DNA of 63,942 bases, counting the filler, from Malassezia furfur (Eukaryota), in the NCBI GenBank assembly GCA_052055015.1. It is 3 parts of 3 records of this genome, joined end to end, with 100 filler letters (N's around TTAATTAATTAA, not from the genome) between each part and the next. Parts side by side here need not be neighbours in the genome. Positions count along the whole stretch, not along the records: positions 23,833 to 47,551 come from JBQJIT010000149.1; 2 more parts are not named here. The stretch is one strand, 5' to 3'. The notes beneath the pieces were generated by a model. That model searched no databases, was not told where the DNA came from, and saw nothing but the letters and a program-made list of their open reading frames with translations. The translations under genes and the position numbers were made by a program. Of the stretch, positions 1 through 63,942 are shown piece after piece (within the stretch, counting starts at the first letter, position 1; each line of letters opens with the position of its first letter).

Positions 1-3000
1 GCGCGGCCGGCGCACCGCCGCCAAAGGCAAACGGCGCGGGCGACGCACCATTCGGCGCCGGCTCGGACGTGGACGGCGCGCCGAACGAGAACGCAGGCTT
101 CGCCGCGTCGGGCTTGCCGAACGAGAACGAGGTCGTGGGCGCCGGCGCTTCCGTCGGGGCCGACGCGCCCGCCGGCGGTGTGCTGGCGGGCGGCGTCGCA
201 GCGGCGCCAAAGGCAAACGGCGCGGGCGACGCGGGTTTTGGCTCGTCGGGCTTAGGCGCGCCAAATGCGATGGGCGCCGCGGGCGTATCGGCAGGCTTGC
301 CGAAACTGAACGCAGGCTTATCGGCGGCCGGCGGCGCGGCGCTGGTGGCTGGCTTGGCGTCTGCAGCCGGCTGCCCAAACGCAAACTTGGGCGCTTCCGA
401 TGCAGGCTGCGACGTAGCCGGCTTGCCGAATGCAAACGCCGGCTTGTCCGCCGCAGGCGCACTGGCATCCGCGGGCTTCCCGAAGCCGAACGACGGCGCG
501 CCGCCGGCGGGCTGCCCAAACGCAAACGCAGGCTTGTCAGTAGGCTTGTCGGCAGGCTTGTCCGTAGGCTTGTCCGCCGGCTGCTCGGCGGGCTGCTCGG
601 CGGGCTTCTCGGCGGGCTGACCAAAGCTGAACGCGGGCTTGGGCGCATCGGCCGGCTTGGACTCGGCGCCGCTCGGCTGGCCGAACGAGAAGCTCGGCTT
701 CGGCGCCGCATCCGACTTCTCGGCAGGCTTTCCGAACGAGAAGGGAGCGGCCGTGGCGCTCAGGCCCGAGTTGGCGCGCTTCGCAGGCGCCTCGTCGTCG
801 TCACGACCTCGCTTCTTGTCACCCTCGTCTGCCGACGCCGGCTTCGACTCGGACGGCGCACCAAAGGTCGGCGTAGGCTTGGCATCCTTCGCAGGCTGCC
901 CAAACGAGAACATGGGTGCAGGCGAAGCGCTCGGCGTGGCGTCGGCAGGCTTGGGTGCGCCGAACGAGAACGTGGGCGCCTTGCCCTCCTCCTTGGCGCC
1001 CGACGCGGGCGGTTTGGGCGCGTCCCTGGCCGTCTCTGCCGGTGCCAGTGGACCGCTCGCGCTGTCGGCCGGCTTGCTCCCGAACGAGAAGCCCGACGAG
1101 GCGGGTGCAGGCGCCGACGATGCTTCCGGCTTCGATGTGCCGAACGAGAAGGCCGGCTTGTCATTCTTGGGCGCCGGCGTCTCTGCCTTGGCGCCGCCGA
1201 ACGAAAAGGCCGGCTTGTCGTCCTTGGGCGCATCCGCCTTTGCACCGCCAAAAGAGAAGGCTGGCTTGTCCGCAGGCTTGTCGGCGGACTTGTCGTCCGC
1301 CGGCTTCCCGAACGCAAACCCACTCGGCTTCTCCTTATTGCTGTCGCTGGACGCCGCGCCAAAGCCCGACGCCAGTCCGAGGCCCGACGACGGGGCATCG
1401 GACGCCGGCTTACCAAACGAGAAGCCGCTCGGCTTGGCCCCCTCCGCAGGCTTTGCGCCAAAGCCCGCCGCAAGGCCCAGGCCGCTCGGCTTGGGCGCCT
1501 CGGTCGCCTTGGCCCCGAAGAAGTTGGGCACGGGCCCCTCATTCTTTTTCGTGGAGGTCGACTCGCTCTGCGACGTGGGCGGCGTTGCAAAGAACGACGA
1601 GCCGCCGCTCGGCTTCGGCGCAGGCGCTGCGTCTGCAGGCTTGGGCGCACCGAACGAGAAACTCGGCGCGGGTGCGTCCTTGGCGCCGAACAGTGTCGCG
1701 CCCGGCGCCGGCGCCTTGGCCGGCGTCGTGCTCGGCTCCGCCGGCCCGCCCAGGCGGCTCAGCAGCGAGCTGTCGCCCGACGCGGGCTTGGAAAAGGTAA
1801 ACGTGGGCGCGGGTGCCTCGGTCTTGGGCTGCTCCGCGGGTGGCGCCGGGGCAGGCGCCGCGCTCGGCTTGGTATCCGACTTGCCCTCGCCAAACGTAAA
1901 GTGGCTCGGGAAAAGTCCTGTAGGCAGCTTAATCTTTTCGAGTTCCTCCGACTGCGGCAAATCGTCTTCCTCGTCGTCGTCGAACGCTGTGATGCGTCCC
2001 GACGGCGCGTGTCGGCGATTCTTCTTCGGCGCGCCCTGGCGCAGCACGGAGCGTTTCCGATCGGGCTCGTCGTCGGTGCGCACCGAAAAGGTATCTTTGC
2101 GCGCCGGCGGCGCAGGCGCCTGGTCTGCCGTGGGCAGCTCCTCGATCTTGGGTGCACACGCATCCGCACGCGCGGCTGCCGGTGCCGGCGGCACGGGGAC
2201 CTCTGCCTCGGGCTCTTCGACGGTCGGCACGTCGCGCGGCTTGGATGTGGGCTTGCGCGGGCTCGTGGGCTTGGCTGCCTTGGCGGCACGGCGCGCCGAA
2301 CGGCGCACGGGCACCTCGGGCTCGGGCTCGGGCGCAACGAGCTCTTCCTCGCGCATCGCACCCTCGTCGGCACCGCTCTCGGCGTCGCTCGGCGCACCGC
2401 CGAGGATGGCATGCTCGACTTCTTCTTCGTCGTGCAGCGGGTCGAATGCCTCGTCCACGCGCACAGAGTGGCGCAGCTTGGAGCGCATGTTGGGCTGCTG
2501 TGCGATCTGCGTGCGGCGCAGCTGCTGCGAGCGCTGCAGGCTGCGCGAGTGCGGCGCGATACTGCGACCCGGCGAGCGCGACTGCGACGCACTCAGCGTG
2601 CCCGTGCGCTGCGTGGGCGCAGGTAGCGGCACCGAGATCGACGTCGTCTGCCACGACGGCATCGACTGCGACCGCACAATGCCCTCGCGGCGTGCATCGC
2701 CCAGCGGAGTGCGCATGCTTTCGAGCGCACGCAGAATGCGTTCCGCCTCGTTTTGCGGCGGCGGCGGGCGCGGGCGGCTGCGCTCGAGCTCGTCGGCATC
2801 GACGAAGCCCATCGCAGGGTCCCAGACCATGCGCCGCTTGCGTGCCGACGGCTGCTCCGCCGGGGCGTCGGTTGCGTCGGCATTCGCATCGGGACGCGGC
2901 GGCGACCGCTTGCCGAGCACCGAGCCGTCCGACGTGGTCAGGGACGCGGGCAGCTCAGGTGCGGACGGGCGCACAGGCTCGGGTGCCTCGGTCCGCTTCG

Positions 3001-3547
3001 GGAGCCATTCGCGCACCGACGGCTGCGTCGAGAGCGACGGCGTCTGCGTGGGGCCGAGGTGCAGCGTGCTCCATGCCGAGCGCGACGAGCTCAGTCCGCT
3101 CATCGAGTGGCTTGCAGGCAACGTGTCAACCCCCCGCGCCCCACGCGCACGCACGGGCGTGAGCTGGGCGCGCGTGCGCAGCGCACTGGGCGTAGCAGCG
3201 CGCGCAAAGAGCGCCTGGCGATCCGGCGTGTACTGCGGGGTGGGCAGTGTGGACCGCGGCACCTCGAACGAGGTGCGCGCGGACCTCTCTGAGGCACGCT
3301 CGGGAGTATATGTTGGCGGCGCCTCAATCTTGGCGCGCTTGGGCGGCGTCGGCTCGTCGTGCGTCGGCAGCAGGCCGCGGCGCGGGCTTGACCAGGGCAC
3401 GGCGCGCAGCAATCGGCTTCCGATGCTGGAGAGGAGCCCGCCCCTTTGCGGGGTGTGTGGTTCGGACTCGTTCTGGGTTTGCGACCCGTTGGCGAGCCAC
3501 ATCGAGCTGTCCGACGTCGGCGCACGGGACGGCGTCGAGCGAAACAT
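1..3547 (-). CDS. FxFG-repeat nucleoporin (Nup1/Nup124/Nup153-like nuclear basket FG-Nup), 3' end runs off window
   Basis: The minus frame from ATG at 3547 (MFRSTPSRAPTSDSSMWLANG...) appears open to the window edge. The C-terminal half has many PAFSFG/PSFGFG/FTFG repeats; the + strand ORFs 69..620 and 639..3641 are its antisense shadow (PNEK is the reverse of FSFG). Confidence 0.8.
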   Translation of the reverse strand, partial: MFRSTPSRAPTSDSSMWLANGSQTQNESEPHTPQRGGLLSSIGSRLLRAVPWSSPRRGLLPTHDEPTPPKRAKIEAPPTYTPERASERSARTSFEVPRSTLPTPQYTPDRQALFARAATPSALRTRAQLTPVRARGARGVDTLPASHSMSGLSSSRSAWSTLHLGPTQTPSLSTQPSVREWLPKRTEAPEPVRPSAPELPASLTTSDGSVLGKRSPPRPDANADATDAPAEQPSARKRRMVWDPAMGFVDADELERSRPRPPPPQNEAERILRALESMRTPLGDARREGIVRSQSMPSWQTTSISVPLPAPTQRTGTLSASQSRSPGRSIAPHSRSLQRSQQLRRTQIAQQPNMRSKLRHSVRVDEAFDPLHDEEEVEHAILGGAPSDAESGADEGAMREEELVAPEPEPEVPVRRSARRAAKAAKPTSPRKPTSKPRDVPTVEEPEAEVPVPPAPAAARADACAPKIEELPTADQAPAPPARKDTFSVRTDDEPDRKRSVLRQGAPKKNRRHAPSGRITAFDDDEEDDLPQSEELEKIKLPTGLFPSHFTFGEGKSDTKPSAAPAPAPPAEQPKTEAPAPTFTFSKPASGDSSLLSRLGGPAEPSTTPAKAPAPGATLFGAKDAPAPSFSFGAPKPADAAPAPKPSGGSSFFATPPTSQSESTSTKKNEGPVPNFFGAKATEAPKPSGLGLAAGFGAKPAEGAKPSGFSFGKPASDAPSSGLGLASGFGAASSDSNKEKPSGFAFGKPADDKSADKPADKPAFSFGGAKADAPKDDKPAFSFGGAKAETPAPKNDKPAFSFGTSKPEASSAPAPASSGFSFGSKPADSASGPLAPAETARDAPKPPASGAKEEGKAPTFSFGAPKPADATPSASPAPMFSFGQPAKDAKPTPTFGAPSESKPASADEGDKKRGRDDDEAPAKRANSGLSATAAPFSFGKPAEKSDAAPKPSFSFGQPSGAESKPADAPKPAFSFGQPAEKPAEQPAEQPADKPTDKPADKPTDKPAFAFGQPAGGAPSFGFGKPADASAPAADKPAFAFGKPATSQPASEAPKFAFGQPAADAKPATSAAPPAADKPAFSFGKPADTPAAPIAFGAPKPDEPKPASPAPFAFGAAATPPASTPPAGASAPTEAPAPTTSFSFGKPDAAKPAFSFGAPSTSEPAPNGASPAPFAFGGGAPAA

Positions 3548-3627
3548 CACCGAAGCCGCAAGCGACGTTCGTCCCAGCGGCGCCGAAAAATCACGTGCGG
3601 GCCCGAGCGCACCGACGTGGTTCGACG

Positions 3628-4063
3628 ATGACCTTCTTTGAAGTGTTTGCTGGACTCTCGGGTGCGACGGCCGTCGTGGCGGGGTAGGTACGGATGCATT
3701 GACGCAGTGCTTTTGGTGCGCATGCGCTCAAGGACAAGCTGAACCCGCACCGTGCGTATGGACGAGCGTAGACGAACTAACGTGTCAGAGGCCGCGTCGT
3801 GGTCGACCGCGACGCACTACCAGCTGGTGCACTCGGTTGCGCTGCTGTTCATCTCGTCGCGTGTGCCGTTGACTGGCGCCGCATACTTTGCTAGTGCCGC
3901 GTTCGCGACGGGCATCACGCTGTTCAGTGGCTCGATCTACGGACTGTGCCTGCTGAATGCCGGCAGCCCGCTGCGCAAGGTGCTGGGCCCGACGACGCCC
4001 CTCGGTGGCCTCTCGTTCATTGCGGGCTGGATTGCGCTTGCGATTGCGGCGCGCCGCTTCTGA
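3628..4063 (+). CDS. DUF423/TMEM256-family small membrane protein (2 introns)
   Basis: Spliced product MTFFEVFAGLSGATAVVAG|AFGAHALKDKL...W.TA.HYQLVHS...G.TLFSGSIY...LGP.TPLGG carries the family motifs GAFGAH, YQ..HS, LFSGS and TP.GG. Confidence 0.85.
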
Positions 4064-4363
4064 GTGCGTGCATGTGAGTGTGTGCGAGTGCGCGGCATGG
4101 CGTGCACCGCGCTGCGCGGGTGAACGCGGCGCCGCAGAAGCGCGCGGCCAGGCACACACATCCCCCGTGGGCATGTGCAGTGATGTGCCTCGGTCACCCC
4201 TCCCCTGTAGCGCTGTAGAGTGCGCAAGGTTGCCTCGGTCGCGCCGACGGCCCTGTAGCGTGGCCCCTGCACCGATCCGATCGCGTCGTATATCACGTGA
4301 CCGACCCGGCCCTCTCCGGCGCTGGGCGCGGGCGGCTCCATCCTACGTCGATCGAAGAACGAT

Positions 4364-4624
4364 ATGTCGGGCGCAACCTGGAGGAACTACTTCTCGTATG
4401 TGTGCCCCCTTGGCGCCCTCATTAACACCGCAGGTACAGCCGGTACACGGCCATCGCTGCCAAGGCGACGCGCAACTCGCTGAAGGAGGCGGAGCGCGTG
4501 GCTGCTGAGCGCCGCAGTCAACAGGCCCTCCGCTACCAGACTTGGAAGAACGGCGAGGCGAGCGAGCAGGTATGTGGTGCACATGCTCACACAGAACAAC
4601 CTTGGCTACGGCAAGAAGAACTGA
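4364..4624 (+). CDS. ATP15: Mitochondrial F1-ATP synthase subunit epsilon (2 introns)
   Basis: Spliced: MSGATWRNYFS|YSRYTAIAAKATRNSLKEAERVAAERRSQQALRYQTWKNGEASEQ|NNLGYGKKN*. The W..../Y..Y..IAA.A.R..LK/W.NG pattern matches ATP synthase epsilon; both introns have GTATGT donors. Missed by the ORF track. Confidence 0.85.
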
Positions 4625-4723
4625 TTGCCTTTTGCTGCCTGACAGAGTCCAGTAGATCTGCGGCAATGGTATGAACTGCTTCTATCCACAAAAAGCAGCC
4701 CGAGCAAGGGGTATGTGGGCCAG

Positions 4724-7700
4724 CTATGCGCCGAAAAACTCCCAGTCGGCCTCGACAAACTTGAGCATGTAGTCGTCGATTGACCCCACGGGGTCGTCCT
4801 CCTCCTCCTCCACGTCCTCCGCGTCCTCTGCGTCGGGCGGCGCGTCGGCGCGCGCAGCGGCGCGCGGTGCGTCGGCGTGCGGGACGCTCTCGGCGGCAAA
4901 GTCGGCCTGGTCGAGCTGCATCTCCTCCTGGGCGGCGTGTGCCGCGGCGGCGTCCTCCGCGTCCTCTGCAGCGGAGAACGCGCGGTCGATGTCGCGGCTG
5001 GACGACGCGTCAGCGGCCTCGTCGCCGACGCGCACGCCGCCGAGCGAGGTGCCGTCGTCGAGCATGTCGCGCCAGTCGCTGCGCAGGAGGTGCTCGGTGG
5101 TGAACTCGCCCTGCTGGATCACCATGCTGTCCAGGCGGCGTTTTTGGTTGGCCTTGCGGAGCATGTTTTCCTCGATGGTGTGCTCGCTGACGAAGCGGTA
5201 GATGTGCACGTCGCGGGTCTGGCCGATACGGTGCGCGCGGTCCATGCACTGCGACTCGATCGCCGCGTTCCAGTCGAGGTCGTAGAAGAGCACCGTGTCC
5301 GCGCCGACGAGGTTGATGCCGAGCCCGCCGGAGCGCGTGCTCAGAATAAACGCCGAGATGCGCGTGTCGCGGTTGAAGCGCTCCGTGAGTACCTGGCGCT
5401 GCTCGACCTTGGTGGCGCCGTCGAGGCGCAGGTAGCGATAGCCCTGGTAGTTGAAGAACTTTTCCAGGATGTCGAGCACCTTGGTCATCTGCGTAAAGAT
5501 AAGCACGCGGTGGCCGTTGGGCACGAGGCGCCGCATCAGCACGTCGAGCTGCTGCAGCTTGCCGCAGTCGTACTGGAGCAGCGAGGCGTCGGGGAACGCG
5601 ACGTTCAGCTGCACGGCCGCGTGGTGCAGCGGGTCGGCCGCGGGCGTCTGCCACGGCGCGAGGGCCGCGGCGTCGACGCCCGGCAGCGCCGCACGTGCGA
5701 CGTCGGGCGCGACGGCCGGCGGCGTCGCAAACGCAAAGCGCGTCAGCGTGTCGGCCATGTGCGCACTGCGCTCTGCGTACGACTGCACCGCGGCACACAG
5801 CGGCTCGCACCGCGTCCAGTAGTGCGCCGTGTCGCCGCCGCACACGTCGAGTGGCACGAGCGGCGAGCGCCCCCACGAGGCGGCCATGCGCAGGACGCCG
5901 CGGCCGTAGACGGGCTGTGCGTCGCAGCGGAGGCGGTTGAGGTACGCGCGGTGCCGGTCCTGTGCGGCGATCTCGTGCGCGCGGCTCACGGCGAGTGCGT
6001 AGCGCAGGTCGTGGGCCGAGGTGGCCGACAGGGGCGGCACGGGCGCGAGCGGCGCGTGCTGCGCGAGGGCGTGCGACGCCTGCAAGTGGCGGTAGCGGCG
6101 CGTGGCGAGCGGCGTGAGCAGCGGCTCGCGGTGGGTGAAGCGCAGGTTGAGCAGGTCGAGGTTCACGTGCTCGTCGGCGTCCTGGAGCAGGCGGCGGCGC
6201 ACGAGCAGGTCTTTGATCTCATAGTCGGCCGCGACCGAGCGGCTCTGTGCAAACGCCGTGACGGTCGGGCGCGGCTCGAACAGGTCGGGGTGGTTGCACA
6301 CCTTACGCAGCTGCATCAGGCAGTTGATGATGCTCATGTAGTTGCCGCTCGCCAGGCTCTCGCGCGTCTTGGCGCGCGACATAAAGTCGTTGTACAGGAA
6401 GCGCTGGCGCTTCGACAGGCGGCACGGCAGCACATGCTCGTACTTTTTCGGCATCTCGCGCTCGACGTCCGACTTGAGCCGGCGCAGCACATACGGGCGG
6501 AGCACCGTGTGCAGCTTGGCGACCGTCGCGCGCGTCTCCTCGTCCATCGACTCGCCGCTCTCGGCCGCGCGGCCGAGCGGCTGCGAGAACCAGTCCTGGA
6601 AGTCTTTCATGTTGGAGAACGCGCCGCTGGCGGCGGCGACCTCGGCGATGCCCTGCGGCATGAGGAAGTACATCAAGCTCCACAGATCCATCAGGTTGTT
6701 CTGCAGCGGCGTGCCGGTGAGCAGCAGGCGCCGCTGCGTGTTGAAGCCGAGCAGCGTCTGCCACCGCTGCGAGCGGAAGTTTTTGATGTTGTGCGCCTCG
6801 TCGAGCACGAGGTACATCCACGGCTTGCGCCGGAAGATGTGCTGGTCGGCCAGCACGAGCTGGTACGACGTGATGCACACGTGGAAGCTGTTCTCCGTGT
6901 TCCATCCGACACGCTTCGCCTTGCGCTTCTTCTGCGTGCCGTAGTACGACAAAATCTTGAAGCCGGGCAGAAACTTTTTGAACTCCATCTCCCAGTTGAG
7001 CATCACACTCGTCGGCGCCACAATCAGATGCGGGCCCCAGATCCCGCGGTCGCACGCGAGGTGCGCCAGCAGCGCAATCGTCTGGATCGTCTTGCCGAGT
7101 CCCATCTCGTCCGCCAGAATGCCGTTCACGTTGTTGTTGTACAGACTGACGAGCCACTCCAGGCCGCGTTGTTGGTACGGCCGCAGCGTGCCGCGCAGCA
7201 GGAAGGGCGTCCGCACGAGCGGCAGCGACGCATCTTTTTGCGCCGCCGCCGACGCAGGCGACAGCGGCGTCGCGTCGTTAAGCGCGGCTTTTTCGCCCTC
7301 GGCGCGGTACGCTTCGACGTCCTCGGCAATCTCGGCCTCGATCTCGCCGGCATCGGAGCGCGACACGGACGGGGGGCGCGTAGAGGATGTACGGGTGGCA
7401 GCGGTGTCGGACGCGTGCTCTTGGTCGGCTTCGGCCGTCGCGTCGCCCGCTTTGCCCTCGTCCTCGTCCTGCATGTCCTCAACGTTCTCCTCTTCCTCCT
7501 CGTCCTCCTCGTCCTCCTCTTCCTCCTCGTCCTCCTCTTCCTCTTCGTCCTCGTCCTCGTCCTCGTCCTCGCCGTCTTCCTCGACACTGGTATCACGCTC
7601 AAGAGGGCCGGGCGGAGGAAGACCGTCGCCGTAGCCGTACTTCTTCTTCAGCTCTTCGAGCGACAGCTCTGCATCGGCTAGCAGATCGGCGTCCTCCGAG

Positions 7701-9553
7701 TCGTCCTCGACGTCGTCGTCCCACATCTGCTGCTCGAGTGCTTCGTCGTCCTCCTCCATGGCCTCGGCACCTGGACTCGTAGCCACTTCGCCCTCGCTCG
7801 CAACGACGCTCGACGCTTGCGTCTCTTCGTCGGCGTCCTCTTCGTCTTCCTCGTCTTCCTCTTCGTCTTCTTCCTCATCTTCCTTGTCGTCGTCGTCGTC
7901 TTCTTCGTCCTCGTCCTCGTCTTCGTCCTCGTCCTCGTCGTCGTCGTCGCTCTGGCGCATCGACAGCTCTGCGTGCTGCGTCTCAAGCATCTGCGTGCTC
8001 TGCTCAATGATCGCCTGCAGCTGCTTCTTGCCGAGCTTCTCGCGCTCGGCCTTCTCCATCGCCTGCTTCTGTGCGCGCACGACGGTCACAGCGAGCTTCC
8101 ACTGCCGTGCAACTTCACGCACGGTCCATTTTGCCAGCGCACGCTGCCGCTTCTCTTCGAGCTTCTGCGCACGCTCGTCGCTGTGCAGCGCACGCTCCCA
8201 GTACGCGGCAATCATTCGTGACACCTTCTTGGCGAGCTGGAGACGCGTCTTGTGCAGCTGATGCATCCGCCGTGCGCGAACCACCACGCCGTCGAGCAGG
8301 TGGTCGTGGTGCGCCTTGGCGCGCGGCGCCTCTTGCGGCTTGAGTTTCTGGAGTGCAAGCGTGCCGCTCGGCTCGAGCGACTTGCCTTGCTGCCGGTACG
8401 CATCCCACCGCCGGTACAGCTGCGCCTCGCGCGCGATGCGTTGCTCACGCGTCGCTGGCGAAACTACCTCGTCGTCCCACATAGTATACGACGCAAACAG
8501 CGCCTGCAGCGACCCTCGCGGCTCGAGCGACGGCTGCGGGCGCTGCGCGGGGTGCATCAGCGGGAGCATCGGCGGGTGCCGTGCATTCAGCTTCGCGCTC
8601 GCCAGCGGCACAAGCCCGATCGTCGGTGCGGGCGGCGACGCAGCGCGCGCACGGCGCTCCGGCGCACGGCGCTTCGGCTCTGGCGCAGATGCACGGCGCG
8701 TGCCGGACGTCGACGCACTCGGCGCAGGCTCAGGTGTGAGGCCGAGCGCCTTGCGCTGCTCCTGTGCGGTCCGGCGCGTGGACCGCGTCGCGCCGAGCGG
8801 CTTAGACTCGAGCAGCTTCGTGGCGAGGTCGTAGTGCTGCTGAAACTGGCGGAACACCTCGCTGGTGTCTGCCTGTGCCACTTTAGGGTCGTAGCTCGTG
8901 AGGGTGACAAACTTGGTGAGATGGTACAGCTCGCGCACCAGCGCGTCGTGCTCCTTTTGCGTGGTATCGAGGTTTTCGTGCACGAGCTGGGCCTGGAGCG
9001 CGCGGCACCGCTCCAAGCGCGCCTCGGCGTCGGGCGGCGTGGGTGCCGGCGGCTGCGACGCCCACCGCAGGTGGCGGTAGGCGTCGCTTTCGAGCGCCAG
9101 GCGCGACGGTCGGTGCGTGCGTGAGGAATGCCGCACACCGCCGGTCTCTTCCTTGGGCGCGGGCGCGTCTTTTGCGTCATCGTCCATCTGGAATGCGCGT
9201 CCAGGGCTCGAAAAGCTCAGCTCGCTGTCGAGCCGCCGCCGCTTGCGCTCGGGGTCGGATGCACGGCGCTTGGAGCGCGTGGCCGACGCCGTGGCGCGCG
9301 CGGCGACGATGCCCTGCGGCGCGACGTCCAGCGCCGTAGCGGCCGGCACATCGGTTGGCGGCGCCTCGTGCTTGATGGGCGTCTCTGGCGCGCCGGACGC
9401 GCCGTTCGTGCCGTCGTGCGCCGCAGCGTCGTTGGGGGCCGGCGCGGGCGGCGCCTCGTCCGCTGCGCCAGGTTCGGGCGCGCGTAGATTGTGCACATGC
9501 GGCGTCTCCGCCTGCGCAGTGCTTGGCGCACGCGGCAAGTCGGCCTCGTCCAT
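4724..9553 (-). CDS. SWR1: SWR1 Snf2-family chromatin remodelling ATPase
   Basis: HSA-like helical region, acidic tracts, [27 protein letters not shown], split ATPase with insertion, [22 protein letters not shown] and [15 protein letters not shown] at 9553 (MDEADLP). Confidence 0.95.
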
Positions 9554-9669
9554 GTACGTACGCCGCGTCGCGGCGGAAGGCAGCGTGGTGCGAACCCGCC
9601 GCGCACGTGTTCGCGGCACGGCGCGGAGCCTGCCAGGCTACCTCCACCTCGGCGAGCGGGGGGGCGACG

Positions 9670-10269
9670 ATGGGTGTCGCGTTCAGCCGGCTATGGACCT
9701 CGTTGTTTGGGCAGCAGGAGCTCAAGATCTGTATTCTGGGGTAGGTCGTGCCGCTCACCGCAGACTGGATAATGCGGGCAAGACGACATTGATGTACAAA
9801 ATGACGCTCGGGTCGGTCGTCGCGACGGCGCCGACCATCGGGTCGAACACCGAGACGTTTGAATACAAAAACCTCAAGTTCCTTCTGTGGGATGTCGGCG
9901 GGCAGACGTCGCTGCGTTCCAGCTGGGCACAATACCTCACGGCGACCGACGCGGTACGTTGCACGCGCACTTACCCAGCTCATCTACGTCGTCGACAGCA
10001 ACGACCGGGACCGCGTTGCGCTCGCGCGCACCGAGCTGCACCGCATCGCCGCCGAAGAGAACGTGGCGCGTGCGCCGATCCTCGTGTGGGCGAACAAGCA
10101 GGACGTCAAGGGCGCGATGAACGCGTCCGAGATCTCCGACGCGCTCAACCTCGCCGCCTTCCGCGACCGCACGTGGCAAATCTTTGGGTGCTCCGCGCTG
10201 ACGGGCAAGGGCCTCACGCCCGGCCTCGACTGGCTCGCCACGACACTCGCGAAAAAGAACACCACATAG
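9670..10269 (+). CDS. ARL5: ARF-like small GTPase, Arl5-type (2 introns)
   Basis: MG myristoylation start, [43 protein letters not shown] and SLRSSW are typical of Arl5. Introns of 23 and 25 nt. Confidence 0.8.
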
Positions 10270-10275
10270 CCTGTA

Positions 10276-11519
10276 CTACAATCCCTGCGAGCGCAGATCG
10301 CGCTCGTGCCGCGACGTGTCCTCGTTCGCGAGGTGTCTGGGTCAGTCGCGCGCGTACGTACGTCCACTTGCTCCGGCTGCGCTTGCCAAAGTCGCGCACC
10401 TGCATGATTTTGGGCAGCGCCGCCTTGTTCACCGTGCTCTCGGTCTGCTGCGTGTAGTCCCGCTGGAGAATGTCCATGTCCTGGTAGAACGCGCCCTTGT
10501 GGTGGTACTTTTGCAGGAAGCCCTGGCTGCCCCGCTGCTTCTCCTGCCGCGTCTGCCGCGCATACGCGAGGTCCTCCTTGAGGCGCTGTGCCTCGGGCAG
10601 CGCACGGCGCCGCTCGATCTCCTCGCGCTCCTCGCGCTGCTGCCGCTCCTGCATCTGGAGCCGCTGGATGCGCGCTAGCTCACGAAGGCGCCAGGCGGCA
10701 AACTCGGCATCAGGGTCGACGTCGTCCGTGTCATCGACCTCGTGCGTGGTCTCTTCGTGCTTCTTCTCCCGCAAATCACGCTGCACACGCTCGGCCGCAA
10801 GGTCATGCGCAGTCTTGCGCTGCGCGTCGCGCTCCGTGTCTTGCGAGTGCGTCGTGGTATGGAGAGAACGCTCGGCGGCCGCGGCGCGTTCGCGTCTGCG
10901 TTAGTGCATCGACGTACTTGGATACAAATACAGGTTTGAGCATCACGGGCTCCGGCTCCGACTCGCTCTCGCTTTCGCTCTCACTCTCCGTCTCACTCTC
11001 CGTCTCGCCCTCGGACGACGACGGCGCGACGGGTGGGGCACCGAGAGTCACGGCGGCAGGCGCGCGGGCTGGCGGCGCACGCGGTGGCTGCGCGGTGATG
11101 GGCCGCATGCGTGGTGCGGTGGGCGAAGGTGCGCGCTTAGGCGCGGCGGCCGGCGCGGCAGGCTTCGAAGCCGGTGGTGCTGGCGTTGGCTCTGCCTGCT
11201 CCTCCTCGTCGGTATCCGTTTCTGTGTAAGGTGACCACGTACCATACTCGCTCAAATCTACACCAGTATCGTCTGCTGGTTGCCCGGCCTGGGACGCGTC
11301 CTGCGCGTCGCGTGTCGGAAACTGGATGGCTTCGTCACCGCGCTGGATTGTAACACCGGCCGAGCGCGCCTGGGGCACGGCCGTATGGCTTGGTAGCGGC
11401 TGCAGCTCCTCCTGTACGGGTACGGGCGCCGGTGCATCGTCGTCCGACGACTCGTCCACGAGCGGCACGGGCGCTTTGCCCGGGCGGTAGCGCGCAGGCC
11501 GTGCTGGGCGTCCGCTCAT
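10276..11519 (-). CDS. MFAP1: MFAP1/Spp381-like spliceosomal B-complex protein (3 introns)
   Basis: RYRPGKAP at the N-terminus, [70 protein letters not shown]. Confidence 0.9.
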
Positions 11520-11643
11520 AAGTGGAGGCAGGAGACGCACGCGTGGAGGAGGCCGCGGGGTGGTGCACCGGCCGGAGGGCGGTCGGAGACCATGCGGGCC
11601 AGGATCATCAACACCGTTCGATCTACATCGGTCCTCCGTCCTA

Positions 11644-13709
11644 TCATGACAACCATGAGCGCTTCAGGCTCAAGCGGAACGACCCTAGCGACGTCAGGAT
11701 GCTTTGCACGAGTGCGCGGTCCAGCTCGTTGCCAGCGTCCAGCGAGAGCGCCCGGAAATCGCGCGACGACATGGTCACGGTGCGGTGCGGAAGGAGCGGG
11801 GCGCCCTCACCCTGTTCCGGCTCCGCCAATGCGCGGATGCGTTCAGCGAGATACGCTGATACCTGGATATGCATCGCGCGCACGTAGCTGCTCCACAGCG
11901 TGAAAAGGTACACACTCGACATCGTCTCCATCGGCAGCTGCGATGCCGTCGACGGGTCGAAGCGCGGATGCGCCGGCACAAACGTGCGTTCGGAACGGCC
12001 CGTGTAGCTTATGCGCCGCGGGTCAAGGTGTGAGCAGCTGTACGACGAACTGCGCTTCCAGCGGTCCGCCGACGGCACGCCCAAACCGCACGCGGCGATC
12101 AGCGGATCGTCCTGCGAGTAAATGCTCTGTCGGTCAGAGTCGTAGTCCGCGCTGGGCATCTGGCGCGCCGACTCCTTGAGCGACTCGGCCAGCGAGCGCA
12201 CGTCGCCAGCCTCACTGCCAGCCTCGTCCGCAAGCGACGCCGTCGAGCGGCGGCCGGCGGTGTCGCTGCCGTGCGTATTCGCACCATCCTCTTCGAGCGT
12301 TGCATCATCCTCGTCCTCCTCGTCGCTCGACATGTTCGAGTCGGACAAGTCGACGATCCCCGTACTGATCCCCCCATCGCCTCGCACGCCCAAGGGGAAC
12401 ACGAGCGAGACAGGCACTGCAACGTGCAACTGAGACCGGATGACCCACCATTCGGCGAGCCACACACGCAGATTCGCGGCAAGGACGATTGCATAGCCCA
12501 CTGGGAGCGAGCGACCGTCCTGCTGCTGGTAGTGCCAGCACTTGGGCAACGACACACGCAGTCCACACGATGGCCCATCGTCGATCTTGGTGCGCCACTC
12601 GTCAAACTGCGGCCGGCAGTTTTGCAGCAAGATCTGCTCGTATTGCCGTTCTTGCTCGGCGAGTTCGAGGTAGAGCGTTAGGTCGTTCGTACTCCAGCGC
12701 AAATCGTTGGTGCACGGCGCAGGCTCGCGCGCGATCGTCACGCCCATCGGCCGGGGGCAGTGCAGGTGCCGCGCCGCGTCAGGGTATGGGAACGACGAGA
12801 CGTCAATAAACACGTCGTATACATCTGCATTGTCCTTGAACACCTTGTCGGCTGTCCATGCGATCCATGCGTGATCCAGCACGCCTTGCTCCGCTTCGCG
12901 CTTCAGCGCAGGGAGATCAAAGAGCCCGACGTGGCCCTTAACACGTACGTCGCCCGGCGCACGCCCGGCGTGCACGTAAGCGGCTTGCACGATCTCGGCC
13001 AAATTGAAGCCGATGATCGCCGCGCGCTCGATCGGCGCGGGACTGTACAGCATCACGCGTTTGTGTGGGAGCTGGAGGAGCTTGATGAGAGGCACGAGCA
13101 AGGGTCCCAGAAAGCGGCTCATGGCACACAAGTAGGTCACTGGATCGTACGGCAGGCGCTCCAGTGAGCGCAGCGCCGCCGTTGGTACCTGCACGTCGAG
13201 TGCATCCCGGAAGCGGTAGCGATCGACATACGCGTGGAGCGACTCGAGCGGTGCATCGTCTACAATCTCGTCAGCCATGCGCTCCAGATGCTTGACGTGC
13301 GGCAAAAACTCAAACAGTTCGCTTCCTGGATTTGACGAGGAGCACACTGAGTCAGTCTTGGGCACGTACCGAGCGTGATGCCCACGGCAACCAACCGTGC
13401 GCCGCGCCGATTCAGCGTATCCTGCTCAATCTCCTCGGGGGAGAAGCGACGCGCACGGAATGCGGCAACGTTAAACAGGACGCCTTCTTCACACACGCCG
13501 CTCTCGAAGTGAATCACGTCGCTGCGCACTTCATGGCCGCCGCTCGGCAGCACTTTCCACTCGAAACCCTCAACTGGGAGGTCCGACGGATAGGTATGGA
13601 TGATCGCATTGCCCTCCCGGGGCAGGAATTCGGCCACATAGATGCCGCACACATTGCTGGGGACCGGCGTATCTGGCATCGCACCTGTAGACTGCGACGG
13701 CCCTGCCAT
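11644..13709 (-). CDS. DENN-related protein (DENND11/LCHN/Anr2-like, DUF2347 type), 1 intron near 13345-13370
   Basis: The N-terminal VAEF.PREGN...GFEWKVLPSGGHEVRSDVIHF resembles the uDENN of the LCHN/Anr2 family; later LGPL..PL.KL...KRV.LYS.APIE and WIAWT.DK.F...DVFID. Confidence 0.6.
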
Positions 13710-13822
13710 GCTTTCTTCGACGCCGCGTGTATGCATGGTGCAGGCAAGCGGAGCGACTCAAGCTTGGCGCATTTGTCAGCCGAATCGCCGCGTGGCCACA
13801 AAATTTTTGGCTGCCAAAAACC

Positions 13823-14929
13823 ATGCAGGCGGACGACGCGCGCCTGCTCCGGTTCACGGGACATGCGTACTTCCGCCAGCGCTTGACGCTGGCGACATTT
13901 GCAAAGCGCCCCGTGCGCATCGACAAGATCCGTCCCGATGACGAAGAGCCGGGCATCCGCGACTTCGAAGCCGGGTTCCTGCGCCTGCTGGAAAAAGTGA
14001 CCGACGGCAGCCGCGTCGAGATCAACTACACGGGTACCTCGGTGTACTACCACCCTGGCGTGATTGCTGGGGGTGCTGTGACGCATGATTGCGGTACATC
14101 GCGCGCGATCGGCTATTTCTTCGAGTGGATCGTGCTGTTGGCGCCGTTTGCGAAGCAAGAGCTCGCACTGACCCTGCGCGGCATCACCACGGGGATGGGC
14201 GACCTGGGTGCCGACACGCTGCGTACCGTGATGTTGCCGACGCTCGCGAGCTTCATGCCGCTTGATTCGGTGTCGATGTTGTCGTCGGCGATGGAGCTGC
14301 GCATCGTGAAGCGCGGCGCGCCTCCGCTGGGCGGCGGCGAGATCTTCTTCCGCGCGCCGCTTGTGTCGTTGCTGCGCCCGCTCAACTTTGTCGAGGCCGG
14401 GCGGATTCGCAAGATCCGCGGTATCGCGAGCGCGGTGCGTGTGAGCCCGCAGATGGCGAACCGCATGATCGATGCGGCGCGCAGCGTGCTGAATCGCTAT
14501 ATTCCGGACCTGTACCTCTTTTCTGACGTGTACCGCGGTGAGGAGTCCGGCAAGTCGCCCGGTTTTGCCATGTCGCTCGTGGCGACTTCGACGACGGACG
14601 CGCTGCACTCGGCGGAGGCGACTTCGAGTCCCGGCGTGACGCCCGAGGACATCGGCTTGCTTGCCGCGCGCCAGCTTCTCTCGGAGATCCAGGCGGGCGG
14701 GTGCATCGACCGGAGCCAGCAGCCGATGGCGCTCGTGCTCATGGCGCTCGGCCCCGAAGATGTGGCGAAAGTACAGCTGGGCGCGCTGACGCCGCAGGCA
14801 ATTCAGTGCCTACGGGACATCCGTGACGCCCTGGGTGTCGTATTCAAGATCAAGCCCGTGCCAGAGAGCGACGAGCACGTTTTGTCGTGCGTCGGGATTG
14901 GCTTCCGGGGCTACAAAAAGGCGAATTGA
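13823..14929 (+). CDS. RCL1: RNA 3'-terminal phosphate cyclase-like protein (18S rRNA processing)
   Basis: FRQRLTLAT...RPVRIDKIR...PGIRDFEA.FLRLLEKVT.GS..EINYTGT, RAIGYF, LAPFAK, RGAPPLGGGE, SPGF, PEDIG, C.GIGF. Confidence 0.95.
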   Translation: MQADDARLLRFTGHAYFRQRLTLATFAKRPVRIDKIRPDDEEPGIRDFEAGFLRLLEKVTDGSRVEINYTGTSVYYHPGVIAGGAVTHDCGTSRAIGYFFEWIVLLAPFAKQELALTLRGITTGMGDLGADTLRTVMLPTLASFMPLDSVSMLSSAMELRIVKRGAPPLGGGEIFFRAPLVSLLRPLNFVEAGRIRKIRGIASAVRVSPQMANRMIDAARSVLNRYIPDLYLFSDVYRGEESGKSPGFAMSLVATSTTDALHSAEATSSPGVTPEDIGLLAARQLLSEIQAGGCIDRSQQPMALVLMALGPEDVAKVQLGALTPQAIQCLRDIRDALGVVFKIKPVPESDEHVLSCVGIGFRGYKKAN

Positions 14930-14968
14930 CTGTACCATAGTTGCTTACGTACGCCCACCTTGACGACG

Positions 14969-17557
14969 ATGGCGGACGGCTCCACGAACGAACCGTACAG
15001 CTTCGGCACGCTGTGCACCACGGTACGCGATCCGGCACACCGGGACCAGTATGGCGCGTCCTCGATGCCCGTGTACCTCACGGCCACGTTCAAGGGCCTG
15101 CCCGGCGCCGAGTTTGACTACTCGCGCTCGGGCAACCCCACGCGAACCGTGCTGCAGAACCAGCTGTCGCAGCTGCAGGGCTGCAAGCACACCTATGCGC
15201 TCGCGACGGGCATGGCGTGCCTGGACGTGATTACACGCCTCGTGCGCTCCAACGAACGTATTGTGGCGGGCAACGACTTGTACGGCGGGACGAACCGCCT
15301 GCTGGGCATTCTGCGCACGACGTACGACATCCAGGCAGACCACGTCGACACGACAAATGCGGCCGTGTTTGAGCGGCACATGCAAGCGTGTGCAGAGGAA
15401 CATGCCGAAGGCCGTGCGGGCCCTGTGACCATGGTGCTGCTTGAATCGCCGACAAACCCGTTGATCCAGATCTGCGACATTGCGCTGTTTGTGCGCATTG
15501 TGCGCAAGTACGTGCCCGAGGCGCTGGTTGTGGTGGACAACACGATGCTGTCGCCCTACCTCATGCGCCCGCTTGAGATGGGCGTCGACATCGTGTACGA
15601 CTCGGGCACCAAGTACCTCTCGGGCCACCACGACGTCATGGCGGGCGTCATTGCGACGAACCGCGACGACCTCGCGAAGCGTATCTACTTCCTGATCAAC
15701 TCGGTGGGCAACGCGCTCGCGCCGATGGACTGCTTCCTGCTGCTGCGCGGCATCAAGACGCTTGCGCTGCGCATGGATCGCATGCAGACCAACGCGATGC
15801 AGGTGGCCCACTTTCTCCACCAGCTGGGCTTCCGTGTCAACTACCCTGGGCTGCGCACGCACCCCGGCTACGCAATCCACCGGCGCCTCGCGCGCGGTCC
15901 TGGGAGCGTGATGAGCTTCGAAACGGGTGACAAGGAGCTGTCGGCGCGTATCGTCGCTGCCGTCAAGCTGTGGGGCGTCAGTGTGAGCTTTGGGTGCATC
16001 AACAGCCTGATCTCGATGCCGTGCCTCATGTCACACGCAAGCATCGACCCCAAGGTACGCGCCGAGCGCGGCATGCCCGAGAATTTGATTCGCGTGTGCG
16101 TCGGTATCGAGGACGTGCACGACCTGCTCGCTGACCTCACGCAGGCGCTCGTCACCGCCGGTGCCATCCGTGCGCGCGCCCAGCGCGAGGATGGCACGGT
16201 GGAGTACGAGCGGGTGCCGGTGCAGGACGAGATGGAGGTGCTGCGTGCACAGCTGCGTGCCGCTTCCCTCACGCAGGCGTCCGCGCCCGCGGTGCCGACG
16301 TCGCTCGTGGTGAGTGCGCCCGGCAAGGTCATTCTGTTTGGTGAGCACGCCGTGGTGCACGGTGTGACGGCCATCGCCGCGGCGACGGCGCTGCGCTGCT
16401 ACGGCCGTGTGACGCCGCGTGCGGACCAGCAGGTGAAGCTCGAGATGCCCGACATTGGGCTGAGCATCGCGTGGGCCATCGACGCGCTGCCTTGGAGCGC
16501 GGCGACCAGCACCGCCGAGGCGCCGCGCGAGCTCGACCCAGCATTGGTCGCGCGACTCGTGCCGCTCACGCAGCAGTACCCCGAGGGCGACCGCCGGCAG
16601 ATCGCGAGCCTTGCCTTCCTGTACCTGTACGTGCACCTCGCCTCGGCGTCGTGTACAGGCCAGACATTTGAGCTGCGCTCCTCGCTGCCCATCAGCGCGG
16701 GGCTGGGCAGCAGCGCGGCGGTCTCATCGTGCCTCGCGTCGATGATGCTCTACACGCACGCGCGGCTTACGCTGCCCACGGACGCGAAGGTCGGCGTGCC
16801 GGGCGCCGACATCGGCACGGTAAACTGCTGGGCGTTCCTTGCCGAAAAGGTGATCCATGGCCAGCCGTCCGGCGTGGACAACACCGTGGCGACGCACGGC
16901 GGCGCGATTGCCTTTACGCGCGCCGTGCCCGGCAATGCACTGGAGCACGATCAGCTCACGCCGATCAACGGCTTCGACGCGCTGCGTCTACTCATCACCG
17001 ATACCTGCGTCTCGCGCAACACCAAGAGCCTCGTGGCCGGCGTGAGTGCCCAAAAGGACAGCGACCCAGAGCGCGTGCAGGCCGCATTTGATACCATCCA
17101 GCTGATTGCCGATGAGGCGCAAGCCCTGCTCGAGCCCAAGCCCGGCGCGGAAGAGGTGAGCCGCGCCGCGCTGCTTGCGCGCCTCGGACGCCTGATCGAC
17201 CTCAACCACCTGCAGCTCGTACAGCTCGGTGTGGGGCATGCGGCGCTCGAGCGCGTGCGCACGACGTGCCGCGCCGCGCCGCACCACCTCCACGCGAAGC
17301 TCACGGGCGCCGGCGGCGGCGGGTGCGCAATCACGCTCGTACGCGACGATATGAGCCCGGCGCAGATGGACGCGCTGCTCCAGTCGCTTGCTACGCATGG
17401 ATTCACTACGTACGAGACCGAGGTCGGTGGTCCGGGCCTGGGTGTCCTGGCGCATCCTGCGCCAGACGGCACGGCACAGGCGCCCCAGTTTGTCGAGATG
17501 CCCGCGCCGCAGCTCGCAGGGTGGGCCTCGGCGGCGGGCACGTGGGCGTTTGCGTAG
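14969..17557 (+). CDS. Fusion protein: N-terminal cystathionine beta-lyase (STR3/MetC) + C-terminal mevalonate kinase (ERG12)
   Basis: Single uninterrupted ORF. N-half: YSRSGNPTR, LESPTNP, DNT, DSGTKYLSGHHD (PLP lysine), SFG..SL, IRVCVGIED. C-half: SAPGKVILFGEHAVVHG, LPISAGLGSSAA, HGQPSGVDN, KLTGAGGGGC (GHMP kinase motifs). Confidence 0.92.
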   Translation: MADGSTNEPYSFGTLCTTVRDPAHRDQYGASSMPVYLTATFKGLPGAEFDYSRSGNPTRTVLQNQLSQLQGCKHTYALATGMACLDVITRLVRSNERIVAGNDLYGGTNRLLGILRTTYDIQADHVDTTNAAVFERHMQACAEEHAEGRAGPVTMVLLESPTNPLIQICDIALFVRIVRKYVPEALVVVDNTMLSPYLMRPLEMGVDIVYDSGTKYLSGHHDVMAGVIATNRDDLAKRIYFLINSVGNALAPMDCFLLLRGIKTLALRMDRMQTNAMQVAHFLHQLGFRVNYPGLRTHPGYAIHRRLARGPGSVMSFETGDKELSARIVAAVKLWGVSVSFGCINSLISMPCLMSHASIDPKVRAERGMPENLIRVCVGIEDVHDLLADLTQALVTAGAIRARAQREDGTVEYERVPVQDEMEVLRAQLRAASLTQASAPAVPTSLVVSAPGKVILFGEHAVVHGVTAIAAATALRCYGRVTPRADQQVKLEMPDIGLSIAWAIDALPWSAATSTAEAPRELDPALVARLVPLTQQYPEGDRRQIASLAFLYLYVHLASASCTGQTFELRSSLPISAGLGSSAAVSSCLASMMLYTHARLTLPTDAKVGVPGADIGTVNCWAFLAEKVIHGQPSGVDNTVATHGGAIAFTRAVPGNALEHDQLTPINGFDALRLLITDTCVSRNTKSLVAGVSAQKDSDPERVQAAFDTIQLIADEAQALLEPKPGAEEVSRAALLARLGRLIDLNHLQLVQLGVGHAALERVRTTCRAAPHHLHAKLTGAGGGGCAITLVRDDMSPAQMDALLQSLATHGFTTYETEVGGPGLGVLAHPAPDGTAQAPQFVEMPAPQLAGWASAAGTWAFA

Positions 17558-17752
17558 ACGGCAGACTTCGTAGGCATCCAGACAAGTGTCACCATGTCCT
17601 GCACGGATGACGCAAGTGCCGATGGCGCGATCCGGCACGTGGGATTTAGGAGGTGCGTCCCCACGCGAAGAACGTGCGCAGAGGCCCGGGCGCTCGGCCA
17701 CTTAAGTTACCCCGCCCTGGCTTCGCGGACGTGACTCGGTCTCTGTTCCACC

Positions 17753-19137
<1,385 letters not shown>

Positions 19138-19391
19138 AAGCACGCTCCTCTTATAGCGAGACCGTAGAGCCCCCGGCGCTTGGCGGTCTGTGCGCGCAGT
19201 CGTGTGCCGCCGGGCGTGCACGCGTCTGCCCTCCACCCACGTAAGCGGCAGGTAAAGGCGGCATTTCGGCCGAGAGCCGGCCGGCTGCTAATTGTAAATC
19301 TGCGTTTCCCGTTTGGTTCCGCGAATTGGACGGGCAGGCGGCGGCTTCCACCGAGACCCTGCTTAGAAACACGATTCTCTGCCGACTGACC

Positions 19392-20003
19392 ATGATTGGA
19401 ACCGTGCGTGCTTCCCTCCCTCGTGTGATCCCTCGCAATGCGACGAGCATTGCCCGTACTGCGGTGACCAAGGCTGAGCGCTGGACCGCGGCGACGGCGC
19501 GGGACGGCAAGCTGCTCGAGCAGGGCAGCAGCGTCCAGCTGAAGGATGTGCTTCCGAACATTGAGTCGCACTGGACCAAGCTCTCCAACGAGCAGCAATA
19601 CTCTGTCTACAAGCAGCTCGAGGAAATCCAGCGCAAGGACTGGCATGACCTGACGATCAACGAGCAGAAGGGTGGTATGTACCCCGAGATAAAACTGACG
19701 TGTCAGCATACTTTGTCGCGTACGGCCCCTACGGCCCGCGCAAGGCCGTCACGCCGCCTGGCCAGATTGGCCGCGTGGCGCTCGGCACGTTGATTGCGAT
19801 TGGCCTCGGCGTGAGCATGTTCGCCCTGGTCCGCTACAACGGTACGTATCTTGATCCTGCTGACGGTTTCAGCCCCGGCGGCGCCCAAGACCATGGCCAA
19901 GGAGTACAAGGAGAAGGAGAACGAGCGCGCCAAGGAGCTCAACATGAACCCCATCTACGGTATCTCGAGCGAGGGCTACAAGGGCAAGGGCTTCCTGGCT
20001 TAA
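19392..20003 (+). CDS. COX5: Cytochrome c oxidase subunit V (fungal Cox5, homolog of mammalian COX4), 2 introns
   Basis: Mitochondrial presequence, NIESHWTKL...QRKDWHDLT..E.K|AYFVAYGPYGPR, a transmembrane helix, PKTM.KEY, NPIYGISSEGYKGKG. Confidence 0.9.
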
Positions 20004-20128
20004 GTCGCGTGTTACCCGTAGGAGATACTGGGCAAAGCAACGTGCAGCAAGTGTTGTTTGATCACCCCTCTCATTTTCATGGAGATTTCATAGATGCATT
20101 TGCTATGCCGCTACAGCAATCCCTCGAC

Positions 20129-21734
20129 TCAATGGGCCTCGCGCCGACGCGGTGCAGCCTTGAGGATGTCGTCCACGCGCATGATCATTTCGGCTGCCTC
20201 GCTCGCCGATACCACCACCTGACGCTTCAGCTTGTAGCTCTCGGTGACGCCCAGCGTGACCATCGACGCCAGCTCGCCCTTGTTCAGGTCGAGGCCCGTG
20301 TCGTGTTTCCCGTCGTGGTGCGCCGCGCGCAACTGCGCGACCAAATCCGCCGAATCCAGACCGGCGTTGTCAGCGAGGATCGTCGGAAGCTGGCGCAGGG
20401 CGCGCGCAAACGCCTCGACGGCGAGCGCCTTTTTCCCCGGCGTCTTGCGCGCCTCTTCGTCCACTGCGTTGCTCATCTCCATCTCGGCCGCGCCGCCGCC
20501 GAAGGTGACGCGCGTCTCCTTCACCGTCTGGCTCAACACACTGAGTGCGTCGTGCAGCGAGCGCTCCGCCTCGTCGACCATCTGCGACGTGGCGCCGCGC
20601 AGCACGACGGTGCACGCCTCGCCCGCCGCGACACCCGAGAACTTGATCAGCTTGTCCTCACCAATCATCACCTCCTCCACGAGTCCCGCCTGGCCGAGCC
20701 GCACGAGGTCCGGCCGGTCGAAGGTGCTGGTAATCTCGCCGCCAGTGACGAGTGCCAGGCGCTCAACGCCCTCAAAGTCGGCGTGCTCGATGCAGAGGAT
20801 GCCCGCGTCAGTGAGAAGCGACTCCGGGTAGTTGTAGATGAGCTGCCGGTTCACGAAGCAGTTGATGCCGTGCGCCTTGATGCGCTCGACTTTGGCCTTC
20901 ATCTTGTCGCGCTCGGCGCGCTCGATCTCAGCGAGCTTGCTCGTGCCCTCAACGCGCACGCGCGCGCCAAACACCTTGATCTTGTCCGTGTCCATCGAGG
21001 TGTTGGCGATAAGGATTTTTGCATTCTCGAGGCGCTTCACCGAGTTGGGGGCGATGCGCTTGTCGAGGATGAACCCCTCGTCGAGGTAGCTGTCGGTGAG
21101 CTTCCCGCCTAGCTTTTTGATGATCTGGATGTTCTCAAGGTTCGTCGAGCCCTTGAGGCGGAGCACGGCGTCCACGGCGAGGTTCGCAAAGTAGTCCTTG
21201 TCCTGCGACAACACCTTGGAGGAGAGCGTAGTGCGCGCAATGTTCATCAGATCCTCACGGAACCGCGCCGGGTCCGCGCTGTGGTCCTGCGACGAGCGCT
21301 GGAGCGCATCGAGCGCCGCCTTGCTCGCGATCCGGTAGCCATCAACCACCACCTGCGGGTGCACATGCGACTCGACGAGCTGCTCCGCCTCGCGCAGCAG
21401 CTCGGCGGCAAGCACACACACCGACGTCGTGCCGTCGCCCACCTCGTCATCCTGCACCTTGGAGATGTTCACAAGGATCTTGGCCGCGGGGTTGTCCAGG
21501 TAGATCGACTTGAGGATCGTCGCGCCGTCGTTCGTCACCACGATCTCGTTCGAGCCGACCGACTGCAGAATTTTGTTCATGCCTTTCGGACCTAGCGTCG
21601 TCTTGACCAGGTCGCCCAGCGCCAGCGCGCCGACAAACGAGGACAGACGTGCATTCTCCGCACGCTCCTGAGTCGCCTAGACATGGTCAGCAAAGCACCG
21701 CACGTACCTCTTCGGCGAAAATAGGGGCAGACAT
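20129..21734 (-). CDS. CCT2: Chaperonin CCT/TRiC subunit beta (1 intron)
   Basis: [26 protein letters not shown]...[47 protein letters not shown]. Confidence 0.97.
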
Positions 21735-21863
21735 CCTCAAGGCCCCACGAAGACAGAAGTGGCAAGCGGCGATCGGCCGGCCGCGCGCGCGCCACGCGGT
21801 CGCGCCAACACGGCCTCGGAGGCCCCCACCGCGGCACGTCCTAGGTGGAGGTCCGTTCGTGCC

Positions 21864-23089
21864 ATGGCGCTGCACCGCGCGCAGGTCGGCGTGCCGGACG
21901 CGCCGACGCGCGTGTGCGTGCGGGACGCGTTCGTGGGGCACGCACCACACGCACGCATTGATCGGTGGCCACGCGAGCGACCGTGGGAAACGGAGCAGGT
22001 CACCCATGCGCCGCACGACCCGCTTGATGCCTACTGCGACGCGCCGCTGCTGCGCGCTGTCGTCGACGTGGTGCAGCAGTGCCGCGTCCAGCGCGCCGCA
22101 CACACCTACTGGTGGACGGAAAGGGGCAAGATTGAGCTTGCGCCGCTGCCCGAGGTCGACCTGGCGCCCGCCGTCGAGGACGTAGCGCACGGCGGTAGAA
22201 ATGCACACCGGTCGACGCCGTCGCACGCGCTAGTTAACACGCTCTGGACGAACGCCGGCACGGTGCCACGCCTCCTGCATGGTACAACGTGTGTGTACGA
22301 GTTGCCACCCCGCACCGCGTGCCTGTTGACCGACCTACTGCCGTCCACGTCGGCGCCGCACGCACTGCCGGTGGGCATGGCCGATGTGCACCGTTTCGGT
22401 ACGTGGAATGCATTTACGCAGTGGAGCGCGCAGGCGGCGTCGACGTCCTCCTGCTCGACCCGCCGTGGCCAAATCAATCGGCGGCACGCGCGCACCGCGG
22501 CGCGCGCCACGACGTGCGCGCCGCGCGGCATGCGTACGAGACGCTGCCCGACTTGTACGACATTTGGCGCCTGCGTCCAACGCTCGAGCCGCTGCTGGCG
22601 CACCGCCCGCTGGTCGCGGTGTGGATCACGAACCATGTACGTGCGCGTGCGCTGACCTCGCAGCCCAAAGTGCACCGCTTTGTGCGTGACAAGTTCCTGC
22701 CGCAACTGGGCCTGCGCTACTTAGGTGCATGGGCGTGGCTCAAGCTCGCGCAAGACGGCGCGCCGCTGTATACGCTGGCGCATCCCCGGCGGCGGCGGCC
22801 GTACGAGCTGCTGGTACTAGCGGCACACGATGCGCGCGACGTGCCGTCGCAGGTGATCGCGAGCGTGGCGCTGGCGCACAGCCAGAAGCCGTACGTAGTG
22901 GGTGCGTATTTGCTGGTTTGCCCTACTTACACAGACCTCCTCGTGGATGCGGCGGGGCAAAGCGCCGACACGGCGGTGGTTGTCGAGCTATTTGCACGGC
23001 ACACGCCTCGCGCGCTCGGTGCCCACGGCTGGCATGTGAGCGTCGGCAACGAGGCGCTGCGCTTCAATGCGTGCGCGGGGCCGGCATGA
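21864..23089 (+). CDS. MT-A70 family N6-adenine methyltransferase, METTL4-like (3 probable introns)
   Basis: DVLLLDPPWPNQSAAR catalytic motif, V.VWITNH, W.WLKL..DG.P, RRPYE.L, HSQKP, ELFAR and W.S.GNE.L are characteristic of the METTL4/DAMT-1 clade. Confidence 0.82.
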
Positions 23090-23732
23090 TTACAACGAGG
23101 TCAGGATGACCTCGCGCACAAAGTAGGCATGCAGACGGGTATCTCCCGTGAGTTCGGGGTGGAAGCTGGTCGCCATGAGGCGGCCCTGGCGTACGGCGAC
23201 AACGTGGGCATCGCGCGGCGGATGCGCGCCGTGGAGCGCCGCCGACCCGGCGGTGTGGGAGAAGTCGGGGGCGGCGACGGCCGGAACCGCGGATGCAGGG
23301 AGCCATCCGAGCACCTCGATGGGGGGGCGAGGCAGCGTCAGCGCCGACGCCGGGCACACGGACACGGACAGTGAGTTGTGGGAGGTCGTCAAGGCGGCGG
23401 CCGCTTCACGCTGAGGCACCGCGTCGCCGAGCAGCTTTTCGACGACGGGCGCACGGATAAACACGCCCGGGTATTCCTCGTTCCCCATCATGGGGAACAC
23501 GACGTCGGCCTCAAACGAGCACACCTGCGAGCCGAAGCCATTGCGCCCCACCTGGAGATCGAGGCCGCCGAGCAGCTCCTGGCCGCCGCGCTTGCCGCCG
23601 GTCGCAATGGCTGCGAGCATGATCATTCCCGCGCATGTCCCCCATACGGGCTTTCCCTCGGAAATCCACGCGCGCAACGGCTCGGTGAGCTGCGCGTTGT
23701 GCAGGCCGAGCGAGATGGCCGTCGACTCGCCG
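23090..23732 (-). CDS. SNO1: PLP synthase glutaminase subunit (Sno1/Pdx2), 5' end lost in contig linker
   Basis: GESTA, VWGTCAGMI.L, RN.FG.Q..SFE, GVFIRAP, SFHPELT.D.R.H.YF. Confidence 0.92.
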
Positions 23733-23832
23733 NNNNNNNNNNNNNNNNNNNNNNNNNNNNNNNNNNNNNNNNNNNNTTAATTAATTAANNNNNNNNNNNN
23801 NNNNNNNNNNNNNNNNNNNNNNNNNNNNNNNN
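23733..23832. other. Artificial contig-join spacer (N44-TTAATTAATTAA-N44)
   Basis: Exactly 100 nt, with a 12-mer that gives stop codons in all six frames; an identical spacer lies at 47552-47651. Confidence 0.95.
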
Positions 23833-26800
23833 ACGACGGGCGCCGGTGCGGCCACGGGCGTCACGGGCGGTGTGAAGAACGCCGCGTTGGGCGTCACGGG
23901 CGGTGCCAAGACCGCCGTGGGCGGCGCCTCGGGCGGCGCGTCGACCTCGGCATCGTCTAGCTCGCCCTCGACGACCGTCGCATCGCCACCGTCGAGCAGC
24001 TCGGCAACGCGCTGCTCGCTCTCCATGCGCACCGTCTCTACATAGACGATCGTGTTGCGCATCCGGTTCACGGCATGCACCTTGTTCGTCGCCGCCTCCT
24101 GCACGTCGTTGGCGAGCATGTGCAGCGCCGCGTCCTGTGTGCGTGGCAGCTGCCACGTACGCAGCGTCTCGACGTGGCGCTCCGAGCGCGGCGACAGGAG
24201 CTGCGTCCAGTCCTCGGGTGCGTCGTCACGCACGCCCGGCGTCGAGATCGACATGGCGGTGTCAAGCAAGGCCAGTGCCGCTTCCACGAGGTGTGCCGCC
24301 TGCTTCACAGCGTGTGCACGCGACGAAGCACGCTCGAGCGGCACGGCCTTGGCGACGCCCTCCAGAGCGGACGGCACACTCGTTGCGGGCGGCAGCGCCA
24401 GCACCTGCCCGCGGTACACCATGTCGTGTGCGCCGCGCGTCGCGCGCTCGTCGTGCGCCACCGACGTCGAGGCGGGGTCGTTTTCCAGGCGCGTGAGCAG
24501 CGCGCGTGCCGACTCACTCAGCTCGAGCAGCATCTCGTTGATCGTGCCGATCTCCAGCTCGAGGCGGTGGATCTCGTGGCAGATCTCGGAGTGCTTCGCA
24601 AAGAACCATGCAGGCACCTCGCGCTCGCAGATACGGCACAGCAGCAGCTCGGTGTGCAGCGCCGCGGTCCCCAGCGGCACATTGGCCGCCGGCTGGCTCA
24701 GCTGCGGCTGCTGCATCGACCGCTCGCCCGCCGCGTCGTCGCTCACGCGCAGCACCCACATGGTGTGCGATGGCTCGGGCGTCGCGCGGTGCTGCACGAG
24801 CATCCCCTGCGCCTCGAGCACGAGCGGCAAGGGGCGCGTGGGCGTCTCGTCGCCGGGCAGCCGCGCCACCTCGCATACGAGCTCCACTGTGTGCCATGCA
24901 TTCTCGCGCAGCTGCTTGGTCGCACGCGCAAAGATGGTGGCGCTCCGGGCGGAGAGGAGGTGGGCGATCGGCACGTCGAGCAGCGCCGCAGGGTCGGTGC
25001 CCACGACCTGCGCCCATGTGGGGCTCACGTACACGATGCGCTCCTCGTCGAGGCTCAGCTCGAGCAGCATGTTGGGCGCCGCGTTGTGCGGCACCGCGTC
25101 GGGGGCTGCAGCGGGCGCTGCCACCGCGTCGGGCGCCGACGGGGCCGACTCGGCCGCCGGTACACGCACAGGCGTCGTGGGCGCGGCGTCTGCCCCTGCC
25201 TCGCCGGTCTCGGTGCCGCGCACCGTCGCACCGTGCAGCCAGCGCGTGGACGAGGCCTCCTCAGCCTGCGCGGCACGCACCGGTGCGCGGGGGTCGTCGC
25301 TCCAGAACCGGTGCTCGGCGTCCCACCACTCGAGCACGCGGCTGAGCATCGCGACGGTGAGCAGCAGCTCCACGTACCACCCCCGTCCATGCCAGTCGGG
25401 GTGCTCGTCCCACACTGCGCCGAGTGCCTGGATCTCGTTGACGTACGGCCGGCACAGCCCGGGACGCGCGAGCAGCGCATGCAGTGACATGCTGCGCAGC
25501 TCGGTCGCGACCGACGCGATGCTCAGCAGCGGCTCGAGTGATGCGTCGCTGGGGCGTGCCTCGTCGTCGCGCGCGTCAAGCAGTGGCATCCCCGCCTCAT
25601 CATCGGCGACCTGCACGGTGGTGTCGGGCGAGTGCTCGTTGATGCTCGCGACATGCTCCGTGTACTCAAGCAGCGCCTCGAGGATCTTGGCGAGCTCTGC
25701 ATCGCACATGCTCTTCGCCTGCACGACCTCGTTCCAGAGCTGCCGGCGCTGCGCGGCGACCGTGTCGTCGATCGACATGGTCGTGTTTTGCCGGCGCGCG
25801 CCCACTGCCGACTTGGGCGCCGCACCGGCCACGCGGTCGCTCGCGACGCGCGTACTGCGCGGCGCGGGCGCATCGTGCACGCCGCGCCGCACGCCAAACA
25901 CGTCGTGCTCGTTGGTGCGGTGCGCATCCGGCGCGGGCGCATCCGGCGCGGGCGCGGGCGTCTTCGCGGCGTCGGTGAGGGCGGCGCGCAGCGACGGCAC
26001 ACTCGCCGCGACGCGCGTGCCGCTCGCGAGACGCACGTAGCTCGACATGTTTTTGTCGACGCGTGCGCTCTGTACATGTACCGCACGCGCATGCGCCACG
26101 GCACGCTGCGCAATACCGGGCGACGGCGCGACGCGCAGCGCCTCGGTCCAACTCGGCCACGCCGCACATTCGCGGCGCCAGTGCTGCGTCTTGTACGCGC
26201 GTGCCACAGCGACGGTGCACGCCTCGGTATCGAGGTGCACGGCGTCAGCGTGCACGGCAGGCGACGCCGACGACGCCTGCCGAGGCCGAGGCCGAGGCCC
26301 AGCGCCGGTTGGCTCATCGCTGAGTCGGAGCCCTCGGTGGGCGAAGGCTGCGGCGAGGTCAGCTGCGACGCATGTCGCGCACGACTGCGCGGCTGTGACG
26401 ACACCATGTTGCTTGCCATCGCGACCGAGCGGGGCACACGCTGTAGACGCAGTCCCTCTCCGCGCCGCGGCGCAGGGCTCGCACTGGGCGAGTCGAGCGC
26501 GAGCGTCTCGAGGCGATGCGCCAGGTCCTGTGGCGGCGGCGACAGCGACAATTCGGGGCCGCTCGAGTCGGACGTCGTGAATGCCGTCGAGTGCGACTCG
26601 ACGATCGGCGGCTCGAGCGACGGGCCCTGCCGCCCACCGCGCCGCGCGTCGCTGATCGCAGCAACCAGTTGGGGGTCGACGCCGTCGACGCCGCCCACGG
26701 GCGAGCTGCACAGAATCCCGCTGCTCAGGCTCGCGGCCGTCGTCGAGTGCGCGCGCCGGTGAATCGTGGGTGTGTGCATGCGCGCGTCGGAGCGCGCAGG

Positions 26801-27625
26801 AGAGTAGGATACGTTGCGCCCTTCACGCGAGCCATTTTGCACATGGCGTGGCACCGACGGCGGGCCCATGACCCCGGGCGGTGTCGCGCGGCGGCCTCCG
26901 CTGTATGAGCGCACAAAGGACACGCGCGCCGGCATGGACGGCGATACAGACTGCGACAACACCGAGGACGCCGGCTTCTGTGCCGCCCGCATCGGCACGG
27001 CTCCGGTGTGGGCGTGCCGTGCACCTGGCGTGTCATGCGGTTCATGGAACCGGCGGCTGGAGGACGGTTCTGCGTGCACATCGTCGGGTAACGTTGGCGC
27101 AAGCGCCAGTGGACTCGAGAACGACGGCGTGGTGCTTTGTAGAGACGAGCGAAAACTGCGCCCACCCGGCGTCTGCCAGGTTGGCGACGCGCCGGGCTGT
27201 GCGAGTGTGCCAGCATCCATGCGTGCTGCGCGCACACTGCGCGCGCTCTGGACGCTTGGCGGGATGCGTGCACGCGCTGATGCGCTGCCAGTCGCAAGTG
27301 GCACACGACGTGCGCCTTGCAGTGGCGTGCTGGGCTCATCGTAGTCCGATCCGCTCGCGCTTGTACTCAGCGTATCGGTTTCCAGCTCAAAGATGCCCGA
27401 AGATGACGCATACTCGCCGCTACGCGGCGTATCGTCAGCACTATCGGATGCATCGCTGCGCTGCGAGTCGGACCGCGGGCGTGTGCGCCGATGTACCGGC
27501 CATGCCGGCTCGACTGCCTCGATCGGTGTCGCATCAAGCACGAGCCGCGGGCGCGTTGGTTGCTGTGGATGTGAAGGCGGGCGTCCGCGCTGCCCGCCCG
27601 CGCCGTCGAACGCTCTGGGAGCCAT
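23833..27625 (-). CDS. RIM15: Rim15/Cek1-like kinase, N-terminal part (PAS + zinc-finger-like region); kinase domain lost in linker
   Basis: AK..CD.EL..I helix, PAS-like LELSLD...YVSPTW..VVGTDP...EAQGML....HTMWV, and LCRICE..VP.WFF.KH.E.C.E.HRLE. The reading frame changes once around 26070-26290. Confidence 0.8.
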
Positions 27626-27846
27626 CCACGTTGGATCGCCGGCGCACGTTGGGCGGAGGACCAAGAATGTGGAGGTGCCGGGCGTGCCGGGTGCGTGCCA
27701 GTCCGCGGACGGGGCGGCGGCCGACGCAGGCGCCCAGGCGCAGCAGCTCAGTCACACACGGCCTTGGATGGGGTACGGAGGAGACCTACAAACGAGACGG
27801 CGTGCACACACGCTTACGGCGATGTGCACTTAGTGCATATGCGCAT

Positions 27847-29607
27847 TTAGTCCTCGGCGTTGTCGCGCTGCGGGCGGGCCGCGGGCTGGTGGCCGGGGAG
27901 AGGCTTCTCCTCGATGAAGAAGAGGCACACAAATGCCAGGAAACCGGTCAGCGCGATCCACACAAACACGGCATGCATCGAGTCCTGGTAGGCCTGCACG
28001 GCGTGCTTGTGCAGCTTGCCCGTGAGCTGGTGGAGGAAGCCAACGTTGTCGCGGATCTGCTCCGCGATCTCGGAGGGCACGTGGCGGTAGCGGAGGTTCG
28101 CCTTGAGCGAGTTCTGCAGCAGCGTGTTGGACAGCGAGATACCCAGCACCGAGCCCACGGCACGGAACAGGTAAGTGACACCCGTCGCGGGCGCCATGTC
28201 CTTCGGGTCGACCGAGGCAATCAGCGCCACGAGCGTGATGGTGAGGATGCTGCCGAACGCCGCACCACCCCAGGGCATGGTGAACCAGTAGGCGAACTCG
28301 GAAGTGTGCTTCGGGTTCCACATGCACATGCCGAGCGGGCCCAGCACGGCCAACGAACCGGCCGCAAGCATCATCTTGCGGTACTTGCCGGTGCGGCCCA
28401 TGATGAGACCACTGCCGAGCGAGCACGCGCTGGCCGTCACGGCGTTGGGGATGAGGTGCATACCAGCGCGCGACGCCGAGGTGCCGGCGACCGCGGTGAA
28501 GTAGAGCGGCACGTTGAACAGGATACCAAACTGGCTGATGCTGATGAACCAGCACGCAAGCGACACAAAGCCGGGCGTGCGGTTGAACAGCACCGACATG
28601 GGCATCAGCGGCTCACGCGCCACGTTCTTCTCCACGTACACAAACACGCCCGCCAGCAGCATACCGCCGATCAGCGAGCTGAGCACTGCAGGGTGGCCCC
28701 ACGGCAGCTCGTTGCCGCCCAGGTTCAGGCCGACGAGCACGAGCGCAACAGAGCTCACGAGCGACAGCGCGCCCCACACGTCGACGCGACGCAGCTTCTC
28801 CGAGACACTGCCGGGGCCGGCGGGGATGTTGATCTTCCACGAGACCATGCCAAAGTGGATCATGCACAGCGGCACCTGCACCAGGAAGGCCCAGCGCCAG
28901 CCGATGCCGCCGTCGGCGAGCGCACCACCGAGCGGACCACCGATCGCAGCACCCGTCGCGAACACGAGGTTGCCCAGACCCTGCCACGTACCACGGGCCT
29001 TGAGGCTGACGAGGTCCGACGTGACGATCGTCGCCATCGACGTCAGACCGCCACCGCCGATACCAGCGATCGCACGCGCCACGCACAGCTGCGTGAAGCT
29101 GCGCGAGAGACCACAGAACAGCGAGCCAATCAGGAACACGCTCGAAGCAAAGAGCGTCGCGGGCTTGCGGCCAAAGATGTCCGACAAGCGGCCGTAGAGC
29201 GGCTGGAACGCAGTCTGCGTCAGCAGGTACGACGTTCCAAGCCAGCCGACCGTCTTGGACACGCCAAACTCGGAGCCGACCGTGCCCAGAATCGTCGCCA
29301 CGATCGTGCCGTCCAGGGCGGCCAGGAACGTGCCGATCCACATGGCGCCCATGACGAGCAGCAGCATGCCAAGCGGGCGGCCGTGCTCGGCTTCCGAAAC
29401 CGCCTCACCGGGCGTCACGTTCAGCTGCGAACGGTCCGGCGGGGGCAAAAAGGCGGACGAGTTGGGGTCCACACCGTGCTCGGCGCCCTGAATCGCGCTA
29501 AACGCACTCTCGTGCGCCAGCACGGCGTTGTCTTCGGCGGCGGCCGACGACGGCGCCTGGTTGTTGTTCCCCAGAAGGGGGGTACGTTCGTTCTGTGTGG
29601 CAGGCAT
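27847..29607 (-). CDS. MFS transporter, DHA2/Vba-like (14-TM drug:H+ or vacuolar basic amino acid transporter)
   Basis: ERTPLL vacuolar-type dileucine signal, FLAALDGTIVAT, QPLYGRLSDIFGRK, RAIAGIGGGG, GGPLGG, WRWAFL.Q.P and many transmembrane segments. Confidence 0.9.
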   Translation of the reverse strand: MPATQNERTPLLGNNNQAPSSAAAEDNAVLAHESAFSAIQGAEHGVDPNSSAFLPPPDRSQLNVTPGEAVSEAEHGRPLGMLLLVMGAMWIGTFLAALDGTIVATILGTVGSEFGVSKTVGWLGTSYLLTQTAFQPLYGRLSDIFGRKPATLFASSVFLIGSLFCGLSRSFTQLCVARAIAGIGGGGLTSMATIVTSDLVSLKARGTWQGLGNLVFATGAAIGGPLGGALADGGIGWRWAFLVQVPLCMIHFGMVSWKINIPAGPGSVSEKLRRVDVWGALSLVSSVALVLVGLNLGGNELPWGHPAVLSSLIGGMLLAGVFVYVEKNVAREPLMPMSVLFNRTPGFVSLACWFISISQFGILFNVPLYFTAVAGTSASRAGMHLIPNAVTASACSLGSGLIMGRTGKYRKMMLAAGSLAVLGPLGMCMWNPKHTSEFAYWFTMPWGGAAFGSILTITLVALIASVDPKDMAPATGVTYLFRAVGSVLGISLSNTLLQNSLKANLRYRHVPSEIAEQIRDNVGFLHQLTGKLHKHAVQAYQDSMHAVFVWIALTGFLAFVCLFFIEEKPLPGHQPAARPQRDNAED

Positions 29608-29868
29608 GGTGTCCGAACACACTACCAAACCAAGGTGTGCAGAAAACCCGTTCCAGGCGTACCCATACCCTCTTTTCGCGGGACCGCTGCTCCACAGCTT
29701 AACCACGCGCCCATGTGGAGCCGTGATAATTCACAGCCAATCGTAGCAAGGGATGCAAGCACTGTACAAAAATCATGCAGGTCTCTATCACAGCTGTGGA
29801 CCTTGGCGGACGCACCGCGGCCTGCATGCACATAGACGCAGCCGGCACTACACGCACTGCGTGCTGCG

Positions 29869-30846
29869 CTACAAGTCGTCGTCCATCGAGATGGGGATCT
29901 CCACCTTTTGTCCAGGCTCAAACGCCGGCATACCCAAGTAGGGGCATGTGCTGCACCGGAACGCATCGCCCAGGAAGCAGCTCCCACAGCTGCTCGTGGC
30001 GCCCCGCGTGTCCACTTGCACTTTTTTCACCGTGCGCGGCTTCCCGTCAGGCCCCAGCACGGTCGTCTCGGTCTCGGTGCGCTCGCCGCCCAGGTCGCCT
30101 TCCTGTAGTTTGACAATGCCGCCTGTCCGTTCCTCCTCTTCCTCGAGCTCGCGCAGTCCACACGTGCACCCCTTGCACGCACGCTTCCGGCGCGCTGGCG
30201 GCGCAGATAGGTCCACAGTGCAGTCCTCGCGCTTGCGGGGACCCATGGCAGCACCAGCCATGAGCGCCTCTTCGCTGATTTGCGTCTCAGGCTGCGTCGC
30301 CCACAGCGCCTTTTTCGATGCGGTACCGTTTGCAGTGCCGTTCGTCTGCTTGCGTCGCAGCGGCAGCGCACTGCCTGCGCCCGCCGCAGGAGACACGTCG
30401 GTCGTCACGGCGGCTGATGCAGGTCGCTGCGCCCGAAGGACCACACTCGATGCGCCCTCAGCAGCGGTGTTGGCAAAGCCAGCAATCGTCAGTTCTGCCT
30501 GCAGCTTGTTTGCCGCGCCCGCTGGCTCTGTCGTATCGATGAGGGCGACCTCAAGCTTGGCGCCCGGCGCCAGCGCCGTGTGCAACTTGGGGAGCAGCGT
30601 CGACCATGCGACACCCTCATATGGGACCAGCACGTATGCCGCGTCAAATGCTGCAGCCGGCGGTGTGTACGCTAGACGTGAGTTTGGACACGTACCCATA
30701 TCGGTGATGCGGTCCACCATCTCGGTCTCAAACAGCGAGCTGAGGCCCTCATACTTTTGGACGGCCTCTTGGTACAGGCCACTGCGTGCTGCGTCCATGC
30801 AGCTCACAAGGAGCGTGCGCTCTTGCACACCTAGAGTGGTCGCCAT
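29869..30846 (-). CDS. DRE2: Fe-S cluster assembly protein Dre2/anamorsin
   Basis: C-terminal [12 protein letters not shown] and [28 protein letters not shown]. Probable 24-nt in-frame intron gtacgtgtccaaactcacgtctag. Confidence 0.95.
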
Positions 30847-31075
30847 CACGGTGGTTGGCAACGTGCGTTTCTCGCCAAAGCAATCCTTTGCGCCGTAAGT
30901 AAGTCCGACACCAAAAGCAGGCGGGTGGCAACGACTAGGTGTTCGTAACCGTTAACACCGACGTCGGACAAATTTTGTGCGAGTCACCCTTTTTTGTCAC
31001 GCACCGATTGGCTCTGGCACTCTGGCTGACTAAGGCGCCAAGCGCCTCGCGGCCGTGGGGTGATTAGCGTGCACG

Positions 31076-32212
31076 ATGGCACCTTCGCTCGTGGCTGCTT
31101 ACGCTTCGGACTCGGACGAAGACGAGCCGCAGCCGATCGCGCCGGCGCGTGAGCCGCTGACAGCTGCACCAAAATCTGATCCATCCGCTGCGCAAGAATC
31201 CGAGCCGCCGCGTGCGCCGCCGCGTGCTTCGGGGCTGGCGCTGCCCCCGCCCAAAGCAGGGGTGAGTGCAGCAAAACGCCGCATTCACGTCGAGCTTGAG
31301 CCTGCACCCACCGATGCGGACGAAGTCGATACACCGAAGCGGCCCCGTACGGAGCGGAGCGAGGGCATGCATGGCTTACTTGGCATGCTGCCCGCACCCA
31401 AGTCGAACAAGTCCATCGTCAAACCGCCCACCGACGAACCGCGCCCCGAGAATGCCGTCGACGATGACGCACGGATTGCCATCATCGATACACACGATAC
31501 CGGCGATACCAAGGGCAATGATGACTTCCGTGCCATGCTTGGTCTAGCACCCAAAGCGGCGCAGCCGGATTGGGCGAAGCCGAAGCCCAAGGTCATCGAG
31601 GCCGCCCCTCCCACGGTATCAGCCGCGACGATACCCACAGATACCCCATCCGCAAATGTACCTGCTGCGTCTAAGAGCGGGCAACCTTCCACGTCGGCAG
31701 CCTCCAAATTCCGCGTCTCGGCTGCGCCGGACGTCGCGACCAGCTCCACTGACCGTGACCCTGAACCGGAGACAGAGCTGGACGTTGCAGCGATGTACCC
31801 CGGCTGGCGCCAGGATCCAGACGGGTCATGGTATCCCGTCACACCAGAGGCGCACGCTGCTTATGGGGCATGGGCGGCGCAGGCCGAGGCAGAGGCACAG
31901 GCCCAGGCGGCGTTCCGCTCGAAATCCGACGTGGTGCCTGATGCCTCGCAGATGACGACGTTCGACGCCGCAGCGGAGCTGCGGAATGCTCAGCCGAGCC
32001 AGGCTGCACCACCTGCCAACAAGAAGCCCAAGGTGGAGTGGAACATTTCCGAGAAGCTGCAGTCTGAGCGCCTGACGAACATGCGCGCGCGCAACCGTGG
32101 CCAGCTTTCTTCTCTGCTCATGCATGCGGTCGAGACACGCGACACGCTTGAGGAGCGCTGGTCGCAGGGCAAGGCAAAACGTCGTGAAGCAAGCAAACGC
32201 TATGGATTTTAG
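31076..32212 (+). CDS. PRCC-like (MAD2B-interacting / spliceosome-associated) protein
   Basis: N-terminal SLVAAYASDSD, LPPPK and LP.PK motifs; C-terminal QLSSLL..A......LEE.W..GK..RREA..RYGF. Confidence 0.78.
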   Translation: MAPSLVAAYASDSDEDEPQPIAPAREPLTAAPKSDPSAAQESEPPRAPPRASGLALPPPKAGVSAAKRRIHVELEPAPTDADEVDTPKRPRTERSEGMHGLLGMLPAPKSNKSIVKPPTDEPRPENAVDDDARIAIIDTHDTGDTKGNDDFRAMLGLAPKAAQPDWAKPKPKVIEAAPPTVSAATIPTDTPSANVPAASKSGQPSTSAASKFRVSAAPDVATSSTDRDPEPETELDVAAMYPGWRQDPDGSWYPVTPEAHAAYGAWAAQAEAEAQAQAAFRSKSDVVPDASQMTTFDAAAELRNAQPSQAAPPANKKPKVEWNISEKLQSERLTNMRARNRGQLSSLLMHAVETRDTLEERWSQGKAKRREASKRYGF

Positions 32213-32236
32213 ACACGTCCGAGGGCGTGGGGTATG

Positions 32237-32854
32237 CTAGATAGTCCGTCGAACTTCGAATTGCCTGCGTCAGCCAATACACATACCGCTTGACAAAGTA
32301 CACCTGGAAGGCACACACGGCCACGATCAGGACGGTCTGGACGATGGACCACCACTTTACACGCGAGTTGGTGCTTTCGGCCGTGTTGCGGTGCACACGT
32401 TCGCGCATCACGAGGTACTCTTGCTCGTCCTTGAACAGCTGCACATTGGTTGCAAGGTCACGCAGCTCGCGCTCTGCCGGGATCAGTCCCTCTTCCTCGG
32501 TGAGGTACAGGATGCCGTGCACGTTGAAACTGCATGAGCATTGGTGACATACCTGAGCGTCTTGTCCGAGATGGCCGAGAACTCGTTGCTGAAGCAGTAC
32601 GTATACCGCCCATCCGCGTCCGCAATAAAGTCGTACGTGCCCGTGTCCTTGCGCAGCTGCTGGAACAGCAACTGGCCGTCGGGGTCGCGGATGCGAACGT
32701 CAATGTCGAGGTGTCCACCGCCCGACACCTGGTACGTGAGCGTCATCTCGTCTCCAACATGCATGTCCTCAAAGAAGCAGTGCTCTGTGTGAGGCAGCAA
32801 GTCGATTGTGTGTGCCAGCACGCACGGCAGCAGCAGCAGCCATGCGATCCACAT
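32237..32854 (-). CDS. EMP24: p24/GOLD cargo receptor, Emp24 (beta) type (2 introns)
   Basis: Signal peptide, CFFED, YQV..GG.LDID, G.YTYCFSNEFS...K, QEY...RER.HRNTAESTNSRVKWWS, transmembrane segment, KR|QFEVRRTI*. Confidence 0.92.
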
Positions 32855-32972
32855 GGCGTCCAGGCACGTCGCACCCACCGCTGCGCCGCACGCTCGCGGC
32901 CGCTCCACGCGGCTCACGTGTTGGGTCATGTGACCGCACCGCTGGCGGCCGCCAACTTCCATCTTCTGAACG

Positions 32973-33655
32973 ATGGCGGACCAAGAGACGAAGCCGACGA
33001 CGCTGACTGGTGTACGTTGCGCTTCACTGACGCATAGGGCACCGCCGAGGGCGAGCACGACCCCCAATTTGAGCCGGTGATTAAGCTTGAGCAGCAGGTC
33101 GAGGTGAAGACGAACGAGGAGGACGAGGATGTCCAGTTCAAGATGTACGTGTCCCCGACTCATCCAGCCGCGCGAAGCTGTTCCGCTTCGACAAGGAGTC
33201 TAAGGAGTGGAAGGAGCGTGGCACGGGTGATGTGCGCCTCCTGAAGCACAAGCAGACGGGCAAGGTCCGTCTCGTGATGCGCCGCGACAAGACGCTCAAG
33301 GTGTGCGCGAACCACTACCTGGCGCCCGACATCAAGCTCCAGCCGAACGTCGGCTCGGACCGGTCGTGGGTGTACAATGTGACTGCCGATGTGTCGGATG
33401 GCGAGCCCGTGGCGGAGACGCTCGCGATCCGCTTCGCCAACTCGGAAAGTAGGTGGAACCTGACTAACCCCAGACGCCGATCTGTTTAAGAAGGAGTTTG
33501 AGGCCGCGCAAAAATCCAACGAGACCGCCGGCAAGGGCGAGGCCAAGGGCGAGGCCAAGCCGACCGAGTCGAAGGAGGAGGCCAAGCCGGACACCAAGGA
33601 GGAGGTCAAGCCGGCGTCCGACGCTGAGCCTAAGGCCACCGAAACGAAGGAGTAG
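32973..33655 (+). CDS. YRB1: Ran-binding protein 1 (3 introns)
   Basis: [30 protein letters not shown]...[45 protein letters not shown]. Confidence 0.95.
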
Positions 33656-33720
33656 ACGGTCGGTCCGTACTCATACCCATAGCAGCATGTCTTCGGGTTG
33701 TAACCATGGACGGGTCAATA

Positions 33721-35382
33721 CTATGTACTCTCGCTCGAGTCGCTCGCCTCGTCCAGCTCGTCCCACTGGACGCGCGCACGATCCGCTGCCGCGGGGGCCG
33801 CCGGTAACTGGCCCAGCAATGTGTGGAATTGCCGCGAAATGGCGGCGCGGATCGCTTCCCAGGCATGCGCCGAATACCAGCCCGTGGTGATCTGTGTGAG
33901 CGTGCGCACGTACGTCAGGCTCGGCACGGAGGTTACTGTCTCCCTCGGCACGAATTAGTGGGACGATGGTGATGTCCGTAATGTCACACAGCTGGAAGGT
34001 GCTGGTGGACAGCGCCGCATGTTTCCCGTCAAAGATATGCGTCGCTGGCCGTGCGTCCGAGGCCGGCGCACTTTCGCGCTCGCGCTGACCTTGCAGCACA
34101 TCACCGTACTCGGCTTTAAAAATGCCGCGCGCCGTTGCATTCCGCGGCGCTTTGCCGCGCAGATGGATCCGCTGGAAGCTGGGTAAGCAGCGCACATACA
34201 ATCGACTCTCGGGTTCCTTCCGGGGATCGTAGCCAAAGCGCACGAGCGTGTCTCGCCAGGGACCGTCCGCGAACGTGTAGGCAGCGACCGCAAAAAGCTC
34301 CTTGGCTCTGGGGTAAGTCCTCCACGTACTGGACCAACACGCGTGCGTCGCACGCGCGGAACTGGTTTAGCAAGCTGAGGCGCGACCATACGGGGCGAGC
34401 GGCAAAGTGCTACAGTCAGAAACCAGCGACACACCTCTTTCAGCTGCGCCAGCAGCGCCTAGTGTCGGTCCGAGAAGGTGGCACGCGCAAGTGCCTCATC
34501 GGGTCCAGTCGGCACCACGTCCGACTGCGCAAACTTGACCGCGACCGGGGCCATATTCCGCCAGCGCGAGCGGTTCAGATAGCGCGTCACGACGCGTGTA
34601 TCTGGTTCCGTGGGATCCACGTCGGCCTGTCCTTTGCGTACTGTCTTTCGCGCACGCTTAGCGGTGCTTGCCGAGGACACGGTCTGTAGACTCGACGCTG
34701 GGTTCTGCCGGTACGCGTAGTTGAATGGCAACTCCATCCGGCTAAAAAAGGGAGGGGGGATCATGGCCAGGTTGCTCCGCAGTACGTCTCGCTCTTTCTG
34801 GTCCGGCACCTCGTATTCTTCCGTCTCAGGCGCAAAGCGGAACTGTTGCAGCGCGCCGACATCCATTTGGACCAGTGCGCTATGCAGTGCCTCGGTCGGA
34901 TGTGTCGCCGCTCCTGCAGGAAGGTCCGGCTTGAATGCAAAGTCGGCCATGCGTACAAAGCGCACTGTAGATCGCACCGCGCCAAGCAGCGTAAGGGTAT
35001 AGGCTTTGCGCGTCTCCGTGTGCCCCTCGGCATTTCTCCGTTGCCATACGCGTTTCCGAAGCCGCACAACGAGCTCCTGTCCTGGAACCACATCACCAAG
35101 AATAGGGTGCCGATACAAGCTCCCGGTCTCGTCCTCACCAGAAAGGGGAGCGAGGCGGCACTCTATCAATTTCCCCCCGCGGGCCAAGACGTGCGCCAGG
35201 TGGGCCAGTGCGCTGGGTGCGCTTTGCAGCCCACTCCCTGGGCCAGCATAGGGCGAGAGTGTAGCAAGCGCACGCTCCAACGATTCTCGCGTCTGAGTTA
35301 CTACGCCGGGGTATTCGATGGTGACGAGCTGCACCGATGGAATGCGCCAGGCCGGCGCCGCTGACCCCGCGCTATCGACCAT
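33721..35382 (-). CDS. TFC1: TFIIIC subunit tau95/Tfc1 (several short introns)
   Basis: IEYPG.V......AL.TL, HPI.G, G.V....RF..MADF, PPP.FS....P.NY.Y.QN; downstream exons RPVW.R, GPWRD..R.GYDPR, FQLCDITD, TGWY. Confidence 0.85.
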
Positions 35383-35437
35383 GCGTAGTGGAGGTGCACC
35401 GAGGAATTACGCGACGCGCGACGCGTTTCTTCTCTAC

Positions 35438-37107
35438 ATGGCCGACCTCACGTCGTTGCTGGGCGCGCAGCGCGGCACGGACGATGCGTCCAGCCATGAA
35501 ATTCACGCAGACAATGACCAGTGGGCGGAATCTCTTCGCGTGGCCGAGTCGTATAATGCCGAGAAGCCGTCCACATGGGACGCAGAGCCCAACCCGCTCG
35601 CGGCACCACGCGTGTCGCTCGCGGTGAGCACAGACTTGAAACAGTGGAACTACCGCTACATGTTTGAAAAGAAAGGCGAGCGCAGCCTTGGTACGTGATA
35701 AGCTCATGCAGAACTGGACAACCGCCTGGACGACATGGGCGAGGTCATCCGGCAGTCGTTTGCACTGCCGACCGAGCTAGAAGATCCATCCATTCCGTCG
35801 CAGGACAGCATCTACTCAGTGGGTCGAATCTGCGCACGAATCGACCCACAGTCCAAGCAGGCGGGCGCGTCAGACCGCCTGACTCAGGCGGACTTGATGC
35901 TTGAGACGAGTCGCATGGTCGGAAATGGCCAGCGCGTGCCGCTGGCGCTGGATCCGTCGTGCCAGGTACGCTACGCGTGGGCCGATAGTGCCGCCCAAAG
36001 CGCCAGTGTTGTGGGTCTCTTCCCAGGGATGATTGTCGGCGTGAAGGGCCGGAATGGCAGCGGGAACCGGTTCGTGGCCGAGGAACTCTTGATGGTGCGT
36101 CCCAATGCCTAATGCAGCCGCCGGCCTTGCCGCATCCAGCAACGAGCCGCTCGGAAATGGCGCACCATCAGTACGACGAGGCGCGTCTGGGAGGTCAGCC
36201 GCTCCGTGTTGTGGCAGCCTCTGGCCCGTATACGGATGACAGCGATCTACTCTTCAAGCCGTGGCACGCGTTTATGACGCACATCGAGAGTGCCCAACCG
36301 GATGTTCTAGTGCTGGTACGTGGTATACTTACCTAGATGGGTCCGTTTGTGCCTGCGTCGCACCCCAAGATTGTGGCAGGCGACATTGACGAGGTGCCTA
36401 CCGCCATCTTCAAGCGGCACATCTCGCAGCGTGTTTCGCGCCTGATGGAACGTGCACCCGGCACAATGGTCATCCTTGTGCCAAGCACCGAGGACATGTT
36501 CCATGCGCATCTTGCGTACCCCCAGCCGTTCCTCGACAAGAGCAATCCTGCGCTCGGCCTGCCGAAGCGCGTGCGCTGCTTGCCGAACCCCAGCGTGTTT
36601 TATATCAACGAGCTGGCGATCGGCGTTAGTACGGCCGACGTGCTCGGTGATTTGCGGCGTGAGGAGCTCGTGCAGCGAGTACAACCCGGCGCAGACAGCA
36701 AGGGGAGCGCGTCGTCGAGTGATGCGCGTGACCCGATGATGCGCCTTGCCCGGCATGTGCTGGCGCAGCGCAGCTTTTACCCCATCTTCCCCCCGTCGTC
36801 GGCATCCATGCTGCCGCTCGATCTATCGCATTCGCGGCTCTGCACGCTGGACCAGGTGACGCCCGATTTACTGCTTCTGCCCTCGCCGAAGACGAAGCCG
36901 TTTTTGCGCGTGGTCGACTCGACGATGGTGGTCAATCCCGGGGCGTTGGCCCCCACGCAGCCGGCGCAGGCGCCCGGTGCATTTATGCGGATGCAGGTCG
37001 ACGCCCTGCCGCGTGAAGCCCTTTTCCGTGGCGACGACGCCGACCAGGAGCTCGTCACGCACGAGCTGTACGCGCGCGCGCGCTTAGACCTCGTGCACAC
37101 CTTGTAG
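35438..37107 (+). CDS. POL12: DNA polymerase alpha subunit B (3 introns: 35691-35711, 36095-36117, 36316-36336)
   Basis: YRYMFEK, SQ..I..VGRIC, LETSR..G.GQRV.L, LFPG.IV..KGRN..G..F, ASGPYT..DL...P, PDVLVL|MGPF, LPNP..F.IN, QRSFYP.FP, PD.L.LPS, NPG. Confidence 0.92.
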
Positions 37108-37171
37108 CTACACGCCGTTGAACATATCATTGGATTATGGGAAAGAATACAAAGGATGGGGGACGGCACAC

Positions 37172-38792
37172 CTACTCGTCCTTGTGTGCCTTCTTCTTCT
37201 TCTTCTTGGCCTCGCCTTCGTCGCCGTCGAGGTCGTCCGCGGACCGCTTGGACTTCTTGTCCTTCTTGTCCTTCTTGTCCTTCTTCTCTTTTTTGTCCTT
37301 CTTTTCCTTCTTGTCCTTCTTTTCCTTCTTCGGCGTAGACTCCTCCTCGTCGGCCTCGTCGTCGGCCACACCCGTGACGATCGGCGGCGCATCCGCACCC
37401 ACGTTGTAGCTCCGGCCGTTTTCTTGCGGGACGTACGCCTTCTGCTTGTACCCGCCGTCGACACCGCGCGCTGCGCGCACACCGGCGGCCGCGGTGCGGT
37501 TCTCGAAGCCACGCGCGCGCGACTCGAGCTTGATGCGCTCCTCCGAGCCGACGGTCGCGCCCATCGTGTCCGACGGCGACTCGGGGTCGGTGAGCGCGTC
37601 GATGCGGACAGAGAGCGCGGCCTTGGTGGCGACCATACGCGCCATCTTGCCCTTCGTCTTGGGCGGCGCCATGCCGACCAGGCTCGAGTGGTACAGCAGA
37701 CCGTACTTAGGCGTGTCGTGCTTGGTCTTGAGCGCACGGAACAGCGCCTTTTCGGCACCCAAAAGCTGGATTGTACTCGCGGGCAGCTTGGCGAGGTTCA
37801 GCAGAGAGCCCGCGTGCGAAATCAGCCGCGCGCCGACCAGCTCGCCGACGAGCGCCGACAGGTTCGGCGCAATGGCCGTCATGCGGTTGCAAAGGTACGA
37901 GTAGAGCTGCGCACGATACTCGCTGATCGCAATCACCTGGTCACACAGGCTCCAGATGTGCTCCATATCGGACTCGCTGATCTCCGTACCCATGGAAATC
38001 TCGGCGGCCGCCTTGAGCGTCTGCTCAATCTCCTCGGGAAGGATCTCGGACAGGTCCGAGGCCGAGGTGTTGGTGCGGAAACCGACGGCACGGATCACCT
38101 TAGCATACGCAATGTTGTCCGTGATGATCTTGCCCATCTCCGGGAAGTGCCAGCCGTACCACTCCTTCACGCGCATGGCGTAAATGTTCAGCTCCTTGTC
38201 GAGGTCGTCCAGAAGCGCAATCGCCTGCACGACCATGGTATCCACTTTATCGGGGCTGAACTTGAGCTTGTAGCGACTCAGGCTGTGGGCCAGACCGAGC
38301 GACATGGTGCTCAGGTCGCGCGGGTCGAGCGAACCCTCGTCCGAGACGCCGCTGCCCAGGAGAGAAGCGAGGTTCTCGCGAATGCCACGGTACAGGTCCA
38401 TCAGACTCGAGTCGGACGCGACCTGGATGCCGAGCTTCTTCGTTATGGCCGACGCTGTGTGAGCGGGAAAGCAACGTACCCAGCTTGGGCTCCGACACGA
38501 GCAGCTTCTCGGTCGAGGCGCCCTTGGCGCCCGCCGAACCGCCCTTTTCAAGGATCTCGCGCTGCAGGAACTTCTTCAGGTCCTTGCTGAGCTTGCCCTC
38601 GTTGATCGCCGTCGCGCCCTCGACGGCTTCCACCGTGCTCTGGAAGCGATGGATCGCCGAGAGCTGGAGCAGACGGTTCGCCTCGCTCTCGCTCTCAAAG
38701 CTTTTGTAAAGGTCCGGTGAGTTCACCTTGCCCTCATCGGAAAGCGAAAAAAGGCAGTAGCCCACGGCGGTCTCGAACAAGACGAGCACCAT
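37172..38792 (-). CDS. NOP58: Box C/D snoRNP core protein Nop58 (1 intron)
   Basis: [76 protein letters not shown] tail. Confidence 0.97.
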
Positions 38793-38943
38793 TCCTTTTC
38801 TGGCACCGTCTTCACGTCAGCCGTGAAAATCCAGACGGTACACGGCGGCCACAAAATTTCTTGCCCGCGCGCTCGGCCGGGAGATCACGTGGTCCAGCAC
38901 CACAGCGGGACCGGTCGCGCGAGGCGGCCCGTGCATCTCAACC

Positions 38944-39548
38944 ATGCAGCCTGTTCGCTCGTCGCTCGCTCGTGCCGCTCCTGTTGCCGCACGCATCGTT
39001 ACGCGCACGCCGGTCGCCAGCACGGCCCGCGTTGCTGTGGCTGGTGTGCCGCGTGCGCACGTGCGCCCTATGTCAACGACGCCCGTGCTGGGCAAAGAAG
39101 ACCGCTCGTGGGTCGACAAGGGCCCGATCAGCTACTCCGAGCTCGAGCCGTACACGGACCACCCGGATGGCGTACGTTGCATGCCTAACTGACCAAGTCT
39201 ATTGACATTATTGACGTGCGCGAGCCCAATGAGGTTGCACAGGGCTGCATCCCTGCCTCGGTTAACGTGCCGCTTTCCGAGTTTTCTGAAGCTTTTGATG
39301 TGAACAGCGACTCGGTCTCGTCGTCCGAGTTCCAGCGTCGCTTCTCGTTCCCGCGCCCCACGTATGACCACAAAATCGTGTTCTACTGCCGCTCGGGCAA
39401 GCGCAGCGACGAGGCCCTCCAGATCGCACGCCAGCGTGGCTGGTGGAAGTACGTCTCTATACACTAACACAGCACGCGCAACTACCCTGGCTCGTGGCTC
39501 GACTGGGTGGACCGCAAAAAGAAGAAGGCGCAGGAGGATGACGATTAA
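38944..39548 (+). CDS. Mitochondrial single-domain rhodanese/sulfurtransferase (Rdl1/Rdl2-like), 2 introns
   Basis: Arg-rich presequence, IIDVREP.E...G.IP.S.N.P, VFYCRSGKRS active-site loop, NY.GSW.DW. Confidence 0.88.
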
Positions 39549-39605
39549 TTTTTGCTTTATACAAGTACATTGTTCCGCAGAATCCAAAAGTGTCTATCTA
39601 CACAC

Positions 39606-40964
39606 CTAGGCAGAGTCAAGCCACAACCGGAACCCATCGTCGGTGAGCTCGGCGCGAAGACCGTCGAGGTGCTCGGGCAGAGGAATCGTGTCGGTGTCGT
39701 CCAGCTTAATCTTGGACGCGTCCAGCTCATTCGTGGTCTGCACATCCACAACCGGCACAACGACCTCTTCACCATTCTCATCCACATCGCTCACACGCGC
39801 AGAGCGTGGCGAACGAGGCGGCGAGTGGACGCGCTCCGGTGCTTGCATCTTCCAGAGCCCACCGATCTTAATTGAGCCACCGTTGGCACGGCTGGCCTCG
39901 ACCGTGATCGAGTTGGCGTTCACAAGCTTGCGGATTTCGCGACCATACTCGGTGTCATTGCTGGGGAAGTCGCGAGAGAAGAGAAGGACAGGGTCGGCGT
40001 TGGCAGAGGGAGCGTCAGCGACCGGCGCGGACGCTTCAAGCGAAGCAGTTTCGGTGGGCGCCGGCGCGTTCTCGCTCTCCGGCTCCGATGCAGGCGTAGT
40101 GATCGCATCGGCCAAGGCCTGGCATGCCTGAGCGACGGCCTCGTTGTGCTCGTCGTCGCTCGCATCAGGCGACTCGATCTGCTGCTCTGGCTCTTGCACC
40201 TCCTCGTCGGGACGGTCGTGGGCACTCAGCTTGGCAAGCGCCACAGCGACCTCCTCCTCGACCTTGTCCTCCGCATCGTTGCCCGAGGTCAGAGGGGCGA
40301 GTGCCGTCGTCTCAGTCTCTTCCGTCTCCTCGTTGTGGTCGTTCGCATCTTCTTGCGCATCCGAGTACTCTTCCTCCTCGTCGTTCTCGACAATGCGCAG
40401 CAGCAGGTCACCGATGCGCACGTAGCGCACCTTGTCCTGCTGTGTCTGCGCCTGTGCTTGCACCTGGGCGAGGCGCTTCTGCTCCGCACAGCGCTGGGCC
40501 TGTTGCCGCAGCGCGAGTTGCTGTGCGTGGGCGATGCGCTGCGCCTCTTCGGCACGCGCCGCCTCCCAGAGGGCCTGGCGGATTTGGGCCGCGTGCATCT
40601 TGGCAAGGTGGCGCTTGCGGGCGGCCTCGGCACGTCGGCGCTCGGCAGCTTCTTGACGACGTGCCTCGGCGAGGGCGGCCTTCTTGGCCTCAATCACGCG
40701 GCGACGCTGCTCGCGGCGTTGGTTCTCGACTTCTTCGATCGCGAGCTGCTGGACAAGCTCGGCGAATGCGCGCTGTTCCTTGCGCTTGAGTACTTGCTGG
40801 CGATGAGCAGAGCGCGCACGCTCTTCGTATCCATCGTCCAGCTCCACATGGACGGTGTCCCAGACCTGCGGAACGAGTGCGCTGCCACACACGTTGCCGC
40901 TGAAGCGCGGCTGCGAGGGCGCGGCTTGCATGTAGAAAGCAGGTGCTTCAAAGAGGAAAGACAT
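39606..40964 (-). CDS. Hypothetical protein: coiled-coil + acidic linker + putative divergent alpha-crystallin/HSP20-like C-terminal domain
   Basis: Single-exon ORF from ATG 40964 (MSFLFEAP) with genome-typical codon usage. E/R/Q/A-rich helical region; C-terminal ITVE.....IKIGG...IPLP..LD.LRAELTDDGFRLWL pattern. Confidence 0.65.
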   Translation of the reverse strand: MSFLFEAPAFYMQAAPSQPRFSGNVCGSALVPQVWDTVHVELDDGYEERARSAHRQQVLKRKEQRAFAELVQQLAIEEVENQRREQRRRVIEAKKAALAEARRQEAAERRRAEAARKRHLAKMHAAQIRQALWEAARAEEAQRIAHAQQLALRQQAQRCAEQKRLAQVQAQAQTQQDKVRYVRIGDLLLRIVENDEEEEYSDAQEDANDHNEETEETETTALAPLTSGNDAEDKVEEEVAVALAKLSAHDRPDEEVQEPEQQIESPDASDDEHNEAVAQACQALADAITTPASEPESENAPAPTETASLEASAPVADAPSANADPVLLFSRDFPSNDTEYGREIRKLVNANSITVEASRANGGSIKIGGLWKMQAPERVHSPPRSPRSARVSDVDENGEEVVVPVVDVQTTNELDASKIKLDDTDTIPLPEHLDGLRAELTDDGFRLWLDSA

Positions 40965-41054
40965 TGCTGTGGGGTTATGCCGTGGCGTGCGCCCACCTTT
41001 TATGGGCGGCGCCGCGCGTCCCTGCGCACTGGCCACACGCGCGACCGCCACCGC

Positions 41055-41090
41055 GAAGCTTCTCCGCGTTTCCGGTATGTCACGTGACAT
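41055..41090. promoter_or_regulatory. Candidate gap-type heat-shock element plus palindromic E-box (ATGTCACGTGACAT)
   Basis: GAAgcTTC-N7-TTC at 41055-41072 and a perfect 14-bp palindrome at 41077-41090, in the divergent promoter between the HSP20-like ORF and PSD1. Confidence 0.4.
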
Positions 41091-41133
41091 AATCTGGAGC
41101 TGGCGGCGCGCCGGCGGCGAAACGTCTCGAACC

Positions 41134-42884
41134 ATGTGGGTGGTGACGAACGTGGTGGTGCGCGCGTCGCGCGCAGCGACGCGTCGCTTCACGGTGGTCC
41201 CTGGCGGGGCGCCCGATGGAGGCATTGGAAGCCCACGTCGGCGCCGCCCTGCGCCAACGGGGGCACGTGCGTACACGCGCGACCCCCGCGAAGCCGAGCG
41301 GCTCGCCGGCACCGTGGCTGGGCACCGCGCGGAGCGCGCGCGGCGCGAGCGCCTGCAGCGGGAAGCCGATCCGGTGCACTCGCGCCGTCGTCGTGGCTCC
41401 AAGTTCTCACGCGCGTGGCGCGTCTGGAATGAGACGCCGCTCAAGTGGACGCCGCTCCCCGTGTTGTTGGGCGCGATTGTGCTGGTGGGCGTCCAGGCGC
41501 ACCGCCAGTGGGAGCACAACCACCGGCTTGAGCCGGTGGTCGATGCATCTGGTGAGCCCGTGCGTACGCGCGGGCCGTGGTCGGTACGTGAGCCATCGAC
41601 ACTCCTCTAACGCAGCTCTACGTCCTCGGTGCACTGCCGCTCAACTCGATCAGCCGCTCGTGGGGCTGGATGAACAGCCATACGCTGCCCGTGTGGTTCC
41701 GTCCGTACGGTTTCAAGCTGTACTCGTGGGTGTTTGGGTGCAACCTGGACGAGATGCTTGACCCGGACCTGACCCACTACGAGAGCCTCGGCCAGTTCTT
41801 CTCGCGCGAGCTCAAGCCGGGCGTGCGTCCGCTGGCCGACTCACTGGTTGTGTCGCCGTGTGACGGCACCGTGCTACACCTTGGCGAAATCGAGGGCAAC
41901 CGCGTGGAGCAGGTCAAGGGCATTACCTACTCGCTCGACTCGCTGCTCGGCTTCAACAAGCGCGCACACACGCACGAGCATGTGCCCGGCCGGGAAGAGC
42001 ACGAGTACTGTACGGCGGACGAGCAGCAGTTTGCATCGCTGAACGGCATCGACTACAGTCTGGGCGACCTGCTCGGTGACCAGACCAAGCAGCGCAAATC
42101 TGTGCGCAACTACCTGCTGGGCTGGGCCAAGGGTTCGTGGCGGTATGTGCGGCAGACGGCCTCGTCGCTGCGCCCGTGGGGCTCGTCGCGCGCTGGGAAT
42201 GCCACTACCCCAGCGGGCCTGGACGAAGAGGCGGACCCCGGCGATGCGGGTATCCCCACTTCGGACACGCCCGAGAACCTGCAGCACATGGCCAACGTCG
42301 CGTACGAGTTGGGTTCCGAGGCGATCCCGACGTTTATGCACGAGCAGGCCATCTCTCCCGAGAAGCTTCGTCCCGGTCACCGCCTCTTCTTTTGCGTGAT
42401 CTACTTGGCGCCCGGCGACTACCACCGCTTCCACTCGCCCGTGCCGTGGGTGGTGGAGATGCGGCGGCATTTCCGTGGCGAGCTGTACTCGGTGTCGCCG
42501 TACGTGGCGCGGCGCCTGCCCAACCTTTTCTTGCTGAACGAGCGTGTGGCGCTGCTGGGTCGCTGGCGGTACGGGTTCTTTAGCATGACGCCCATCGGCG
42601 CGACCAACGTCGGATCGATCCGCATCAACTTTGACCGCAATTTGCGCACCAACGTGCGTGGACAGCGCAAGCTCACGGGGACGTACTCGGAGGCGACGTA
42701 CAATGCTGCGAGTCGGATCCTGGACGGACAGCCGCTGACGACGGGCGAAGAGGTCGGTGGCTTCTTGCTGGGCAGCACGATTGTGCTTGTGTTTGAGGCA
42801 CCCGAGTCGTTCCACTTTGGGTCGAAGCCCGGCGACAAGGTGAAGATGGGTCAGGCCCTCGGTGATCTCGGGAAGACGGCGTAG
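41134..42884 (+). CDS. PSD1: Mitochondrial phosphatidylserine decarboxylase 1 (1 intron)
   Basis: Presequence and a transmembrane segment, LPLNSISRSWG, FF.R.LKPG.RP, SPCDG, QVKG.TYSL, VIYLAPGDYHRFHSP, GATNVGSI, GF.LGSTIVL (LGST self-cleavage site). Confidence 0.95.
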
Positions 42885-43019
42885 CGGAATCGAAAAGCAA
42901 TTACATGATAGATGGAAATGGTACAGAATGCGTCTAGCAGCCGGATCCGCGGTGCGGCGCGGCCTGCTTCCGCAGCGGAGCGGCGCGGCCCGCGTCTACA
43001 GGGGTAGGGGGCAGTGTCA

Positions 43020-45770
43020 TTACATTTGAGCGAGCGTATCGTGCACACGGTCGCGCACGTTGGGGTCCGAGTCGTTCTCCAGCGCGCTGAGCCGCTTGTC
43101 GAAGCCAAACGCGCGCAGGCGCGCAACGGCGCGGCGCCACTCGTCGTCCACACCCGCGTCCTTTGCCGAGGCCGTGACGGGGTGCGTGAGGTTGTAGCCG
43201 CACCGGACCCCCGCCTCGCGCACGGCGTCGCGCGGGTGCTCTAGGAAGGAGCAGAGTGCGTCGAGGATGTTGGGCCGGTCGGTGATCAGCGCACGGTGGC
43301 GCTGCGAGCCCGAGGCAAGGTTGGCGAGGATGAACGCCGCCTGCTCGGTGGCCGCGTCGTTCTGCAGCGACCAGACCGCGTCTTCGATCACGGTGAACAG
43401 GCGGTCCTCGCCAAAGTGCCCCAGGGTCATGTCGATGTCCACCGCGGCGGTGTCGGCGTGGCGCGACGAAGTCAGATTGCGCACAATGCCGAGCGCCTGC
43501 TCCTGGATGCACGCGTCCGGCGATGCGGTCATCTCTGCAAGGTAGTCCCAGCCGAACTCGCGCATGATCTGCTCCTTGAGCGGCGTCTCGGTGTCCCACA
43601 CGGCGTTCTTGATCGCCCAGAGCGCGTTGAGGCGCACGCCGCCGTGTACGCTGCGCGCGTACCGCGCAAGCGTCGTGATCCCGCCGTGCTCCAGCAGGAA
43701 CGGCTTCATCGGGCTGAACTTGACGAGCATGTTGCACACGGCGGCAAGGGCCTCGGCGTGGATAAACGCATGGGCGTCGTCGTGGAGCAGCGCCAGCATG
43801 CGCTCGGCGACGCCCGCATCCAGCAGGCTCGTGCGCAGCAGACCAATCGTGCGGCTCAGTACGCGGATCAGACGGCACGCGGCGATCTGCACACCGACCG
43901 CGCACGACGACAGCGCCGGCAGCAACACAGTGCTCAGGAACGACGGCACACACTCGACGGTGCGGCGGCGCACCGCGTCGCTCTGCACCGCGAGCGCCGC
44001 AAGCGCGGTCAGACCGGCCTCTTGCAGGCGCAGCGCCAGCTCGTCGTCGTTGAGTACGGCCGCGCGCCCACTCGGCGTGATATGCGGGCCGAGGCGCTCT
44101 TGCACGTGGACGAGCAGCGCCCCGAGGTGTTCGCATGCACCGTAGCGCTCGACTGCAAGCGCCTGCAGCTCGGCGCGTTCGTGCACGAGGCGTGCAAGCG
44201 TAAAGCACGCTTGAATCTGGACGACGCCGTGCGCATCAAGCATCCCCATCACGCCGTGCACCAGCTGGGTGCCCGACATGGGCGGCGACGGCGCATCGAG
44301 AAGCTCGACGAGGCAGCTATACGCGACGAGGCGCAAGCTCCGCGTGCGTGCATGGTGTGCGTGCATCTGCAAGACGCGCGCAAACAGCGTGCCGCGCGGC
44401 GAGTACAGCGCAAGCAACGCCGGGACGCCCGTGTCGGGGCACGACGCCAGCAGCTCGTGCAAAAGCCACAGCGCGGCTTCCTGGACGCGCGCGCTGGACA
44501 ACTCGGCGGCACCGAGCAGGGCGACCAGCGCCGTGTAGCCCGGGGTGTCGAGGGGCGACGAGGCCGTCGTGTCATGCGGCACAAACGGGTTGTCCCATGC
44601 GGCAAAGTGCAAGAAGGCGTCGTAGCGCCGCGCGATTTCGTCGCCGTGTGACGCATTCGTGGGGCGCGCGGGTGCCGCAAGGCGCGCAAACCGCAGCCGC
44701 GCACCTGCGGGCGAGCTGGGATAGTTCTCGATGCCGTACACAGTCACACATGCGCCAAGCAGCTCGCACACGGTCTCGAGCACGCTCAGTGCTTGTGCGC
44801 GACCGAGCAGCGGCGTAGGCGGCGCGGCGGGCCGCGCCAGCGACGGTGTCGAGGCCGACATCGGGGTGGTGGCGTCGCTTTGCGCCGAGGAGGTCGGCGT
44901 CGCGCCGCTCCGCAGCGTGTCGTTCGCCAGGACGAGCGCGCCGAGGAGCAGATGCAGACTCTTTTGGTCGAACAGCGTCGACACGGCCGAGCGCGAAAGC
45001 CAGTTGAGTGTCGCGTATGCATCGCACGACGCAAGCGCATCTGCCTCGTCGAGCGATGCACACATCGCGAGGTACTCGGCGTAGTTCGCGCCAGGCGGCG
45101 GCGAACGCGCGGCGTGCGGTACGTCCTTGGTGGTCTTCACCACCTTGGCGTTGCGCTCGTCGGTGGCGTGTGCATGCCGCTCGGCCCACATGGACGCAGG
45201 CACGGAGGCCATCCACCGCGCTGCAATCGTGCGCCGCGCGTCGGCGGCCGAGGGCCCTGCGCCCTGCAGCGCCTGTGCCGCTTCGTCGCGCGCCGACGAT
45301 GGCTGCGCGTCGCCGCGCTCGAAGCCATCTATTGTCGCGGCACCCCACTCGCTGCCGATGCCGAGGCGCGGCGAGTGCCCAATCTGCTCGGCGACCGAGC
45401 ACATTACCGCCCGCAGCGCGCGCACCACCGCTTCGAGCAGGCGCGCGAGGCGGGCGGCGGTGGCGTGCGTCGGAGCGCGGCGCACCTCAGCGGCACACGC
45501 GCCGAGGCACAGCAGGAGCAGGAACGGCACGTCACAGTGCAGCAGAGCGAGCAGTGTTGCGGGCACGGCGTGCTGCGCGACGCTGCCGAGGATGTGCGCC
45601 GCGAGGATCCGCTCGTCCGTCGCCACCTCGGGCGCGACGAGCAGTGCGGCGATCGGCGCGAGCCGCCCGTCGCGCGCGAGCTGTGCCTTGGCCGCGCGGC
45701 TGCCTATAATCTCGTTCATGATCTGGCGCAACGCCGCAGCGTCGCTTGTGGGCGCTGTCGTGCCCGCCAT
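43020..45770 (-). CDS. Armadillo-repeat protein ARMC8/Vid28 (GID/CTLH E3 ligase subunit)
   Basis: LR.I.N.IIG....K, R.LSR....LRTSL.D, A..CN....FSPMK, RLNALWA.KN, QEQAL..VRNL, LAN.A.G. Confidence 0.8.
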   Translation of the reverse strand: MAGTTAPTSDAAALRQIMNEIIGSRAAKAQLARDGRLAPIAALLVAPEVATDERILAAHILGSVAQHAVPATLLALLHCDVPFLLLLCLGACAAEVRRAPTHATAARLARLLEAVVRALRAVMCSVAEQIGHSPRLGIGSEWGAATIDGFERGDAQPSSARDEAAQALQGAGPSAADARRTIAARWMASVPASMWAERHAHATDERNAKVVKTTKDVPHAARSPPPGANYAEYLAMCASLDEADALASCDAYATLNWLSRSAVSTLFDQKSLHLLLGALVLANDTLRSGATPTSSAQSDATTPMSASTPSLARPAAPPTPLLGRAQALSVLETVCELLGACVTVYGIENYPSSPAGARLRFARLAAPARPTNASHGDEIARRYDAFLHFAAWDNPFVPHDTTASSPLDTPGYTALVALLGAAELSSARVQEAALWLLHELLASCPDTGVPALLALYSPRGTLFARVLQMHAHHARTRSLRLVAYSCLVELLDAPSPPMSGTQLVHGVMGMLDAHGVVQIQACFTLARLVHERAELQALAVERYGACEHLGALLVHVQERLGPHITPSGRAAVLNDDELALRLQEAGLTALAALAVQSDAVRRRTVECVPSFLSTVLLPALSSCAVGVQIAACRLIRVLSRTIGLLRTSLLDAGVAERMLALLHDDAHAFIHAEALAAVCNMLVKFSPMKPFLLEHGGITTLARYARSVHGGVRLNALWAIKNAVWDTETPLKEQIMREFGWDYLAEMTASPDACIQEQALGIVRNLTSSRHADTAAVDIDMTLGHFGEDRLFTVIEDAVWSLQNDAATEQAAFILANLASGSQRHRALITDRPNILDALCSFLEHPRDAVREAGVRCGYNLTHPVTASAKDAGVDDEWRRAVARLRAFGFDKRLSALENDSDPNVRDRVHDTLAQM

Positions 45771-45816
45771 GGCGTCGAACAAGCAGAGGGGCGCACGTGA
45801 CGTGTCGACGACGACG

Positions 45817-47551
45817 ATGAGCGCGCCCCCGGGTCGCCCGTCGTGGCTGCCGCGTCTCGCGGCGCACCCCGTCTTTCGTGGGGACGGCGCGAGCGAGGCA
45901 CATGGCGCGCACAAGCACCAACTGCTCGCGGTCCGCGGCACGGAGCTGATCGTCGTCGTGCACAACGAGGTGCGGCTCACGAGCCTCGCACAGGCGAAGC
46001 GCACGCTCTCGCGCACCGCGGACGACGCGGGGGCAGATGCGGTCGCCGCCGCACTCACCTACAAGGTGCTTACGCATGAGTGCCTTTCGTTTCCGATTGT
46101 CGGCGTCGCCGTCAACCCGACCGGCAAGCTGCTGGCCGTGTACGGCACGCACGAGGTCGTCATGCTCCTCCTCCCGCGCCGCGGCTTTCTCCAGCACGTC
46201 GGCACCGCATGCCCTGTCAAGGCGATGCGTGTCGGCGCGTACTATCATGCACCATACGGGTGCGCGGCCGTCGCGCAGTGCACCTGGCACCCGCTCGGCC
46301 GCGACGGCGCCAGCCTGGTGGTCCTGACCGAGGACGCCCTCCTGCGCGAGTACGACGTCGTGCACGACCTCGACGAGCCGCAGCAGACGATTGCGTGTGC
46401 GCCTGGCGCGGGCCGCTCGCACGCCGCGCTGTCCGCCGACGACGAGGACGCGACGTGTGCGGTTGCGATGGCCCTCGCTGATGCGACGGCGCACGACGAC
46501 GAGGCGTGTGCGCCGCAAAGCGCATGGCTCGTATGCACCGTGCTTGTCCTGATGCGCAGCGGCGACGTGTACGCCGTGTGCCCGTTCCTGCCGAAGGTCG
46601 CGGCGCTCCCACGCGCGGTGCTCGCCGCACTCGCCCGTGCGCCGGCGCCGAGCGACCTTGCGGGGCGGTACGTCGGAGACCTCGTGCGCCAGGCCCGCGC
46701 CACGACGCCGGCGCACGCCCACGACGACGTGTCGCTCGATGGCGAGGCCTCTGTAGATGCAGCGGCGCACGTCGTCGTGCGTGCGCCCGCGGCAGTGCCG
46801 CACCGCGTCGCGCCGCAGGGCCCGTTTTTGCTGCGCCCCGCGCCGCCCGAGCGCAGCGACGAGGTCGCGCCGGTCGCGAGCGACCTGTTTTGCACGCGCA
46901 TCGGTGCGCCGCCCGGCGTGCGGGCCGCGCCGCTCGACGTCGTGGGCATCGCGATGGGCGACGGCCACGTGCACCTGTGTCTCCTCGCTGCGCCGCTCGC
47001 CCCGGCATGGCACACGGCGCGCGCCGCCGGCGCGCCGCCGTCGGCACCGACGCTCGCCGTGTACGAGACTGTGGCGCTGCCCGTCGTGCGCGATGACGCG
47101 GCGATCAGCGCCGCACAGGACCGCACGGCGCTGCAGTTTGTACGCGACCCGCTATACCCCGACACGGTGTTTGTGACGCACCGCGGCGGCGCGCACCGCA
47201 TCGTCGTCGCCTGGGCCGCGCCGCTGCTCGGGGCGATCGCCACGGACGCGGCGCACGTCGCGAGCGCCGTGCGCGACGGCCCGCGCAGCACGCTGACATG
47301 CCTTGCGACGACACCCGATACGCCCTACGATGCGCCGCGCGTCGTGGGCGCGGCACTGGTGCACGATGTCTATCTCTCCTATACGTTCCTGGCGATCACG
47401 AGCGACACGCAGCTCGTCGCGACCGAGCTGCCGCTGCGCACGCCGCCGACGCTCGACGCCGCGAGCGACGACGTGCCGATGGACGTGGCGTACACGACGC
47501 TGCTCGACGGCGGCGCGTTTGCGGCACCGGCGTTCCCGGCGGCGCCCGCGC
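45817..47551 (+). CDS. NUP82: Nucleoporin Nup82/Nup88 (beta-propeller N-terminus), truncated by linker
   Basis: W...L..HP.F, YKVL, NPTGKLLAV.G...V.V..LP, WHPLG....LVVLT.D..LREYD, LM..GDVYA.CPF.P, QGPFLL.PAP. Confidence 0.85.
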
Positions 47552-47651
47552 NNNNNNNNNNNNNNNNNNNNNNNNNNNNNNNNNNNNNNNNNNNNTTAAT
47601 TAATTAANNNNNNNNNNNNNNNNNNNNNNNNNNNNNNNNNNNNNNNNNNNN
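47552..47651. other. Artificial contig-join spacer (N44-TTAATTAATTAA-N44)
   Basis: Identical in design to 23733-23832; the genes on both sides are cut. Confidence 0.95.
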
Positions 47652-49368
47652 CTCGCACCGCCGACAGCTTCACGTGCAGCGGCGCCTCGGCGTCGGGCGC
47701 GTGCAGGACTTGCATCGCCTCGGCGAACACGCTGTGCCGGAAGGCGTCGTCGAGCAGGCTGATGTACTGCGATACGAACACAAAGCTCCGCCCACGCAGA
47801 AACGACGGCGTGCCATGCGCCATCGATGGCACCGCGATCGCCTGCACCACGTCCAGCGGCCGAAGGGTGTGCTCATCGCCAGGGGCAGTGTCGAGCACCT
47901 CTTCGATCAGGTTGTGCGTGTTGCCCAGCAACATGAGGAGCGCCTCGCGCCACTTCCACGGAATAACGCCATCGGCATTGGGCGCATCGCCCGTGCTCGG
48001 CGTGTGCTCCACCGCACGTGCCACGCCGCCCAGCACACGCAGCAGTGGCAGCGGATAGGTGTCGAGCAGCTGGTCGAGGAAGTCGGTCGTGGACGTGCGC
48101 AGCGTGACCAGCATGCTCTCCTCATCGTCCTCGTCGACAAACGCCGATGGATCGTCGGAAAACAGTTCTTCGTCCTCGCGCGTGATCTGCGCATAGACAG
48201 TCAGCAGACGCACGAGGTGCGCAAACGCGCCGGTCGCGGTGCCCTCGCCGCCCGCGCCGCCGTCGACGAGCAGTGCACGCAGCGCACGCGTCTCGAGCGT
48301 CTCAGCAAACAGGTTGAACAGCGCCGTGGCCACGCCGGGGATGCCACAAGCAACGTCCGCATCGCCATCCGGCGTACTTGGCTCGTCGTACACGGGCTCG
48401 GCTGCGAGCTCGACCTGTGCAAACAGTGGCGCGAGCTGCTCGAGGTTCGCGACGCATGCGACCATCAGCGCCGATGCGGCAGGCGCAAACTGCTTGCGGA
48501 AGCGCGACGCAACGCCGAGCGTGCGCACAATCTCGCGGCGCAGACCCAGCACCTCCCACGTGCGCGCTTCGCGCCAGTCGGCCTGTGCGTAAAAGGCGGC
48601 ATCCAGCAACGTGTGCAGCGCATCAAGCCAGGGGGGCAGGTAGTGTGCCACGGCTTCGTCTACCGTCTGCGCGTACGCCTCGCGCACCGTATGCAGACTC
48701 GTGAGACACTGGCGGAACACGAGCACACATCGCGCCTTGGTGTGCGCCGAGACCGACACGCTGTCGTCTGCCAGGATCTGCTGCAGCGGCGGGATAAATT
48801 GCTGCGCAATCTCAAGCAGCTGGTTCTCGTCCAGCTCGACCTGCACAAAGTCGGACAAGAACTTCATCGCGCCGTGCACACGGTCCGCGGCGCGAGTGTC
48901 GTTCGCGCGGTACGCGAGCAGATAGTCGCGTAGCACGGGCAGCAGCTCGGGGAAGTGGTCGGGAAAGTCGCAGCTCCCGACGATAGATAGCAGCTGTGCA
49001 GCGAGGAGCCGAATCTTGCGCTCCGCATCGCCAAGCGCCTCGAGCAGCAAGAGGTGCATGGTATGTTTGGCATCCTCCGGCACGGCACCAGCATCGCCCA
49101 CAGCGTTTGCGGCCATCGCCTGGCGCAGGTACTCGTCAAAGTAGATCGACCACCGCTCATACACATACTTCTTCAGCGCAATGCCAGCCGCCTGCCGCAG
49201 CGGCAGCGACACGGCATGGTCCGCAAAGACCCGCGCCAGCTCAACACCGTACGCACCCTGAGGATCGTTAACAGGGTAGGCACGCTGCTCGAGACTCGTC
49301 TCGGCCTGCTGCCGCACGGCAGGCTCGCTCGAAAGCGAGCTTGCAAGGCATGTCACCAGCGCGTCCAT
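47652..49368 (-). CDS. Importin-beta family karyopherin, importin-9/Kap114-like, 3' end lost in linker
   Basis: IBN_N-like L..SLS....VR..AE..L, RQ.AGI.LK.YV..RWS, KIR..A...S.....DFP..FP.LL, Y.QIT.EDE.....D...FV.EDD, WK.REA, P.LRGR.F. Confidence 0.82.
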
Positions 49369-49414
49369 GCCGAGAAGCGCGTCGTGCGAAGGTATGGATC
49401 ACGTGGCACACGCC

Positions 49415-49560
49415 AGACTTACCTGGGGTACGCGAGGCGGGCGCTCAACAGGACGCGGCACCAGCACGGTCTAGCACACACCTTGCGGCGCGTGCGCAAG
49501 GTGTCAGCAGAGGCGGAACGGCGTGGGGGCCGTGAGCGCAGCAACGACATGTTCTATGAA
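49415..49560 (+). ncRNA. Candidate structured ncRNA with a U1-snRNA-like 5' end (unconfirmed)
   Basis: ACTTACCTGG at 49417-49426, degenerate U1 loop-like words GCTCAACAGG and CTAGCAC in the U1 order, and a perfect 10-bp hairpin at 49478-49504. No canonical Sm site. Confidence 0.22.
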
Positions 49561-49950
49561 CGATATCCTACAATGCACGCTGCGACACTTGGTCCGTCGT
49601 AAAAGCGACTCTCATGATGCACCGCTGGACGCACCCGCCGTGTCCGCATTCTACCCGGCGTTGCGCCAAGGCGGTACGGCGCACGCCGCGCGCAGTAGGC
49701 GCAGTCGGAGAAACAGCCCAGGCGCGCCGTGCGCACGCGCGCGGTGCGGCGCCTCGTCGGGCGAAAGGCTCGGCATGCATCACGTGCAACTGACCCTCGT
49801 AGCTGGCAAAATTTTCTAGCCGCGTGCGCCGGAAGAAAGAGTTGGAACTTTACAAGTGCCATCGCCCAACTCGGCGACTTGATCGTGGACGGCGTACAGA
49901 CAGCTTGGAACGTTCGAGTCGAATTCACTACACATCAACACAACACCATC

Positions 49951-51549
49951 ATGACAGTCGACTTCTTCCAAGCATGCCAGCAGGGCGACGTGGCCGTCGT
50001 TCGGCAACAGCTCGAGCAGAACCCCGCCCTGGCGAACGCACATGGTACGTGTGCATTACCACTCACACCAGATGACGCCAAGGGCTCGCCACTCACGCTT
50101 GCTGCGCAGGCGGGGCACACCGAGGTTGTCCGCGAGCTCCTTGCACACAGTATGTCGCACGACACTCACCCAGACGCCGACGCTCGCCTGGCTCAGGCAC
50201 AGGTCACGTCCACTGATACCAACGCTGAGGCACTCAGTGTTCTCCGTGAGGCTGCGCTGCACGCAGACACGCGCCTCGCGAACGGCGCTGCGCCACATGG
50301 GCAAAAGAGCGACGCACACGAGGGGAATACGAACGCGAATTTGCCACCCCCGGAGGTCGCACGCATGATTCCCTGCCGATTCTTCCCCAACTGCCGCTAC
50401 GGTGACCGCTGCCTCTTTTTCCACCCGACCGGCCCGATGATGGCTCCGCCGCAGGGCGCGCAGCCCATGTTCTTCCCTGGCCCGAATGGTATGCCCTTCT
50501 CCCCTGCGCCAGGCGCTTACGGTGTGCCGCCGCCGCAGTTTATGGACATGAACCACCCCATGATGCCGATGCACTACGGCCCTAACGGCATGCCGCTCTA
50601 CCCGCAGCAGCCCGTGCCTGCGCCGGAGGCAGGCGTGGAGCCGAACGGCGAGCAGACCGCCGCGCAACCCGCTGCACAGCCCGAGGCCAGCGGAACGGAC
50701 ACCGAGATGGACGCGTTGGCCAACAGCATGGATACCCTGGGAAGCAACCACATGGACGCAGACACCGCCTCGACCAACGCGCCCCGCACCGGCCGCGCCA
50801 CGAACAAAAACAAGAGCGGCAACAAGGGCCGCAACGACTCGACGAACGGCGCGCAGCGCAACCGCTCCAACAACGGTAGCCGCCCGTCCTGTGCCTTCTT
50901 TGCACGCTCTGCATGCCGCTACGGCAATGACTGCCGCTTCCCCCACATTCTCCCTGACGGTACCGACGCCCGCACACTCCCGAACGAAGACGGGAAGCCC
51001 AAGGGCAGCGCGCTGCGTCGCGCACAAAACGCATCGACGGAACGCGCCTCGACCGACTCGCCCGACTCGCCGACGGCGGGTGCGGCCGGTGCGAAGAAGT
51101 CGAACCCCCGCAACGCCCGCACGGCGGGCACCAACAGCACGCGCGGCAAGGGCGCTCGCCGCGGCACTGCTCCGGCGCCCAACCGCAAGACGGTGCAGCG
51201 CGTGCCCAACAGCGACGAGTTCCCTGCGCTCCCGGGCGGTGCGCCGGGCGCACAGCGCCCTGATGCCTCGAGCGAGAACAGCGCGGCCGAGAACAACACC
51301 GAGAACAAGCCCAAAGCCAACTTCTCAGCGATCCTGAGCGCCCCGGCGCCGCCCAAGCCGGCCAAGGCCCCCAAGGCCGAGGGTGAGGAGGCTGCCAAGC
51401 CGGCGGCCGCTGCCCCGGCTCCGGCGGCTGCCGAGCAGGAACCGGCGGCTCAGAATGAGTCCAGCCCGCAGCAAGCCTCGAGCGCCACGACGAGCCCGCG
51501 CGACTTTGCGACGGTGGCCGCGGCGCAGTCGAACGCGGTGTCTGCGTGA
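49951..51549 (+). CDS. Ankyrin-like + two CCCH zinc-finger low-complexity protein (2 probable in-frame introns)
   Basis: FFQACQQGD...V..L and SPL.LAA..GH.EVV.ELL (ankyrin-like); CRFFPNCRYGDRCLFFH and CAFFARSACRYGNDCRFPH; EFPAL motif. Confidence 0.8.
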   Translation: MTVDFFQACQQGDVAVVRQQLEQNPALANAHGTCALPLTPDDAKGSPLTLAAQAGHTEVVRELLAHSMSHDTHPDADARLAQAQVTSTDTNAEALSVLREAALHADTRLANGAAPHGQKSDAHEGNTNANLPPPEVARMIPCRFFPNCRYGDRCLFFHPTGPMMAPPQGAQPMFFPGPNGMPFSPAPGAYGVPPPQFMDMNHPMMPMHYGPNGMPLYPQQPVPAPEAGVEPNGEQTAAQPAAQPEASGTDTEMDALANSMDTLGSNHMDADTASTNAPRTGRATNKNKSGNKGRNDSTNGAQRNRSNNGSRPSCAFFARSACRYGNDCRFPHILPDGTDARTLPNEDGKPKGSALRRAQNASTERASTDSPDSPTAGAAGAKKSNPRNARTAGTNSTRGKGARRGTAPAPNRKTVQRVPNSDEFPALPGGAPGAQRPDASSENSAAENNTENKPKANFSAILSAPAPPKPAKAPKAEGEEAAKPAAAAPAPAAAEQEPAAQNESSPQQASSATTSPRDFATVAAAQSNAVSA

Positions 51550-52079
51550 GGGCTGGATGCGCAACTCACGTCTTATGACCTTGCATCTTGAGACTTTTTT
51601 TTTCTGAGGAACATGTGCCAGGCTGCGGATCACACTGCAGTTGGGTGCGTGAGACTGCTTGTCGATGTACAATACCCGACTTTTTGCCTCGTCATCGTCA
51701 AAAAAAAACTAGAAAAAAAAATCTGGACCTTCGTCCCCTACCTCTCTCTCTCTTCCACGACTCGTAAGCGTTGGTCTGTCTTGATAGGCTCTCGCTTACA
51801 TCCCCCTTGTGTATAGTGTCGGTAGTGCATGCGAACCATGCCGGCCTGTGCGCATCCCCCTCCATTTATCTCTACGAACTTTTCGTGTGACCGATGAAAT
51901 ACGTAGTATTTGGCGCCTTTTTCCCAGTGGGGGGGCATGTGGAGCATGTCCTTGGTGACACAAACGCATGAACTGGGGTAAGTACGAGGCAGACGTTTCC
52001 GCTACTACCTTCCCCATGCTCAATGTACAATTCACAGAAGGCACAAAGTCCAAACGGCCATTCTTCTTACACACCCTGT

Positions 52080-52278
52080 TTCGGCATGGTCCGAGCGCAA
52101 GACATAATATGTGTTCTGGTTCGGCATGGTCCGAGCGCNNNNNNNNNNNNNNNNNNNNNNNNNNNNNNNNNNNNNNNNNNNNNNNNNNNNNNNNNNNNNN
52201 NNNNNNNNNNNNNNNNNNNTTCGGCATGGTCCGAGCGCAAGACATAATATGTGTTCTGGTTCGGCATGGTCCGAGCGC
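52080..52278. repeat. 40-bp tandem repeat interrupted by an 81-N scaffold gap
   Basis: Unit TCGGCATGGTCCGAGCGCAAGACATAATATGTGTTCTGGT; about 1.5 units on each side of the N run 52139-52219. Confidence 0.85.
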
Positions 52279-52367
52279 GGAAGCGGCCCGCATCCGCAGA
52301 TATCGACGTCAAGTGGCTCGCCTAATGCCATAAATACAGCACACCTATAGCACTAGTAGTGCCAGCG

Positions 52368-53253
52368 ATGGTCGTTCACGTCCCCAGTGTACCGCTTCTC
52401 ATGTGCATGCAGCCGGTGTTTCTCTGGCCGCCGCCGCTCACGACTGTGCCCGTATGTCAAGCATGGCCCGAGAAAGGCATAGAGCGGCCACAGGCCTCGG
52501 AACATCAAGTCAAACAACCCTCGACCACACGCGTGCGACTGTGGCTCTATGCTCGGGGCTTTCCCTATGGCACGGAAGCTTGTCGTGCGCTCGAGACCGA
52601 CCTGCATGCGTTTTTCTCGAACTGGGCCCCCGTTGAGTGTGTTGTGGCACATATTGATGCTGCGACAGGCTGGACACAGGGCGTCTACGTGGGATTCGTG
52701 CATCCCATCTACGCCCAGGCAGTCCTCGATGGCGCGCCTTACGTACCGTTCTACGGATTGTTTTTGTGCATCGAGCCGGTTCGAGGCGAGGCCACCCTCC
52801 GGATCCGCTTCCCCTATCATGAACTGGACACATACCCTGCCGAACAGAGGATGCCATCGGTGCTCGAAACGCGCACCGCGTCGCTTCTCGCGCCGTTCCG
52901 TCGGGATGGTCAGCCCCACACCGCGGTGTCCGGCCAAGAGGTGGGAGCTAGTCTAATGCAGCTCGTAAACCATCTCGCAGAATGCTATGGAGACATTCAG
53001 CAGGCCGCAGAGGTTGAATACGGCCAAGATCGTGTGCTGGATATCACGTTCACCCACCGGACCCAGGCGGCACAGGCACTCGACGTACGTCGCCTGCTGA
53101 TCCAAGGAGCTTCTGCCGCTCACCCAATCACACCGATTCGATGTGCATTGGAGCCCAGCACAAGACATAGTGCCCCAGCCGCGCCCCTCCCGCATTCAGA
53201 TCTATGCGGCACATCCAGCGCACAAGGCAACCGAGGAACGCTCGACAAAATAG
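52368..53253 (+). CDS. Hypothetical protein with two divergent RRM-like domains (1 probable 22-nt intron near 53085)
   Basis: LWLYARGFP...DL.AFFS.W.PV......TG..QGVYVGF....A..V resembles RNP2/RNP1; second unit YGDI.......DITF.....A..AL. Splicing gtacgtcgcctgctgatccaag gives a stop at 53251-53253. TATA-like CATAAATA at 52329. Confidence 0.55.
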
Positions 53254-53279
53254 GTATGCGTTTGGCAGAGTACAAAATT

Positions 53280-53686
53280 CTAGTCGGTGGCTGCCACGGT
53301 CTTGAGCTGAATGAGCCATCGAAACGCACCTGCAGACCGTGGATCCCCTGGATCACTTCCTTGATCTCCTTGTTCACCATACGATGCGCCTGGATCGTCG
53401 ACTTGCCATCAAATGCCTTCGATTTGAGCAGGATGGCAAAGAAGGATCCGCAACCGCCTACGATGAGTGCCGACCACATACCACTAATGTCCTGCACTTG
53501 CAGATCCACCGGCTGGAATTTTTCTTTGAGGATGCTCACGATGCGGTTTTGTTTAGCTTCCGGCGAAGAAAGGTCTTCGCTGCGTGCGATAGACGACGAA
53601 GCAAAGCTGCGCATGTATGCCGGCCTCAGCACGGCCGTATTCCCCAGCGGCACGCGCTGCGCACGAAGTGCTTGGCGCACGAACAT
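53280..53686 (-). CDS. Mitochondrial BolA-family protein (Bol3/Aim1-like), 2 introns
   Basis: Presequence, L.VQDISG|GCGSFF.I...S..F.G.S.I..HRMVN..I..IHGLQ|LKT. Confidence 0.9.
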
Positions 53687-53754
53687 GTTGGACGAGAGAG
53701 AAAGTCACTGCTGACAAATGGGTAAGTCCACCTCCACCGTGGGGTATACGGTTA

Positions 53755-55005
53755 CTACTCGAAGTCGAATTCCAACGCGTACGCGGTGGATTTCGGCGGG
53801 CGGTGCGGGGCGTCCGGAGACGAGTGTCGGCGTTTTTCTCCTGCCGCCACTGAAGGGAAGCTCCCAAAGGTATCTGGATGTGCGGGCAAGGGCGACTCAG
53901 TGAAGTAGGGATGCTGTAGTGCCTCTTCCGCCGTGATGCGCCGCTGAGGATCGTACGTCAGCAGGCACTCCAATAGGTCGAGGGTCGCTTCCGTCGAGTA
54001 GCGGAAATGGTGATGCAGATTACTTTTCGTCGGCCCTGTGCCCTGCATGACGCGTCCATTAGGAAGCGACGCAATGCCTGGCCACGTCGCTTCGGTCGGC
54101 TTGCCGAGCAGGCGAAAGATGCGCGCCAACTGATCTGTCTCGTTCTTTCCCTGAAACAGCGGCTCCTTGAGCAGCAGCTCGCCAAAAATACATCCCACCG
54201 ACCACATGTCCACGGCAGTGTCGTAGATCGAGGTGCCCAGTAGCAATTCCGGTGCGCGGTACCACAGGGTGACGACTAGCGCCGTCATGTCCTTCAGTGG
54301 GTCGCCAAACAACCGCGCAAGACCAAAGTCGGCGATTTTGATGCGCCCACGGTTTGTCATGAGCAGGTTGGACGTTTTCAAGTCACGATGCACGATCCAG
54401 CGAGAGTGCATCAGGGAGACAGCAGAGAGAAGCTGTTGCATCAGTGTCTTGACCTCGGACGGAAGAAAGGGCGTTCGCATTGAACCGAGCAGCGATTTTA
54501 GATCGTGCTCCACGAATTCCATCACGAGGAACACCTGAGAGAGGGTGTCGCCGACCACCAGCTCTTTGAGCTCGACAATGTGAGGGTGACGGGCCTCCAG
54601 CAGGGTATGAATCTCGCGCAGCGACGTGATGGGAAAACCCTGCTTTTCCTTGTCGAGCTTCAACTGTTTGAGCGCGACAATTTCGCCGGTGGCTCGATTA
54701 CGCGCGCGCGATACAATGCCATACGAGCCTTCCTCGATGCGGTTGAGCCTCTCAAACTCGGATACGGACCGGCACCCGGCAATGGGTGGGTACGCGCTGC
54801 GCGGCGGCATGGCCGACCGCGGCGTCGGTGCGTGGGGTGCACCAGCCGGTGTTGCCGTTTCCCGCTGGCGCCGCCGCGCGATGGAGGCACGCGCGGCTTC
54901 TTTTGCGCGTGCCTCGCGCTCGGCGGCCTCGCGCGCGGCCTCGGTATCGCGGTCATCTACCGCGTCGCCCTCCGTGCGCCGAGGGGCGCCGCCGTCCATG
55001 GCCAT
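53755..55005 (-). CDS. CDK11: Cyclin-dependent kinase CDK11/PITSLRE family
   Basis: GCRSV.EFERLNRIEEGSYG.V, GFPITSLREI, FVEHDLK.L, HRDLKTSNLL, DFGLAR, VVTLWYRAPELLLG. Confidence 0.92.
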   Translation of the reverse strand: MAMDGGAPRRTEGDAVDDRDTEAAREAAEREARAKEAARASIARRRQRETATPAGAPHAPTPRSAMPPRSAYPPIAGCRSVSEFERLNRIEEGSYGIVSRARNRATGEIVALKQLKLDKEKQGFPITSLREIHTLLEARHPHIVELKELVVGDTLSQVFLVMEFVEHDLKSLLGSMRTPFLPSEVKTLMQQLLSAVSLMHSRWIVHRDLKTSNLLMTNRGRIKIADFGLARLFGDPLKDMTALVVTLWYRAPELLLGTSIYDTAVDMWSVGCIFGELLLKEPLFQGKNETDQLARIFRLLGKPTEATWPGIASLPNGRVMQGTGPTKSNLHHHFRYSTEATLDLLECLLTYDPQRRITAEEALQHPYFTESPLPAHPDTFGSFPSVAAGEKRRHSSPDAPHRPPKSTAYALEFDFE

Positions 55006-55030
55006 CCGCGCCGAGTTCCTATCACGTGCT

Positions 55031-56458
55031 CTACTTGGTCTTGGCCGACTCGTCCGGACGCTGGCGCCCGACGGGGTGCTCCGTCTTCCACCAGGCAACG
55101 CTGCGGTCGATGGCCTCGTCCATGCCCACCAGGGGCTCGTATCCAAGGACGCGGCGTGCTTTTTCAATGTTGTAGTAACGCGCGCACACCGTGTACACCA
55201 CGCGATACCGCGTGAACTGCACCGGGCGGCGGGTAATGAACGAAAACAGCTCGGCGAGCAAAGCAAGGAACATGGCAAGGCGCAGGCCCAGCACCCACAC
55301 CGTCTTGTCCGACACCACATGCCCGTCGTAGCGGTACCATAGCGCACGAGGGAAGTCCCAGAATGCGATGGGCTGTCCGTTCGTAATGAAGAACGCCTCG
55401 CCGGCTGCCGACAGCGAGTCCTTGGCGAGCGAGTGTACCTTAGGACGCGGGTTCCCGCCCGCGGCCGTGGTGGGGTACGCGTGGTGGAAGAGCGCATCGA
55501 AGCGGTTACGGAACACCACGCGGCTGTCCAGGCCCGTCTTGTCGTCCATGCGGTCCTTGTGGGTGCGTGCATAGTCCGTGGCAGGCGCCGGAACATCCTG
55601 GCGGTCCGTCGAGATGGGCACCTTGCGGTACTTTGCGACCTCCTCCTCGCCGAGCGCTCGGTGGGGCAGGTGTTCAGTGACCAACAGACCGGCATCGTAC
55701 TCCTTCGGCGGGTGTGCATTCGGGCCCTCGGCGACACCCAGCGCATCAGCAGCCAGCAAGTGTGCGTGGGCGACGTTCTCGACATACGTCCAATCGAACA
55801 GGTTTTGGTTGTTGCCGATCTGCACATTGGTGCGCCCAGACGCGAGCACATTGAAGAAGCCAGGCAGTGCCTGGCGGTCTCCCGGGCCAAAGATGCCCGC
55901 AGGGCGCAGTGAGACCGTCTTCAGGCCCTCGGGGTCGTTGGCGGCAAGCACAGCGGTCTCGGCGCGCGCTTTGGTGTCATTGTAGGCGTCCAAGGGCTTC
56001 AGCGGATACTGCAGACGCTCGTCGACATACACCAGGTCGCGCCCCCCAAACACTACGCCGGCGCTCGAGGTAAACACAAACTTGGCAATGTGGTTGGCCT
56101 TGTTCTTGGCGACCTGCAGCAGGGTATGTGTGCCTCCAACATTCACCTTTTCGTACACCTGTGCCCCGAGACCCGCGACAGGGCTCGCCGTGTGGTACAG
56201 CACGACCGACAGCGGCTTCGACAAGGACGCACTCGTAGCCTTCTGTGCATTCTGCAGCGCCTTGGTGACCGACGCATTGCTCGTCAGATCGCCCTCGAAG
56301 TAGTGCACGCCAGCGATCGGCTCGGCCGGCTCGCGCAGGTCAAAGACAGCGACCGACTTCTCACCACGGTTCACAAGTGCATGGACGATATGCGAGCCCA
56401 AGAAGCCCGCGCCGCCGATCACAAAGTGCAATTCCTGCGTCGGAGCGCTGCGCGACAT
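55031..56458 (-). CDS. ERG26: C-3 sterol dehydrogenase / C-4 decarboxylase (NSDHL)
   Basis: GGAGFLG Rossmann motif, HTASP, VNV.GT, TSSAGVVF, YNDTKA (YxxxK), LRPAGIFGPGDRQ, FDWTYVENVAHAH, GEAFFITN. Confidence 0.92.
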   Translation of the reverse strand: MSRSAPTQELHFVIGGAGFLGSHIVHALVNRGEKSVAVFDLREPAEPIAGVHYFEGDLTSNASVTKALQNAQKATSASLSKPLSVVLYHTASPVAGLGAQVYEKVNVGGTHTLLQVAKNKANHIAKFVFTSSAGVVFGGRDLVYVDERLQYPLKPLDAYNDTKARAETAVLAANDPEGLKTVSLRPAGIFGPGDRQALPGFFNVLASGRTNVQIGNNQNLFDWTYVENVAHAHLLAADALGVAEGPNAHPPKEYDAGLLVTEHLPHRALGEEEVAKYRKVPISTDRQDVPAPATDYARTHKDRMDDKTGLDSRVVFRNRFDALFHHAYPTTAAGGNPRPKVHSLAKDSLSAAGEAFFITNGQPIAFWDFPRALWYRYDGHVVSDKTVWVLGLRLAMFLALLAELFSFITRRPVQFTRYRVVYTVCARYYNIEKARRVLGYEPLVGMDEAIDRSVAWWKTEHPVGRQRPDESAKTK

Positions 56459-56525
56459 CGTAGGCAAAAAGGCAGCGCAGGGCGAAAACCACGTGGTCTC
56501 CCCCCTTCGACGCGTTGCGACGCCC

Positions 56526-57083
56526 ATGTGGTACGTGGGCGCGGCTGACGCAGCAAGCACATCTTGAACGCACAGGTCGCAGTCCGGGCGCCATGCTGCC
56601 GCAAGTTCTTTGATGTACGTCGCAAGGCTCACACAGTGTCCCCAGTGCCACGATGAGCAAGAGTCACACCCTCTGGCCAAGACGACGGAACTCGCGTTCC
56701 TGTGCAAGAAGTGCCGACGCGCCTTCCGCAAAGACATGGCGGTGTATGAGCCAGAGGACGAGTATTGCCCGCACTGTGACAACCACTATGTGATCGAAGC
56801 AAAAACACCTCAGCTCATGCTCCAAGTGGAAGGGGAGGATGGTCGCGTCGACCCTAGGTACGTGCGCGCCGACTTATGCAGTATGATCCGCGACGAGCGC
56901 GTCAAAGAGCGCGTACCCAGCACGCAGGATGGTGCCAAAATCGACCATGGAGGATACCAGGCGGCGGCGGTCGCCTTCCAACAAAAGCTTGCCTCGGGCC
57001 AAGCGACCAGCAACTCGTCACAAGCACCGCAAACACCACAGATCCCGTTGGACCAGCTAGACGCCGAACTAGATTGGGATTGA
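56526..57083 (+). CDS. CHY zinc-finger protein (3 introns; 5-nt first coding exon)
   Basis: Spliced MC|KHILNAQVAVRAPCCRKFFD|CPQCHDE...H.L...CKKCRRAFRKD...DEYCPHCDNHYVIEA. Confidence 0.88.
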
Positions 57084-57126
57084 ACTACGTAGCTGCGGTA
57101 CATAGATACCCGATTCAGAAAACGTC

Positions 57127-57476
57127 TTAGGCAAGGCTCTTGACCTCCTCGAGGTACTTGGCGAACTCGGCGTCGTCTGGGTCAGTCAGATGTACCACGT
57201 ACCCTTGTACGGCTCGAGCATATCGAAGAAGGCCTGCACATACTCCTTCTTGGCGTCCTCCGACGACTTGCCCTTGAGCTTGTTCCAGGCGTCCCACTTG
57301 TAGCGGCCGCTCATGTCGAGCATGCCCGGGCGCGACGTGTTGACGTCGCCGACCGTGGCCTGCTTGTACAGAGAGTAGACCTTGAGCTGGTCGTTCTGGC
57401 TCACCTTAACAGGCGAGTTCTTGGGCATGCCCTGGATAAGCTCGACGGCCTTCTTGAACTGCTCCTCGACACCCAT
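57127..57476 (-). CDS. ACB1: Acyl-CoA-binding protein (1 intron)
   Basis: F.KAV.....P, L.VYSLYKQATVGD.NT.RPGMLD..GR.KWDAW..LKG.S.EDAK..YV. Confidence 0.93.
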
Positions 57477-57649
57477 GTTGGTAGTAGATGGGGACCCCAC
57501 CGAAGCCGGGCCCCAGAATCCCCACGCACCGCTTTCAAAGCTTCCATGCGCGGACCAATCGAAGCAATGCTTACTAAAAAGTCTACGTGGCTCCTGCAGA
57601 GCCGACGCCCAGCCACGCGCCCACGGCGCGCTTTCCGCTCACAACGAAG

Positions 57650-58570
57650 ATGCGGGTCGTCCGTGCGCTGCAGGGCTTGGTGGCAGTAGTGGGCGCCTGT
57701 GCGGCGCTCGTGCAGGGCACCTCGTACGATATCAAGGATGCGCGCCTCTCCGTACAATCCTTCGATGGCTCTCCGCGTGTCTCGCAGCGGTATGCGTCCA
57801 AAGATGCGGTACTGGCCAAGCAGCTCGTCGCCGAACCTGACGACGTGATTCGATTCTCCTTTACGATTGCAGATGGCGCGGGCAATCAGGTGACGGGAAT
57901 TTCTCTCCCCCATCAAGTGTGGGTCGTTCTCGCGGACGCTGCGCAGGAAGATGCGGCGCGGTCGTTCGTTTGGCCGCTTCGTGTGCGGGAAAGCAATGCT
58001 GGCGCTTCATTCAACCTGCGCATGGACAAGCTTTCACCGGAAGTGCGGCAGATGCTCGCCCAGCGAGGCCCGGATAAGGTGTATGCGCTGACACTACTGA
58101 TCGGCTCTTTCGCGCCGAGCGCGGCCGAGCGCCTGGACGCGCTGACGCTGCCATTCCTGAAACTCGAGTTTGGCACCAAGCTCCTTGCACGTCTCTCTAC
58201 GACGCTTGTCTCGGCACGCGAGCTGGCCGAGACCGAGGATGGGTTCCGGCCGATGCGTGACCACTTCCATACCTTTGCGGTCGAGCCATGGCAGACGATG
58301 CCACCTAAGGTCGTGAGCCTGGCCGTGGCATGTATGATCATCGCTGGGCCATGGCTGCTTCTTGTGTCGCTGTGGAAACCGAGTACGTTTAAGCGGAAAC
58401 CCACCTTCGACGAAGCGAAGATGATCGCAAGTCTTGTTGCGTTTGAGCTACAGGCTCTGTGGTACTGGATCGGGATGCCGTTTTACGTCCTTGTGCCTTT
58501 GACGTTGGTCAACGCGTACAGCCTGCTGACGAGCGCCCGCACGATGCTCACGCGCACGTTTGTCTCGTAG
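57650..58570 (+). CDS. SWP1: Oligosaccharyltransferase subunit Swp1/ribophorin II-like
   Basis: Signal peptide, PHQ.W..L, L.L.IGSF, F.P....HTF......PPK..S and three C-terminal transmembrane segments. Confidence 0.65.
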   Translation: MRVVRALQGLVAVVGACAALVQGTSYDIKDARLSVQSFDGSPRVSQRYASKDAVLAKQLVAEPDDVIRFSFTIADGAGNQVTGISLPHQVWVVLADAAQEDAARSFVWPLRVRESNAGASFNLRMDKLSPEVRQMLAQRGPDKVYALTLLIGSFAPSAAERLDALTLPFLKLEFGTKLLARLSTTLVSARELAETEDGFRPMRDHFHTFAVEPWQTMPPKVVSLAVACMIIAGPWLLLVSLWKPSTFKRKPTFDEAKMIASLVAFELQALWYWIGMPFYVLVPLTLVNAYSLLTSARTMLTRTFVS

Positions 58571-58613
58571 CTCCATACCCCTTTGATCACGTGGTCTTCT
58601 CACGACGACGGCT

Positions 58614-60556
58614 ATGGACCGTGCGGAGCCTCGCAGCGAGGAAGCGGACATGGTCGACGCGGGCGTCGTCCCGTCCGAACCTCCGGCGACGCTCGAGGCG
58701 TATATACAACAAGTCCAACAGCGGCGCAAGCTGTTTGAGCCAACGCCAGCCGCGCGCGAGACGCGCAAGGGGTATACGATCGACCCCATCGGCGCCGCGC
58801 CGCATTCCACGCATATCAACGCCATGGCGCTCTTCGAGGATGCGAGCGTCCTGCTATCAGGGGGGAGCGACGGCTACGTGCGCTGGTATGACCTCTATGC
58901 GAGCGTCAACGGCAAGAATATGCTCACGCAAAACCTGCGCAGTTCCTTCGTGGAGGGCGTTGCCAAGGGCGGCGTGCTAACGTCGTGGTGGGGCAACGTG
59001 CACCTGGATGCTGGTGACCCCCTTTCGCGCCAAGATGCACCCCTGAGCCCCGTTCACAGCCTGGTGTGTGAGCGCAATGGGCTATGGGGGATCAGCGGAG
59101 GAGAGAGTGGGCAGATTAATCTGTACGGCCTGCGGCACGATCCGGGGCAGTTGCGGCATGTGTTCCGCAAGCACACTGCGGCAGTGTCCGCGCTGGCACT
59201 TTCCGACAGCCAGACAGAGCTGCTGAGCGGCGGCTGGGACCGCGGCGTCTTTGTACGTGCCCACGACTCACACAGCAATGGGACTTGCACACGGGGCAGA
59301 TGGTTCGTGCTTACGATGGGCACGCAGGTCAGATATCGAGCATCCAGTTCCGTCCGCTGCACGCGCCGAGTGCGCCCGTGCCCGACATCCACATCCGCGC
59401 CGACGCCGCAGAGACCGCCGAGGGCACATCGCCGCTTGAGGTGGAGCTTGAAGCGGAGCTGGCACAGACGATGGATACGGATGGGCCGACGAGCGATGTG
59501 CCGCCCACTGACGAACACGATGCGATCCTTGACTCGGATGCGGAGAACGAGGAGCGCGGCGACAAGGACAACGACAACGACTCCCTCTTTGGCGAGCAGG
59601 ATGAGTCGATGGCCGATGCGCGCGTCGACGGCTCTGGCGAGTCGGCTGATGCGTCGGGCGACTCAGACCTCGATGCGGACGGCGAGGCGGACCTGTTTGA
59701 TGGCGAAGATACCAAGCCCGAGGGCGACGACAGCGACGATACGCCGCAGGTACAGGCCTCAGCGCCCGCCAAGACCCCGGCGGGCCTGTCGCTCGCGCTG
59801 CCTGGGCAGCAGCGCCCCGACGTCAAGAAGGAGGCGCCGGGCGCAAGTCCACCGCCTGCCGCGCCCAAACCCGCGGCACCAATGGCGCCCGTCGTGCCCA
59901 AAACTAATGTCAAGCAGCTGCCCAAGCCCATGTTTGGCTCGATGAGCATGCCGTGGCAGTACGATGCGGACGTGTCGCGATTCAGTTCCGACATTATGCT
60001 GACGAGCACGCTCTCTGGCCAGGTGCTTCTTTGGGACCGCCGCGTGGACAACAAAGCGCGCCCTGGCGTGCGGGCACTGCCGCTGCCGCCCAACACGCCG
60101 CCGTGGTGCATGAGCGTCTGCTGGAACCACGCCGGGGACCGCATCTATGTCGGCCGGCGCAATGAGACGGTGGACGAATGGGACGTGCGTATGCTGCCGG
60201 ACGTCGCCCACCCTGAGCGCGGGCCGGCATCGCCCGCATCGGCGAATCACCAGGCGCCGCATATGCTCCAATCGCTGCGCCTTCCGCGCGGGAGTGGGCC
60301 GGTGAGTGCGGTGTCGATCATGCCCAACGACCGGCACATTGTCTGTGCGTCGTTCGACAACGTGCGCCTCTGGGACACGTACGCTGACCCGCGCACCGAG
60401 GTGCCCTTCAAGATTGTCGCGGGGCACCATGGCGGTACCATCTCGCAGATGCTGGTCGACGAGCGCGCGCAGTTCCTGTTGACCAGCTCCGGGGACCGGG
60501 GGTGGTTCTCGACGAGCACCGAGACGCTGCTGCTGCACGAAATTTTGGTGCTGTAG
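58614..60556 (+). CDS. SPT8: SAGA complex WD40 subunit Spt8 (1 intron near 59253-59275)
   Basis: Y.I.P..AAPH.T.INA, SGGSDGY.R.YD, SPVHSL, SG.E.G.INL..LRH..G, PPWCMS.CW, IY.GRRN.TV.EWD, LP..SG.VS.V, CAS.DNVRLW, PF.IVAGHHGG.IS, SGDRGW. Confidence 0.93.
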
Positions 60557-60568
60557 ATGTACATACCC

Positions 60569-61587
60569 CTATTGCTTCTGGAATTTCACCTGGACCCACA
60601 CACGGTACATGCGCTTCTTCTCCTTGCGGTTCACTAGCAGGCGGCGGTCGACGGCCATCTGCAGCGTCCGGAAATGGTGCGTGTCGTCGGTGTGGTCGTC
60701 GTCGCGCGCCTCGCGCGGCGATGCGTCAAACAGGGCATACAGCTCATTCGGCTCAAAGAAATAGACCCGCGTACCGTCACCGCGCACGTAAAAGTTGTCG
60801 TCGAGCATGCGGTTCTTTTTGAAGCGCAACTGCGGCAGATCGTGCCGGCCGTAGTCGCGTAGGAGCACCAGCCCCGTCTTGGGCTTGAGCATCGAGTACA
60901 CGTTGTGAGCCGCTGACGCCCACTCGCGAGGGTGCAGTGCCGAGAGCACAAACACCAACACGACAATATCGACACTGCCCGGCTCGACGCCGGGTGGGAG
61001 CTGAGCATCGGTGGCCGAGCCTGCGCTCAGGTCCCATACATGAGCATCGCAGCGCCCACACGGGGGGTTGGTGTACAGCGGATTCGCACGGATTACTTCG
61101 ACGGCCTGCGCCGCATAGTCGCACGCCACGAGCCTCAACTCGGGGTTCTGGTTTGCGGCGAGCAGCGGGAATACGGTGTTCCCCGCGCCGCAGCCCACCT
61201 CAACGATGGTCCGGGGCCCAGCATCGGGGTGCGTTGCTTGGATGAGCTCTGGGAACTCGAGGTGGAGCCACTTGCGGTCCTTGAAAAAGCGGTTCTCGTG
61301 GCGTGAATAGAACGTGTCCCAGAATCCTGCGGCATTATTGTGGTAGACATTCGCGTCGGCGTCGCTCACGCGCGTCTCGGCCTGCTTCGCGAGCAGTTCG
61401 TCGACCATCGCGAGGTGCTCAGGCGGCGGCTCCACGTGGTCCCTGCGCGTGTGAGGCGGTGCACGTACCATGCATTGTAGTTCCACACGTCTTCCGCATC
61501 GTCCAGCGTGCGCGAACCGATCGTGTGGTCCGGCGCGCTACCGCCGATCGGACGCGCCGACGACGTACTTTTTTTGGTGTCGCTCAT
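60569..61587 (-). CDS. TRM140: tRNA m3C methyltransferase (Trm140/METTL2 family), 1 intron
   Basis: NAW|DHV, WD.FY..HEN.FFKDRKWL..EFPEL, EVGCGAGNTVFP, FVLSALHP, RDYGR.D..QLRF, YVRGDGTRVYFF, DRRLLVNRK..MYRVW.Q. Confidence 0.93.
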
Positions 61588-61604
61588 CGTCGACCTCCAC
61601 AATC

Positions 61605-62223
61605 ATGACACGCCTCACGTTTGTGACTGGCAACGCGAACAAGCTGCGCGAGGTGAAGCAGATCCTCGAGGCTGCACCCAACTCGAGCTGGACGCTCGAG
61701 TCCAAGGAACTGGATGGTAGGTGATATGCTAACGCCGCAGTTCCCGAGGTCCAGGGCACGACGCAGGAAGTCGCGCTGGCCAAGTGCCGCTCGGCCGCGC
61801 AGCAGCTGCAGGCGCCGTGCCTCACGGAGGACACGGCGCTGTGCTTCTCGGCGCTGAATGGTCTTCCGGGTCCGTACATCAAAGACTTTTTGAAGAACCT
61901 CCGGCATGACGGTAGGTCGTGCGACTCACGCAGGCCTCAACCAGCTGATCGCTGGCTTTGACGACAAGCGCGCGACGGCGCTGTGCACGTTTGCCTTCTC
62001 ACCTGGCCCGAACGAGGAGCCCATCCTGTTCGAGGGAACCACCGAGGGCCGCATTGTGCCTCCGCGCGGCCCGACGCGCTTTGGGTGGGACCCCATCTTT
62101 GAGGTCGCTGACATGGGCAAGACGTTTGCCGAGATGGACGGCGCGGAAAAGAACAAGGTATCGCACCGCGCGCGTGCGCTTGCCAAGCTGCAGGCCTACT
62201 TGGAAAAGACTAGCCCACAATAG
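61605..62223 (+). CDS. HAM1: Inosine triphosphate pyrophosphatase (2 introns)
   Basis: [35 protein letters not shown]...G.IV.PRG...FGWDP.F, T.AEM....KN..SHR.RAL. Confidence 0.96.
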
Positions 62224-63817
62224 GGAACACGAGCGATGCGAGCCAATAGCGGATCGCAAAGGCCACGGTCGATCCGACGAGCTGCACCCCCATAACGTAG
62301 TACCATAGCCCGCGCTCCGTGGTGCACAGGGTGTCTTGCACGCCCTCGACGCGCAGCGCCGGGTCAGCGTTGGGCGGCAATTCCTTGTCCGCCTCGGCGG
62401 CGTCGATGGGCGCGGGGCGCACACCGCGCGCGACGAGCAGCGCATTGAGTAGCGTCAGGTTGGTTACGCCCACCTGCTGGCCCCGCGTGTCGTAGACGGG
62501 CGCAACGACGCGCAGCGTCTGCAGCCCGCGTACCACGGCCGCGGTGGCGCGCTGCTTGGCCTTCGAGCGGTGCCGCGCAAGACGCACGCACGACGGCACG
62601 AGGCGCCCCGTCGCGCGGTCGACGAACGGCACGCGGTGCCGAGGGCAGGGCACAAGGCCAAACAGCTGCGGGCAGCTCAGCACAAAGTTGAAGATCTGCG
62701 GCAAGAAGAAGAGGAGGAGCGTCTTGGAGTAGTGCCCGAGGATGCCTGCAGACACGAGTACCATGCCGGCAAAGTAGCAGTAGGTGTCGCCCACGAACAC
62801 GCGCGCAGGGTATCGGTTCCACAGTAGGAGCGCGGCGCTGGTGCCGACAAAGGGCAGGAGGAGGTGCAGGCTGAAGAGGTGACGCGCGACCACTTCAGGC
62901 TGGGCATGTGCGTCGGATACGGGGTGCGCGGCGCCAAGCGTGCGGGCGACGACGGCGCGCAGGTCGAGGTAGAGCAGGTCGTTCACGCACACACTCAGGG
63001 CAATCACGAGCGCCTGCCCGACCTCGACACCGTTAATGCCCGCAAGGATGTTGATGCAGTTGGTGCAAAAGGTGGCCAAAAGCATCATGTACACGTAGTA
63101 CAGCACGCCGAGGTCCAAGGCGCTGCTGTGCAGCACCATGCGGAGGAACGAGGGCCAGGCGGGCACAACCACGCTCGTCGACCCGCCGCTCGCGACGTAC
63201 ACGACGAGCATCGGGATGCTCGACAGCAGCGGGATCGGCAGCTTGTACCGCCAGCGGATGTCGAGCACGTCGTCGACAAAGCCCAGCATCGTCCCCGAGT
63301 AGATGGAGAGCAGCGCCGAGAGGAACGTCGCCAAATCCTGGTGCACGCTCGTGACCGACACGCTGTACTTCTGCGGACCAAAGTAGCGGAACGGGATAAA
63401 CACCAGCACCAGGAACAGGTACACCGCTGCGCACGGCAGGCCGAGCGACTCAGGGATGCGCGGCGCCGACACGCCGGGCGCCGCGAGCGCAGCCTTCATC
63501 AGGTCGATGCCGGACAGGCCCTGTGCGAGGAAGGCGGCCCGTGACCAGCCAATGGCGACGTACGCGAGCACCCCGCCGAACACGGCGAGTGCGAACGAGA
63601 CGGCAAGCGCAGGGAAGGACGCGTCCAGCGCGTGCACAACGTCGGCAAAGCGGCGCAGCGGTGTGCCCACGCGCCACGCCCACGCGCCTGCATGTAGCGC
63701 ACATGCCCCAGGTGCCGCACGGCACACGGCGTCCGCAACGTGCGGCTGCACGGCGCCCACAAGGTAGGCGGCGCACGGCGCCAGCACCGCGCCGCCGGCG
63801 AGCAGGCTCCACCGCAT
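62210..63817 (-). CDS. ALG7: UDP-GlcNAc:dolichol-phosphate GlcNAc-1-P transferase
   Basis: [80 protein letters not shown]. Confidence 0.95.
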
Positions 63818-63942
63818 CGTGGCCTATGGCTGACTAAATAGGGCCGTGCGCGGCCGCGAGCGTACGGCGCGGCGCGGCGCGCCACGGCGCACAGTGCACC
63901 GCGCGTGCCGCGTGCCACTGCGCCGCGGCCTGCGACGGGGGT

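Follow-up and report, generated by a model that had tools for sequence, protein, structure and literature searches.

A 21-nt lower bound of Malassezia furfur introns is the sum of two minimal distances and occurs together with a decayed RNA face of U2AF65

Introduction

POL12 of Malassezia furfur carries introns so short that the question arises of how a spliceosome can engage both of their ends. Introns below 30 nt are known from ciliates, nucleomorphs, and obligate parasites, and human splicing complexes take up about 50 nt between the 5' splice site and the branch point. The locus is part of a stretch of 63,942 nt, filler included (assembly GCA_052055015.1), which we refer to as the window; it has 65% G+C and consists of three contigs with N runs between them. 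An original prediction had proposed two obligatory 21-nt introns in POL12, introns of 22-25 nt in other genes of the window, and a modified mechanism of intron definition that such lengths would imply.

The assembly comprises 13.68 Mb in 1856 contigs and contains second copies of genes that are about 86-88% identical, i.e., about 13% apart. Haploid Malassezia genomes measure 7.3-9.3 Mb, and hybrids are known for M. furfur (PMC10410736); the genome likely originated as a hybrid of the M. furfur complex. The best match of POL12 is from M. yamatoensis (70%), that of U2AF65 from M. obtusa (89%).

Results

POL12 is interrupted by three introns of 21-23 nt

POL12 encodes the B subunit of DNA polymerase alpha and extends over positions 35438..37107 (plus strand), with four exons and 534 aa according to homologue alignment and Pfam; the start codon was chosen by the homologue consensus, which starts MADL. 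Intron 1 (35691..35711, plus strand; 21 nt, phase 1) contains an in-frame TGA and has its branch A at 35706, which is position +16 of the intron and 5 nt from its end. Intron 3 (36316..36336, plus strand; 21 nt, phase 0) ends with an in-frame TAG and has its branch A at 36331, again at +16. Both introns had been predicted with exactly these coordinates and sequences, and a third one, intron 2 (36095..36117, plus strand), which has 23 nt, a branch A at +18, and restores the frame, had been overlooked.

The introns have to be removed, as predicted for the two of 21 nt. Without splicing, the frame from 35438 reaches a stop after 86 aa; removal of 35691-35711 extends it to 217 aa, additional removal of 36095-36117 to 284 aa, and removal of all three to 534 aa. 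The spliced junctions 1, 2, and 3 align without gaps in 10, 12, and 12 of the 13 homologues compared, which range from Malassezia to Kwoniella, and positions 1-37 and 38-208 of Pfam family PF04042 meet exactly across 36316-36336. Exceptions are found in three annotated proteins of Malassezia, which are 7-9 residues longer at junction 1, and in one that lacks exon 3. In the records concerned (P0004, P0009, P0012, and P0003), a stop-free intron 1 with a length divisible by three is read through in three cases and exon 3 is missing in one, which are probable annotation errors caused by the tiny introns.

The second POL12 copy of the genome (L003) has kept all three introns with the same lengths, and changes are found mostly between donor and branch. 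As three of eight metagenome loci (L161, L162, and L164) lack all three introns, the spliced junctions are visible in DNA itself. Intron 1 is missing from the genomic DNA of L161, L162, and L164-L168, and intron 3 is absent in L161-L165, with L163 being a cut locus that covers only junction 3 and is intron-free there. L165 has intron 2 only, with 36 nt; introns 2 and 3 have 23 and 24 nt in L167/L168, and 41 and 66 nt in L166. In trees, from which L164 and L168 were left out, L161-L163, L165, and L167 group among Malassezia, and so does L166 (clade support 0.98). The clade of P0008 shows a precise loss of all three POL12 introns. Small samples of further introns give a similar picture of lengths by lineage: seven of nine calls at L165 have 31-36 nt and one has 21 nt, L166 has introns of 41-66 nt and one of 136 nt, and L167 has introns of 22-34 nt and one of 64 nt.

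Tiny introns are frequent in the window

We predicted 54 introns in the window, 36 of which have 21-26 nt, and 25 of these 36 are not multiples of three. Gene models and Pfam families (MFAP1, zf-CHY, EMP24, Ham1, Arf, DUF423, RanBP1, and SPT8) bear out the introns of 22-25 nt that had been proposed outside POL12, at the level of the Arf family in the case of the Arf gene. Unless stated otherwise, the following introns are supported by both the model and Pfam.

On the minus strand, MFAP1, a splicing-factor gene (10276-11519), carries introns of 22 nt (10896..10917, frame-restoring) and 25 nt (10337..10361), and one of 21 nt (11222..11242, 16 nt to the branch A plus 5 nt) that is based on the gene model. 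Also on the minus strand, EMP24 has introns of 22 nt (32265..32286) and 23 nt (32530..32552), and a gene with a TFIIIC Tau95 domain has a stop-free intron of 21 nt (34179..34199, 16+5) that is kept in the second copy, as well as two model-based introns of 22 nt (33892..33913, and 34308..34329 with 16+6). All others are on the plus strand. The DUF423 gene contains an intron of 24 nt (3684..3707), and the Arf-family gene introns of 23 nt (9741..9763) and 25 nt (9954..9978), the latter at the point where Arf Pfam positions 22-84 and 85-173 meet. In YRB1 (RanBP1), an intron of 23 nt (33145..33167) is accompanied by introns of 26 nt (33012-33037) and 25 nt (33449-33473). The CHY zinc-finger gene has an intron of 22 nt (56615..56636), with adjoining introns of 23 nt (56531-56553) and 24 nt (56858-56881), and SPT8 has one of 23 nt (59253..59275). 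In HAM1, an intron of 22 nt (61912..61933) together with one of 24 nt (61717-61740) yields a frame of 190 aa; one HAM1 intron call was set by hand from 33 to 22 nt.

A DNA search of the genome with the third contig (47652-63942) returned neither the contig itself nor a second copy, and its introns thus derive from the unpaired model together with Pfam. Gene pairs that nearly abut are common in the window, and the HAM1 stop (62223, plus strand) overlaps the predicted end of a convergent gene (62210, minus strand). Tiny introns also occur in splicing-factor genes elsewhere in the genome: U1-70K contains four of 23-28 nt, and the METTL16-like gene one of 21 nt with an in-frame stop.

The length floor is the sum of two minimal distances

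To obtain intron lengths at the genome scale, we applied a gene finder that reads both copies, gives all lengths from 12 to 500 nt the same prior, and trains its own splice matrices to nine aligned blocks with 281,060 columns in total. Of the 217 introns called, which belong to 164 genes, 201 keep their splice sites in both copies; the other 16, with splice sites lost or low-scoring in the second copy, were left out. The paired introns have a median length of 25 nt and a mean of 41.6 nt; 115 have at most 25 nt, 147 have at most 30 nt, and a tail extends to hundreds of bases. No paired intron has 16-20 nt, and lengths of 21, 22, 23, 24, and 25 nt occur 10, 30, 28, 24, and 22 times. The single call below 21 nt in the paired set is a 15-nt stop-free stretch within a 5.3-kb frame and is probably coding sequence. 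With their median below 30 nt and a hard lower bound of 21 nt, these introns match the tiny-intron systems of ciliates, myxozoans, and dicyemids in this respect.

The bound has an internal structure. All ten 21-nt introns have the branch A at +16 followed by 5 nt, and the 22-nt introns are composed of 17+5 nt in 25 cases and 16+6 nt in 5 cases. Among the 181 introns of up to 45 nt, the branch A is at +16 or later in 179, and the distance from the branch A to the intron end is 5 nt in 101, 6 nt in 40, and less than 5 nt in none, with a finder that permitted 4 nt. The floor of 21 nt is therefore the sum of two minima seen in the DNA: the branch A does not precede +16, and the intron continues for at least 5 nt beyond it. 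One frame-fixed case of a skipped AG lies 3 nt after the branch (C6:64673); another candidate on C6 that was taken for a skipped AG is coding sequence.

The same limits appeared when we counted motifs only, i.e., donor, branch, and YAG over 831,485 bases, in comparison to five shuffles; as both copies are included, these counts are not independent. Lengths of 21, 22, and 23 nt were found 53, 85, and 82 times, in contrast to 4.0, 4.0, and 5.8 in the shuffles, and matches rose from 7 to 56 when the branch position moved from 15 to 16, and from 1 to 261 when the branch-to-end distance moved from 4 to 5 nt. Sixty-one motif matches of 14-20 nt were considered as even shorter introns and rejected, as 46 arose from a second donor inside a longer candidate, and the remaining 15 were within the shuffle expectation (about 23). 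When the branch term was removed from the finder, the peak at 21-26 nt stayed. The 37 extra calls below 21 nt in this run included 33 multiples of three that look like coding sequence; three of the other four were unconvincing, and one was the start of a 219-nt intron, so that real introns among the 37 are unlikely rather than impossible. An unpaired finder run gave 468 strong calls with a median of 24 nt and none below 21 nt.

Comparison of the copies was also informative. Of the 181 short introns, 46 have copies of unequal length; the difference is a non-multiple of three in 44, and in no case does the length drop below 21 nt. Among 86 copies of 21-22 nt, one had a shorter partner, versus 30 among 184 copies of 23-27 nt (P = 7e-5), which reflects the same floor and is not an independent test of it. 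Spacers diverge between copies at 0.37 (293/792), as compared to 0.05, 0.03, and 0.27 at the three codon positions, and the +5 G, the U at branch position -2 (0.01), and the branch A (0.0) are nearly invariant.

Splice signals are strong and fused at the 3' end

All information of the introns resides in two elements, the donor GTRYGY and RCTNAY-N(1-4)-YAG, in which branch and acceptor are fused. Signal strength is not reduced in any length class, with 9.0-9.8 bits for the donor and 6.8-7.4 bits for the branch. The ends are GT/GC-AG with a few GC donors, and +5 is a G in 180 of 180 introns. An AAG acceptor was noted in 12 of 181 short introns. Only 187 of 356 post-branch bases are pyrimidines, i.e., there is no pyrimidine tract, as had been predicted, and the fused 3' element indeed leaves no space for one. 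The predicted spacer of 4-8 nt needs correction at its lower end, as at least 6 nt separate the donor hexamer from CTNAY. Positions +7 to +12 and those upstream of branch position -4 are without sequence bias in the paired introns, so extended U6 or U2 helices are not indicated, and the linker between the 5' and branch helices is a neutral stretch of 5-6 nt in the tiny introns. The exon side of the donor is biased (-1 G 0.52, -3 A 0.43).

Donor position +4 is C in 0.64, T in 0.24, and A in 0.04, with free C/T divergence between copies, and A appears to be avoided there. A loss of METTL16 was considered as the cause of the C/U at +4 and dismissed, as the genome has two copies of a METTL16-like gene, in which a 21-nt intron occurs. 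We also looked for selection against stop-free introns with lengths divisible by three. The length classes modulo three are 53:70:57 (P = 0.27), and stops occur in 15 of 53 introns divisible by three and in 37 of 127 others (P = 1.0), so that this idea was abandoned. The undepleted stop-free introns divisible by three (38/53) suggest that splicing is efficient or that retention is tolerated.

U2, U6, and U1 proteins look normal

In line with a check that had been suggested, we surveyed parts of the splicing machinery, and most of the components surveyed gave no sign of divergence. U2 snRNA was found with 124 bits in one match, a single match despite the doubled genome (L001:1501-1693, minus strand), and has the canonical branch-pairing GUAGUA; its Sm-site region, AUCUUUUUCG, deviates from the Rfam consensus. 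U6 snRNA was found with 78 bits in two matches with an intact ACAGAGA. U1-70K and U1C are encoded by two genes each, and genes for U2AF65 and METTL16-like proteins are present. The core machinery is thus without visible remodeling as far as U2, U6, U1-70K, and U1C are concerned. Reduced spliceosomes with U1 snRNP loss are of the Cyanidioschyzon type; judged by its U1-70K and U1C genes, M. furfur is not of this type. Judged by GT/GC-AG ends, the donor described above, a CTNAY that pairs with the GUAGUA of U2, and canonical U2 and U6, the introns belong to the major (U2) type.

Searches by model, pattern, and scan, with 41 of 173 candidates scored, did not recover a U1 RNA. As a covariance search also missed the U1 of Cryptococcus (Parker et al., PMC10581693), this absence says little. 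A U1 with a compensatory change for GTACGT donors was sought as well; the pattern matches were donor reverse complements or coding DNA, and no U1 was found in sets of 16, 7, and 20 candidate loci. A U1 5' end sequence is found on the sense strand in POL12 intron 3 (36324-36333), probably by chance, as it is missing from the second copy. A genome-wide search for RED_N (PF07808), which was run without a positive control, gave zero candidates; human RED/Smu1 are required where the distance from the 5' site to the branch is short (PMC6692369).

The RNA face of U2AF65 is decayed in the Malassezia clade

The divergent component is U2AF65. RNP aromatics of U2AF65 stack on RNA, and in the alignment to human U2AF65 chains, both aromatics of RRM1 RNP1 are gone in the M. 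furfur protein. We compared the query and 120 homologues from the matches listed (best 120 of 645). The aromatic triad of RRM1 is intact in none of 20 proteins of the Malassezia clade versus 99 of 99 outside (two lacked the region), and the RRM2 aromatics are intact in 4 of 20 versus 101 of 101. This clade of 20 includes six named Malassezia species and has a support of 1.0, and the second U2AF65 copy of the genome has lost RRM aromatics, too. RS/SR dipeptides are few (0-7 in the six named Malassezia proteins). Judged by its RRM1 and RRM2 aromatics, the protein would not act as a canonical reader of pyrimidine tracts. Schwartz et al. in 2008 reportedly linked changes of U2AF65 with the strength of the pyrimidine tract across eukaryotes.

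The loss mainly affects the side that would face RNA. Columns conserved outside the clade are retained to 0.96 in the UHM and to 0.95 for the ULM Trp, as compared to 0.63 in RRM1 and 0.66 in RRM2, and the hydrophobic core positions of the RRMs are mostly kept. UHM and ULM are the established binding modules for SF1 and U2AF35 (PMC8624252). Overall rates of evolution are higher in this clade (tree depth 0.73 versus 0.42), which as such would not account for the contrast between RRMs and UHM, and U1-70K and an RBM39-like RRM have kept their RNP aromatics. The clade-wide decay can be regarded as direct evidence at the sequence level for altered recognition of the 3' end. As L166 belongs to the clade and has introns of 41-66 nt, the decay follows the fused 3' end and not the tiny length.

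Discussion

That the tiny introns are genuine spliceosomal introns is practically certain in our view. The modified mechanism that had been postulated for them is supported in part: U2AF65 has lost its RNA face throughout the clade, and the 16 nt from the 5' site to the branch are about one-third of the human value of about 52 nt, but the core machinery is not visibly remodeled, as the survey of snRNAs and U1 proteins revealed. We favor the interpretation, with a probability of roughly 0.6, that these are U2-type introns of ordinary chemistry that have shrunk to a steric minimum and whose ends are engaged in turn.

At the 3' end, a U2AF65 without its RNA-facing residues and with its partner modules kept would form a protein bridge from SF1 to U2AF35, so that branch point and AG are read as one unit. 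This role is probable given the pattern of conservation, and the minimum of 5 nt between branch and end may correspond to the reach that the second step needs. At the 5' end, U1 would be released before or while U2 pairs, and the 5' site would dock on U6 only once the helices, which would be short and joined by a linker of 5-6 nt, approach each other at activation. The minimum of 16 nt may then represent two short helices plus the linker at activation or branching. The human B complex covers about 52 nt, with a U6 helix of 17 nt, a span of about 21 nt, and a U2 helix of 14 nt (Keiper et al., PMC6692369). As 16 bases are too few to bridge the 5' and branch helices in the arrangement of human-type early complexes, we lean toward such a staggered engagement, by a modest margin over its negation. 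A more far-reaching version is a variant of the major spliceosome: U2AF65 would serve as a fixed ruler from SF1 to U2AF35 without binding RNA, the wide geometry of the B complex would be bypassed, lariat loops of 16 nt would be routine on thousands of introns, and RED/Smu1 may be lost. We consider it tentative and somewhat doubtful.

The strongest competing explanation keeps the order of assembly unchanged. A flexible, compact fungal spliceosome would stay in contact with both intron ends in the usual E, A, and B complexes, its helices being shortened. The floor would then be due to helix collision, and the decay of U2AF65 would reflect relaxed selection after loss of the tract, as in Mud2. 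The presence of U2, U6, U1-70K, U1C, U2AF65, and METTL16-like genes is in agreement with it, as are ciliates and myxozoans, which splice introns of 15-27 nt with snRNAs and U2AF that are reportedly conserved (PMC9505925, PMC13644364), and Mud2, a dispensable protein reduced to the UHM (PMC8624252). However, the helices of the human B complex are 15 nm (about 21 nt) apart (PMC6692369), whereas only 5-6 linker bases are available here. As dropping the extended helices still leaves this span, staggered engagement is favored over a flexible standard pathway, which we regard as unlikely, though a serious contender.

Exon definition, in which U2 and U1 are paired over the exon and U6 takes over the upstream 5' site directly, would remove the steric clash, and the biased exon side of the donor is compatible with it. 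It is nevertheless improbable, as flanking exons range from a few bases to more than 1000, many single-intron genes have no downstream 5' site, the floor is set by distances inside the intron, and U2AF65 is poor in RS/SR dipeptides. Very improbable is an artefact, be it assembly errors, pseudogene lesions, coding insertions, or the use of longer introns. Such a view could invoke the three public Malassezia POL12 proteins in which intron 1 is read as coding, and the many introns divisible by three that lack a stop. Against it, signals are kept in both copies while spacers outpace third codon positions and lengths change out of frame, the exact junction is intron-free in other lineages, longer introns would remove conserved POL12 residues, and RNA-seq backs 99% of the curated introns of M. 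sympodialis (PMC5389616). U12-type donors have the consensus RTATCCTT. Removal by the minor spliceosome or by an endonuclease, some of whose introns are similar in length, can practically be dismissed given GT/GC-AG ends, a branch motif complementary to canonical U2, and the invariant +5 G (180/180), which does not fit a U12-type donor.

Short introns in Malassezia as such are not new, and the caveat raised with the original prediction, that a known length distribution would lessen the novelty, applies in part. A review describes them as very short (PMC7426719), curated M. sympodialis introns have a mean of 30 nt with RNA-seq support for 5271 of 5350 (Zhu et al. 2017, PMC5389616), as opposed to 65-79 nt in earlier automated sets, and a re-annotation of M. 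restricta has a minimum intron of 20 and 15 (PMC6473144). The M. sympodialis annotation gives the mean and a cumulative plot (Fig. S8) that may show the floor, and the accessible part of the paper contains no analysis of branch geometry or splicing factors (PMC5389616). We found no tiny-intron analysis in the accessible parts of fitild, Lim 2021, Wu 2015, Gioti 2013, and Coelho 2023. The additive 16+5 floor and the decay of U2AF65 are apparently new, as neither these nor a 21-nt floor in Malassezia was described in the literature searched, in which subscription journals were thinly covered.

Other systems share some of these features. Stentor splices introns of 15-16 nt with conserved snRNAs (PMC9505925), and myxobolid myxozoans and Dicyema have introns of 22-27 nt (PMC13644364, which also cites Paramecium and microsporidia and does not mention Malassezia in its accessible text). 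Like these, Malassezia combines a median below 30 nt with a missing pyrimidine tract and a conserved branch-pairing sequence of U2. Those lineages have reduced signals (a donor 'GTa' and weak branch As), and U2AF is conserved in myxozoans (PMC13644364), whereas Malassezia has strong signals, a long length tail, and decayed U2AF65 RRMs, and is culturable with genetic tools. In Yarrowia lipolytica, about 1 base separates the branch motif from the YAG (Mekouar et al. 2010, PMC2911113), a distance shared by 101 of the 181 short introns here, but Yarrowia introns are long and more than 90% contain stops, whereas the 5' part is minimal, too, in Malassezia, and stop-free introns divisible by three are not depleted, unlike in reports for Paramecium and Yarrowia. 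Saccharomyces Mud2, a degenerate U2AF65, similarly has a kept UHM, a degenerate RNA-recognition part, and a weak pyrimidine tract (PMC8624252); Malassezia U2AF65 differs in retaining both RRM folds and the ULM Trp and losing mainly RNA-facing residues, and budding yeast has no U2AF35 and long introns. As in humans, the distance from the 5' site to the branch is limiting and not the total length, but the human limit, determined in vitro, is about 50 nt, with splicing abolished at 46 nt (Keiper et al. 2019, PMC6692369), as compared to 16 nt here.

Default annotation misses tiny introns. Among the 10 closest POL12 records that we examined, four had an intron read as coding or an exon dropped, so many such errors are likely in Malassezia proteomes. 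Malassezia is culturable, and genetic tools exist. The 16+5 rule and a decayed U2AF65 in such a tractable host permit direct tests of tiny-intron splicing. If the variant-spliceosome interpretation is true, Malassezia would be the first system amenable to culture and manipulation that allows a base-by-base dissection of the minimum-intron problem, and lineages of the same genus near modal lengths of 22, 32, and 45 nt could be used for comparison.
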